Assembly (NCBI GenBank): GCA_963827655.1
Contig: CAWHCF010000027.1
Location: 1-46,007, forward strand
Source: an uncultured Acidobacteriota bacterium
GTDB lineage: Bacteria > Acidobacteriota > UBA6911
Length of the DNA stretch: 46,007 bases
Reading direction: 5' to 3'
Made by a program: the position numbers and the translations under genes. Shown one piece after another: positions 1 through 46,007 of the stretch (positions are counted from its first letter, which is position 1; every line of letters starts with the position of its first letter). The notes below the pieces were generated by a model. That model did no database searches. It was not told where the DNA came from and saw only the letters and a list, made by a program, of their open reading frames with translations.

Positions 1-121
1 TTTCCTTCACTTCTCCGATATGCCGACAATACACCAAATGGATTGCGAACGGTAAACACTGCGGCGTTTATCGCGAGTAAACCCTAGACCGCCCGCACTT
101 GCAATGGTAATATCCCCCACA

Positions 122-469
122 ATGTGGTTTAAGAGCAAGGCACCGGTCCTCGGTGATTTCGAACAGCTCGTCCTTCTCGGTGTGTTACGTCTCGAGCTCC
201 AGGACTCCGCGTACGGAGCCGCTATCCGACAGGAGATTCACGCCCGCTCGGGGCGGGATGTGTCGATCAACGCCGTCTACACCACCCTCGACCGGCTCGA
301 GAGCAAGGGTTTTCTCAAATCCTGGGTCGGCGATCCCACCCCGCAGCGGGGCGGCCGCCGTCGGAAGTTCTATGCGCTGCGGCCCACGGGTGTCGCGGCT
401 TTGCGCCAGGCGTACCATGCCTTTACCGCCATGGCGGACGGCCTCCAGAGCCGGCTGGAGGTGAAGTGA
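122..469 (+). CDS. PadR-family transcriptional regulator (LGxFEQ subtype)
   Basis: LGDFEQLVLL...YGAAI...AVYTTLDRLESKG...RGGRRRKFY winged-helix motifs; stop overlaps the permease start (GTGA). Start uncertain (104 or 122). Confidence 0.9.
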   Translation: MWFKSKAPVLGDFEQLVLLGVLRLELQDSAYGAAIRQEIHARSGRDVSINAVYTTLDRLESKGFLKSWVGDPTPQRGGRRRKFYALRPTGVAALRQAYHAFTAMADGLQSRLEVK

Positions 470-3105
470 AAAAGACGACCGATCCGCCTCGGCTTGCGAT
501 CTGGCTATTGACCAGGCGGCTGTCCGCCGAGTGGCGCGACTTCATCGTCGGGGATCTCGAAGAAGAGTTCGGGACGCGCAGCGGCGATTCGCCAGTCGCG
601 GGCCACGCCTGGTTCTGGTGGCAGACGATGCGCTGCCTGGCTGCGCCGCCACCCGTTCGCCCCAATCCATTGCTGCATGGATCGTCACAAGGAGACTCGA
701 GGATGCGTACCTTGTTTGCCGATCTTCGTTATGCGTTCCGGGTGATGTCCCGGACACCCTCGTTCGCCGTTGCGGTCGTCAGCGTGCTGGCGCTTGGCAT
801 CGGCGCTAACACCGCGATCTTCAGCATCGTTAACGCGGTCCTGCTGCGTCCCCTGCCTTTCGAGGAGCCGGAACGCCTGGTGCGGATCTTCACCCGGACG
901 CCGGGCGGTGGACTCTTCGAGCTATCCCCCGGCAAGTTCTACGACTGGCAGCGGGATGCGCAGTCGTTCGAGGGCATGGCAATGTATCAATGCTGCGGCT
1001 TCAGGGAGCTCGCGCTCACTGGCACGGGCACCGCGCGAACAGTACGTGCGACAGCCGTGAGCGCGGGCTTTTTCGAGGTCGTCAGAGCCCGGCCGGCGCT
1101 CGGACGCGTCTTTCGGCAAGAGGAGGACACGCCAGGCGGCAAGTACGTCGTCGTCCTGAGCGACCGGTTCTGGAGAACCGAATTCGGCGGACACCCGGAC
1201 GTGATCGGCCGCACGGTGAAGCTCAACGACGAAGCGTACACCATCGTCGGAGTCATGCCGGCCACTGCCTCGGTCGCGTCATGGACCGGGATGGCGAGCG
1301 ACGTCTGGGTCCCGCTCGCACTCACCGACGAGCAGCGCGCCGCCCGTGGGAATCACAATCGGGACGGCGTCGCGCGTCTGAAGCGAGATGTCGAACTGGC
1401 GCAGGCGCAAGCCGAGATGGACGCGATCTTCGCACGGTTCGCGCGTGAGTTTCCCCGAACGGACGGACGAGGCTGGGGAGCCGTGGTCATCCCGATGCAG
1501 GAGGAAATCGTCGGCAATAGCCGCACGATGCTTCTCATGCTGCTCGGCGCGGTCGGGTTGGTCCTCCTCATCGCCTGCGCCAACGTCGGCAACCTGCTCT
1601 TCACTCGCGCCCTGAGCCGACGCAAGGAGATCGCGATTCGCTCGGCGCTTGGCGCGGGACGCGGACGCGTGTTTCAGCAGCTGTTGACCGAAGCATTGCT
1701 GCTCGCGGGCGCCGGTGGCGCGCTCGGGCTTCTGCTCGCGTACGGGGCACTCACGTCAGCCTCGACGCTGCTCGCCGGCCAGGTGCCGAGGGCGGAGGAA
1801 ATCTCGATCGATGGGCGAGTGCTGCTGTTCGCGGTGGGGGTGTCGATGCTCACCGGCATGCTCGCCGGGACGCTGCCGGCCGTGCGCGCAGGCCGGTCCG
1901 ACCTCAACGACGCGCTCAAGGAAGGTGGGCGCGGCGACGGTGCGATCGGTGTCGGCACGCGCCGCTTGCTGATCGTGTGCGAGGTCGCGCTGTCGCTGGT
2001 GTTGTTGATGGGCGCCGGCGTGATGGTCCAGAGCCTGCTGGCCCTTAGGCACGTCGACACCGGCTTCGATCCGAACAACGTGCTCACGATGCGCGTGCGC
2101 CTGGTAGAGGCGCGGTATCCGACGGCGGGGCAGCGGTCGGCATTCTTCGAGGCGGCATTGCAGCGCATTCGCGCACTGCCGGGTGTCGTGGCTGCGGGAA
2201 CGATCGACGACCTGCCGTTCGCCGACGGATCCTCACAGACGCTCGCGCTTGAGGGATACGCGCCTCAGCGCGACCCGGTGGCAGTGCAGGTCCGGCAGAT
2301 CAGCCCCGGCTACCTGCGCGCCATGGGGATTCCGGTGCTGCGTGGACGCGACGTTCTTGACAGCGATGCGGACGTGCTGCTCGTCAGTCAGGACGCCGCA
2401 AAGCTGTATTGGGGAGCCGACGATGCGATCGGACGCCGCGCCACCTTACCGGCCCTGTCGAGGACGGTGCTTCGTCAGGTGGTTGGAATCGTGGGGGACG
2501 TCAAGCAGCGGAACCTCATTGAAGGCGCCACGCCCACGGTGTACTTCTACACGCGCGAGCCGTATGGCAGGGCGACGTTCGCCATACGGACATCGGTGCC
2601 GCCCGCCACGCTCGCTCAGCCTGCCGTTGCAGCGATCCGCGCGATCGATCCAGAGCAGCCGGTCGTGGACACCCAAACGATGGTGCAGGTGCTCGACGGG
2701 AAACTAACGCCGCAGCGCTTCAGTGCGCTGCTACTTGGAGTCTTTGCAGGAGTCGCGCTGCTGCTCGCCGCTGTCGGAATCTACAGCGTGCTTTCGTACA
2801 TCGTCCGGGGACGCAGCCGCGAGATCGGGATCAGAACCGCGCTTGGCGCGCAGAGAGCCGACGTCCTTCGTCTGGTGATCGTCGAGGGCATGTCGCCCGC
2901 GCTCGTCGGCATCGCGGCCGGAACGATCGCCGCGCTCGCGTCGGCGAAGGTCATGGAAACGCTCGTCTTTGGCGTGAGCGCATCAGATCCGCTGACGCTT
3001 GCTGCCGTCGCGGCCACGCTGGCCCTTGTTGCATTGATGGCAAGCCTGGTGCCGGCGTACCGCGCCTTACGGCTCGACCCGGTAAAAGTCTTGCGCGCGG
3101 ACTAG
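466..3105 (+). CDS. ADOP-family duplicated ABC permease (MacB_PCD/FtsX x2) with N-terminal permease-prefix domain 2
   Basis: [64 protein letters not shown]; N-term PPRLAIWLL..IVGDLEEEF..WFWWQ. Confidence 0.93.
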   Translation: MKKTTDPPRLAIWLLTRRLSAEWRDFIVGDLEEEFGTRSGDSPVAGHAWFWWQTMRCLAAPPPVRPNPLLHGSSQGDSRMRTLFADLRYAFRVMSRTPSFAVAVVSVLALGIGANTAIFSIVNAVLLRPLPFEEPERLVRIFTRTPGGGLFELSPGKFYDWQRDAQSFEGMAMYQCCGFRELALTGTGTARTVRATAVSAGFFEVVRARPALGRVFRQEEDTPGGKYVVVLSDRFWRTEFGGHPDVIGRTVKLNDEAYTIVGVMPATASVASWTGMASDVWVPLALTDEQRAARGNHNRDGVARLKRDVELAQAQAEMDAIFARFAREFPRTDGRGWGAVVIPMQEEIVGNSRTMLLMLLGAVGLVLLIACANVGNLLFTRALSRRKEIAIRSALGAGRGRVFQQLLTEALLLAGAGGALGLLLAYGALTSASTLLAGQVPRAEEISIDGRVLLFAVGVSMLTGMLAGTLPAVRAGRSDLNDALKEGGRGDGAIGVGTRRLLIVCEVALSLVLLMGAGVMVQSLLALRHVDTGFDPNNVLTMRVRLVEARYPTAGQRSAFFEAALQRIRALPGVVAAGTIDDLPFADGSSQTLALEGYAPQRDPVAVQVRQISPGYLRAMGIPVLRGRDVLDSDADVLLVSQDAAKLYWGADDAIGRRATLPALSRTVLRQVVGIVGDVKQRNLIEGATPTVYFYTREPYGRATFAIRTSVPPATLAQPAVAAIRAIDPEQPVVDTQTMVQVLDGKLTPQRFSALLLGVFAGVALLLAAVGIYSVLSYIVRGRSREIGIRTALGAQRADVLRLVIVEGMSPALVGIAAGTIAALASAKVMETLVFGVSASDPLTLAAVAATLALVALMASLVPAYRALRLDPVKVLRAD

Positions 3106-3548
3106 GGATTGAGCGTGTCCTTGCGATGAGACCGCGGCGTTCCGCGACGGCGTTGCCCACAGTCCTTTGAGTGGCAACGTCGGTTCAATCCACGACGCGC
3201 GGCGCGCGGCCGGCCATGCTGCTAGCAGAACCACCGCGAAGTCGCGACGTGGAGTGCCCTGGCGGCAGGACGTAATCGACCGTATCCGCACGAGGCCGGT
3301 AAACCACGTTAGATCCTACGCGAAGCCACTCGCTTCCACCGGGGGCGACGCTGAGCGTCTGCGAGTTCGTGATCGAGATCTCGTGTATGTCCTCGGTGAG
3401 CGCATGCTTTTCAGCCTGGGAAACAAGGAAGTGAACTGGCTCTCCGTGAGGCAAATCGCGGATCTCCGACGAGCCGCTCAGGGAATCGACGCGTAGCTCC
3501 GGTGGTGCGACTCCAGGCTCTTCGAGGTCTACCCAGGCACCAACGCAC

Positions 3549-3578
3549 TTGACGCGGCGATACGAATGCCTGTAGCAT
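3549..3578 (+). promoter_or_regulatory. Putative sigma70 promoter of second padR
   Basis: TTGACG-18 bp-TAGCAT, ending 8 nt before ATG 3587; no Shine-Dalgarno. Confidence 0.5.
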
Positions 3579-3586
3579 AGGTGGCT

Positions 3587-3940
3587 ATGACATCTATCGA
3601 CACGCGAATGCTGGACCGTGAACTGAAGAAGGGATCGGCGGAGCTGATCATCCTCTCGATCGTCGAGCCGCGAGCCCGTCATGGATACGAGATCAGCAAG
3701 ATCATCGAGACGCGCTCGGCCGGGCAGCTGAAGTTTCACCTCGCGTCACTCTATCCGCTGCTATATCGGCTGGAAGAACGTGGGTGGCTTCAGGGGAGGT
3801 GGGTCGAGAAGCCCGGTCAGCGCCGCCGCCGCTTCTACAGTCTGACCGCTGAGGGCCGCCGCGTCCTCACACGCCAACGTGATACCTGGAAGACCTTCGT
3901 CCACGCCATGGGTCTCATTACGGGAGTCGACCATGCCTGA
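3587..3940 (+). CDS. PadR-family transcriptional regulator (ELKKG subtype)
   Basis: [48 protein letters not shown]; stop overlaps next gene start. Confidence 0.92.
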
Positions 3941-6630
3941 ATGGAGCGAGCACCTGCGCTCGCGTCTCGCTCAGCTGCGACTGAGCGCTGCGCGCGAGGC
4001 GGAGATCATCGAAGAGCTGTCGCAGCATCTCGACCAGCGCTATGAGGAGCTTCGCAGTGGTGGCGCCAGCGACACCGACGCACGCCGTCTGGCGAGCGAG
4101 GAATTGCTCGAACCCGAGGCGCTTGCCCGCCACATGCGATCGCTTCGCCAGGCGAACGTCCCACCGCCGATCACAATGGGAGCGCCTGGCCGATTTCTCG
4201 TCGGCGGTCTCTGGCAGGATCTGCGGTATGCCGCGCGCACGCTGCGAAAGCAGCCCGGCTTCGCAGCCGCGGCCGTCCTGACGTTGGCGCTCGGCATCGG
4301 CGCCAACAGCGCCATCTTCGCACTCGTCGATGCGACCTTGCTGCGTCCGTTGCCATACCCCCACCCCGAGCGGCTCGTGATGATCTGGGAACGCACGAAG
4401 GCCGCGCCGCGGAGCAGAGTGGCGCCCCTCAACCTTGTCGACTGGAACGCACGAAATCGCACGTTCGATATAATCGCCGGTTTTGTCCCCAATGTTGGCG
4501 GCATGGTGATGGGCGGCGCCGACGGCAGCGTGGAAACGGTCGACCGTCAGTGGACGACGGCCCAAGTGTTTGACGCTCTCGGTGTCAACGCGATTGTGGG
4601 TCGCACGTTTCTTCCCTCCGATGACGTTCAGCGGGCCAATGTCGTGGTCCTGAGTGAAGGGTTCTGGCGGACCCGTTTCAACGCGGACCCGCGCGTCGTC
4701 GGCCGCGACCTCCGGCTGGATGGCGGACGGTGGACGGTGGTCGGCGTCGTTCCGCAACAGGCACAGTTGCTTGGCCGGACAAGTATCTGGGCCCTGGCCC
4801 CAATCACGGGTTTGCCGCCGGCCGCGCGCGGTCAGTACGTTCTTCAGGTGATTGGACGGTTGAAGTCCGGCGTCACGCTGGACGGTGCCACAGCCGACAT
4901 GGCAGCCGTATCTGATGCACTCGCGCGAGAGTTCCCGCACACGAACTCCGGCCGGGGAGTCGCGCTCGAGCCAATGCGGGATGCCGTGATCGGCAGCGAG
5001 CTTCGTCAGACGTCCATGATGTTCCTCGGCGTCGTCGGCTTCGTGCTCCTCATCTGCTGCGCCAACGTCGCCAACCTTCTCTTGGCGCGCGCGACAGTAC
5101 GCAGACGCGAGCTGGCGATACGGTCAGCGCTGGGCGCTGACCGGCGGCGCATCATTCGCCAACTCCTTACCGAAAGCCTCGTGCTCGCAATTCTCGGGGG
5201 GACGCTCGGACTGGTGGTCGGCGCGGCGATTCTGAACGGCGCGCCATCGGTGATTCCCCACGAGCTACTGCCAGCCGCTGTGACGCTCACCTTCAACGTG
5301 CGCGTGGTCGCCTTCTGTGCCGCCACCGCGCTGCTCGTGGGATTGCTGTTTGGCCTTGTTCCGGCGTGGCAAGCCACCGAGCTCTCGTCGGCGCATGTGA
5401 TCGCCTCGGACAGCCGGACGGCGACCGGGCGCGGTGGCAGAATCCGAGGCCTGCTCGTCGTCGGACAGGTCGCGACCGCCGTGATTCTGCTCTACGGCGC
5501 CGGGTTGCTGCTGCGTACCCTCCTGGCGATCGAAAGCGTCGATCGCGGCTATCGGGCTGAGAGCGTGCTGACCATGATCGTCGACCCCCCGGGACCGCAG
5601 CGGGTTCCCTGGCGGCAATTCTACGAGGCCGTCGAGCAGGAGGTCATGGCGCTTCCCGGAGTTCGAGGCGTGGCATGGGCGACCACACTCCCACTGGGGC
5701 GTTCCTACCAGGGTCCATCCTTCTTCGAGATCGTGGGCGACCCGCCAGTTGCCCAGAGCCAGCGGCCGACGGCTGACTACCAGATCGTCAGCCCGGCTTA
5801 CTTTACGACGCTCGATCTGCCGGTCGTGGCTGGCCGGGGGTTCGACGACCGCGATGCACCCGGCGGCGTCCAGGTCTGCATCGTCAATGAAGCGTTGGTC
5901 CGCAGCTACTTCCAGGGGCGATCGCCGATCGGTCTGCGTGTGGCCATCCGCGCCGGCGGCATCTGCGCAGTCGCCGCCCGTCGTACGCGAGATCGTCGGC
6001 GTCGCCCGGCAGGTGAAGGCTCGACCCAATGAAATAGAGGACCTGATTCAGATCTATGTGCCGCTGGCCCAGGACACCCCCGGTGACATTTTCATGGTAG
6101 TTCGACCGGTATCCGGACCCGCGGAAGCCCTTGCGCCGTCGGTGCGTTCGGCGATGGCTCGCGTGGACAAGGAGCAACTGGTGAGCGTGCGCAACGTGAT
6201 GACGCTGGATGAGGTGGCGTCGGTAGCGACGGCACGCCATCGGTTTCGGGCGATCCTGGTGATGGGGTTCGCCGGGCTGGCGCTCCTGCTGGCGATGGTC
6301 GGACTGTTCGGCATCCTCGCGTACTCAGTCCAACAGCGCGTGCGTGATTTTGGCGTGCGGAGGGCGCTGGGCGCCACGACGAGCGACGTGCTTTGGCTCG
6401 TTGCCGGCAGCGCCAGTCGAGTGATCGCGACGGGCGCTGTCATCGGGTTGGCTCTGTCGACGGTTCTGGGTCGGCTGCTTGCCGCCATACTGTTTGGTGT
6501 GCAGCCATTGGATCCCATGACGTTCGCATCCGTGACGATCGTCCTGGCCCTCACCGCGGCGGTGTCGACTATCGGTCCCGCCTGGCACGCGACCCGAATC
6601 GATCCTGCGGTTGCGTTGCGAGGCGAGTGA
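3933..6630 (+). pseudogene. ADOP-family permease with prefix domain 1, split by a +1 frameshift near 5950 (possible sequencing error)
   Basis: [54 protein letters not shown]; continues in ORF 5749..6630 ([31 protein letters not shown]). Confidence 0.88.
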
Positions 6631-6719
6631 TCGATTATGGTAATGCTCAACCTTCGCTCTTTACGAATCACAGGGCCATGGTGGCTCTCATTCTCGACCA
6701 ACTCGCCGCTGGGTAGGAG

Positions 6720-6856
6720 ACGTGTTTCGTTTCCCACTCAGGACGGGGGACTTGTCTTTGGGAATCTGCATGAACAGGTGACCGCGGGGTCGTACTGGCC
6801 CACGTGCGGCAGGTTCAACAGGGAGGGTTGGGAGAAGCAAGCGGCGGGTACTTGAA
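6720..6856 (+). pseudogene. Degraded N-terminal fragment of an alpha/beta hydrolase
   Basis: Across frames: VSFPTQDGGLVFGNLH / GDRGVVLAH / GRFNREGWEKQA. Confidence 0.45.
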
Positions 6857-6947
6857 CATCGCACACGCCGATTCCTTCGACCATGCGGCAAATTCCGGCC
6901 GCCGCGAGATTTCATCACAGACGCTCACTTGTGATAAGACTTTCCAC

Positions 6948-7562
6948 ATGAACTATGACTTCCTGATAAGCGCGTATCAAACGGAGCGCCTCAAGGTCCT
7001 GAGCGTTTGGAGCATGTTCCGGGACGAGGACATGAATACACGTCCACACCCCGAGGATAGGCGAGGCCGCAACGTCCGAGAGCAGATGATCCATCAATGT
7101 CTGAGCGAAGACCTCTGGTTCCGCAGATTCTTCGGCATAGATGTCGGGACCCAGGAGCTTCCGAAGGAAGAAACAAGGCTTGCCTTTATTCAGAAGTACG
7201 GCGCGGATTCCGAACACCGAGCCCGGATCCTCGCAACGCAGAAGGCGGACTGGTGGGAACAAGAGGTCGACTTCTTCAAGACCGCGCGGACACGTGCATG
7301 GGTGATGGTCCGCCGGATCGCGCACACCGCCCATCATCGTGGGCAACAGACCGCTCTACTGAGGATGCTCAATCGCGAAATCTATTCCACCTACGGCCCG
7401 ACTGCCGACACGGGCGGACTCCCCAAGCATGGAGCACTCACCATTTATCCATACGCCGACGTTGAATCCTTGATTGCCCGAGAGTCCACAGGAGGGGCCA
7501 AAACGCCACTTCCTGAACTGCCGAACGGGCCGCTAACGGAACGCGGAACCGGGACAGAATAG
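6948..7562 (+). CDS. DinB-family protein
   Basis: MNYDFL..ERLKVLSVWSMF..EQMIHQCLSED..RRIAHTAHHRGQ His motifs. Confidence 0.85.
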   Translation: MNYDFLISAYQTERLKVLSVWSMFRDEDMNTRPHPEDRRGRNVREQMIHQCLSEDLWFRRFFGIDVGTQELPKEETRLAFIQKYGADSEHRARILATQKADWWEQEVDFFKTARTRAWVMVRRIAHTAHHRGQQTALLRMLNREIYSTYGPTADTGGLPKHGALTIYPYADVESLIARESTGGAKTPLPELPNGPLTERGTGTE

Positions 7563-7728
7563 TACATTGCCGAAAAACACATCGTCGGGCTATGGCGTCG
7601 TACCGGACACCTGCTGAATCTTAATCTGCCAGTTCCTCACGTACCGATCGGGTACGCATCGTCGCTCAGGCCTCGCCAGCAGGCCTGGGGGCCTGCAGCA
7701 GAATGCGAACTTATTTCTGCGCGAACCC

Positions 7729-8262
7729 TTAGTGGTTTTCTCTCTTTTTGTGCAGATCGAGGAGTTGCAGTTTGAGCGCGTGGCGTTTGTGCCAGAAGAG
7801 GAGGATTCCCGATCCAAGAATCCCGAGTATTCCGGTGATGACGAACAGCTCGCGGACGGCAGGGATGCCGACACCGAAGATGAAAACCGTCGCAAAAGCG
7901 AAAAGCAATCCGATCGCGCCTTCGACCGGAATTCGATCAATCCGAATGCCACGGTGATACCTGACTTCATTGGTCCGTGGGCTACCCATAAGAATTCGTC
8001 CTTTCAAAACCGCTTGGGGGCTTTGAGGAAATCGCAAGAAAAAGTGAATCGAGCAGACAACCTGCCGCCAGTACCAGACCCTGGCTCTGAAGACCCCGCA
8101 ACTGGGGACGATGACGGCAGTGAATATTTCGGTCAAGTCGCCTGAAATGTTATCGCGAAGCTGATCGGGAAGCAGGAACCGAAGCAGCCGTTGCGCGATT
8201 TCCGGCGGCTTCGCCGTCATACGCATTTGTGTCCTGGTCTTCCAATGGTAATTCTCGCTCAT
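7729..8262 (-). CDS. Small membrane protein: permease-prefix domain 2 plus about 2 TM helices
   Basis: KPPEIAQRLLRFLLP..ISGDLTEIF..ARVWYWRQV then two hydrophobic segments; starts 2 nt after the padR stop. Confidence 0.75.
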   Translation of the reverse strand: MSENYHWKTRTQMRMTAKPPEIAQRLLRFLLPDQLRDNISGDLTEIFTAVIVPSCGVFRARVWYWRQVVCSIHFFLRFPQSPQAVLKGRILMGSPRTNEVRYHRGIRIDRIPVEGAIGLLFAFATVFIFGVGIPAVRELFVITGILGILGSGILLFWHKRHALKLQLLDLHKKRENH

Positions 8263-8264
8263 GG

Positions 8265-8591
8265 CTACCTCAACAACGGATCCAATCCCGCCCACATGTT
8301 GTCGAGAATCTTGCGAGATCGCTCCAAGGCCGCTGATCCTTGCGCTGTGATCTTGAAGAACCGTTTCGCCCTTCCACCCCTCTCCGGCGTCGGGTCGCCA
8401 ACCTTTGAGGAGATGAATCGTTTGGCCTCCAACCGATCGAGTGTCGCATACACGGCCCCGATTATTACCGACCTTCCCGTACGCTTTTCAATCTCTTCCC
8501 AGATCGTCACGCCATAGGCATTCTTGCCAAGACGAAGCACGGCCAGCAAGACTATCTGCTCAAACTCACCAAGGTAGTCGCCTTTTCCCAT
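8265..8591 (-). CDS. PadR-family transcriptional regulator (LGxFEQ subtype)
   Basis: YLGEFEQIVLLAVLRL..AYGVTI..GAVYATLDRLEAK..ERGGRAKRFF. Confidence 0.93.
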   Translation of the reverse strand: MGKGDYLGEFEQIVLLAVLRLGKNAYGVTIWEEIEKRTGRSVIIGAVYATLDRLEAKRFISSKVGDPTPERGGRAKRFFKITAQGSAALERSRKILDNMWAGLDPLLR

Positions 8592-8610
8592 ACGACCTCA
8601 TATGTTAAGC

Positions 8611-8639
8611 AAAGTAGGACAAATAAGGCTCGATGTCAA
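8611..8639 (-). promoter_or_regulatory. sigma70 promoter of third padR
   Basis: Minus strand TTGACA-17 bp-TACTTT. Confidence 0.65.
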
Positions 8640-8780
8640 TAGCCGTGTTTTCTTGATGGCGCGGTCCCGGTTGTGGAGCGATCCCTGACGCGAGGCAATA
8701 AGGGCTCCTATCAAACTCTATCAGACTCGAACCCTGGTAAGAGAATTTTCGGCTTAGATCCGGCTATGGGCAGTTGAGGG

Positions 8781-8980
8781 GGAGCAGAATTTGATTGGCA
8801 CTACTGAAAAGGTAACGTCACGAGATGGGGTAGGTTACCGGCGACTTCAAGAAGGACGGATGAACTCCGGAGGAAGTAAGCCACTGCTGAATGCATATGC
8901 AAAAGACGAATCTGGCAATCTGGTTCTGACTCCGTGGCTTCTATCCCGCTGCATTTGGCGGGCTATCAAGATCGCAGCCC
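8781..8980 (+). repeat. Degenerate copy of the MITE-like element at 15715-15988
   Basis: Colinear match by eye to 15774-15976 (CACGAGATGGGG, CTGCTGAATGCATATGCAAA, GGCTTCTATCCCGCTGC). Confidence 0.8.
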
Positions 8981-8984
8981 AAAG

Positions 8985-9173
8985 TGTTGGTTGTTCTTCC
9001 TATCCGCCGATGTCGCCATAGCCTGGGCCGACTATGAAACGGTTGGTCAGAAGTCGCGTGGTGGTAAGGAAGCGCCCCAGAGGCGTACTCACTCAACTTG
9101 GATTATGACCAGGGAGAATGGCAAGTGGCCGATCGCTAAGATCGGTGCCCGGCACGCAGCGACACCGGCATAG
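8985..9173 (+). pseudogene. C-terminal fragment of an NTF2-like (SgcJ/EcaC/DUF4440) protein
   Basis: FLSADVAIAWADYETVG..RTHSTWIMTRENGKWPIA; no intact N-terminus. Confidence 0.5.
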
Positions 9174-9193
9174 CACGTGCGTGCGTTCAGTGT

Positions 9194-10564
9194 ATGGCTG
9201 AAACGTCACAGCGATCGCGCAACAACCTTTCCGCTCGCTTCGTGAGCGGGAGCGAGCCTTTTATTCTGACGGCCATGGTGTCGCTCCTCGGAGGCAACCT
9301 CTGGTTGTTCCGGGAGCGCGAACTGCTGCTGGGTCACTTCTACCGGCCTGAAATTCTCTCGATCACCCACACCCTTACGCTCGGCTGGATCTCGATGCTG
9401 ATGATGGGCGTGCTGGTCCGGCTTGCGCCGCGCGCCATGGGAATTTCGATCCGGTCACGACGGTGGCTGCTGGTTCAGTTTCTCCTGATGTTCGTCGGCT
9501 ACACGGGCATGGTGTTCCACTTCTGGATCTCCGGCTGGGTAGCCATGGCGTCTGCCGCCGTCCTCATTGTCCTTGCGGCTGTCGTCCAGATCTGCAACTT
9601 AGCCGGCATTTTCACTCGATTACGAAGTGGCGACTGGCTGCACCGCTACGTAGCCGCGGCTCTGATCAATTTCCTGCTTGCGGCAGTCCTGGGCGTGATG
9701 CTTGGTTTCAACAAGGTCTACGACGTTCTTGGTGGCGAGTTCTTCCCGAACATTTTCGCTCACGCCCATCTGGCGGCCGTTGGTTGGGTCACCATGATGA
9801 TTGTCGGTTTCGAGCATCGCTTGCTTCCAACTTCCAGGCCGGATCCTCATCCTGCAAACGCCTGGCCGGCGATTCGGTTCTGGTTGCTGGAAGCTGGTAT
9901 CATCGGCCTGGTCGTAAGCCTTCTGGTTGGGGCGCGCGCGACGCCGCTTTTCGCCGCGATGATCGTTGCGGCCCTGGCGCTTCATGCCTGGCGCCCCTTG
10001 TGGACTCTCGTGCGAGGAAAGGTCCAGGATCGTGCCAGCCTCTGGGCAACTGTCGCCCTCGTCTTCTTACTCGGAGCCGCGCTTTCGGGATTCTTCCTCA
10101 GTCTCGACCTCCCCTCGCCGAATTCGGTGCTCCGGATGCGCGTTCAGTTCGCGTATGGATATGTCGGACTGCTGGGCTGGATCACCCTGACCATTACGGC
10201 GCAGGTCTACAAGCTCTTTCCGATGTTTGTCTGGGAGGAGCGTTTCCGGGACTTATGGGGGAAGGAGCCTGTGCCAGCCATGCGAGACCTTTACAGCCGA
10301 CCCTTACAGACAGTATCCAATGGCTTTCTGTCTCTCGGTATTGCAGGAACAGCAGCGGGAATCGTGACGAATCATCTTCCGCTGATCACCTTCTTTCATG
10401 GCCTCGTGATCATGGGCGTGCTCGCCTTCCTGATCAACTTCTTCATGATGGCACGATGGGCGCTCCTGAGGACGACGTACCATCCGAGCAAGGAAGACTG
10501 GGAGCGATTTCACGGGAATCTGCAGGCTGCTAAGACGCCAGGAAACGCCAAGGGGGCGCAATAA
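9194..10564 (+). CDS. Polytopic membrane protein, heme-copper oxidase subunit I-like/NnrS-like family
   Basis: About 12 hydrophobic segments; THTLTLGW, AHAHLAAVGW, YKLFPMFVW, PAMRDLY motifs. Confidence 0.65.
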   Translation: MAETSQRSRNNLSARFVSGSEPFILTAMVSLLGGNLWLFRERELLLGHFYRPEILSITHTLTLGWISMLMMGVLVRLAPRAMGISIRSRRWLLVQFLLMFVGYTGMVFHFWISGWVAMASAAVLIVLAAVVQICNLAGIFTRLRSGDWLHRYVAAALINFLLAAVLGVMLGFNKVYDVLGGEFFPNIFAHAHLAAVGWVTMMIVGFEHRLLPTSRPDPHPANAWPAIRFWLLEAGIIGLVVSLLVGARATPLFAAMIVAALALHAWRPLWTLVRGKVQDRASLWATVALVFLLGAALSGFFLSLDLPSPNSVLRMRVQFAYGYVGLLGWITLTITAQVYKLFPMFVWEERFRDLWGKEPVPAMRDLYSRPLQTVSNGFLSLGIAGTAAGIVTNHLPLITFFHGLVIMGVLAFLINFFMMARWALLRTTYHPSKEDWERFHGNLQAAKTPGNAKGAQ

Positions 10565-11022
10565 GCCACTTCGTCTTTGGTGGAGAAGTCGGGCGATATT
10601 TCTCTGCTTCACCTGATCGATGCTGATTTCGTTTCGCGGGTGAGTGACGAAGGCTTCAGTGATCGCGAGTCTGCCACGAATCAGATTCGATAAAGGGTGA
10701 AGAGCGATCGCACGACATTGTGCAGAAGGGCGAGGATTCGGAGGGTGTGCAGGACCTATGCGCACCGCCGCTGGACGCGAGCGTTGGGCACGTGCCACGA
10801 TCGTCCGGCAGGCGCAAGAATCGCCCTGATCCTCAAAGATTTGACGCGTCCCCGAGCCCCTTGAAGTGTTACCATCGGGAGAATATGACGAGCGACTGGA
10901 TCGCAACTTGTCTCGAAGTTGCAGCGCCACGTGACGGCTCCTTTGAGGAAACCCCGGCGCGACCTTGAGTGTCTCCTCGATCGGCTGCCGCCGGATCTTG
11001 GACATGTAAAGGAGGTAAGTGC

Positions 11023-12351
11023 GTGCATTACAAAAACAGACGAGCGCTGCTGGTATGGATGTGGCTTGGTATCGCCGTCGAAGCTGGACTGGCGCAAGGA
11101 TTGGCGCCGGCGCGGCCTCAAGAAGTCGCCCTTTCGCCCGAGCGGCTCGAGCGTCTCACCGACGCGTTTCGAGGCTATGTCGAAAACGGCAAGCTGGCGG
11201 GCGCTGTGGTCCTGGTCGCGCGGCGCGGCAAGGTTGCGTACCTTCAGCCGTTCGGTTGGAGCGACAAGGAGTCTCGGACGTCGATGCGCCAGGACGGAAT
11301 CTTTCGTATCGCGTCACAAACGAAGCCGATCATCAGTGTGGCGGTGATGATGCTCCAGGAGCAGGGAGCGCTCCTGATCTCGGATCCTGTGGGCAAATAC
11401 CTTCCGGAGTTTCGCAAGACAACCGTGGCAGTGCCGAAAGATGGAAACGGCTACGAAGTAGTTCAAGCCAAGCGGCCGATTACCATCCGTGATCTCCTCA
11501 CCCATACCGCGGGCATCGGCTACGGCTCGGGCACCGCCAAGGAGCGATGGGGGGAAGCGAAGATCCAAGGATGGTACTTCGCGGACCGGGATGAACCGAT
11601 TGGTGCCACGATATCCCGCCTTGCCTCGCTCCCCTTCGACGCGCAGCCCGGAGAACGGTGGGTCTATGGCTACGCCACGGACATCCTCGGCGCTCTCGTT
11701 GAACGTATTTCCGGGGTATCGCTCGAGGAGTTTCTCCGCACACGGATTTTCCAACCGCTGGGAATGCTGGATACGCATTTCTATCTGCCGGCGGCCAAGC
11801 GAGACCGACTGGCTGCTGTCTATTCATCGACTGAGTCCGGTGCGCTGGGGCGGGCGCCCGATCCGGGCGGCATGGTGGGGCAAGGAGCGTACATGAACGG
11901 GCCGCGCAAGAGCTACTCGGGTGGTGCGGGGCTCCTCTCGACCGCGATGGACTATGCTCGTTTCCTTCAGATGATCTTGAACGGCGGGACGCTCGACGGG
12001 ACCCAGATTCTATCGCGCAAAACGGTCGAGCTGATGACCACGAATCACATCGGATCGCTTTTCCCCACTCCCGGCGTAGGTTTCGGACTCGGATTCAGCG
12101 TGGTGACGGATCTGGGGGCCCGGGGGCAGCTGGGCTCCGTCGGTGAATTCGGCTGGGGCGGAGCCTATCACTCGGCGTTCTGGGTGGACCCGCGCGAAGA
12201 TCTGGTCGTGGTCTACTTCACGCAACTCATTCCGTCCGGAGACGTGGACGACCATGGCAAGTTGCGGGCATTGGTGTATCAGGCGATCGCGGACAGCAAG
12301 CCCAAGGAGCAACCGCATGAGGCTTCACGATCGGCTCGGCCGGGCCTGTGA
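11023..12351 (+). CDS. Serine hydrolase, beta-lactamase class C family, exported
   Basis: FRIASQTK (SxxK), [21 protein letters not shown]; GTG start with GGAGG at 11011; signal-peptide-like N-terminus. Confidence 0.9.
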
Positions 12352-12705
12352 TAATCCCGATTCGAACCTGAGGGCCGACAAGTGCCAGGATTCTTGCCTC
12401 ATCGGTAATTCAAGGGCCGCGCGGGTGGCAATTTCGGGTAATCTATCGTCGGCGACAGGAATAACGGAACGGCATCAGCGTCCGAAGCTTTAAACCTTCA
12501 CCCGAATGATGCCGTCGCGAGCGCGAGAGTGCTCCTCGGACTCATTACAAGATTTTGGTGAACTCGGCGGCCTGGTCATGTCTGCCGGAGTTGAAAATTC
12601 TCCTGGATATGAATGATCGTCCCGCGTCACGCCGTCAGTGGATTACACGGCTCAAATCGACGCGACTTTCCCATATTCGGCGGCCTCAAACGACGGACAA
12701 CCTGA

Positions 12706-13818
12706 ATGCTCTGTGATAGATGTTTGCGACTGAAGTTCCCTCTGTGGGTTGGCATCTTCTCCCTGTTACTGATCCACAGCCTGCGAGCCGATCAGGCTTC
12801 GATTCCGAAGGTGCGTGTCATCGGCACCGGTGGGACCATCGCGAGCAAAGGAAAAGATTCGCTGCAGCTATCGGCATACTCGATCGCTCTCTCCGCGAAG
12901 GAGATTCTGGAATCGGTTCCGGGTCTGGAGAAAATTGCGCAGGTTGAGGCCGAGCAGTTCAGCAATATCGGCAGCTTCGCAATGACGCCAGAACTGTGGC
13001 TAAAGCTCTCGCGACGTGTCACGCAAGCCCTGGGTCAGGATCGCGAGTTATCCGGAATCGTGATTTCCCACGGCACCGATACGCTTGAAGAAACCGCATT
13101 CTTCCTGCATCTGACGGTTCGAAGCGAGCGTCCGGTTGTGCTTGTGGGCGCCATGCGGCCGGCCTCGGCGCTTTCGGCCGACGGTCCGATCAACTTGCTT
13201 AACGCGGTCAGAACGGCGACTTGCCGCGATGCGCGCGGGAAAGGTGTCCTCGTCCTGCTGAACGATCAAATCTCTTCGGCGCGAGAAGCGACCAAGCAGA
13301 GTACGTACCGCGCCGACGCGTTCCAGCCTGGTGATTTTGGTTACCTGGGAACGGTGGATTCCGATCGCGTGGTTTTTTATCGAACTCCCGTGCGAAAGCA
13401 CACTCTGCGCTCCGAGTTTGATGTGGAAGGCTTGTCAGCCCTGCCCCGAGTCGATATCGTTTACTCGTACGGAGGAGCTGACGGCGTGATGATTGACGCT
13501 GTCGTGAAAGCGGGGGCTCGGGGTATTGTGGTCGCGGGAACCGGCGCCGGCGACATGACTTATGGAGAGAGTGAAGCAGTGCTACGGGCCCGGGAAGCCG
13601 GCGTTATGGTCGTGCGCGGCACCCGAGTCGGTTCCGGCCGTGTGGTAGATTCCGAACTTCCCATGCGAGATCCAAAAGTTCTCCGTCCAAGATATCGAGA
13701 GAAGGGTATAATAACTTCCGACAACTTGACGCCGCAAAAAGCCCGGGTCCTGTTAATGCTTGCCCTCACGCGTACGCAGAACCCGCAAGAGATTCAACGC
13801 ATCTTCGACGAGTATTAA
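12706..13818 (+). CDS. L-asparaginase (type II-like, exported)
   Basis: GTGGTIA, HGTDTLEET, GAMRP, DGPINL, NLTPQKAR. Confidence 0.92.
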   Translation: MLCDRCLRLKFPLWVGIFSLLLIHSLRADQASIPKVRVIGTGGTIASKGKDSLQLSAYSIALSAKEILESVPGLEKIAQVEAEQFSNIGSFAMTPELWLKLSRRVTQALGQDRELSGIVISHGTDTLEETAFFLHLTVRSERPVVLVGAMRPASALSADGPINLLNAVRTATCRDARGKGVLVLLNDQISSAREATKQSTYRADAFQPGDFGYLGTVDSDRVVFYRTPVRKHTLRSEFDVEGLSALPRVDIVYSYGGADGVMIDAVVKAGARGIVVAGTGAGDMTYGESEAVLRAREAGVMVVRGTRVGSGRVVDSELPMRDPKVLRPRYREKGIITSDNLTPQKARVLLMLALTRTQNPQEIQRIFDEY

Positions 13819-13821
13819 AAA

Positions 13822-13905
13822 GATTGACGATTGACGATTGACGATTGCACGGTTGTCGCAACGTCGAAGTCAATCGTCAATCGTCAATCGTACAATCGTC
13901 AATCG
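13822..13905. repeat. Hairpin of tandem heptamers (GATTGAC)n ... (CAATCGT)n
   Basis: GATTGACGATTGACGATTGACGATTG-spacer-GTCAATCGTCAATCGTCAATCGTACAATCGTCAATCG, read directly. Confidence 0.9.
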
Positions 13906-13907
13906 AG

Positions 13908-15251
13908 ATGGGTTTATTCGCACAACGGAAAGTCTTCACTGTATTCGAAATCACTTCGGAGATTAAGCGTTCTCTCGACCGTTTCGGTGTGGTCTGGATC
14001 CAGGGTGAAATTTCGAATTTCAAGCATCATTCGTCCGGCCACATGTACTTCACCCTTAGAGACGCTCGGGCGCAGCTCAAGGCGGCCTGCTTTCGGAGCA
14101 ACAACTGCTATTTGAAATTCCGTCCCGAAGATGGACTGGCAGTTGTGGTCCGCGGTCGACTCACCGTTTACGAGCCGCGCGGGGACTACCAGATGGTCGT
14201 GGAGTATATGGAGCCGCTCGGCCTCGGGTCGCTCCAGCTTGCTTTCGATCAACTCAAGGAGAAACTCCGAAAGGAAGGTCTCTTTGAAGAGGAACGCAAG
14301 AAACCATTGCCGCTCCTGCCTCGGAAGATTGGAATTGTGACTTCCCCAACCGGAGCGGCTATACGTGACATGCTTCGAATTCTCAAACGGCGCAACGCGT
14401 CGCTTCACGTGCTCATCTATCCCGCCCATGTGCAGGGTCCAGGCGCGGCACAGGAGATCATCCGGGGTGTGCGCTATTTTAACAGCCGGCGCGATATTGA
14501 TGTGATCATCGTGGGGCGTGGCGGGGGTTCAATCGAGGATCTCTGGGCGTTCAATGAGGAAGTCGTGGCGCGGGCTATCTTCAAGTCGGCAATCCCCGTG
14601 ATTTCGGCCGTCGGACACGAGGTCGACTTTACCATCAGCGATTTTGTTGCCGACGTGAGAGCGTCTACCCCTTCCGCAGCCGCGGAAATGGTCTCGGGGG
14701 CCCGCGGTGACCTGGCGGCTACGGTTCGGTCGCTGATGGGCCGCCTGATACAGGCGATGCGGCTGCAGATCGAACGCCGGCGTTCGAGCCTGGAGCGTGT
14801 CTCTCGAGACCGCGCGTTCGACGTCGCGCCCAACAAGATCCGTGAGTTTCAACAGAGCTTCGATGAGTCGACGCTGCGCATGACCCAGGCAATGATTCAG
14901 TTCGCATCGAAGCTGCGCCACCGGGAACATGTCCTGCGGACGCGACTGGCCAGATTAGATCTGCGTCAGGTTGTGACTCGAAGAAGACAGGCGCTCGCCG
15001 GCGCCCGGCAGCATCTCTTTCTGGAGATGCGAAGCCGGCTTCGGGGACAGAGATCTCGCCTGGGAATCGCGATCGGTCAGGTAAACGCGCTCAGTCCACT
15101 CTCAATTCTTCAGAGAGGCTATGCGATCTGCAGGAATGAAGCGGGCGCCGTTCTGAAGGATTCGGACGCCGTATCGCCTGGAGCTCGGGTGGACGTAACA
15201 CTGGCTCGCGGCGAATTGAATTGCCGCGTGGAGACGGTTCATAAGGATTGA
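13908..15251 (+). CDS. xseA: Exodeoxyribonuclease VII large subunit
   Basis: WIQGEISNF..SGHMYFTL, GIVTSPTGAAIRD, RGGGSIEDLWAFNEE, SAVGHEVDFTISD, LSPLSILQRGY. Confidence 0.97.
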   Translation: MGLFAQRKVFTVFEITSEIKRSLDRFGVVWIQGEISNFKHHSSGHMYFTLRDARAQLKAACFRSNNCYLKFRPEDGLAVVVRGRLTVYEPRGDYQMVVEYMEPLGLGSLQLAFDQLKEKLRKEGLFEEERKKPLPLLPRKIGIVTSPTGAAIRDMLRILKRRNASLHVLIYPAHVQGPGAAQEIIRGVRYFNSRRDIDVIIVGRGGGSIEDLWAFNEEVVARAIFKSAIPVISAVGHEVDFTISDFVADVRASTPSAAAEMVSGARGDLAATVRSLMGRLIQAMRLQIERRRSSLERVSRDRAFDVAPNKIREFQQSFDESTLRMTQAMIQFASKLRHREHVLRTRLARLDLRQVVTRRRQALAGARQHLFLEMRSRLRGQRSRLGIAIGQVNALSPLSILQRGYAICRNEAGAVLKDSDAVSPGARVDVTLARGELNCRVETVHKD

Positions 15252-15342
15252 CGATTGACGATTTACGATTGACGATTTAAGAATCCAGTGACTCGCGATC
15301 CTGGTCAAATCGTCAATCGTCAATCGTAAATCGTCAATCGAT
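15246..15342. repeat. Second heptamer hairpin (GATTGAC)n ... (AATCGTC)n, containing the xseA stop codon
   Basis: GATTGACGATTGACGATTTACGATTGACGATTT-28 nt-AAATCGTCAATCGTCAATCGTAAATCGTCAATCG. Confidence 0.9.
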
Positions 15343-15361
15343 TGGGGGGTGTTGTGTGGAA

Positions 15362-15619
15362 ATGAAGCTTAAGGATTTTGAATCGGCTCTGAAATCGCTG
15401 GAGGACATTGTCGCTCAATTGGAGGCCGGTGACCTGACGCTGGACAGAGCCCTCGAGCTCTTCGAGCAAGGCGTGAAGATCAGCCGCTTCTGTAACGGCA
15501 AGCTGGAGGAGGCTGAGCGCAAGGTCGAGACCCTGATAAGGAATGCGGATGGCAGCCTCGCTGAAGCTCCGTTTACTGGCGACGTTGAGGACGAAGGAAC
15601 CTTCGAGAGTGGTCAGTAA
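15362..15619 (+). CDS. xseB: Exodeoxyribonuclease VII small subunit
   Basis: DFESALKSLEDIVAQLEAGDLTLDRALELFEQGV..LEEAERKVE; alternative GTG start at 15356. Confidence 0.96.
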   Translation: MKLKDFESALKSLEDIVAQLEAGDLTLDRALELFEQGVKISRFCNGKLEEAERKVETLIRNADGSLAEAPFTGDVEDEGTFESGQ

Positions 15620-15623
15620 CCGG

Positions 15624-15716
15624 AGAAATTCGGTGACAGGCTCCAAATTGCGTAGTCACGAAAGGCCAAAAGACTGCTTTTTTGCCACGCAATTTGGTGC
15701 CTGTCACTGAATTTCT
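15624..15716. repeat. REP-like inverted repeat, 30-bp arms
   Basis: AGAAATTCGGTGACAGGCTCCAAATTGCGT / ACGCAATTTGGTGCCTGTCACTGAATTTCT (28/30 complementary). Confidence 0.85.
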
Positions 15717-15988
15717 AGACCGTTATGTCCGAGCTTATGAGAATTTTGTTCACATTAGAAGCCAGAGGAGTCAGGAGCAAGAAGTTGGTTGGCAGTGCCT
15801 GAAAAGGATAACATCACGAGATGGGGAGGTTACGGCAGACCTCAAGAAGGAAGGATGAATCTCCTGGAGGAAGTCAGCCGCCTGCTGAATGCATATGCAA
15901 AGGCGATTCTGGCTTCTGGCTTCTGACTCCTGGCTTCTATCCCGCTGCTTTCGGCGGAATATCAAGGGCGCAGCCCTTGCCTGGTTAG
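15715..15988 (+). mobile_element. MITE-like element carrying the 3' remnant of a four-helix-bundle protein gene
   Basis: Second copy near 8781-8980; 15828-15926 reads GYGRPQEGRMNLLEEVSRLLNAYAKAILASGF*; TTCTGGC/TTCTGAC heptamers; terminal hairpin CAAGGGCGCAGCCCTTG. Confidence 0.55.
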
Positions 15989-16009
15989 CGTGGCGGTGGG
16001 CCGCAGGAT

Positions 16010-16894
16010 ATGGATATTAACCGGTATCTTTCGGAAGCGAAGGCGGCCGTGGACCAGTCCCTGGACCGATTGCTCCCGGCGGAGTCTGAAGAGCCCCCCA
16101 CTATCCATCGCGCGATGCGTTACTCCGTGTTTGCCGGCGGAAAACGCCTCAGACCTGTTCTGGTCCTGGCGTCCGGAGAGAGCGCGGGCGGAAATCGTGA
16201 GACCCTGCTTCACCTCGGATCGGCCATCGAAATGATGCACACCTATTCTTTGATCCACGATGACCTCCCGGCTCTCGATAATGACGATCTGCGCCGCGGA
16301 CAGCCGACCTGCCATAGAGTTTTCGGGGAGGCGATCGCGATTCTGGCCGGGGATTCACTCATGACCCGGTGCTACCAGGTTCTGTCGGAGTTGCCCGGCA
16401 TCTCTGACTCCGAGCGCCTCACGATTGTGCGCGAAATGGCGTACGCGACTGGCACCGTGAACGGCATGATCGGAGGCCAGGTTGCTGATCTCGAATCCGA
16501 AGGGAAGAAAGTCGGCGCGGCGATGCTTGAGTATATCCACCGGTCCAAGACCGGAGCGCTTCTGGCCGTGTGCCCCCGAAGCGCGGCGCTTGCCTCAGGG
16601 GCGAGCCCGGAGAAGCTCGAGCGTCTGACGGAGTTTGGGCGAAAGATAGGCCTGGCATTTCAAATCATTGACGACATCCTGGATCTAACCGGCTCCAGCA
16701 CGGATCTGGGCAAAACGGCTGGGAAAGACGAGAGGGTCAAGAAAGCGACGTATCCAGCCCTGTACGGAGTTGAGGCGTCACGCGCAAAGGCGCGGGAACT
16801 GATTAATGCCGGCATTGAGGACCTCGGGGATTTCGGCGCCGGCGCCGACCCTCTTCGCGGGCTTGCCCGGTTCATCCTGAATCGCACGGCGTAA
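16010..16894 (+). CDS. ispA: Farnesyl/geranylgeranyl diphosphate synthase
   Basis: GGKRLRP, SLIHDDLPALDNDDLRRG, KTGAL, FQIIDDILD, GKTAGKD, KATYP. Confidence 0.95.
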   Translation: MDINRYLSEAKAAVDQSLDRLLPAESEEPPTIHRAMRYSVFAGGKRLRPVLVLASGESAGGNRETLLHLGSAIEMMHTYSLIHDDLPALDNDDLRRGQPTCHRVFGEAIAILAGDSLMTRCYQVLSELPGISDSERLTIVREMAYATGTVNGMIGGQVADLESEGKKVGAAMLEYIHRSKTGALLAVCPRSAALASGASPEKLERLTEFGRKIGLAFQIIDDILDLTGSSTDLGKTAGKDERVKKATYPALYGVEASRAKARELINAGIEDLGDFGAGADPLRGLARFILNRTA

Positions 16895-16895
16895 G

Positions 16896-16989
16896 AATCA
16901 GGGACGTCTCCCTGGTTTCCTTATTTCGTCTCCGTCGTTCTTCAATGGCAGGCCTTGCAAAACAGGGAAACCAGGGGACGTCCCTGGTT
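16896..16989. repeat. REP-like inverted repeat with self-palindromic arms
   Basis: AATCAGGGACGTCTCCCTGGTTTCC / GGAAACCAGGGGACGTCCCTGGTT. Confidence 0.85.
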
Positions 16990-16999
16990 TTTACCAATC

Positions 17000-17776
17000 A
17001 TGACGAAGCGGAGAATTGACCACCTTCTGGTCGAACGCGGGTGCGCGGAGAGTCGCCAGAAAGCGCAGGCAATAGTACTTGCCGGACAGGTGCTGGTCGA
17101 CGAGCAGAAAGTGCAGAAACCGGGTCAACTGGTTGCTTCCGGAAGCGCGATCCGAGTCATCGGGCAGCTGCCGTTTGTCAGCCGCGGAGGCGTCAAGCTT
17201 CAAGCGGCGCTCGACGGCTTTCAAATTCCGGTGGCGGGACGCTTTTGCGCCGACCTCGGCGCCTCGACCGGAGGCTTCACCGATTGCCTCCTGCAGGCCG
17301 GCGCGCGCTCGGTTCATGCATTTGATGTCGGCGCGGGACAGATTGCATGGAAACTTCGCTCGGATCCTCGCGTCGTGGTGCGCGACCGGTTCAACGTGCG
17401 CAATATTACGGCGCATGATCTTCCCTTGCAGATCTCTCTCGTGACGGCGGACCTGGCATTCATTTCTCTCGATAGAATCTTGCCGCCCCTGAGCCAGGCT
17501 CTCAGGGAGAGGACCCGCGAGTGGAAGGATCGTCCTGCCGATTTTCACGTTGATCTCGTGCTGCTGGTAAAGCCCCAGTTCGAAGTCGGGAAGGGCGAAG
17601 TGGGCAAGGGAGGGATCGTCCGCGCCCCGGAGAAGCGCTTGCAGGCCTTGGCGCGCGTGGAGTCATCGGCTACCAGCCAGGGGTACGAGGTGGTCGGCAA
17701 TATTCCATTCCCGATTTCCGGGACGAGAAGGAATCAGGAGTTTCTGTTATACCTGCGATTGTTTCCTGATCTATGA
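17000..17776 (+). CDS. tlyA: TlyA-family rRNA 2'-O-methyltransferase
   Basis: S4 domain, FVSRGGVKL, DLGASTGGFTDCLLQAGA, LVKPQFE, NQEFL. Confidence 0.93.
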   Translation: MTKRRIDHLLVERGCAESRQKAQAIVLAGQVLVDEQKVQKPGQLVASGSAIRVIGQLPFVSRGGVKLQAALDGFQIPVAGRFCADLGASTGGFTDCLLQAGARSVHAFDVGAGQIAWKLRSDPRVVVRDRFNVRNITAHDLPLQISLVTADLAFISLDRILPPLSQALRERTREWKDRPADFHVDLVLLVKPQFEVGKGEVGKGGIVRAPEKRLQALARVESSATSQGYEVVGNIPFPISGTRRNQEFLLYLRLFPDL

Positions 17777-17846
17777 TCCGAGCGCGAGTCGGCCTTACCC
17801 TCCGTCGCGGTATGCGTTTCGATAAGGCGAAGATCGCCGCTGAACT

Positions 17847-18707
17847 ATGAATCCGGTCATGAACAAGGTCGGGCTGCTTTTCAAACGACACGATCCGCGC
17901 GCCGGGAATATCCTGGCCGAGCTCATCCCCTGGCTCGAGTCGCGAGGAGTGGAGGTGATCCTTGATCAAGAATCAGCCCGGCAGTATTCACAATCGTGCC
18001 GGACGAGTTTGCCCGAGAATCTTCCGGCACACTCGGACGTGATCGCTGTCTTTGGAGGGGATGGAACGCTGCTCCACGCGGCCCGGTTGGTGGCGGGGAG
18101 CGGTATTCCGATCCTGGGAGTTAACCTTGGCTCGCTCGGTTTTCTGACTGAAGTGAAGCTGGAGGAGTTTCGCCTGGCTTTTGAGGACTTGCTTTCCGGG
18201 GACTACACCCTGGAAAACCGTATTCTGTTGGGAGTCGAGGTTTTCCGTAAAGACCGCGTTCTGGATCGCTACCTTGCCGTCAATGACGCCGTTATCAACA
18301 AGGGAGCGCTGGCAAGGATCATTGAGCTCGAGGTGACGGTCAATTCACAGCTGGTCTCGCTGATCAGAGCCGACGGCCTGATTGTTGCCACGCCGACAGG
18401 CTCAACCGCGTATTCTCTTTCCGCCGGAGGGCCAATTGTTTATCCCACACTGGCCGCCTTTATCATCAATCCCATCTGCCCACATACGTTGACCAATCGT
18501 CCGGTGGTAGTTCCGGATGATGGAACCATCGGGGTCTGCCTGGTCCACGGTTCCGATGTCATGCTGACCGTCGATGGCCAGGTGGGTATGCCGCTGGAAC
18601 AGCAGGACTGTCTCAAGCTCCAGAAGGCCGGCCCCGTCATTCGTCTGGTGCAGGTCAGGGGCAATACTTTCTTCAAGGTCTTGCGGGAAAAGCTCAAGTG
18701 GGGCTAA
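17847..18707 (+). CDS. nadK: NAD(+) kinase
   Basis: GGDGTLL, GVNLGSLGFL, AVND, DGLIVATPTGSTAYSLSAGGP, ICPHTL. Confidence 0.96.
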   Translation: MNPVMNKVGLLFKRHDPRAGNILAELIPWLESRGVEVILDQESARQYSQSCRTSLPENLPAHSDVIAVFGGDGTLLHAARLVAGSGIPILGVNLGSLGFLTEVKLEEFRLAFEDLLSGDYTLENRILLGVEVFRKDRVLDRYLAVNDAVINKGALARIIELEVTVNSQLVSLIRADGLIVATPTGSTAYSLSAGGPIVYPTLAAFIINPICPHTLTNRPVVVPDDGTIGVCLVHGSDVMLTVDGQVGMPLEQQDCLKLQKAGPVIRLVQVRGNTFFKVLREKLKWG

Positions 18708-19354
18708 GGGTTCCTGGGCATCTTTGGGTCCCGCTTCTTTGATGATCGAATCAAGTCAAGCAAAGGGAGGTTCATCTCGCGGCACATGCTATAAAAGGCG
18801 GCGATGGGAAAGCCGACAATATTGAAGTAGCACCCCTCGATACGATCCACAAACATCGCCGCGTATCCCTGAATGCCGTAAGCGCCTGCCTTGTCGCGGT
18901 AATCCGCAGTTGTGAGATACCAATCGATCTCTGATCCCGACAGTCGCCGGAAGTGCACCCGTGAGGTCACGCTGCGCGATCTCGCGCGTTCAGTCTCGCA
19001 GTCCATCAAGGAGATGCCCGAGACCACCTCATGCCACCGTCCTTCAAGGGCGCGCAACATGCTCCGCGCTTCTTCTTTTCCAGAGGGTTTGCCGAAACGT
19101 TCGCCGCCGGCCACGACGATGGTATCGGCGCCTATGATCAATCCGCGGTGGTGTCTTTTGCTGACATCTTGGACCTTGCTTCTAGCGACCCGCGCAGCGT
19201 AGCGCGCGGGCGTCTCTCCCGGAACCTGTCCGGGTTCGGGTATCCGGCTGGGATCTACCACAAAATCCAATCCTAGAGCCTCTAAGATCTCCTTGCGCCG
19301 CGGGGAAGCTGAGGCCAGGATCAGTTTGTGAACGGAGGCTTTGGATGTTGCCAT
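18704..19354 (-). CDS. maf: Maf-family nucleoside triphosphate pyrophosphatase
   Basis: LILASASPRRKEIL, IGADTIV, GKP, DKAGAYGIQG, IEGCYFNIVGFP. Confidence 0.95.
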   Translation of the reverse strand: MATSKASVHKLILASASPRRKEILEALGLDFVVDPSRIPEPGQVPGETPARYAARVARSKVQDVSKRHHRGLIIGADTIVVAGGERFGKPSGKEEARSMLRALEGRWHEVVSGISLMDCETERARSRSVTSRVHFRRLSGSEIDWYLTTADYRDKAGAYGIQGYAAMFVDRIEGCYFNIVGFPIAAFYSMCREMNLPLLDLIRSSKKRDPKMPRNP

Positions 19355-19475
19355 CGCTGCGTGTCTTCGCTATCTTAACATCAGAATCGATGGCAGCGCA
19401 CCGTTGGAGTGCGGTAGCTTGCTCCGAACCTTATGCGCATCTTGTATTGGCCCAGAACGAATGGTTACGCCCTCG

Positions 19476-19681
19476 CGCCCTGAAAGGGCGAAGGAAATTA
19501 GCCGGGGGCAAGCGGAGCGCTGCCCCCGGTCAAACAAAAGCAAAGAGATGCGCCCCGGAGGGGCGCTGGACGCTGCCCCTCAATGTTCCTGCGCCCCTTC
19601 AGGGCGCATAGGCTATACACCCCAAACCCCGGGCTACGCTTCGCTTGCCCCGGGGCTAATTTCCGTCGCCCCTCCGGGGCG
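19476..19681. repeat. Nested-palindrome REP/MITE-like element of the type seen near IS200-like/RAYT transposases
   Basis: CGCCCTGAAAGGGCG, GCGCCCCGGAGGGGCGC, GCGCCCCTTCAGGGCGC, CGCCCCTCCGGGGCG; outer arms GGAAATTAGCC../..GGCTAATTTCC. Confidence 0.75.
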
Positions 19682-19780
19682 AAATCCTGTATCAGCCTGT
19701 GCCGCTCACGCGAAATCTACAAACTCCAGGCGGCTGACGTGTCAAAGCGCCACGGCTTCTCGCTTGTTCCTGAGTCAACG

Positions 19781-20803
19781 ATGAAGATAATGCGTCTACT
19801 TTCCGTTCTGCTGCTGTTGATAGCGCTCGTCATGATGGAGGCGGGGCTTGGCGGGCAGTTGCCCCCGGATGGCTCTTTTCCTGAGAAACTGCTAGGGGAG
19901 ATGTCCCCATTCCACGTGGCTCTATTCCTTCACGGGGACATCCGCGGCAACTTTGGACCTTGTGGGTGACCGATGAATCCCATGGGTGGATTCGCCCGTC
20001 GGATGAGCTTCTGGAACGCCTTTAAGCGCAAATTCCCGGAACGGTTCTCATTAAGGCTGGACGGAGGTTCCATTTTCGACTCCGCGTCGGCCCAGGCGCC
20101 CCTGGTCAATCGCTGGATACTCGAGGGCACTCTGCGCTCGAACCTCGACGCTCTGAACCTGAGTGCCTGGGATCTTCCCGTCTGGCGGCTGATGGGAGAC
20201 CTGACCGCGGCGGGCCAGCTGTCGAAAGAACTCTTGAACATCGCGCTCGTTTCCGCAAACGTGAAGGCGAAGGTGCCCAATTTTCCGCAAGTTCAGCGCT
20301 ACGTGATCAAGGAATTCAGCTTCGATTCAAACGCGGGCAGCAAAGGTTTTCGGATTGGAATAACCGGATTGCTCTTCGATCCTCAAGAAAGGATTTCGCG
20401 CCAGGACTTTGAAATCCTCGATTATCAGCGGGCCGTCCGCGAGGTGATGGCTGAAATCACCAACAAAACCGACTACCGCGTCATCCTTACCGACATGGAT
20501 ATTGGGAAAGCCATCAGCCTTGCGATCCAGGTGCCGGATATAAACCTGATCCTGGTGGCTCACAATTATGAAGGGGCCTCTGAGCCTCAGCGAGTGGGCG
20601 ATACTCTCATTGTGACTTCGGTCAACGAGGGTCGAGCGATCAGCGAAGTTCGTCTGGGTCTATCAAAGGATTCCGGCAAGGTCGACATCCAAAGCCGTTT
20701 CGTGCAGCTGGACAAAACCGTCCCCGACGACCCTGTCCTGGGAGAACTGGTACGCAAGGCTCAAGCCGAGCTGGACGACTTCAATAAAAGGAGTAGGCAG
20801 TAG
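19781..20803 (+). CDS. Exported UshA-like (5'-nucleotidase-fold) selenoprotein, UGA at 19967-19969 read as Sec (340 aa)
   Basis: Signal peptide, then LHGDIRGNFGPCG-TGA-PMNPMGGFARR in one frame; later LDGGS, VSANV, IGITGL motifs; hairpin directly after the UGA. Confidence 0.82.
19970..20002 (+). promoter_or_regulatory. Candidate bacterial SECIS hairpin
   Basis: CCGA-T-GAATCC-CATGGGT-GGATTC-G-CCCG-TCGG immediately 3' of the in-frame TGA; G-rich apical loop. Confidence 0.55.
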
Positions 20804-20853
20804 GCAGTGAAGAACGCGACATCTTCTGACGCATTGGCCTCGGCGCCTGCCTT

Positions 20854-21138
20854 ATGAAACCTATCGCGAGCATACTTCCTTCAATTTTTCGAGGCTCCCC
20901 GGATCATCGGCTCTGGGTAGTGGCTTGTCTGGAGGGAAGCTGGGAGGAAATCGTGGGTGACGGGATCGCCCGTATATGCCGCCCTTTGAGGCTGGATAAT
21001 TCGAACCTGGTGCTGGAGATACTGGATCCGTCCTGGGAGAGTACGTTAAAGGGCATGGAGCGCGACGTGCTCGAAAAGATCAGGCAGTTCGCCGGCAACG
21101 AGGTCAAACAACTCTCGTTCCGCGTACTTACCGCATAG
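20854..21138 (+). CDS. DUF721/DciA-family protein
   Basis: MKPIASIL..WEEIVGDGIARICRPLRLDNSNLVLEI..W...L. Confidence 0.75.
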   Translation: MKPIASILPSIFRGSPDHRLWVVACLEGSWEEIVGDGIARICRPLRLDNSNLVLEILDPSWESTLKGMERDVLEKIRQFAGNEVKQLSFRVLTA

Positions 21139-21333
21139 AACGGCTGAACCCTTCCGCAGTCGGAGTGAATCTAGTCACTTTGAGCCGTCAATGATATGAT
21201 TCTTGATTCGATACGTCATGTATCTGAAGTGTCGTGACTCTTAGTGTCCCGGTCTTTGCGGTGAACGCCAACAATCGGCGCAGCTCAGCCCCGGGGCCCA
21301 GAGCCTCGAAGAATCGCACTCAGGGAGAGAAGG

Positions 21334-23851
21334 ATGCTTTTGAGTACTGCTGTTCGACGGACTGCGTATGTTCTACTCGCGGGAGTGCTGCTGGCGGGAT
21401 TCGCCAGCGAGGCCCGTGGCCAGAAGCGCGTTTTCGCCAGGGTGGAGCCCGAGGCGCTGTCGTTCGACGTGAATATCGATGGAAGCGATAATATCGCTCC
21501 CAACATCATCATTTCGGCAGATGGCAAGCGCGCTTTTGTGGCGTATACGGGTTCCGGCGTCATTCTGGTGTTTTCGAGTGAGAACGGCGAGATTCTTAAC
21601 CGCATTCAGACCGGTGGCAAACCTTACTACATCACGCCTCTCGCGGACCAGCGCTCACTTGGCCGCCGTCTCCGTCCAGGATAACCGGGTATTTGTTATC
21701 GACCCGGATTCCAGCAGCGTGACCGCCTTCTCGTTTACCGGCGCGCAGTTTGGTTTCGGCAGCGTTCCAAGTCTGTCTCCCGACGGCACTGTGGGCTACA
21801 TTTCCTCGACCGGCACCGGAGAGTTGATCAAGTTCGCAATTTCGGATGGCCGGGAACTCGGCCGCCTCGGGGGGTTTCAGGGCCCCGCGCAGATCACGGT
21901 ATCGAAAGACGGCGGCCTCCTCATGGTGGTAGACACCATCAAGGAAGAACTCGCTTTCGTCGACTCCTCTTCGCTGACCAGGCGCAATGCACTGTCGGGG
22001 ACACCATTTGTTACAAACTTTACCCTCTTTAACAAGGCAGTCCTCTCTCCGGACGGCAGCACGGCGATCATCGGCAGTCGAGATAACAACGGTCTCCTGG
22101 GTGCGGACACCATCTTCTATTTCAGCGTGTCCACAGGCGAGGTCATTGCAACGGCAACCATGGGATCGGAACCGGGCTATGCGTCTCTGACTCCGGATGG
22201 CCAGTACTGGGTCATACTGAATCAATTCAGCGTAAGCGTCATCAGCACACAGGATTTCAATGTCCGGCGCGACATGCAGTCGGCTCTGGGAGAGCTGCTG
22301 GCCTCAGCCAATCTGATTTTTTCGCCGGATTCGCGCTACGTTTTCTATTCATCTTCTGCCGCGGACCTGGTATTCCAGCACGATCTCTGGACCACGTCGG
22401 TTGTGGCGCAAATTCCATTGGGGGATGACCCCAACTACGCGCTGGACCAGACGTCGACGCTTGCCATGACGCCTGACGGGAAAACCATCGCCGCCGTGAA
22501 TTTCATCAGCAACAATATTGAGTTGCTGGCCGATGCGTGGGTAATGGATTCGGCCAAATTTGTCAACTCCGCGGACAATTTCACCGGACTGAGTCTGATA
22601 AATCTGGCGCCGGGGCCTACTACTTTCCGGATCACGGCTCTGGACAACTTCGGCCAGCTCATAACTGGAGAAGGCGTGTCGAATCCGTTCGACTGGGAAC
22701 TCCCGGCTGATACTCAGATTTCATTGTCGATGGCTGAGCTATTCGGGTTTGACAGCACGGAACGTCTTGGCTGGATTACGATCCGCTCCGATCGACCGGA
22801 GGTTGCTGGATACGTTTCAACCGGCGACACCAACCTCACTCGGCGCGACGGAGTTCCCCTGTTCCGGAAGCCGTTGTTTGAATGGATCATGCCTGAAATC
22901 GTGAAAAGAGAGGGAGCGGCGACGGAACTCAACATTGTCAATCCGTACTACAACCAGACTTCCTACACGACCGATCGAGTGCTCAAAGATGGCACGGTCG
23001 AAGAGGTGCAAAGCAACAACACTGCGTTTCCGACCAACCGGCACGCCCGGACCTTCGGCGATACTTTTGTGAGTCCTGACGATGTCACCGATGGGTACCT
23101 GAGGATGAGTGCGGGACAGGGCCTGTTGTTCACCGAGTTCTTCGGAGGAGAAGGTTCCGTCGGTGCTCTTAACGGCATCGATATGGAGCGGTATGGCGGA
23201 GTTACGAAGATCTACTCACCTCAGTTCGCGATCGTCCCAGGGTTTAAAACCATGCTGAACGTCATTAACGCCAACGAGGAGGACGCGGAGGTCACCATCA
23301 CGCTTCACCGTGAGGACGGCACGGTGATTGGCGAACCTTACAAAAGGACCCTGGTGAAGGGGGAACAGATCAAAGACGATCTGGCCGAAATCTTCAAGGA
23401 ACAGCCGGACGTAAGGGATGTGACCGGCTGGCTCGAGGTCGAAAGCACCCGTGATCGCATCGTGGGGACCATCACTTTCACCAATGAGGAGCAGGTTTTC
23501 CTGACCAGTTTTGAGCTTAGCGCCGTGGCGGAGCCCCGCCTTCTCTTCCCGATGCTGGCTCACGACGAAACCTACCAGACCGGGGTCGCTCTGCTCAATC
23601 CGAATCCCGAGCCGGCGGCGGTGACAGTTGAAGTCTGGGGCCCGGGAGGAACCAGAGATCGTTCAACCAGCCTCGTGTTACCCGCCAATGGCAGTACGTC
23701 ATTCTACCTGGACAACTACTTTCCGACTCTGGAGCCTCGCCTGGTGGGCAACCTGCGGGTGCGTTCGGACCAGCCGCTACACGGGTTTGCGCTCATCAAC
23801 GACCGCAACTTGACGCTTATGGCGGCGGTACCGGCAATTGCTCTACGGTAG
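21334..23851 (+). pseudogene. Exported YVTN/YncE-like beta-propeller protein with repeated C-terminal beta-sandwich modules; +1 frameshift near 21660 (possible sequencing error)
   Basis: Signal peptide in ORF 21334; SADGKRAFVA, SPDG/TPDG blades; TGLSLIN/TELNIVN/TMLNVIN/TGVALLN repeats in ORF 21479..23851. Confidence 0.75.
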
Positions 23852-24026
23852 CGCCGGCGTCAGGCTTGACCTTGGAGTGCGTCAAACTTGACTGTCGACT
23901 CCTTAGTCTCGCGATCGCTTCGCCTGCCGCCCTCCCGAGCACTCACTTAGGCCTTCGGCCCGATAACGACGCGAGGACTCGGAGCATACCGGCTACTGTC
24001 TGAATCGCAGAGGCCTGACACCACGC

Positions 24027-24055
24027 TTGCAAGACCCCGGCCTCTGTGCTATTTT
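24027..24055 (+). promoter_or_regulatory. rpsO promoter
   Basis: TTGCAA-17 bp-TATTTT with TGn extension; AGGAGG RBS before the TTG start. Confidence 0.55.
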
Positions 24056-24089
24056 TCCTCTTTGCCTTCAGGATCCGTAGGAGGATCGT

Positions 24090-24359
24090 TTGCCGCTCAC
24101 TCGGGAACATAAGACCCAGATTGTAGGGACCTATCAGACTCATTCCACCGACACGGGTTCTCCCGAGGTTCAGATTGCCATCTTGAGCGAAAGGATCAAT
24201 TACCTGACGGGTCATTTCAAGGTTCATGCGAAGGACCATCATTCCCGCAGGGGACTCTTGAAAATGGTGGGCAAGCGGCGCCGCCTCCTGGACTATTTAA
24301 AGTCCAAAGACGTCGCGCGTTACCGCGTCGTCATCGAGAAGCTTGGAATCCGAAAGTAA
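24090..24359 (+). CDS. rpsO: 30S ribosomal protein S15
   Basis: [37 protein letters not shown]. Confidence 0.98.
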
Positions 24360-24580
24360 TCGCGTATTGCTGCCCGACAGGCGTCGACGGAAAGGCCGTA
24401 TTGCTCTATCACGACTGCCTTCCTCTGTCTCTCACGATTCCGTGGGCCTCGCCGAAAAGCATCACAGGGCCGGTTCCGTCAGGATCGATCAGCAGTAAGT
24501 CTGTTTTCGTTAACTTTCGTAGAAAGATAAAGATCGACTCGAAGCGCGGCAGGTAACACCAGTAGTACAGCTGAGTTTCT

Positions 24581-24693
24581 TGGGCGTGAGTTGTGTGTAT
24601 TATGAGTTATGAGTTAATGATTACCAATCCTCGCAGAGGCGACTAATCCTTAACTCAGGACTCATAGTCATAATTCCCATCTAACTCCGCCCA
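24581..24693. repeat. Imperfect hairpin with TTATGAG/ACTCATA-type heptamer periodicity upstream of pnp
   Basis: TGGGCGTGAGTT..TTATGAGTTATGAGTTA / TAACTCAGGACTCATAGTCATAA..AACTCCGCCCA. Confidence 0.65.
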
Positions 24694-24735
24694 GCGTTCT
24701 TTCCTGCGACGATTCACAGTATTTGGAGGCTAAAC

Positions 24736-26949
24736 ATGAGCTATAGAGTTTCTGCCGAGGTCGGAGGGCTCGAGTTTTCTATCGAGATGGGAAAAGTTGC
24801 CAAGCAGGCGGATGGCGCCGCTTACGTGTCGTACGGAGATACGGTAATCCTTGCGACGGCTTGCGCCCAGAAAGAGCCTCGCACAGGAGTAGACTTCTTT
24901 CCCTTGACGGTTGATTACCGAGAGAACACCTATGCCGCGGGCAAAATACCCGGCGGCTTCTTCAAGCGCGAAGGCAGGCCGACCGAAAAGGAAACCCTGA
25001 CTTGCCGATTGATAGATCGGCCACTGCGCCCCCTGTTCCCTGAGGGCTACAACTGCGAGACCCAGATCGTGGCGCTGGTGCTTTCAGCCGACAAGGAAAA
25101 CGACCCCGACATCATGAGCATAACCGGGGCTTCCGCCGCGCTCTATTGTTCTTCGATTCCGTTCGACACTCCAGTGGCGGCGGTTCGGGTTGGACTGGAT
25201 AACGGCAATTTTGTCATCAATCCGCGGATCAGCGCCTTGAAAGACAGCAGCCTCAACCTGACGGTTGCCGGAACCGAAGATGCGATCGTGATGGTCGAAG
25301 CCGGGGCGAATGAGATCCCGGAGGAACAGATGGTGGAAGCGCTCGATTTTGCCCACGGCATCATCCGCAAGTTGATCGAGCTTCAGAAGGAGCTTTACCG
25401 GCAGATCAACCCGACGAAGCGCGAGGTGATCAAGCCCTCGTTCGATAAGGCTGAATACGAAAGGATTCAGGAGAAGTATTCTCAGAGTATCTCGGAGGCG
25501 CTGCACCTCAAGGGCAAGCTGGTCAGCTATGCGCGGGTCGATGAATTGAAGGAAGAGGTCATCGAGTCTGTTCCGGAAGAGGAAGTCGAGCGTCGAGCCC
25601 AGGCCGGACGAATTTTCCATCATCTCATGGAGTCGATCTTCCGAAAGGAGATCTTGCAGGACCAGCTCCGGCCGGACGGCCGCCGGTTCAACGAGATTCG
25701 GCCCATCAACATCGAGGTCTCGGTTCTTCCTCGAACTCACGGCTCGGCCCTTTTTACTCGGGGTGAAACTCAAGCGCTGGTAACCGCGACTCTGGGGACG
25801 GCCGACGACGAACAGCGCATGGACACTCTGGAGGGAGAATCCTTCAAGCGTTTCATGCTTCACTACAATTTCCCGCCTTTCAGCGTGGGGGAGGTCAAGT
25901 TCCTGCGCGGGCCGGGCCGGCGCGAGATCGGGCATGGCGCTTTGGCCGAACGGAGCATCGGATCGGTGATGCCTGGTGAGGAGGCTTTCCCGTATACGGT
26001 GCGGGTGGTGGCGGATATTCTCGAGAGCAACGGCTCTTCTTCCATGGCGACGGTCTGCGGTGGAGTCCTGGCCTTGATGGACGCCGGCGTTCCGATTAAG
26101 GCGCCGGTTGCGGGTGTGGCGATGGGGTTGGTCAAGGAAGGCGAGAAGTACGCTATTCTGACCGACATCGCCGGCGCCGAGGATCACTATGGCGACATGG
26201 ACTTCAAAGTGGCCGGGACCGAGAGAGGGATTACCGGCCTCCAGATGGATATCAAGGTCGGCGGGATCACGCGCGGCATCATGGCTGAGGCTCTGGCCCA
26301 GGCGAGGGAGGGACGTGTTTATATCCTGCAAAAAATGGCCGAGGCGCTGGCCTCACCCCGACCGGAGATATCGCCCTACGCTCCGCGCATCATTACCATT
26401 CAAATACCCAAGGATAAGATCGGCGGCGTCATTGGAACCGGCGGCAAGGTAATCCGGGGGATTATCGAGCAGACCGGGGTCAAGATCGACATTGACGACG
26501 ACGGCAAGGTCAATATCGCCTCGACGGACACGGAATCGGCCCAAAAGGCAATTCGGATCATCAACGATCTGGTCATGGAAGCGGAAGTGGGCAAGACCTA
26601 CCTTGGGACGATCACTCGTCTGGTAGATTTCGGCGCCTTTGTCGAGATCTTTCCGGGAACCGAGGGCCTGCTTCATATTTCGGAAGTGGCCGATTATCGG
26701 GTCAAGGACATCAACGACGAGTTGAAAGTGGGCGAGAAGATCCTGGTGAAGGTGCTCAGCATCGAACCGCCCAACAAGATCCGCTTGAGCCGCAAAGCTG
26801 TCCTGCGAGAGGCCGCCGGGCTTCCGCCGGAGGAGCCAAGCGAGCGGCCTCCGCGCCGTGAATTTCACGATCGAGGCCGAGGCGGCCCGCCGCGCGATCG
26901 GGATCGGGATCGGAGTAGAAACCGCGGTGGCGGCGGCAGGCGATTCTGA
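24736..26949 (+). CDS. pnp: Polyribonucleotide nucleotidyltransferase
   Basis: FFPLTVDY, GKIPGGFFKREGRP, HGSALFTRGETQ, RREIGHG, SNGSSSMA, GDMDFKVAGT, KH and S1 domains. Confidence 0.98.
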   Translation: MSYRVSAEVGGLEFSIEMGKVAKQADGAAYVSYGDTVILATACAQKEPRTGVDFFPLTVDYRENTYAAGKIPGGFFKREGRPTEKETLTCRLIDRPLRPLFPEGYNCETQIVALVLSADKENDPDIMSITGASAALYCSSIPFDTPVAAVRVGLDNGNFVINPRISALKDSSLNLTVAGTEDAIVMVEAGANEIPEEQMVEALDFAHGIIRKLIELQKELYRQINPTKREVIKPSFDKAEYERIQEKYSQSISEALHLKGKLVSYARVDELKEEVIESVPEEEVERRAQAGRIFHHLMESIFRKEILQDQLRPDGRRFNEIRPINIEVSVLPRTHGSALFTRGETQALVTATLGTADDEQRMDTLEGESFKRFMLHYNFPPFSVGEVKFLRGPGRREIGHGALAERSIGSVMPGEEAFPYTVRVVADILESNGSSSMATVCGGVLALMDAGVPIKAPVAGVAMGLVKEGEKYAILTDIAGAEDHYGDMDFKVAGTERGITGLQMDIKVGGITRGIMAEALAQAREGRVYILQKMAEALASPRPEISPYAPRIITIQIPKDKIGGVIGTGGKVIRGIIEQTGVKIDIDDDGKVNIASTDTESAQKAIRIINDLVMEAEVGKTYLGTITRLVDFGAFVEIFPGTEGLLHISEVADYRVKDINDELKVGEKILVKVLSIEPPNKIRLSRKAVLREAAGLPPEEPSERPPRREFHDRGRGGPPRDRDRDRSRNRGGGGRRF

Positions 26950-27254
26950 GTGAAGTCGGGACCAATCTACCGCGAAGACGCTAAGGCGTTGCGCGACAAC
27001 CTGAACGACAAGTGTCACACTAATCTGCTGCTCGCAGCTCCGAAGGGCGCGACCCTGAGGGTGCCAGACTACGCAGCCAAGAGAAAACAAGGTTCAAAAT
27101 TGATCACCGACTCTCGCGCCGGAATGCGAAGTTATTTCTGCGCGAGCCCTGAGGTTCGTTCGACGGGACTTCGGCCCCGAACGAAAGCGCCCCCTTGTGA
27201 ACGACAACGTATGGTTTGAACGTTTCACTAAGCGCCTGAGAATCGCCACTCCAC

Positions 27255-28013
27255 ATGAATCGGCAAAACCTCATCGCCCTTCTGGAAGCGGTTCACCAGG
27301 GGAAGCTTACGCCCAAACAGGGGGTCAAACGTCTCGAACACCTCCCTTTTGAAGACCTCGGGTTTGCCCGCGTAGATCATCACAGGACCCTGCGCCAGGG
27401 CTTTCCCGAAGTCGTCTTCGGTCTCGACAAGAAGCCCGAACATGTCGCCGCAATCGTTCGAAGCTTGCTTCCCTACAAGACAAACGTCCTGGTGACACGC
27501 TGCACCCGCAGAGTCTTCGCCCGGATCAAGCGCGTGACGGTAAAGGCCCGGTATCATGACGCGGCGCAGGCGGCGAGCATTACTCAGGATTCCAGCCTGT
27601 ACGGAGCCGGCGTCATCCATGTGGTGTGTGCCGGGACGTCCGACATCCCGGTCGCCGAAGAGGCCGCGTTAACCGCCCGCCTGATGGGGAACACCGTTCA
27701 AACCACTTTCGACGTCGGGGTTGCAGGCATCCACCGGCTGTTGAGCGTGCGCGAGGCTCTGGCTGCCGCTCGTGTGATTGTCGTCGTGGCGGGCATGGAG
27801 GGAGCGCTTCCGAGTGTGGTGGGCGGAATGGTCAGCGTTCCGGTGATTGCGGTTCCGACCAGCGTTGGTTATGGCGCTTCATTCGGAGGCATGACCGCGT
27901 TGCTTGCGATGCTGAATAGCTGCGCCTCGAACGTGACCGTGGTGAACATCGACAATGGTTTTGGGGCCGGATTTGTGGCCAGTCTGATCAACCGTAAAAA
28001 ATTGACCGATTGA
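27255..28013 (+). CDS. larB: Nickel-pincer cofactor biosynthesis protein LarB (AIR carboxylase-like)
   Basis: [64 protein letters not shown]. Confidence 0.92.
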
Positions 28014-28064
28014 ATTATTGACTCATCGAGTTGTTGACTTAATAATTCAATGACTCAGTCGTCA
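28001..28064. repeat. Octamer-period repeat hairpin overlapping the larB stop
   Basis: ATTGACCG ATTGAATT ATTGACTC ATCGAGTT GTTGACTT then AATAATTC AATGACTC; perfect 11-bp IR 28009-28019/28041-28051. Confidence 0.65.
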
Positions 28065-28262
28065 AATAAGCAACCAGACAAGGGCTGGGTCCTGGATAAC
28101 TCGACAATGGACAGACGGTATGAGCGCTGAAGCGTAAAACCTCTGGCTTTGTCGGCTGAGTTGTCGGTCGTATCTTGTGGTTTTGAATTTCACGAACGGG
28201 AATGAACTCTCGCAGACCCGCGTTGCGGTCTGAGTGAACCAATCTGTTCGGCGGCGGACTCT

Positions 28263-30044
28263 ATGCCCCTGTTCACGGATGGACTTCTTGACGAAGTCCG
28301 GAATTCCGTCAACATCGTGTCGCTTATTTCCGAGTACGTGGCTCTCAGAAAGCGCGGGCGGAATCACGTGGCGCGGTGTCCCTTCCATGCCGAGAAGACG
28401 CCCTCTTTCAACGTCAACGAGGAGAAGCAGATTTTCCACTGTTTCGGCTGCGGAGTCGGCGGAGATGCCTTCAAGTTCATGATGATGGCAGAGCATCTCT
28501 CCTTTCCGGAGGCAGTGCGTCTTCTGGCTGAGCGTCATGGCATCACCATTCCTCAAAATCTTCCGTCCGCCGGGGGCCAGTCGGGTGACGCCGATCTTGA
28601 CGTACTTCGCAAGGCGATGACCGAAGCGGCGGCCTTCTACCATCATCAGCTGGTTGACGCGGAGGACGGGCAAAGCTCGCTTTCCTACCTTCAGGGAAGA
28701 GGGGTGACCCGCGAGACCATCGAGCGCTTTCACCTCGGCTACTCTCCGGCCCGTGGAGACACGCTGATCCAGCACCTGCTCAAAAAAGGTCTTTCCGTCA
28801 AGAATCTCGAGGAGTGCGGCCTGGCCAAGCGGTCCGACGACGGTTACCGCCACTACGATGCTTTCCGCAATCGCGTGATGTTTCCGATCACCGACATCCA
28901 GGGCAGGGTCATCGCTTTCGGCGGGCGCGCGCTAGGTGACAGCCAGCCGAAGTATTTGAATTCCCCGGAGACCAGGCTCTATAATAAAAGCCGGAATCTC
29001 TACGGGCTGAGCTTGGCCCGTGAGGGAATCAAACGAACGGATTTTGCCATCCTGGTAGAGGGATACATGGATCTGATCGTCCCCTACCAGTCCGGCATTG
29101 ATAATGTCGTGGCTTCGCTGGGGACCAGCCTTACCCCCCAACAGGTAAAGTTGCTGGGTCGGTATACCCGCGAGGTAGTGGTAAACTACGATCCAGATTC
29201 AGCAGGCATCGCAGCGACGCAGAGGTCGCTCGATTTGTTTTTGGAGGAGGATTTCAGGGTCAAGGTGCTCCGGTTGCCCGACGGTCAGGATCCCGATGCT
29301 TTCATCAGGAAATCGGGGGCAGCGGAATACCGGAACCGCCTGCGCGAATCAACTTCTTACCTGGACTTCGTGCTTGAAACGGCGGTACGAGGCCAGGGCA
29401 CGATGGATAGTCCAAGAAACAAAATACAGGTGCTTAACGCGGTGTTGCCCTATCTGGCGAAGCTGCCCAACGCCGTCGAGCGATCCGATTACGTTTTCCA
29501 GTTCGCCCGGAAACTCCGGATCGAGGACAAGCTGTTGCTGGCCGAAGTGAGAAAGGCGGCCCAGCAGAAGCGAACTCAATTACCGGAGGCTCGCATCGTC
29601 TCTGTTGGGGCGATGAAGTTCGCCGAGAAAAGGCTGCTGCAATTGCTGCTGGGAAGCACCGAGCTTCAGTCTCAGATGCTTCCGCGATGTTCGAGTGACG
29701 ATTTTACCGGGCTGGCGACGGAGCGGATATTCGCAGCGGTGCTCGAGGCTTTTGGGAACAGCCAGGTGGCTACTTTCGAACAATTGCATCAGCGCTTTAT
29801 GGACCAGGCCGAACAGACTCTGCTGGCTCAGATCCAGATCGAGGAGGTCCCTGAGAGTCCCACCAGAGAGACCGCCGAGAGTCTTCTCAGTGCTTTGCGC
29901 AGACTCAGATTGCTTTCGTTCAAACAAAAGATCTTGTCGGAAATTGCTGAAGCAGCCCAAAGAAAAGACGAAGAGGTGCTGAACCGGCTCATTGAGCAGC
30001 GCGTTCATTTGGACCGGCAGCTGGTCAGCCTGTCGAGGAAGTAG
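28263..30044 (+). CDS. dnaG: DNA primase
   Basis: [22 protein letters not shown] zinc finger, [33 protein letters not shown]. Confidence 0.97.
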
Positions 30045-30063
30045 CGGAAAGGAGACGCTGAGT

Positions 30064-31755
<1,692 letters not shown>

Positions 31756-31793
31756 AACCTGCTATCCGCAATCTGAATCTGCCATCGTGATGT

Positions 31794-31870
31794 GGGCCCA
31801 TAGCTCAGTTGGTTAGAGCAGCTGACTCATAATCAGCGGGTCGCAGGTTCGAGTCCTGCTGGGCCCACCA
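31794..31870 (+). tRNA. tRNA with CAT anticodon, most likely tRNA-Ile2 (lysidine)
   Basis: GGGCCCA acceptor stem, TAGCTCAGTTGGTTAGAGC D arm, GCTGA-CTCATAA-TCAGC, GGTTCGAGTCC, encoded CCA; position after rpoD matches E. coli ileX. Confidence 0.93.
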
Positions 31871-31966
31871 CAAAACAAAAGACTTACAGCCCCGACATCC
31901 CACCTCAAAACCCTCAAAACCGGAAATTGTGCCCATTTTTGTGCCCTAACGCTCCCAAAATTTGTT

Positions 31967-33101
31967 CTAAGACGCGGCTTTCTTGATAGTTGCTGGAGCC
32001 GGCCTGGTGGCGATCGCTTCGAGTGCCTGTCTTTTTGCTTCCGTTCGGATATGCGCGTACCGGGAAAGCATCGTCCGGGACACATGTCCCGCGATCGCCA
32101 TGATGGTTTCGTCAGCGGCGCCGCTCTCGGCAAGTTTCGTTATCGCCGTATGCCTCAGGTCGTGAAAACGGATCGTAACCCCCGCCTTCCTGCGAACGTT
32201 TTTCCACGAGGTTTTGAATGACGAGATGGGGCGATCTGGATGGTACTTCCGGCAATCACCAAACGGGAACACATACAGCTGAGAATCGACCGGGCAGACG
32301 TTGGTTTCGTACCAGGTCTTGTGTTCCGCAAGGGTAGAGAACAGTTCAGCGTTGATCGGAATTGTTCTGCCGGTTCCCGCGCTTGTCTTCGATTTACCCA
32401 CTGTGATGATGCGTTTCAGGAAGTCCACCTGGTTCCATCTGAGCGTCCGGATTTCTGACTCGCGCATCGTGGTGTTCAACGCAAGCATGATCACAGGGCG
32501 AATCGCCGGAGACCGGGTCGACGTCAGGTCCATCTTTTCGCCCTTCATTACTTCGGGCACCCGCGCAGCCTGGAGCAATGCTTCCTCTTCCTCTGGTGTG
32601 AGAGCCTGTCCGCAGTTTTCATTTTTTGGAAGTCGGAGCCTCCTCCCGCGCCTCAACTTCAGGCGTACTGCGTCCCCGATTTCATCCATGATGCGAAGCG
32701 CAAACATCACCTCGGCGTTGATGGTGCTTCCCATGCGCTCCTTCCTTCAGGCGGATGTTCTGATATTCGAGAATGATATCGGGGGTAATTTCTATGAGCA
32801 TCATGTCGCCCATGTGGGCATTGAGATGAGCGAGGCGTTGCTTGAGGTAGCGGACACTGTTCTCAGCGCGCCGCAGGCGATAGTCCCTCAGGAGTCCATC
32901 CGCGGCCTGCGAGAAGTTCTGCACTCGCTTGGTCCGGTCCTCGCCGGCAAGCCCGTTGTATCCCTCCTCCAGCTCGCGCCGGCGCTGCTTTTCAGCTTCC
33001 TTTGCCAGGGTTTTACTCGAAGTCATTGCACTCTGGCGGATAAGTTTGTTCGCGAAGTAAAACTTGTACCACCAGACTCTTCCGCGCTTGAACACGCTCA
33101 T
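31967..33101 (-). pseudogene. Tyrosine recombinase/phage integrase, +1 frameshift near 32726
   Basis: MSVFKRGRVWWYKF N-terminus (GGAGG RBS) joins TINAEV..TTMRESEI..KSKT..FHDLRHT..AGH..RYAH. Confidence 0.9.
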
Positions 33102-33263
33102 TTTGATACCTCCTTTGGGCCCCTGAATTCCTCTTAAGACCAACCGCTTCAATCCATTGCTGCCCGATTGCGCCTCGGGATCGGAATTGATGCGAATGTC
33201 GGGAAGGTTCCGTCCATGGATAGCGGGCCCGAGTCTTTCCATGTCCGGGGTCAAAGCGAATCG

Positions 33264-33482
33264 TCATTGGTTTTTTGCAGAGATCGCCGAGAGTTTGCGC
33301 CCCGGCTGAACGACCGCCTGTGTGCTCTGCTCGACGTAAGCCTCGATGTCAGCCAGGTTATAGCGGATGAGGCGACCCAGTTTTACGAATCGCGGCCCCC
33401 TTCGTTCCCGTCTCCAGCGGCGAAGAGCCGCGATTGTGCAATTCAGTGTCTCTGCTGCTTTTTGTTCAGTCAATAGTTGCAT
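33264..33482 (-). CDS. AlpA/HTH_17 excisionase-like DNA-binding protein
   Basis: MQLLTEQKAAETL..LRRWRRERRGPRFVKLGRLIRYNLADIEAY. Confidence 0.85.
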   Translation of the reverse strand: MQLLTEQKAAETLNCTIAALRRWRRERRGPRFVKLGRLIRYNLADIEAYVEQSTQAVVQPGRKLSAISAKNQ

Positions 33483-34023
33483 GTTCCGTCCTCCATTCCC
33501 GGAAATACATCGTCGGGATGTGACACAAGTGCTTCCAAACCTTAAGCTTCCACGATAGGTCGAACCAAGATACTCCAGCAATGGAACACCGAGGTTGTCG
33601 CCGCAACCCCCAGGCGCATCGGTGAAGCCGACTTGGGTCCAGGCTCGGTCATGGCTTCGGCACCGACTGTGCCGGGCCACCGCACGAGTCCAAAAAAACC
33701 CTTCATTCGATAAGAGTGAAAAAAGGCCTCAAAACTTACCCTAGAAAATTTCCACCCTGTCGTTTTTTTACCAGGAAGGTGCCCTCGCGTAATTGACCGA
33801 GAGAATTGGTTCAGATCTCCGGCGTCATGATCGCTAACCCTCGCCTTCTCCAATCCGAGCGCGCGAGGTTTTACTGGCGATCATCTACAAGAACGCAATG
33901 ACTGGTGGGGCATATCTGGAAAGTTACGAATAAGATACAACAGTCACTGGCCCTGGACTTGTCAGAGTTTCTTTGGTGTAAAACGTGACAAAGTGGCTAC
34001 TCGGGCACACCACTTAAGAACGA

Positions 34024-34380
34024 ATGGGAAACCGCACGACATCACCGGGCTCACGACAGACTGCGAAATGCGTAATCGAATCGAGAAGAGCGGCGAGCGA
34101 CTGTGGCGGTTTGAGGGTTTTCCCGGCGTTCCCGTCTCGGCTTCGCGGATGGCGCGACAAGGAAAACTACAGCGGCTGAGCGAGGGCGTTTATTACCGCG
34201 CCCGACAGACGGCCCCAGGCAGTAGCCTGCCAAACCCAGCGATGATCTAGAGGCTTGCCGCCGCGCGCAAGACTGTGTTTCCCGCTGGTGTTGCCACCGC
34301 AAACCTTCTCGGTTTCACCACGCAGGCCGGTGGCCGCGAGGTTGCCACGAGCGCGTTGAGCCTGCCCCGAAAAGCGCGTT
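34024..34380 (+). pseudogene. DUF6088-family (AbiEi-antitoxin-like) remnant
   Basis: RIEKSGERLWRFE..SRMARQGKLQRLSEGVYYRARQT..PNP, TAG at 34248, then VFPAGVATANLLGFTTQ..EVATSALSLPRK. Confidence 0.65.
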
Positions 34381-34501
34381 GGCGGCGCAACAATGGGTGG
34401 GAGCGGGCATTCGAATCACCGCTGTTGGTATCTTATTACTGACGGTTTCGCCTCGAATACCCAGCGAAACCAGGCGTAACGACGACACCCTTCCGCCGGA
34501 G

Positions 34502-34516
34502 GATACGCAACGTATC
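34502..34516. promoter_or_regulatory. Candidate TetR operator
   Basis: Perfect palindrome GATACG-CAA-CGTATC 22 nt upstream of the tetR ATG. Confidence 0.55.
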
Positions 34517-34538
34517 TAACATATTGGTTGAGTTCGCA

Positions 34539-35144
34539 ATGAGTGGCGGGCTGATCAGCGAGGCAAGGACAGTCGGTAGCCGTAGACGGGGTAAGGCCTT
34601 GGAGGAGGCGATCTTCGAGGCCGTGTGGCAAGAGCTTGCTCAAGCTGGTTACGTCAACTTCTCGATAGAGAGGGTCGCAGCCGGGGCGGGCACCAGTAAG
34701 CCGGTGATCTACCGGCGCTGGCCTACCCGCGCCCGGCTTGTATACGCCGCATTGAGAGCAAACCGACCTGTTGTCTCACGCGAGCCACCGGACACTGGAA
34801 CCGTCCGGGGCGATGTCTTGGTCATTCTGCACCGCGTTGCAGAAATGGTGGACGAATTAAGTCCAGAAGTAATCTTTGGCCTGATTGCAGAGCTTCTCCA
34901 CGAGAGGAGCGAGTCATCGCTCTTTGCAGAAGTGCAAGAACGCAACGCCACAATAATGATGGAAATTCTAACCCGCGGGGTTGGACGCGGCGAAATCGCT
35001 GCGGAGAAGCTTACGCCTCGCTTGGCTGCGCTGCCTTTCGACCTCGTGCGCTATCAGCTCATGATACTGCAGCAGCCGTTGTCGGCGCAGGACATAGAAG
35101 AGATCGTTGATCGGATTTTTCTACCTCTGGTCCGAGCCGATTGA
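34539..35144 (+). CDS. TetR/AcrR-family regulator
   Basis: RRRGKALEEAIFEAVWQELAQAGY..SIERVAAGAGTSKPVIYRRWP..PDTGTVRGD..IVDRIFLPL. Confidence 0.92.
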   Translation: MSGGLISEARTVGSRRRGKALEEAIFEAVWQELAQAGYVNFSIERVAAGAGTSKPVIYRRWPTRARLVYAALRANRPVVSREPPDTGTVRGDVLVILHRVAEMVDELSPEVIFGLIAELLHERSESSLFAEVQERNATIMMEILTRGVGRGEIAAEKLTPRLAALPFDLVRYQLMILQQPLSAQDIEEIVDRIFLPLVRAD

Positions 35145-35237
35145 GCAAGAGATATCGAATTGAAAATATCGGTGTGCCCGGCGTCAGTCGCACACGACAC
35201 GTGCGATTGGTTTTTGAGGGAATGGAGACCCTTCTAC

Positions 35238-36092
35238 ATGAAGCCTAATGAACCCAGCCGCACGGCCCTGAACATCGCCCGACAACGAGCTGCTCATCAG
35301 GTGCTCGATCATGGCTCAATCCTCTATGACCCATTTGCCATGAAGATTCTGTGTGAAGACGAAAAGGACGTGCTTCAATTTGCAAACCAACACCCCTCGG
35401 CCAGCATCGGACGTCTATTCACCACCGCGCGAAGCCGGATTGCGGAAGATGCTTTGTCTGGAGCTGTCGAAAGAGGGATTCGGCAGATCGTTATCCTTGG
35501 GGCCGGACTCGACACTTTCGCTCTCCGGAATCCCCATGGCGCACGACATATCCTTATTTATGAGGTGGATCACCCCGCGCCGCAGGCATGGAAACGCCAA
35601 CGCTTGGCTGAAGCTCAAATCGGACTTCCGCCATGGCTTGTCCTCGTGCCAGTCGATTTCGAGCGGGACGATGTGGGAGAGAAGCTCGTCGCCGCAGGCT
35701 TTCAGCAGAACTCGCCCGCGTTTTTCACTTGGCTCGGGGTTGTGCCATATCTGACGCAGGACGCTATCGGCCGCACCCTGGACTACATGTCGTCAATCCA
35801 AAACTCGGAGGTGGTGTTCGACTACCTGGAACCTCCCGAGGCATTCACAGAAGAGCTAAGGCAAAAAGAAAAGGAGCGGACCGAACAGCTTAAGAAAATT
35901 GATGAACGTTCGGTCAGCCGTTTCGAACCGGATGGCATTGCAGCGATTCTTCGCTCGCGCGGCTTTTGTGACATCGAAGACATCAATTTCCAGGAGATCA
36001 GGTCCAGGTTCGGCCGCGCCGTTCAAGGGCTCGCGCCCGGACAGGCTGGTCTTCATGTTGTCCACGCTAAGCACTCTAGGCGCGCGGCATAG
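35238..36092 (+). CDS. SAM-dependent methyltransferase (LCM/YktD-like)
   Basis: PSRTA..RAAHQ..DPFA, QIVILGAGLDT, YEVDHP, VPVDFE, WLGVVPYL. Confidence 0.9.
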   Translation: MKPNEPSRTALNIARQRAAHQVLDHGSILYDPFAMKILCEDEKDVLQFANQHPSASIGRLFTTARSRIAEDALSGAVERGIRQIVILGAGLDTFALRNPHGARHILIYEVDHPAPQAWKRQRLAEAQIGLPPWLVLVPVDFERDDVGEKLVAAGFQQNSPAFFTWLGVVPYLTQDAIGRTLDYMSSIQNSEVVFDYLEPPEAFTEELRQKEKERTEQLKKIDERSVSRFEPDGIAAILRSRGFCDIEDINFQEIRSRFGRAVQGLAPGQAGLHVVHAKHSRRAA

Positions 36093-36657
36093 CGGATATG
36101 GTAGGGCTCGCTCGCCCATCGCGGCAGTGCACCGAGAATCGCGAGCGCTCGGTTCTGTTCCGTCGCTCAGTTCAGCATTTGCCGCCGTCAGGTGCCCGCG
36201 CCTATGCGGCCCGCGCAGAACCATGCGCGGGCCGATCTTGATGGGAGAACCCTGCGGACCGTCGGGGATTCGTGCTCAAAGACCTTCGAGCCACTTAAGG
36301 ATCGTCGCGTCCGTGCGCCAAGAGACGAGGCAGTCGGACTCATCCAGGACCGAGGAACATCGCGCAAAGTTAACATAAAGCCCGTTCTCAGAACCGAGTT
36401 GCCCCGACTCGAGCTGAAAATGACGCTTGTTTCTCTTATCCACCTTCGACATAGAGGTAGGTGGCGAGGCCGCCAACTAATCCGGTAGTCGAGACCGGCA
36501 GCGGAAAAGGCTCTCTGTATGAGGTCAGCAGAGCCAAGAGTTGTTCCACGCGCTTCTCGAAGAAGGTGTTGACGAAGATCTGCACGGTGGCCCTTTAGAA
36601 TTATCTCATTCTGCTTAGGGGGCAGGCCGGAGGCCTACCCTACTTTGCTAACGCTGA

Positions 36658-36752
36658 AGCGAATAGGCCGAACAAGAGCCGTTTTCCTCGCGCTGCCCCG
36701 GCTGCGGGGTCGGCCCAGTTTCCGATAAGGTGAGGATATTATGCAACTCGAG
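36658..36752. repeat. Direct repeat copy 1: oriIS-like end plus dif-like site
   Basis: First 74 bp identical to 38891-38964; GTTTCCGATAA-GGTGAGGATA-TTATGCAACT. Confidence 0.9.
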
Positions 36753-37340
36753 GGATCTCGTAGGTCAGAACCTCGCCGTCGTCCAGGAACTCGCGGAACG
36801 CGAGCATGTCATCGTAGGCCGCGACCGCATCCTCCACCTCCGGCAAGGCCATGTCTTCGTAGCCTTTCATGCGCGGGCTGAAAATCTGCATGCCGTCCAC
36901 GCCGCGGAGCCAGAGGTGCCGCAGGATCTCGCGGTAACGTTCCCTCGACAGGACCGGAAATTCGAGCTCCGGGGGTTCCGAGACCCAGCGCGTGACCCAG
37001 GGTATCGACTCCTTCTCGGGTGCCCAGCGCTCACCCAGCTTTCCGGCCAGCGAGACCTGGCGCAAGAGCAAGTTGGTGTAGACCTGGTCGACGTGCTGTT
37101 GATCGCGTTTCTCGTCCTTGCCCCGGGACTTCCAGACCCAGGAGGCGGCGCCGTACGCCGTCGGGTTCCAGGCGGTGACCAGCGGCGGCAAGTGGATCGG
37201 CCCCGGTTGCCGCTCCATCCCGGCTGCGGCTCATCGGGCGTCGAAGGCTGCGCGAGCCAGTTGGTCACCGAGCACTTCGGGTAGAACTCCAGGACGGGCG
37301 CGGCGTAGTACGCGCCGAAGAGGTCATAGAACTTCCGGGC
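36739..37340 (-). pseudogene. Fragment of an unidentified protein ending at the dif-like arm
   Basis: Coding-like, frameshifted: EFYPKCSVTNW / PPLVTAWNPTAYG..SRERYREILRHLWLRGVDGMQIF..AYDDMLAFREFLDDG; stop TAA lies in the repeat. Confidence 0.55.
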
Positions 37341-37410
37341 CGGTCAGGAGCATGACTTGTGCCCCGGGTAACTCTGCTGGCGGCATGGTTGCTCGGCTCC
37401 TTATGGTGAT

Positions 37411-37492
37411 GCCGAACGCTGGCGGTGAGCCGCCGCCGGAAGCGTAGGCGAAGCCGAAGCCGGAGGCGGTGGGCTCCAGTCCGTGGTTCGGC
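37411..37492 (-). other. Integron attC recombination site (82 bp)
   Basis: Minus strand: R'' GCCGAAC-5 nt-L'' ACTGGAGC-CCACCGCC...GGCGGCG-L' GCTCACC-6 nt-R' GTTCGGC, then AGGAG and an ATG. Confidence 0.75.
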
Positions 37493-37563
37493 GAGGACTC
37501 GGCCCACAGGATAGACTGCGCATCGAAGCCGACCCCTTCTGCGCTGTGGTCCCCGCCAGGTGT

Positions 37564-38164
37564 CTAGCTCACGCGCCACGTGAACGTGGCTACGGCCCCG
37601 GACTATCTCGAACTGGCGCGGCAGGTCCGGGTAACCCCAGCGCGTCCCACCGCTGGGGGCGAGCTGGGCGCTCTGGTTGTCAAACTGCAACGCCGTCGTA
37701 AACCCGGTGTTTTGCATCGTGGTCGGTTGTCCCGCGTCCTTCGTCAGCCGCTGTGAGTGCACCTGGCAACCCGGCGACGGTGGCGGTCAACGCGTGTGCT
37801 CCTGTATCGCGATCTGCGCTGTCTGGGTTGGAGCCACTGCGTCACCAGCCCGGCCGATCCCATAGGGCCTCCGTGCCCTGGAAGTCGCCTCCACCTCACG
37901 GCGTTGCTCCGCACTGGCCCCATCGTCAATATAGAGGCGCGCCGTGCCGTTGCCGTCATAGAGGGTTGGCCCGGGAAAATAAAACCCCATAGCGAGCGTG
38001 CGCCCACCCAGGGTGACGCTGCCATTGCCTTGCCGGACACGCAGCAGCCAGACGCTGGCGCACCACCCCTGGTCCATCACCATCAACTCCCGCACACCGT
38101 ACCGCAGGGACAGCATATTCCATCTGCAGGTCTCGATAAAGTCTGCCCTCAGGTTCCAAGCCAT
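37564..38164 (-). pseudogene. DUF1326-family protein, multiply frameshifted (cassette gene)
   Basis: MAWNLRADFIETC..YGVRELMVMDQGWC..FPGPTLYDGNGTARLYIDDGASAEQRREVE..TFTWRVS*; AAGGAGG RBS. Confidence 0.7.
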
Positions 38165-38890
38165 GGAAAATGACCTCCTTTGTAGTGTGTGATGTGGTAA
38201 TGAAGAGCCGAACGCTATCTAGACATCCTATAAGAATGTCTCCCCTATATCACCCGCTGATATCTCCGCAGGGTACTATTCGAGTGCTGTAGCCCCTCGT
38301 GATGCGGCCGATCCAAGGGATGGCCCAGCCGCTCAAGGGTTTGACTCGCGCTTGTGGCAATGTACCTGTATACGCAAACTCCATGTCGGCAAATTCCACT
38401 GGATGTTCTTCTGCGCCACGTAGTAGTTCGCGTCAGGCCCATCAGCAAAGGGCCGCGCACCAAAACCGACACCGAGCCCCTCGATGCACAGGTGCAGTCG
38501 CCGCTCTGGCGATTCAGACTGCGGAGCATGTAGATGACGTAGACGGACGAGGCGGCATTGGTCTGGCCATCCGTAGCCAGGGCCGGGTCCGAAGACACAT
38601 TGTTCACCCGCAACATGGTGTTCGATCGCATGCCAAGCGGTGCCGGAGAGGTAGGATTGACCAGACTACCCGCCGCGTTTGACCTCGTCGATGGCCTGGG
38701 CAAAGCCGTCGTTCAGCAGGATGGTAGGATCGCTGGCAGCAAGAGTAAAGCCCGTACATAAACTTGGGGACGCTGTCGTGCATGATGAAGTTGACCGCCC
38801 CACGGGCCTGGTCATCCCGTCTGGAAAAATCTAGACTGATTGTCCCGTTCTTTTAAGAAGCGTAGGTGCACAGCATAATTCTGGTCCTTG

Positions 38891-38985
38891 AGCGAATAGG
38901 CCGAACAAGAGCCGTTTTCCTCGCGCTGCCCCGGCTGCGGGGTCGGCCCAGTTTCCGATAAGGTAAGACATTATGTCAACTCGAG
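38891..38985. repeat. Direct repeat copy 2: oriIS-like end of the IS91-family element plus dif-like site
   Basis: GTTTCCGATAA-GGTAAGACA-TTATGTCAACT; preceded on + by CTTG (CAAG on the transposase strand); 111 bp downstream of the transposase stop. Confidence 0.9.
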
Positions 38986-39096
38986 CGCGCCCGGTCCGAC
39001 CGTTCTGCGGCATCCGATTGGCCGATCATAGACCAAAATTTTTAGGCTGGGATGAAATTTTGCAGGCTTTCGCCACGGCGGCGATCGGGCGGTCAC

Positions 39097-40545
39097 TCAG
39101 ACCGGTTCATCAGGGTGAGAGGACGAGCGTCCCGCTGCTGAGGCGATTGGTGGCGCCCGCGAAGGCAGGCCGAGGCACTCGAGGATCGCCCGGATCGCAT
39201 CCGGTGGATGGATGGCGGCGAGAATCCGCATGCGCCCAAGACAGCGGGGGCACTCGAGAACATCAATGGCCCACACTCGGTGCATTAGCTCGGCCCAGGA
39301 GTAGTTGCGAGGTCGTTGCCGGCAGCCCGATCTGCCTTGCCGGTGTGATCGCTCTCGAGGATTGGACTTCCCACTCTGTGGCCTTGGCGAATCGCCGCCG
39401 GTTCTGCGGTGCGCGCGACAGCCGGAATGGGGAGATGTCTCGGCTTGACGGGGCAGGCTTGGCGGGACGATTTCCGGTCTCGAACGCGCCGCAGGGGCCA
39501 GCACGCCGTGGTACCTTACCAGGTTGAATCTAGGCGGCGGCACGAGCGCCGCGAGCTTGGCCACGAGCTCGAGCGGCTCGAACAGCACGTGAGTCGAACC
39601 GTCCCGCCACGGATGTTTCAGACGGTAGAGCACGCGGCCGTCGGCGAGCAGCGACAGTCGCTCCGTGGCCACCGCCGGCCGCGCACAATAGCGGCAAAGC
39701 CGCTCGAGGCGCTCGCGATCGCGGGCGGCCACGCAGACATTCGCATGGACGTTGATACCCGCTACACTGGCACACCGGGGGCTGCCTGGGACCACGAGAG
39801 CCTCGACGTCGACTCCATCTCCGACGGTCGAGATGCGTTGGCGGGCGCGGGGTCCCGTGGCGATCCGGCCGTGCACCGACGCGCCGTAGAGCTCGGCCAG
39901 GAGCGGCTGATCGCGCCGAGTGGGTCCGCCTCGTCGGGATCGGCCCGGGGCCCGAGCCCGCGCCGCTCGAGCAACGCGAGGATGCGGCGGGCAACACGGC
40001 CGGTCACGCGCGTCACCTCGGCATCGTCGGGTGGGGGTAGCGCGTGGAAGCGCGCGCTCCCGGCCTCGTCGATGGCATAGGCGCCGTCGAGCACCAGCGT
40101 ATGGAAGTGGACGTTCAGATTGAGGGCGCCCCCGAACCGCTGCACGAAGGTGACCGCGCCGCACTGCGCCCCCCGGACTCCACTGCCGGCGCGAACCCGC
40201 TGCCGCAGGGAGCGGAACACGGCAGATGAAGATCTGCAGCACGTCGCGCACCAGACGCGCGTCGTAGGCGAGCCGGTAGCGCAGAGCGAAAGGCAGCGAG
40301 AGCACCCACTGTCGGATGGGGACGGGGGGGCAGCACACGATCGACCAGATGCGCGGCGGTGTCCGCCATCCGGCGCCCGGCGCAGGAGCTGCAAAATCCA
40401 CGACCTTTGCAGGAGAACGCTACAACGCGGTCCTTCCGCATGTCGCGAGTGTCACCCGCAAGAAGCCGTGGGCCAGTACACCGCACTCGAGGAACAAGCG
40501 CAGCTCGCATTCGACGAACCGCGGCACCGGGCGGTCGCGGCGGAA
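39097..40545 (-). mobile_element. IS91/ISCR-family rolling-circle (HUH) transposase, frameshifted and 5'-truncated
   Basis: FLECGVLAHGF, VAFSCKGRGFCSSC, RQWVLSLP, QRFGGALNLNVHFHTLVLDG, LERLCRYCARP, NLVRYHGVLAP, WAELM..DVLECPRC. Confidence 0.9.
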
Positions 40546-40939
40546 GTGACGGCCTAGTGGAGACAGAAAACATTTGCGCGTTCACGAAACCTCCGTGAAA
40601 GCCTCAATAATCCGCACCTCAAACGCCGGCGTATCGGTTCCGGTTGCTCGGTTGACTTGTTATCGTCACCAGCAGAGCCCGAAAGACACATCATCGGTCA
40701 TTATCCAGCGTTCGGCTTTGACGGGCCGAGACCCTCTCCCGGCTTGCCGAGCATGGCGAGAAGTTTCGACGACACACAGGGAGACAGCGGGGGGGCCTCC
40801 TCGAGGAAGAAGCCGAGAAGATCGTGTTCCTCTAACAATAAATGCTCCTTGTTCACATGCGTCCCTCACGACCCTGCTCGAATGCGCGTGGGGCTTTGAG
40901 CCGATTGGTCTGCATCAGCGCCCGTTGTGGGAACCTCGA

Positions 40940-41375
40940 TCATCCGAGAGATGGTTGTGCGTCCGGAATCCCATATCCAAGCTGTCTGTAACCCCGCCGG
41001 CGCCGCTCGAACATCCGCTTGAGCATCGGAACCTCCATGTCGGCGTAGTCATAAATTGTGACCTCGTGCTTCCCTTGACGGGAGCGATTCGACCCCCTGT
41101 CGTATTGTGCCAGCGTTCCCTTCCATGAGATGGGCATCGCCAAAAGTAGATATCGAGTCGGTCATCGTCAAAGCCCTCTCCAAGGTATCGACCCGTCGCT
41201 AACACCAGGCGAGGGCCCTCCTCCTGCAGACTGAAATGGCAGCCCTCCTCTGCTTTTGCCCCATCCCGCCTGTCAGTACGACCAGATTGGAAACCACCGG
41301 GGCGAGACGTTGAGCCAGGTATTCCAGATGGGCTCTCCTTTCAGTCAGAATAGGTGCGGACAGCCACCGTTTTCG
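40940..41375 (-). pseudogene. C-terminal remnant of a DEAD/DEAH-box SF2 helicase (type seen in TOTE-like conflict loci)
   Basis: LTERRAHLEYL..LTGGMG / ATGRYLGEGFDDDRLD / MPISWKGTLAQY..YDYADMEVPMLKRMFERRRRGY. Confidence 0.7.
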
Positions 41376-41553
41376 AGGCAGAGAGAAGCGATTTGATCGA
41401 GCAGGAATTCCCTTTGCTTTTGCACATACGACAGTTCATCTTCCGCAATCTTGAGCAGCCGCTCAATTTGGGCAAGGCGTTCCTGATTCATGCGGATTCT
41501 GATCTTTGGCTTGGTCGGCTGCAGCCGGTGCGCCGACGAACTGCGCCTTGGGC

Positions 41554-41826
41554 CTAGTACGGTCTGGCGTCGTCGCGATCTGCGCCTTCAAGCCAGATCG
41601 GTTCGCCTTGTGCCTCCCGCTCGAAAAGAAGATCGGAGCCTTTGATGCTGTTTAGAGCCCGCGTCAAGCGCACGTGGATGTCCCAGAAATAGGACTCCTC
41701 AGAATCGAACTTAATCTCGACCACGCCCTCCGGCCAGACGCGCTTTATGGTCTCCAGCACGTCTTTGCGCAACCCGGCGTCCTGCTTTCCAGCTTTTGGA
41801 AGGGACGAGCCCCGCTTCTTCGCCAT
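41554..41826 (-). CDS. Hypothetical protein, probably truncated
   Basis: ATG with AGGA upstream; protein-like composition; no family recognised. Confidence 0.4.
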   Translation of the reverse strand: MAKKRGSSLPKAGKQDAGLRKDVLETIKRVWPEGVVEIKFDSEESYFWDIHVRLTRALNSIKGSDLLFEREAQGEPIWLEGADRDDARPY

Positions 41827-42286
41827 GTTTCACGTCCTGTGGTTAGATGGATGTATTCGCGGATACATATTAGCCCAACCTCCGCGATCAAACTCGTTTT
41901 TGGGATTCGACGCACGCGCCCGTCGTTCCTGACCTAAGGGCCAATTGACCAGACCGGCTTCACGATGGTTCCGACGGACGAGAATCATGTCGCACGGGCA
42001 CAGCTCGATAGTTCGTGGCAGCGAGACAGTGAGCTTCTATGCGTGTCTGCCGACATCGAATGGATGGTTGTGACCATCCAGCCAAGCCGGCCAGCTTCAA
42101 CGCGTTCAACCTTCGAGCGTTTGGCCATGCTGAATGGAACCAACTCGTGCGTTAAAAGCGCGCGTTAAAAGCGAGAGTACGGCAACGGGCAAGATCGCAA
42201 ATCGATGAGAAGATCCGGCAGCAGGACGCACACGAACAAAGCAAGAATGAGAGGAATGCTCTGGATGCTCAATAGCAAATTAATCT

Positions 42287-42637
42287 TCACAGAGGAAGAT
42301 AGCGAACGATATTATCGAATTCCGTTTCGAGACTGCATGTCACCGTTACCTCAAGGTCATCTATCGCTCGACTGAGTGGCAGTCGCCGCGGCACAACGAT
42401 GACACCCATCATCTTTTCGCCCGCGGCTATCCGATCGGCGGCATGGACGGGCATAGTTTTACGATCGTGGGTGATGATGATGCGCCCGGCCTCCGCTGCC
42501 CATGCCAGTAATTCCGGATCCGTGACGGTACTCAGACCGACCTCATGGGCTGTGAGCGCGTCCAGCTCTGGGATGCGGCGCACAAGACCGCGCAGAATAT
42601 CCTGATCAAAATCCTGATCGATGAGCAGCCGCAGCAT
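42287..42637 (-). CDS. DUF5615 PIN-like toxin
   Basis: MLRLLIDQDF..VGL..DPELLAWAAEAGRIIITHDRKTM..GVIVV. Confidence 0.88.
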   Translation of the reverse strand: MLRLLIDQDFDQDILRGLVRRIPELDALTAHEVGLSTVTDPELLAWAAEAGRIIITHDRKTMPVHAADRIAAGEKMMGVIVVPRRLPLSRAIDDLEVTVTCSLETEFDNIVRYLPL

Positions 42638-42670
42638 GCCGGTCGCAATGTGGAATGCACGGACTCGAGG

Positions 42671-43015
42671 CTATCGCGGCAATGACCACCGGGACAACAA
42701 GCGTTCGCGCATTTCAGCTATTGCTTTCTGGTATTGAGGATCACCCTCAATGCGCTGCTGCACGCGGTCGCTCTCCGCCTCCTGTAGCCGCAAATACTCC
42801 TTCACAGACTCTCGGTGGTTGAGGTAGTAGGTGATGACAGCATAGATATCGGCGAGTTTCAGGGATGGGAATTTATGCGCGATTTGCTCGGCAGTGGCGC
42901 CAAGCTCGAAGTGATGCACGACTGAGTCCAGGCTGACCCGTGATCCTGTTATTCGGATCGTGCCATCCTCGCTTATCGTGAGGGGCACGGTTTGCGTTGT
43001 ATCGGGTGTAGTCAT
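42671..43015 (-). CDS. DUF433 antitoxin
   Basis: IRITGSRVSLDSVV..GATAEQIAHKFPSLKLADIYAVITYYL. Confidence 0.9.
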   Translation of the reverse strand: MTTPDTTQTVPLTISEDGTIRITGSRVSLDSVVHHFELGATAEQIAHKFPSLKLADIYAVITYYLNHRESVKEYLRLQEAESDRVQQRIEGDPQYQKAIAEMRERLLSRWSLPR

Positions 43016-43139
43016 GCAGGTCTCATTATACACTATCAATGCCGGGCGCAGCGGCGCTCATCTGGACGACATGGACAACAGACCTGATAACCAGGCCCCG
43101 CAGGCTGAGATAATTGAAAAACTCAGCTTGATTGAATCT

Positions 43140-43652
43140 CAGCCATGAAGGACCAGCCGAGTCTGGCTCTGGTTGGTAACGAGCAGCGAGAATCCGCCGA
43201 ACCACATCCTTGTTGATGTGAATTTCGAAAGCCAAAGCGATTTGTTGGGCGATACGCGGACAGCCCCACTTGGATTCCGTTGCTTCATTTGGACAAAGGC
43301 TGCAATGACTTCCGGGCTAGGTCCTTTTGGGCCCGGCTTCTTCCGCAGTTTGAGCGAGAACAGTAGACGGTACTTGCGGTTCTTCAGCGCTCGATGAAGG
43401 CTCAAGAGAGTTGACGGTTTCAATACGATTGCGGAACGGATAGTCGGCCGGGGCGCATGAGGAGAGCACACAAGCCGGCTACGACGCGATCGCGGACGCG
43501 CAGATTGGGTGAACGGTGTCGGGAACGATTCGGATCAGAAGTTGCTGCTTGACCAGAACAGATTCGGCGACCACAGAACGCGCGCCACCGGGACCTGCGA
43601 GTCGGGCGATCGTCGTAATGAGATGGATGAAGAGTACAGCTAGATCACGCAT
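43140..43652 (-). pseudogene. N-terminal remnant of an integrase-core (rve) IS transposase
   Basis: Across frames: MRDLAVLFIHL..PGGARSVVAESVLVKQQLLI / AIVLKPSTLLSLHRAL..KPGPKGPS..MKQRNP / INKDVVRRILA..GPSWLRF. Confidence 0.7.
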
Positions 43653-44080
43653 GACAGAGCATCGTAACAGATCGCGAAATCCAAGAAATGCCCCAATTAG
43701 CAATTCGCCATCGACAGGGTCAAGGCTGCGTGCGTAACTGCGAGCTTTATCCGAAGCTGTTTGAGGCGTGAGCAGCGCCCTCATCAGGATGCAGGCGGGA
43801 GAATTCGGCAGCCAATCCTTCCTATCCATACGAACCGAGCTGCGTCGTCTTTTCGTGAGACGATTCCGGACTGCTCACTTCAGTGCGGACCGACGAAGCG
43901 AGGTTTGTCAACCTGTCTAGCCAAGCGACCATCGTTGTGCGTCAGCAGCATCCGGCTATACTCGTGCGCTGCCAAATATGCGCCAGAGTAGGTCGGCATC
44001 TAATCGCGAGCGCCTACCATGACTGACGTACGCGGGCCCGGAACATTTTCATCCTTCGTTGCGGTACGAAGGACCATGTC

Positions 44081-46007
44081 TTACTCGTGCCGCAGAGCCG
44101 CCAGCGGATCGATTCGGGACGCTCGCCTTGCCGGCGCATAGCCAGCGAGAATCGCGGCGCTTAGGAGGACGACACCGGCCAGCGCCAGGGTTCCCGGATC
44201 ATTGGGCTGGGTCCCGAACAGAAACGATTTGACAAGCTGGGACGCGCTCAACGCGGCAGGCACGCTGATCGCGAGTCCCACCGCCGCCAGTAGTAGAACG
44301 CGGCGCAGAACCATCCATACCACGGCGCCGCGTTGCGCGCCCAGCGCCATACGGATTCCGATCTCGCCGGTTTGCCGCGCGACGTTGTACGACATCGTTC
44401 CGTAGAGCCCCACGCACGCGATCAGGAGAGCGAGAACCGCGAAACCCGTGCATAGTTTCGCGAACGTGATTTCCCGGCTGATCGTCCGATCGATTTCCGC
44501 TGCCTGTGTGACCACGTTTGTGACGGGTATGCGGGAATCTGCCTCCCGCACGATCTCATGCACACTCTTGACATACCTCAGCGGATCACCCGCAGTGCGC
44601 AGCGCGTAGGTCATTCGGTCCGGAGAAAACTGGCTGACCGCTACGAACACGGTCATTGGATTCTCCTCTTCATTTTTCAGACCACCGTACCGCAGGTTAG
44701 CCGACACGCCGACGATTTCGAGATCGCGCTTCTCGTCCGGGAGCGTGATGCGCCGGCCCACCGGATTCTCGTTCCCGAAGTAAGTCCGCGCCAGCCGCTC
44801 GCTGATCACTGCAACCGGCGTGGAGCCCGGTTGGTCGCGGTCGTCAATCTCACGCCCGGCCAGGATCGGAATCTGCATCGTCGTGAGGAAACGCGGTCCG
44901 GCGGCCAGGACGCGTGCGCCTTCGATGGTAACGGCGCCGATCTTCATGGCCCCCCTGATCGCCTCCCCGGCACGGCCGGCGCTGATGATCGAGGAATGCG
45001 AAAGCGTCGCGCTGCTCACTCCGGGGATCGATTCGAAGCGCTTGCGCAGGTCCGTGTAAAAAGTGGTGATCTCCGGGTCGCGATGCCCGGCCTGGCGCGC
45101 ATTCAACGAGAACAGAAGGATGTTCTCGCGGGCGTATCCCAGTTGGACGGAGTGCAGCTTGTTGAGTGTCCGGACAAACAGACCCGCGGCGACCAGGATG
45201 AGAAAAGAGATCGCGATTTGGGCAACCACCAGAACGTGCTGCGTGCGGCGGCGCGGTCCGCCCCCGCGGCCATTCTTTAGCGCGGGCATGACGTCCGGAC
45301 GCGTCGACTGAATCGCTGGAGCGAGGCCAAATAACAGGCCGCAAACCACTGAGAGCGCCGCCGTCACGCCCAGCACGTTCCAGTTCAATTCCGCGTGCAG
45401 CGTAAAGTTCTCCTGCCCCTTGGAGAACAGAAACGTCAGCGATCGCACGCCCCAGATCGCAAACAAGACCCCTAATGCTCCGCCGAGCGACGCCAGCATC
45501 ACACTCTCGGTAAGCAACTGCCGCACGACGCGGAACCGTCCCGCTCCCAGGCTGAGCCGGACAGCCATTTCGCGGCGTCGCGCGGCGGCCCTTGCCAGCA
45601 GCAGATTGGCGATGTTCGCGCACGTGATCGCCAGGATCAATCCCACCATCGCCAGCAGCACGTACAGAGGCTTGGAATACTGCGCGGCGCAAACTACCCA
45701 GACCGGCGGCGCCGGGATTCAGCATCAGCGCGGGCAGTTTGGCGCGCTCACCGTCGGTCGTCGCGGTGGTGGCAACCCATTGATGGAAACGGGGAGCCAG
45801 CGCTGCCTGCGCCTGGGCCATGCTTACGCCGGGACGCAGGCGGCCCATCATTTCGATCCAATAGAAGTTTCCGTCGCTATACACCCGATCCGTTCCGGCT
45901 CCGTCGACGAGCAGATTCGTGTGCAACGGAAGGTAAATGTCCGGCGCCGCCGCTGGGTCGACTCCAAAGAATTCCGGCGGCGCAACGCCGATCACCGTAG
46001 CAATATG
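44081..46007 (-). pseudogene. ADOP-family permease (5' end outside window), +1 frameshift near 45683
   Basis: IGVAPPEFFG..MGRLRPGVS / QYSKPLYVLLAMVGLILAITCANIANLL..EIGIRMALGA..DPLAALRHE. Confidence 0.88.

Follow-up and report, generated by a model that had tools for sequence, protein, structure and literature searches.

We find that the window, the whole 46,007-nt stretch of DNA analysed here, very likely carries one undivided selenoprotein gene, in which UGA 19967–19969 is read as selenocysteine and whose exported product is a short, haem-less relative of the UshA-like proteins. The recoding part of this explanation is well supported, and the "stop" codon that splits the gene almost certainly encodes selenocysteine. 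One frame runs from ATG 19781 to TAG 20801–20803 with this TGA as its sole interruption, and the two entries of the ORF list that meet there (19583..19969 and 19973..20803) share it. The codons follow one another as TGT (19961–19963), GGG (19964–19966), TGA (19967–19969), CCG (19970–19972) and ATG (19973–19975), in agreement with the original prediction, which had two ORFs linked in frame through exactly this run. Translated with U at the TGA, the product opens with a hydrophobic N-terminus and continues through HGDIRGNFGPCGU into PMNPMGGFARR. The same start ATG position is used by a 95%-identical gene on an independent metagenome contig (L059). The predicted signal-peptide stretch forms a low-confidence N-terminal helix in the AlphaFold model, and a comparable basic-then-hydrophobic N-terminus is found in most of the homologues printed, being absent from L038, L043 and L051 as these are cut there. 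No strong Shine-Dalgarno sequence was seen by eye before ATG 19973 (GTGGGTGA only), and a promoter and terminator scan gave nothing usable for the selenoprotein gene. The neighbouring genes are those for an asparaginase, xseA, a polyprenyl synthetase, an FtsJ-like methyltransferase, nadK, maf, dciA, a DUF5719-like 790-residue protein, pnp, dnaG and rpoD; these are housekeeping genes, and the neighbourhood gives no functional hint.

Features of the predicted selenoprotein gene, in window coordinates
Feature	Position	Strand	Basis or remark
Predicted selenoprotein, whole CDS (340 residues plus TAG stop; Sec is residue 63)	19781..20803	+	TGA read as U
Probable Sec-type signal peptide, about residues 1–21 to 1–25 (MKIMR + LLSVLLLLIALVMM + EAGLGG)	19781..19855	+	Read from the sequence
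Cys61-Gly62-Sec63 motif (TGT GGG TGA)	19961..19969	+	In 42 homologue rows: Cys 40, Gly 41, Cys/Sec 40
Predicted UGA selenocysteine codon	19967..19969	+	Aligned codon TGA or TGY in homologous loci; contigs X1 and X3 agree
Post-UGA part, a 276-residue ORF reported separately by gene callers	19973..20803	+	ORF list
SECIS-type hairpin	19977..20004	+	Lower stem 19977–19980/20001–20004; upper stem 19982–19988/19993–19999; loop GAUU 19989–19992

We compared the codon at this position across 40 homologous loci, each from a different genome or metagenome contig and including the window's own locus and the near-identical L059, and found TGA in 17, TGY (Cys) in 23 and no other codon; the set also includes a locus from an unpublished genome (L034 of G049), without which TGA stands at 16 of 39. 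Cys or UGA was what the original prediction had expected of such an alignment, and among the 42 homologues spanning the motif another residue occupies the position in two, Asp in P0020 (PTGD) and Gly in P0025 (PGGG), both full-length and both also without the partner Cys. Three predicted proteins (P0109, P0212 and P0228) read CGW, and their W is taken as a TGA read with a different translation table, since TGA loci are their closest relatives. An alternative genetic code with TGA as Trp or Gly was ruled out, TGA being the stop of 858 out of 1606 open frames that are 500 codons or longer. A scan of the phylum found a match in 127 of 401 genomes, with exactly one in-frame TGA in 50 of 87 best matches (a hand count of the table), and a metagenome scan with the single protein as query returned one locus, L059. 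Homology also spans the stop, three full-length homologues aligning from signal peptide to C-terminus. This continuity, together with TGA in the same column of 17 loci, indicates that the two ORFs are not juxtaposed by chance, and it upholds the earlier claim that read-through joins them into one protein.

The hairpin listed in the table has as its upper part AUGGGUG-GAUU-CGCCCGU (19982–19999), above a 4-bp lower stem, and is the centroid structure and, for 19967–20011, the one of minimum energy (−15.4 kcal/mol in context). Set beside the four bSECIS constraints quoted in the Fig. 2 legend of PMC13188914, it has a 4-nt loop with G first, a 7-bp upper stem, 19 nt from UGA to loop and −14.3 kcal/mol for the 28 nt alone, values that agree with all four. 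The original prediction had instead drawn a hairpin from GAATCC (19975–19980) and GGATTC (19988–19993) and had put its loop nearer the UGA than in a canonical SECIS element. Both hexamers are present and can pair over 6 bp, but this stem is weak (−6.4 kcal/mol), keeps 3–6 of its 6 pairs in relatives and is mutually exclusive with the hairpin at 19977–20004, which is the conserved one; with the GAUU loop of the latter 19 nt from the UGA, the short spacing did not hold up. All nine examined loci that use the window's helix keep 6–7 of the 7 upper-stem pairs, with changes of U·G to C-G and A-U to C-G, and the X3 contig carries a variant, T19987C, that turns a U·G stem pair into C-G.

Across the aligned loci, all 17 with TGA and none of the 23 with Cys have an unbroken stem of 6 bp or more beneath a 3–4-nt, G-first loop, the longest contiguous stem in Cys loci being 4 bp; the helix positions counted (+15..+32 or +22..+42 from the UGA in TGA loci) were chosen after the TGA loci had been viewed. 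We also applied a position-free control, setting the 48 nt that follow the codon against 300 permutations of synonymous codons for each gene. It gave a mean z of −1.31 in 16 TGA loci and of −0.23 in 23 Cys loci (p = 0.0007, one-sided Mann-Whitney), and for the window's hairpin alone modest support (z = −1.48, p = 0.086). As the loci are phylogenetically related, the stem count and this test both overstate independence. Only this control and the fixed-register stem count discriminate TGA from Cys loci: raw minimum free energies of the 52 nt after the codon do not separate them (−17.7 versus −18.4 kcal/mol), the Cys loci being higher in G+C. An 81-nt stretch folded no better than its plain dinucleotide shuffles (z = +0.20), and an Rfam E-value scan of 19300–20200 returned no SECIS family, just sub-threshold noise. 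The stems fall into two putative SECIS registers within one conserved peptide-coding stretch, one over the codons for GGFAR, its loop being G(A/G/U)UU, and the other over those for LARR(A/V)(S/G/N), with a GGC or GGA loop. With the hairpin borne by the TGA loci and lacking in the Cys loci, the set offers useful natural material on the gain and loss of SECIS elements inside constrained coding sequence.

Of the Sec machinery that the original prediction had implied, selB (380 bits), selD (384 bits) and tRNA-Sec (74 bits; SeC(tca) by ARAGORN) are intact in the window's own assembly; selA is present but frame-broken, in four frame pieces (the best scoring 398 bits) with three frame changes within 1.4 kb. 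If these breaks are real, no Sec-tRNA could be made and the gene would at present be cut short; it would then be a selenoprotein gene by descent, dead in this organism through selA decay. Its UGA would stop translation once 62 residues had been made, leaving a relic due to be lost or to have its TGA changed to TGY. We consider this unlikely, even though selA is enriched for frame changes at a density that general assembly error leaves unexplained: along ~13 kb beside it, the genes gatB, rnr, purH, gpsA, coaX and one for a methyltransferase are intact, and ~18 kb of rpoB, rpoC, secA, gyrA and two uvrA genes hold only 3 frame changes in total. Those 3 fall one each in the essential genes rpoB, rpoC and secA, which means that the assembly has indel errors. 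Another lies in the window at 21658, where the next large gene is split by a 1-nt insertion that an independent contig of 97% identity lacks, so that frame breaks here do not show loss of function. The four selA pieces jointly cover residues 1–470 of relatives' SelA at 40–73% identity with no segment missing, the three matched in the selA search have no internal stop, and both the gene and its paralogue keep their frames open on either side of the TGA, the gene with its hairpin, all of which argue against decay, as do the intact selB, selD and tRNA-Sec. Of 20 other genomes sampled from the same family, every one has a selA match at E ≤ 1e-30; the family cut-off is exceeded by 19 of these matches and the full profile length is covered by 18, those of G405 and G409 being partial. 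Two contigs from RNA libraries, X15 and X16, lie over parts of 20017–20847, not over the UGA, and possibly stem from DNA carry-over; they are uninformative on read-through.

Less probable again, and by a wide step, is that the TGA is an ordinary stop separating a 62-residue exported peptide from a cytoplasmic 276-residue protein that starts at ATG 19973 or 19982. Gene callers do split 76 of the 79 strong database homologues in this manner, and an ATG lies close after the TGA. However, in the structural model the first strand of the one confidently folded domain, and its CG motif, come from the upstream piece, and the Cys homologues are single continuous proteins. The column holds Cys in more than half of the 40 loci and the hairpin appears only where its codon is TGA; moreover, many TGA loci have no ATG at that place, L064 with PSGG being an example. 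It is barely credible that a TGC or TGT was turned into this TGA by faulty assembly or sequencing, or that the TGA is a recent nonsense mutation: the assembly has errors, but those seen are indels, not substitutions, and seven distinct close relatives at 55–95% identity also carry GPCG-TGA. The original prediction had named TGC or TGT in reads as the observation that would speak against it, and the independent contigs show TGA instead, three from two other studies and L059 all having it in the same context; those of X1 and X3 cover 19967–19969 with no difference listed.

Read through as a selenoprotein, the product is modelled by AlphaFold (mean pLDDT 92.4, pTM 0.88) as one confidently folded domain that spans the Sec position, and it ends after this N-domain and one long helix, with no C-terminal nucleotide-binding domain. 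Foldseek matched the model to 5'-nucleotidases, CD73, SoxB and UshA in the PDB at E ~1e-17 to 1e-19; a Pfam search of the protein at E ≤ 1 gave no family, including no metallophosphatase or 5'-nucleotidase model. The columns of the di-metal ligands (DxH, GD, GNHE, H and GH motifs) are variable across 42–68 family rows, with R, Q, H or K at the His of DxH, S, N, G or Y at the Asp of GD, and variable residues at the Asn-His of GNHE. Because the metal ligands of the phosphoesterase are not conserved but degenerate, "UshA-like" is, judged from these columns, a label for the fold only.

We propose that the mRNA hairpin, lying within the N-P-M-G-G-F-A-R-R-M codons, would recruit SelB with Sec-tRNA(Sec), that UGA 19967–19969 would thereby be translated as selenocysteine and that the N-terminal signal peptide would direct the product across the inner membrane. 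The mature protein would correspond to the N-terminal domain, of metallophosphatase type, in the 5'-nucleotidase/UshA/SoxB fold, its canonical di-metal ligands decayed, with the Cys-Gly-Sec triad in the loop after the first strand, the place of motif I in real phosphoesterases. The standard UshA-like (seleno)protein has a C-terminal tetrahaem cytochrome c domain, which the short form encoded here lacks. The role of the protein is probably periplasmic redox chemistry. More specifically, Cys61 and Sec63 may form a redox or chalcogen-transfer centre that works by selenenylsulfide cycling and has c-type cytochromes as partners in electron exchange, the partner being in cis for the long paralogue and in trans for the short protein, an assignment we put at somewhat less than an even chance. 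On a broader reading, which we advance still more tentatively, the haem-less CG(U/C) proteins would form a family of periplasmic enzymes in their own right, more than shortened UshA-like proteins, inherited vertically within Acidobacteriota and with the gene in a fixed place between maf and dciA. In such a family a Cys-Gly-Sec centre for redox chemistry or chalcogen transfer, working with separate cytochromes, would have taken over from the di-metal site of the 5'-nucleotidase fold, and SECIS elements would have been built at two registers in the course of changes between Cys and Sec from lineage to lineage.

The main consequence of the read-through reading is for annotation. The 76 split public homologues are N-terminally incomplete fragments covering 72–81% of the query, and they stand unnamed, as "hypothetical" or labelled 2',3'-cyclic-nucleotide phosphodiesterase of the 5'-nucleotidase family; such entries miss the signal peptide and the likely active-site residue. 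In a profile search, E ≤ 1e-30 is attained by 1,452 clusters (50% identity), and the short form reaches the cut-off of no NCBIfam model, which leaves an abundant soil-bacterial selenoprotein hidden. For the UshA-like family as a whole, the fusion of a CGU domain to a tetrahaem cytochrome, the missing metal ligands and the alternation of Cys and Sec at one locus offer handles.

The existence of a described UshA-like CxU selenoprotein family, on which the original prediction had relied, is borne out by PMC2398784 and PMC13188914, which list it under COG0737, and the family is also that of PMC9312934; it has been in print, and listed as "function unknown", since 2008. The locus is thus an unannotated gene of a known family, and the call is correct but unsurprising. 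The best family match of the protein is NCBIfam NF041198 "UshA_like_PCGU" (E 6e-28, profile positions 24–271 of 519), with which it shares P-C-G-U/C followed by GG.ARR (here GPCGUPMNPMGGFARR), the fold, predicted export and the interchange of Sec and Cys at one residue. Its score is 97.7 bits where the cut-off is 275, and neither CxxCH nor the C-terminal multihaem cytochrome c domain (profile 351–519) is present. That profile segment aligns to the tetrahaem cytochrome c domain of two long acidobacterial forms, P0083 (238.5 bits) and P0081 (257 bits), themselves just below the cut-off; P0083, the paralogue in the same genome, has CGU, 4 CxxCH and a 62-bit match to Pfam Cytochrome_C554 (PF13435). 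Across 42 loci, the window's own included, CxxCH occurs 4 times in 6 loci, 3 times in 1 and not at all in 35.

The second of the UshA-like selenoprotein families (NCBIfam NF049981, UshA_like_Sel_2) resembles the protein in being short (a 262-position profile) and of the same superfamily, with a weak match over residues 49–102; the protein scores 21.6 bits against its cut-off of 140 and has CxU, whereas the motif of NF049981, a family marked "GenBank annotated" in the review table of PMC13188914, is CxxU. The 5'-nucleotidase/UshA/CD73 group (PDB 3ivd, 2z1a, 4h2i and 1ush) has the same fold in its N-terminal domain (Foldseek E 5e-19 to 1e-15, TM ~0.62–0.70 on the query, profile-to-sequence matches at E 1e-20) and differs in having the C-terminal substrate-binding domain and the conserved di-metal ligands. 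In the alignment, venom 5'-nucleotidase has two Cys in the loop equivalent to the CGU loop, and in CD73 the two Cys of that loop presumably form a disulfide. SoxB (TIGR04486; PDB 2wdc and 4uwq) is a periplasmic two-domain di-manganese hydrolase that acts on sulfur compounds and, to our knowledge, has no CxU motif. It belongs to the same superfamily and matches well in fold (E 1.8e-17) and weakly in sequence, the protein's 39 bits falling far under the 550-bit cut-off. Set against these systems, the protein is, by its sequence, a short relative of the catalogued UshA-like family, not a certified NF041198 member.

The original prediction joined two open reading frames across an in-frame TGA, and the window bears this out: ORFs 19583..19969 and 19973..20803 lie in a common frame, linked by TGT GGG TGA CCG ATG (19961-19975), and the reading of 19781..20803 as one gene is strongly supported. 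With TGA read as U, the gene gives 340 residues from the ATG at 19781 to a TAG at 20801-20803. Its product has a basic, then hydrophobic N terminus (MKIMRLLSVLLLLIALVMMEAGLGG), with a signal-peptide-like start in most homologues compared, and the Sec site lies in the context …HGDIRGNFGPCG-U-PMNPMGGFARR…. The TGA, which a TGC or TGT in other DNA would have called into question, is kept in independent contigs: Logan contigs from sequencing runs X1 and X3 (two studies) reach across 19967-19969 (91-99% identity) and match the window at these bases, and the independent metagenome contig L059, with 60 nt identical to the window, also retains it. RNA-library contigs correspond to parts of the downstream region only and have no bearing on read-through. 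We consider this very probably a genuine selenoprotein gene.

To compare codon 63 across homologues, we translated homologous loci with TGA as U, aligned them and retained 40, leaving out L062 as well as L061, a duplicate of the L030 record; L066, with frame shifts further downstream, was read by eye. The original prediction expected TGA or a Cys codon at this position, and all 40 loci carry one: TGA in 17/40 and TGT or TGC in 23/40, with other codons in 0/40. The 17 TGA loci take in the window's own locus, L059 (95% identical) and L034 from an unpublished genome (G049), without which the count is 16/39. GPCG-TGA is found in 7/7 distinct close relatives (55-95% identity). On sequence comparison, pairing of the window gene's UGA with Cys across homologues is thus strongly supported. 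A six-frame search found matches in 127 of 401 same-phylum genomes (Acidobacteriota by record titles), and 50 of the 87 best matches contained exactly one in-frame TGA by manual count.

Searching 5.8 billion predicted proteins yielded 79 strong homologues. Of these, 76 lack everything up to the TGA (247-301 aa, covering 72-81% of the query), and the three full-length ones carry PCDC (P0049), PTGD (P0020) and PGGG (P0025) where the query has PCGU. When 1.84 billion cluster representatives were searched with a profile, the family proved large, with 1,452 clusters at E <= 1e-30. Within the best 150 representatives, 14 start, at residue 1-3, at profile positions 64-69, immediately past the Sec site (manual count), and a motif scan gave 84 CxC and 3 CGW. 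The closest relatives of all three CGW proteins (P0109, P0212 and P0228) are TGA loci, with P0109 77% identical to L048, so the W at the Sec position probably arose when the source pipeline translated TGA with a TGA=Trp table. Separately, the close relative L062 (QHZE01000210.1, ~1500-1540; 65% identity) is without the HGD…GPCGU stretch, an estimated 30 codons or so, its signal peptide and FPDKLLEG continuing out of frame directly into MGGFARR; this gap is either a natural deletion or pseudogene or a mis-assembly. Predicted proteins P0084, P0087, P0093, P0131, P0135, P0200 and P0226 (1009-2823 aa) hold 2-4 separate copies of the domain match.

At minimum energy, 19967-20011 folds into a hairpin (19977-20004) worth -15.4 kcal/mol within that stretch and -14.3 kcal/mol by itself; it agrees with all four bSECIS constraints quoted in PMC13188914, with a spacing of 19 nt. 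In a divergent X3 contig, T19987C turns an upper-stem U.G pair into C-G and A19990T makes the GAUU loop GUUU. The GAATCC/GGATTC hairpin originally proposed, with its short spacing between UGA and loop, stands only in part: both arms are present (19975-19980 and 19988-19993) and their stem does have an 11-nt spacing, but it is weak (-6.4 kcal/mol) and mutually exclusive with the stronger hairpin at 19977-20004. That stem departs from three bSECIS constraints, through its spacing, its CAUGGGU loop and its energy.

Elements of the hairpins, NCBIfam matches of the read-through protein and the second UshA-like gene of the same assembly (G000). The position in the hairpin rows is that of the whole hairpin; helix positions are relative to the T of codon 63 (position 0).
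Feature	Position	Sequence, score or size	Remark
Hairpin, lower stem	19977-20004	AUCC/GGAU	
Hairpin, between stems	19977-20004	C/C mismatch	
Hairpin, upper stem	19977-20004	AUGGGUG/CGCCCGU	
Hairpin, loop	19977-20004	GAUU	
Helix A	+15..+32	loop G(A/G/U)UU	formed by M/L-G-G-F-A-R codons
Helix B	+22..+42	loop GGC/GGA	formed by L-A-R-R-(A/V)-(S/G/N) codons
NF041198	profile positions 24-271 of 519	97.7 bits (cut-off 275)	UshA_like_PCGU
TIGR04486		39 bits (cut-off 550)	SoxB
NF049981		21.6 bits (cut-off 140)	UshA-like family 2
Paralogue P0083	G000:C38:165610-167061 (L071:1611-3062)	483 aa	second UshA-like selenoprotein gene

Across the loci, helix A or B forms an unbroken stem of 6 bp or more in 17/17 TGA loci vs 0/23 Cys loci (maximum 4), in registers picked after viewing the TGA-locus folds and among mutually related loci. 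The arms of helix B show compensatory changes (GGCCC/GGGCC, GGCUC/GAGCC, GGCAC/GUGUC and AGCCC/GGGCU). As a position-free control, we permuted synonymous codons within each gene 300 times and folded the 48 nt past the codon; the mean z came to -1.31 in the TGA loci (n = 16) and -0.23 in the Cys loci (n = 23; p = 0.0007 by one-sided Mann-Whitney test). The window locus on its own gave a z of -1.48 (p 0.086), and raw MFE did not separate TGA from Cys loci. Confinement of the SECIS-type hairpin to TGA forms is strongly supported, with two registers in use in the family.

The Sec machinery that such a gene implies is largely in place in the 8.18-Mb, 53-contig assembly: we found selB (380 bits; 768-aa open frame), selD (384 bits) and tRNA-Sec (74 bits; SeC with anticodon tca by ARAGORN). 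TGA closes 858 of the 1606 open frames that reach 500 codons or more, and is therefore an ordinary stop elsewhere in the genome. The remaining gene, selA (G000:C23:243631-244996 = L072:7632-8997, minus strand), is full in content but lies in four pieces (frames 3, 2, 3 and 1), which together account for all of residues 1-470 in the SelA of relatives (40-73% identity).

These breaks raise the possibility that this strain has lost a working Sec trait. Three frame changes in 1.4 kb exceed the average rate, and about 13 kb around selA (gatB, rnr, purH, gpsA, coaX and a TRAM methyltransferase), gyrA (C10) and two uvrA genes (C23 and C52) are intact. Yet the pieces of selA leave no gap against relatives' SelA, and the essential genes rpoB, rpoC and secA, all three on contig C8, carry one frame change each (G000:C8:77700-86155 and C8:37089-39423). 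The window itself has a 1-nt insertion at 21658 relative to L059 (97% identical here, with a single ORF) that cuts a 790-aa DUF5719-like exported protein (21334-23851) from its true start, ORF 21334..21684 being the severed start with its signal peptide. Because these genes are broken as well, frame breaks in this assembly are no proof of gene death. Those in selA reflect errors that cluster locally or else a pseudogene of very recent origin, and we regard loss of the Sec trait as quite unlikely. Among 20 other same-family genomes sampled, selA was matched at E <= 1e-30 in all 20, above the family cut-off in 19 and over the full profile length in 18, with only partial matches in two (G405 and G409).

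The CxU UshA-like selenoprotein family that the original prediction named does exist. A 2008 GOS study lists it as 'COG0737, UshA-like', counting 76 sequences with Sec and 92 with Cys and assigning, in its passage on the family, no conserved Cys-based redox motif (PMC2398784), and reviews of 2022 and 2026 include the family in tables as NF041198, next to a 'family 2', NF049981 (PMC9312934, PMC13188914). Only these three papers were found for 'UshA-like' with 'selenoprotein', and work on Acidobacteria or soil selenoproteins showed, by titles and abstract openings, none treating the family. The read-through protein has no Pfam match. The paralogue P0083 (…GSLDPCG-U-TEPAMGGMARR…, CGU at residue 77) scores 238.5 bits on NF041198, below the cut-off like the window protein, and ends in a tetrahaem cytochrome c554-like domain that carries CxxCH four times and matches Pfam Cytochrome_C554 at 62 bits. 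Because this region aligns to profile positions 351-519, the catalogued NF041198 family is, judged from sequence, a fusion of the UshA-like domain with a tetrahaem cytochrome c, whereas the window protein is the UshA-like domain alone. Four CxxCH motifs occur in 6 of 42 loci, three in 1 and none in 35, and Sec and Cys versions are seen in both short and long forms. The window gene is thus an unannotated gene that either belongs to a known family or is a short relative of one; its haem-less architecture, below both NCBIfam cut-offs, its position between maf and dciA, and the two SECIS registers do not appear in the published passages on the family.

All close relatives keep the order nadK - maf(-) - UshA-like gene - dciA - large exported protein, and parts of the nadK-maf-dciA order persist in distant Sec and Cys forms, short and long (loci L030-L070); among 41 related loci, maf adjoins in 15 and dciA in 16, counting 1.5-kb flanks only. 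These housekeeping neighbours give no functional hint for the gene. Between maf and the selenoprotein gene, 19427-19752 is dense in G+C-rich palindromes and does not align with the otherwise 97%-identical L059, where about 405 unrelated bases take its place; this stretch is a possible mobile repeat element. Rfam Acido-Lenti-1 matches in it are sub-threshold (19648-19681 (+), 27 bits; 19476-19515 (-), 24 bits; gathering score 37).

From the outline of bacterial Sec insertion in PMC9312934 and PMC13188914, SelB with Sec-tRNA(Sec) would dock on the hairpin while the ribosome stands at the UGA, and the signal peptide would export the product. An AlphaFold model (68-row alignment; pLDDT 92.4, pTM 0.88) resembles the N-terminal domain of 5'-nucleotidases (3ivd, CD73, 2z1a and UshA) and that of SoxB. 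At the columns that align with the DxH His, the GD Asp and the GNHE Asn-His, the family shows no conservation (R13/Q8/H6/K4 and others at position 55; S35/N12/G6/Y6 and others at position 97; variable residues at 129-130), while Cys61 (40/42), Gly62 (41/42) and Cys/Sec63 (40/42) are conserved, the two rows deviating at 61 and 63 having neither cysteine. Because Cys61 and residue 63 are kept and lost together, the long paralogue fuses the domain to a tetrahaem cytochrome and there is distant kinship with the sulfur enzyme SoxB, we tentatively suggest that Cys61 and Sec63 could serve as a centre for redox chemistry or chalcogen transfer, on a scaffold that would have lost the capacity to bind two metals; the main alternative is that the pair ligates a metal. 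Alignment and secondary structure place the Cys-Gly-Sec triad in a predicted loop between strand 46-51 and helix 71-84, the site of motif I in true phosphoesterases, and the equivalent loop of a venom 5'-nucleotidase holds two cysteines.

Follow-up and report, generated by a model that had tools for sequence, protein, structure and literature searches.

A dif-like site in the oriIS-type ends of ISCR/IS91-like transposons of soil Acidobacteriota as a candidate target of host XerCD

Two 95-bp direct repeats in DNA of an uncultured Acidobacteriota bacterium (assembly GCA_963827655.1; the window, i.e. the whole stretch analysed, is 46,007 nt of contig CAWHCF010000027.1) are identified by their terminus as the transposase-distal (oriIS-type) end of an ISCR/IS91-like rolling-circle element on an Acidobacteriota (Terriglobia-like) chromosome. 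These ends contain a bipartite dif-like motif that is real and not due to chance, and such a dif mimic is common to the ends of many related soil-bacterial transposons. We propose that elements of this clade probably carry a core site of the XerC/XerD type that imitates dif of the respective host, and on which host XerCD would act. A full-text search of the article literature found no description of a Xer-type site in ISCR-like ends, and such a site is apparently undescribed.

The repeats lie 2233 bp apart, as a preliminary description of this DNA had reported. A repeat search aligned 36658–36734 with 38891–38967 (77 nt, 99%, spacing 2233), and the full 95 nt used as a BLAST query gave 96% identity over positions 1–95. 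The same description had recognised the repeat as an IS91/ISCR-type end. In agreement, its terminus (GGCTCTTGTTCGGCCTATTCGC, ∼205 nt past the transposase stop) resembles, as judged by eye rather than with a model, the termini of four plasmid ISCR/IS91 copies, which end GGGCGTTTGAACTTCCTATACG ∼230–245 nt past the stop. The adjacent gene matched the Pfam Y2_Tnp profile (E 1.4e-21), Zn_Tnp_IS91 scored 24.1 bits, under its 26.3 cut-off, and the transposase is 38–42% identical to those of ISCR1, ISVsa3 and other plasmid IS91-family copies. Copy 2 closes what its reading frames mark as a 5′-truncated, frameshifted transposase pseudogene, and hence a dead element copy; an intact 527-residue relative is encoded in the same genome (C52:175240–176820), within an intact element at C52:175014–177100. 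Elements of relatives span 2.07–2.09 kb and contain one gene. Some IS91 members carry a tyrosine recombinase gene, and none was found when we looked for one inside these 2.07–2.09-kb elements. Left boundaries were located for the related elements, and the window copy breaks off before its 5′ end. A phage-type integrase gene elsewhere in the window was rejected as the recombinase of the element since it belongs with a tRNA-Met gene, the two probably marking the edge of a genomic island with IS91 debris (Table 1).

The 8.2-Mb genome has 11 end copies of this family (fam1), one of which is the solo fragment forming copy 1. The outer boundary, GCG(G/A)ATAGG, is kept in nine of the 11 genomic copies listed, and those at C40 and C45:114033 differ in their first bases. 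In IS91, a CTTG or GTTC tetranucleotide abuts the oriIS end. The CAAG next to copy 2 had been read as such a target, but it is present at only one of the nine copies with an intact terminus, copy 2 itself, and is offset by one base. A CTTG/GTTC tetranucleotide abutting the end was not a common feature of these nine copies, the flanks of which vary.

Table 1. Positions of the two repeats, their dif-like sites and neighbouring features in the window
Feature	Position	Strand	Description
tRNA-Met	31794–31870	+	Start of region 31794–32734
Phage-type integrase	31967–32734	-	Follows tRNA-Met
Solo fam3 end	36332–36444	+	Different IS91-type subfamily; terminus 36444, faces copy 1
fam3-end dif-like site	36368–36395	-	GGTTCTGAGAA / CGGGCT (6) / TTATGTTAACT
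Copy 1	36658–36752	-	Solo 95-bp terminal fragment, fam1 like copy 2
Copy 1 dif-like site	36718–36748	+	GTTTCCGATAA / GGTGAGGATA (10) / TTATGCAACT; left arm 36718–36728, spacer 36729–36738, right arm 36739–36748
Conserved hypothetical gene, internal fragment	36748–37340	-	Residues 226–423 of a 486-aa homologue, 90% identical, one frameshift; both ends truncated
Remaining inter-repeat DNA	37341–38890		Single copy in genome; no intact gene
DUF1326 fragment	37787–38164	-	Within inter-repeat DNA
Copy 2	38891–38985	-	oriIS-type terminal segment of fam1 ISCR/IS91-like element; terminus 38891/38892, body extends rightward
Copy 2 dif-like site	38951–38981	+	GTTTCCGATAA / GGTAAGACA (9) / TTATGTCAACT; left arm 38951–38961, spacer 38962–38970, right arm 38971–38981; arms match host dif at 8/11 and 10/11
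Decayed Y2 (HUH) transposase gene	39097–40585	-	At least 4 frameshifts; ∼50 N-terminal residues and terIS side missing

A candidate host dif, ACTTCTGATAA-TGTATA-TTATGTAAACT, is unique in the genome (C29:198152–198179). Its arms were found exactly once per genome in 10 of the 41 genomes searched, the source genome (G000) included; by kinship, they were present in 9/24 same-family relatives and 0/16 genomes of other families, and a reversed-pattern control gave no matches. The xerD gene (C29:203424–204287; 371.9 bits) lies 5 kb from the candidate dif and xerC (C26:160601–161563; 340.3 bits) is also present, both scoring above the curated cut-off. Cumulative GC skew along the dif contig flattens ∼12 kb from the candidate, with its sign unchanged, and so gives no confirmation of a terminus. 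In 12/12 genomes examined, the DNA within 1.5 kb of the candidate dif contained neither an IS91 terminus nor a second site, and thus nothing points to integration at dif.

The fam1 consensus site, GTTTCCGATAA-N8-TTATGTCAACT, agrees with the arms of this dif at 8/11 and 10/11 positions. Comparison with the chromosomal dif therefore upholds the proposed resemblance of the motif to a Xer core site, although the likeness is closer to the host dif than to the E. coli arm with which the motif had been matched. The right arm agrees with host dif at 10/11 positions in fam1, fam3 and fam4 and at 8/11 in fam2, and left arms in G000 agree at 8–9/11. As in host dif, the two arms show partial inverted symmetry around the spacer. 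The XerC-like arm points toward the terminus and the XerD-like arm toward the transposase, placing a 28–30-bp site ∼50–60 nt inside the terminus. Xer core sites have a central region of 6–8 bp, and the spacers had been described as longer than this. That is true of the window copies, to which spacers of 9 and 10 bp are peculiar, but not of the consensus of their family (8 bp) or of two sister families (6 bp); overall, the consensus spacer is 8 bp in fam1 and fam4 and 6 bp in fam2, fam3 and the L036 type.

A regular expression for the right arm gave 101 matches in the 8.2-Mb genome, compared with ∼127 expected from base composition. Seventeen of the 101 had a 7/7 left-arm core at a distance of 5–10 bp, with all others peaking at 3/7, whereas our own arithmetic predicts 0.04 bipartite sites by chance. 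One of the 17 is dif itself, and the remaining 16 are spread over four diverged IS91-type end families (6, 2, 5 and 3 copies), 49–62 nt from the terminus and in one orientation throughout.

Conservation of the arms around a variable spacer in related IS91 ends had been proposed as a check, and both position and orientation are kept across the diverged families. In 22 representative ends (eight G000 families and 14 loci from nine other genomes, ten genomes in total), the site has a constant strand and is positioned to the left of a conserved TTATGTCAAC(C/T)-type box, and the flanks are unalignable. Generic dif scoring of the downstream regions of 47 relatives gave no overall separation from shuffled sequences; it did pick out a TTATGTCAACC box that recurs among Terriglobia loci, with no dif-like candidate in loci such as L059, L061 and L062, which are labelled Myxococcota or Proteobacteria. 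Single-strand folding energies of the ends did not go beyond those of shuffles (z 0.54, −0.20 and −1.75), giving no indication of a CTX-like site folded from a single strand.

The left arm of the site co-varies with host dif. In other Terriglobia, in which dif has a different left arm (ATGTCGCATAA), the element left arm follows (GTGTCGCCGTA). Left arms of G000 elements matched their own dif at 8–9/11 and the other-class dif at 5–7/11, and those in hosts with dif A(T/C)GTCGCATAA matched their own at 5–7/11 and the G000 dif at 2–5/11 (16 sites, 7 hosts), a co-variation that could partly reflect shared history because element families and hosts are not independent samples. Most families in the other host class combine 5–7/11 in the left arm with 10/11 in the right. 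Left arms of GTCGC-class families end in CGTA or CGTT, not ATAA, and in families L035 and L044 the right arm reaches only 6–7/11. Since the left arms of relatives differ, a strict expression for the site has almost no matches there.

From these likenesses we infer Xer binding, strand exchange and a benefit to the element. In the proposed mechanism, host XerCD would bind and recombine the element sites, with the element encoding no recombinase. Xer action on rolling-circle transposition products in double-stranded form could resolve or integrate them, and it could also recombine element copies with each other. Such copy-to-copy recombination would let elements swap terminal modules and bodies, and would also link ends with foreign DNA.

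It is rather unlikely that the box instead belongs to the machinery of the transposon, being bound at its subterminal position by the HUH transposase or another host factor, with a convergent or incidental likeness to dif and XerCD uninvolved. Such a role would suit the best-conserved piece, which is one box (TTATGTCAAC) whose distance from the terminus is constant in 22/22 representative ends, as well as the absence of a good left arm in several families and the spacer range of 5–10 bp. Furthermore, 27 of 47 matches in genomes G041 and G042 are discrete ∼100-bp units starting 25–28 bp inside the box, which point to boundaries defined by the transposase and not by Xer; the inner boundary of these solo units showed no resemblance to the left end of the element. 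However, the sites agree with host dif in both arms, spacing and inverted symmetry, their left arms track host-specific dif bases, and genome-wide every strong bipartite site except dif sits in IS91-type ends. Four proteobacterial ISCR/IS91 ends have no comparable box near the terminus, and therefore the box is not a general requirement of the transposase family.

Aligned ends show that the sequences flanking the site reassort between families at this point. In C43, the left part is 82% like fam3 and the right part 81% like C21, against a background of ∼51–55%. The right parts of C35:15953 and C26:266272 belong to fam3 (86–89%) and their left parts are unrelated, with homology beginning at the border of spacer and right arm. 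Two further copies (C34:117593 and C45:99261) end after TTATGTT(A), and two solo ends break within the spacer (L039) and after TTATGT (L040). In two soil-metagenome studies, contigs match the window from 38969, inside the spacer, and are preceded by a different left part, and one soil-metagenome contig matches as far as 38963 and diverges beyond; the contigs compared, from four runs, come from other soil organisms, may be chimeric at repeats and are uninformative where they have no coverage. At most 0.12 of the sampled words occurred in any one sequencing run, and all runs were in the form of contigs. Three skips in the contig comparison were set aside, as they had sides of 22–30 letters and occurred in single contigs.

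Break points are only modestly concentrated at the site. None of ten truncated fam1 ends breaks within it; window copy 1 comes nearest, with its break 4 nt beyond the site (nt 94), and the remaining ends break at nt 34–366. Breaks at the site numbered 0/12 in fam4, 4–5/14 in fam3 and 3/47 rows in G041/G042. Ends also form same-orientation arrays, 1–10 kb apart, on C45 (97–114 kb) and C34 (98–118 kb) and in G041 and G042.

These arrays would fit an extended, and unlikely, version of the XerCD mechanism in which two enzymes cooperate. The HUH transposase would start at one oriIS-type end and stop at the next direct end, releasing a circle with one dif-like site and the DNA between the ends; XerCD would then insert the circle at any other end, using the dif-like site there. 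The outcome would be ‘end-DNA-end’ arrays and reassorted terminal and body parts, i.e. a cassette system combining a transposon origin with a borrowed chromosome-resolution site. Among the solo ends listed, we found no circle junction, i.e. no solo end followed by the left-end sequence of an element.

It is very unlikely that the two window copies themselves bracket captured cargo that moves now, or moved recently, as a 2.2-kb unit through Xer recombination. In favour of it, a full bipartite site is present in each of the two direct repeats. Their first 74 nt show no difference and share variants (GCGAATAGG; CGCGCTGCCCC) absent from the other nine copies, and the four differences cluster in the spacer (three changes, GGTGAGGATA in copy 1 and GGTAAGACA in copy 2) and the right arm, where copy 1 lacks one T (TTATGCAACT compared with TTATGTCAACT). 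Recurrent end arrays like those described above would also be expected of such movement. In contrast, the 2.1 kb separating the copies is pieced together from gene fragments, comprising a doubly truncated, frameshifted fragment and debris that is single copy in the genome, and to all appearance nothing functional has been captured. The spacers are unequal and exceed 6–8 bp. The site of copy 1 is probably inactive because its right arm is one base short. Given this deletion and the 9- and 10-bp spacers, both window copies have probably lost activity. Moreover, the gene fragment is joined beyond the complete right arm, by 0–6 bp, and not within the spacer. The suggested capture unit thus fails, its interior being gene debris, its transposase dead and both spacers too long. 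Homology had been said to stop at the dif-like site, which holds for these two copies only; other genomic copies continue to 107–366 nt from the terminus. A fam3 end with its own site at 36368–36395, missed in the preliminary description, faces copy 1.

Chance resemblance amplified only through a multi-copy insertion sequence is most improbable: although copies within one family are not independent and the right arm alone is not enriched (101 compared with ∼127), the site recurs in four families of the genome with flanks at background identity and at the same position in ∼14 further ends from nine other genomes, and 17 bipartite sites stand against ∼0.04 expected.

The elements share with ISCR/IS91 members (ISCR1, ISVsa3, also called ISCR2, and plasmid IS91-family copies) a Y2 HUH transposase at 38–42% identity, a single conserved terminus ∼200–245 nt past the stop (pattern ...TTG..C..CCTAT.C), a size of ∼2.1 kb with no recombinase gene, and frequent truncated copies and solo ends. 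Unlike the elements described here, ISCR1, ISVsa3 and two plasmid ‘IS91 family’ copies have no bipartite dif-like site near the terminus; they are found on plasmids, whereas the hosts here are chromosomes of soil Acidobacteriota. The CTTG/GTTC target beside the IS91 end is also not seen here. Integrative elements exploiting Xer (IMEX), e.g. the filamentous phages CTXphi and TLCphi, reside at chromosomal dif flanked by dif-type sites. They similarly combine a rolling-circle HUH protein with a dif-like site and lack a recombinase of their own, and dependence on host XerCD is predicted here. In contrast to IMEX at dif, the present copies are dispersed with constant transposon-type termini, and none lay within 1.5 kb of dif in the 12 genomes.

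In Acinetobacter plasmids, pdif modules, which have two XerC/D sites in inverse orientation at their borders, also place many dif-like sites away from dif, with flanking DNA reassorting between contexts. However, pdif modules are on plasmids and outside transposon ends, and their sites are inverse, whereas here the orientation is fixed inside the ends and the window copies and the C45 and C34 arrays are direct. The plasmid multimer-resolution sites cer and psi have a degenerate XerC arm that has lost ATAA and a central region of 6–8 bp. The element sites are alike in their well-kept XerD arm, degenerate XerC arm without ATAA and 6–8 bp centre, and in a predicted role in resolving replication products; cer and psi belong to the replicon, whereas the site here belongs to a transposon end.

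ISCR/IS91 elements are gene-capturing rolling-circle transposons, and known Xer-exploiting elements are phages and islands at dif. A transposon end that mimics host dif would connect these two groups. If our interpretation is correct, rolling-circle transposons would gain host-supplied resolution, integration or shuffling of their products. Chromosomes would then contain tens of potential Xer sites, with ∼16 in this genome and 20–27 end copies per genome in two complete relatives, and such scattered sites would have consequences for deletions, inversions and module exchange.

A repeat search of the window recovered the direct repeats of the preliminary description (36658-36734 and 38891-38967; 77 nt, 99% identity, spacing 2233 bp), and copies 1 and 2 are 96% identical across 95 nt, with nucleotides 1-74 the same when read off the sequence. 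The 95-bp repeat, which terminates at CTCGAG, is present 11 times in the source genome G000 (8.18 Mb, 53 contigs, of which the window is complete contig C27): twice on C27, five times on C45 and once each on C6, C2, C40 and C31. Nine of the 11 copies begin at the same position with the shared bases GCG(G/A)ATAGG (the C40 and C45:114033 copies differ there) and all outer flanks are unrelated, demonstrating that this edge is the terminus of an element. Inwards, end copies of this family, fam1, extend 34, 44, 94, 107, 114, 201, 247, 250, 270 and 366 nt from the terminus; therefore, 95 nt is merely what solo copy 1 keeps.

Copy 2 lies about 110-205 nt past the stop codon of the window transposase gene, which is a pseudogene, since on three-frame translation the reading frame shifts at least four times and the N-terminus is absent. 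Its product matches Zn_Tnp_IS91 below threshold and shares 38-42% identity with the transposases of ISCR1, ISVsa3 and other plasmid IS91-family elements. Four plasmid ISCR/IS91 copies end in ...GGGCGTTTGAACTTCCTATACG or close variants, 230-245 nt beyond the stop codon, and the window element ends in ...GGCTCTTGTTCGGCCTATTCGC; the likeness to oriIS, noted at first reading, is thus borne out by real termini. Judging from transposase and terminus, the window element belongs to the IS91/ISCR family. The CAAG flank, read initially as an IS91 target, is not general, as it occurs at only one of nine terminus-keeping copies, offset by one base, and the canonical IS91/ISCR target tetranucleotide was not found at the terminus-keeping copies tested.

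Features of the window around the IS91-type ends
Feature	Position	Strand	Remarks
tRNA-Met	31794-31870		directly after rpoD
Phage-type integrase	31967-32734		255 aa; then HTH_17 (excisionase-like) ORF
Probable island boundary	31794-33680
fam3 solo end	36332-36444		own dif-like site 36368-36395, minus strand, 6-bp spacer
fam1 copy 1	36658-36752		solo end
Homology to 486-aa protein	36748-37340		two frames
High-depth stretch	within 37411-37511		~45-70 bp
fam1 copy 2	38891-38985		end of decayed element
IS91-family Y2 transposase gene, decayed	40585-39097	minus	Y2_Tnp match, E 1.4e-21
DUF5615 and DUF433 ORFs	42287-43039	minus	adjacent

The DNA between the copies had been taken for captured cargo. 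The ORF adjoining copy 1 shares 90% identity with part (residues 272-423) of a conserved hypothetical protein of 486 aa, which extends 63 residues beyond the fragment, and only residues 226-423 were found on the window by tblastn. The gene-fragment junction lies 0-6 bp past the complete right arm of copy 1, and this arm is not derived from the adjoining fragment. The remaining DNA, as far as 38890, contains a DUF1326 fragment and lacks any intact gene, and the interior as a whole occurs just once in G000; therefore, nothing functional was captured between the copies. The fam3 end, overlooked at first reading, is oriented toward copy 1, from which 213 unique bases separate it, and the region is debris of several IS91-type elements (fam3 end, fam1 copy 1, fragments and a dead fam1 copy). 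This debris probably lies inside an island that starts with the tRNA-Met and integrase, just past dnaG and rpoD. The pairing of adjacent DUF5615 and DUF433 ORFs is a putative toxin–antitoxin-like module. Separately, one stretch, single copy in G000, had very high summed contig depth in four soil metagenome runs (maximum 388) with loose ends on both sides, and may represent a short sequence that is conserved or repeated in soil bacteria.

A genome search gave by far the best candidate for the host dif at C29:198152-198179 (ACTTCTGATAA-TGTATA-TTATGTAAACT), with xerD (371.9 bits) 5 kb away and xerC (340.3 bits) on C26. GC skew of the contig flattens ~12 kb from the candidate, without a clear switch. 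Exactly one candidate with at most three mismatches was present in each of 10 of the 41 genomes searched (G000 counted), that is in 9/24 same-family genomes versus 0/16 from other families, with conserved arms and a variable centre; the reversed pattern, as a control, had no match across these genomes. The fam1 consensus site, GTTTCCGATAA-GGCAGACA-TTATGTCAACT, matches the host dif arms at 8/11 and 10/11 positions, and one same-family relative has a dif arm that is exactly TTATGTCAACT. At the family level, the site fits the sequence criteria for a Xer core site, but neither window copy does. The spacers of these two copies (GGTGAGGATA versus GGTAAGACA) differ at three positions and their right arms by one base.

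We scanned the genome with a loose right-arm pattern and, 5-10 bp from each match, a left-arm core (..TTC.GA.AA, seven positions). The right-arm pattern had 101 matches, compared with ~127 expected from base composition; the core was complete beside 17 of these and 6/7 beside three, the remainder peaking at three positions. One of the 17 full bipartite sites is dif and 16 lie in IS91-type ends of four families, against ~0.04 pairs expected by chance (arithmetic), and on these counts the dif-like motif is not a chance match. The sites belong to fam1 (six copies, 8-9 bp spacers), fam2 (two, 6 bp), fam3 (five, 6 bp) and fam4 (three, 6-8 bp), and every family has its left arm beginning 49-62 nt from the terminus, with the XerC-like arm toward it. 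Five to eight further fam3 ends occur on C34, C40 and C8, fam4 terminal pieces of 29-37 nt recur (C21:97976, C2:204775, C3:44809 and C44:20140), and in one end at C31:24700-24770 the terminal GGAACAAAG stretch is partly duplicated internally.

Relatives were sought with the intact fam2 transposase (C52:175240-176820) as query against a single genome of each species, giving 76 loci, mostly in Terriglobia MAGs, plus some Myxococcota and others; full copies in the Terriglobia genomes are 2.07-2.09 kb with one gene. In all 22 representative ends compared, from G000 and nine other genomes, a left arm and a spacer come before a box of the TTATGTCAAC(C/T) type; the strand is the same throughout, the distance to a GCGGATA(A/G)G terminus is about 45-65 nt, and the flanks are otherwise unalignable. 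Site scoring found no dif-like candidate at loci titled Myxococcota or Proteobacteria, and none was present near the terminus of four proteobacterial plasmid elements. The site is therefore a feature of an Acidobacteriota-associated clade and is not family-wide.

Five other genomes (G041, G042, G045, G049 and G050) have a unique dif candidate whose left arm, A(T/C)GTCGCATAA, differs from that of G000; the G047 candidate is of the G000 type. Among 16 sites in seven hosts, IS left arms in A(T/C)GTCGCATAA hosts (for example GTGTCGCCGTA) match their own dif at 5-7/11 positions versus 2-5/11 for the G000 dif, and the fam1-fam4 left arms match their own dif at 8-9/11 versus 5-7/11 for the other class. 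In G049, the element spacer TGGACG equals the host dif spacer TGGACA at 5/6 positions. This co-variation is suggestive, hosts and element lineages being non-independent samples. A further conserved site, CATTC(C/T)GATAA-CGGATT-TTATGTCAATT, occurs at G043:C1:4714587 (L139) and G050:C5:192416 (L171), G050 also having a better dif candidate; it may be an element site or a second dif.

Recombination at the site is favoured by incongruence among IS91-type ends: the 55 nt lying outside the left arm and the 80 nt lying inside the right arm give conflicting pairwise identities. The C43 end is fam3-like on the left (82%) and C21-like on the right (81%), its other comparisons being at shuffled background (means 51 and 55%). 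Fam3 right parts (86-89%) adjoin unrelated left parts at C35:15953 and C26:266272, where homology begins at the spacer/right-arm border, and at C34:117593 and C45:99261 the sequence is kept from the terminus through left arm and spacer to TTATGTT(A), beyond which it diverges. Solo ends in other genomes break within the spacer (L039) or after TTATGT (L040). Contigs from soil metagenomes of two studies begin to match the window at 38969, within the copy 2 spacer, after a different left part containing an ACTTCGG-type stretch, and one matches up to 38963 before a different continuation; these contigs are from other organisms and assembly may have affected the joins. The 74 identical bases of copies 1 and 2 hold variants not in the other nine copies and the four differences cluster in spacer and arm, a pattern compatible with exchange or repair at the site, as a post-hoc observation on one pair.

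Against such recombination, break points over all fragments are only modestly concentrated at the site: 4-5/14 for fam3, 0/12 for fam4, 0/10 within the site for fam1 (copy 1 stops 4 nt past it) and 3/47 for G041 and G042. In the latter genomes, 27/47 matches are discrete ~100-bp units at unrelated loci, starting 25-28 bp inside the box and comprising a GC-rich palindrome, dif-like site and terminus. They look like miniature non-autonomous, transposase-defined derivatives, each with the site. G041 and G042 (loci L148-L169) are complete Terriglobia chromosomes with 4-5 full elements each, and their units often lie in groups within 1-10 kb, mostly sharing orientation inside a group. Dense same-orientation arrays of ends also occur at C45:97000-119000 (five fam1) and C34:98800-117700 (four fam3), with transposase fragments and other-subfamily pieces between them.

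A conserved host-dif-like bipartite site thus occupies a fixed place in an oriIS-type end; the host has xerC and xerD, the element has no recombinase and the two sides of the site reassort. From these features, we consider it more likely than not that host XerCD acts on the site in some form. The main rival, in which the box serves the transposase or a host factor and its likeness to dif is incidental, appears unlikely, though it deserves some weight. Integration at chromosomal dif is unsupported, as no IS91 element lies within 1.5 kb of it in 12/12 loci, and folding of the ends does not indicate a folded single-strand site. Xer-exploiting IMEX reside at dif, unlike these elements, and plasmid pdif modules are bounded by inverted sites, which the IS91-type ends are not. 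Among the open full-text papers searched, none was found to describe a site of Xer or dif-like type at the ends of IS91/ISCR elements; matching passages of PMC12772301 and PMC7758954 deal with xerC/xerD serving as outgroups in trees and with a xerD gene next to tet(X3), not with such an IS91-end site. Action by host XerCD would give the site a role roughly comparable to that of the attachment site of an IMEX or the resolution site of a plasmid. Its likeliest uses would be to resolve the double-stranded tandem or circular DNA that rolling-circle transposition yields, and to recombine element copies with one another, for instance by integrating circles into other ends; any one use, taken singly, is clearly less likely than not.
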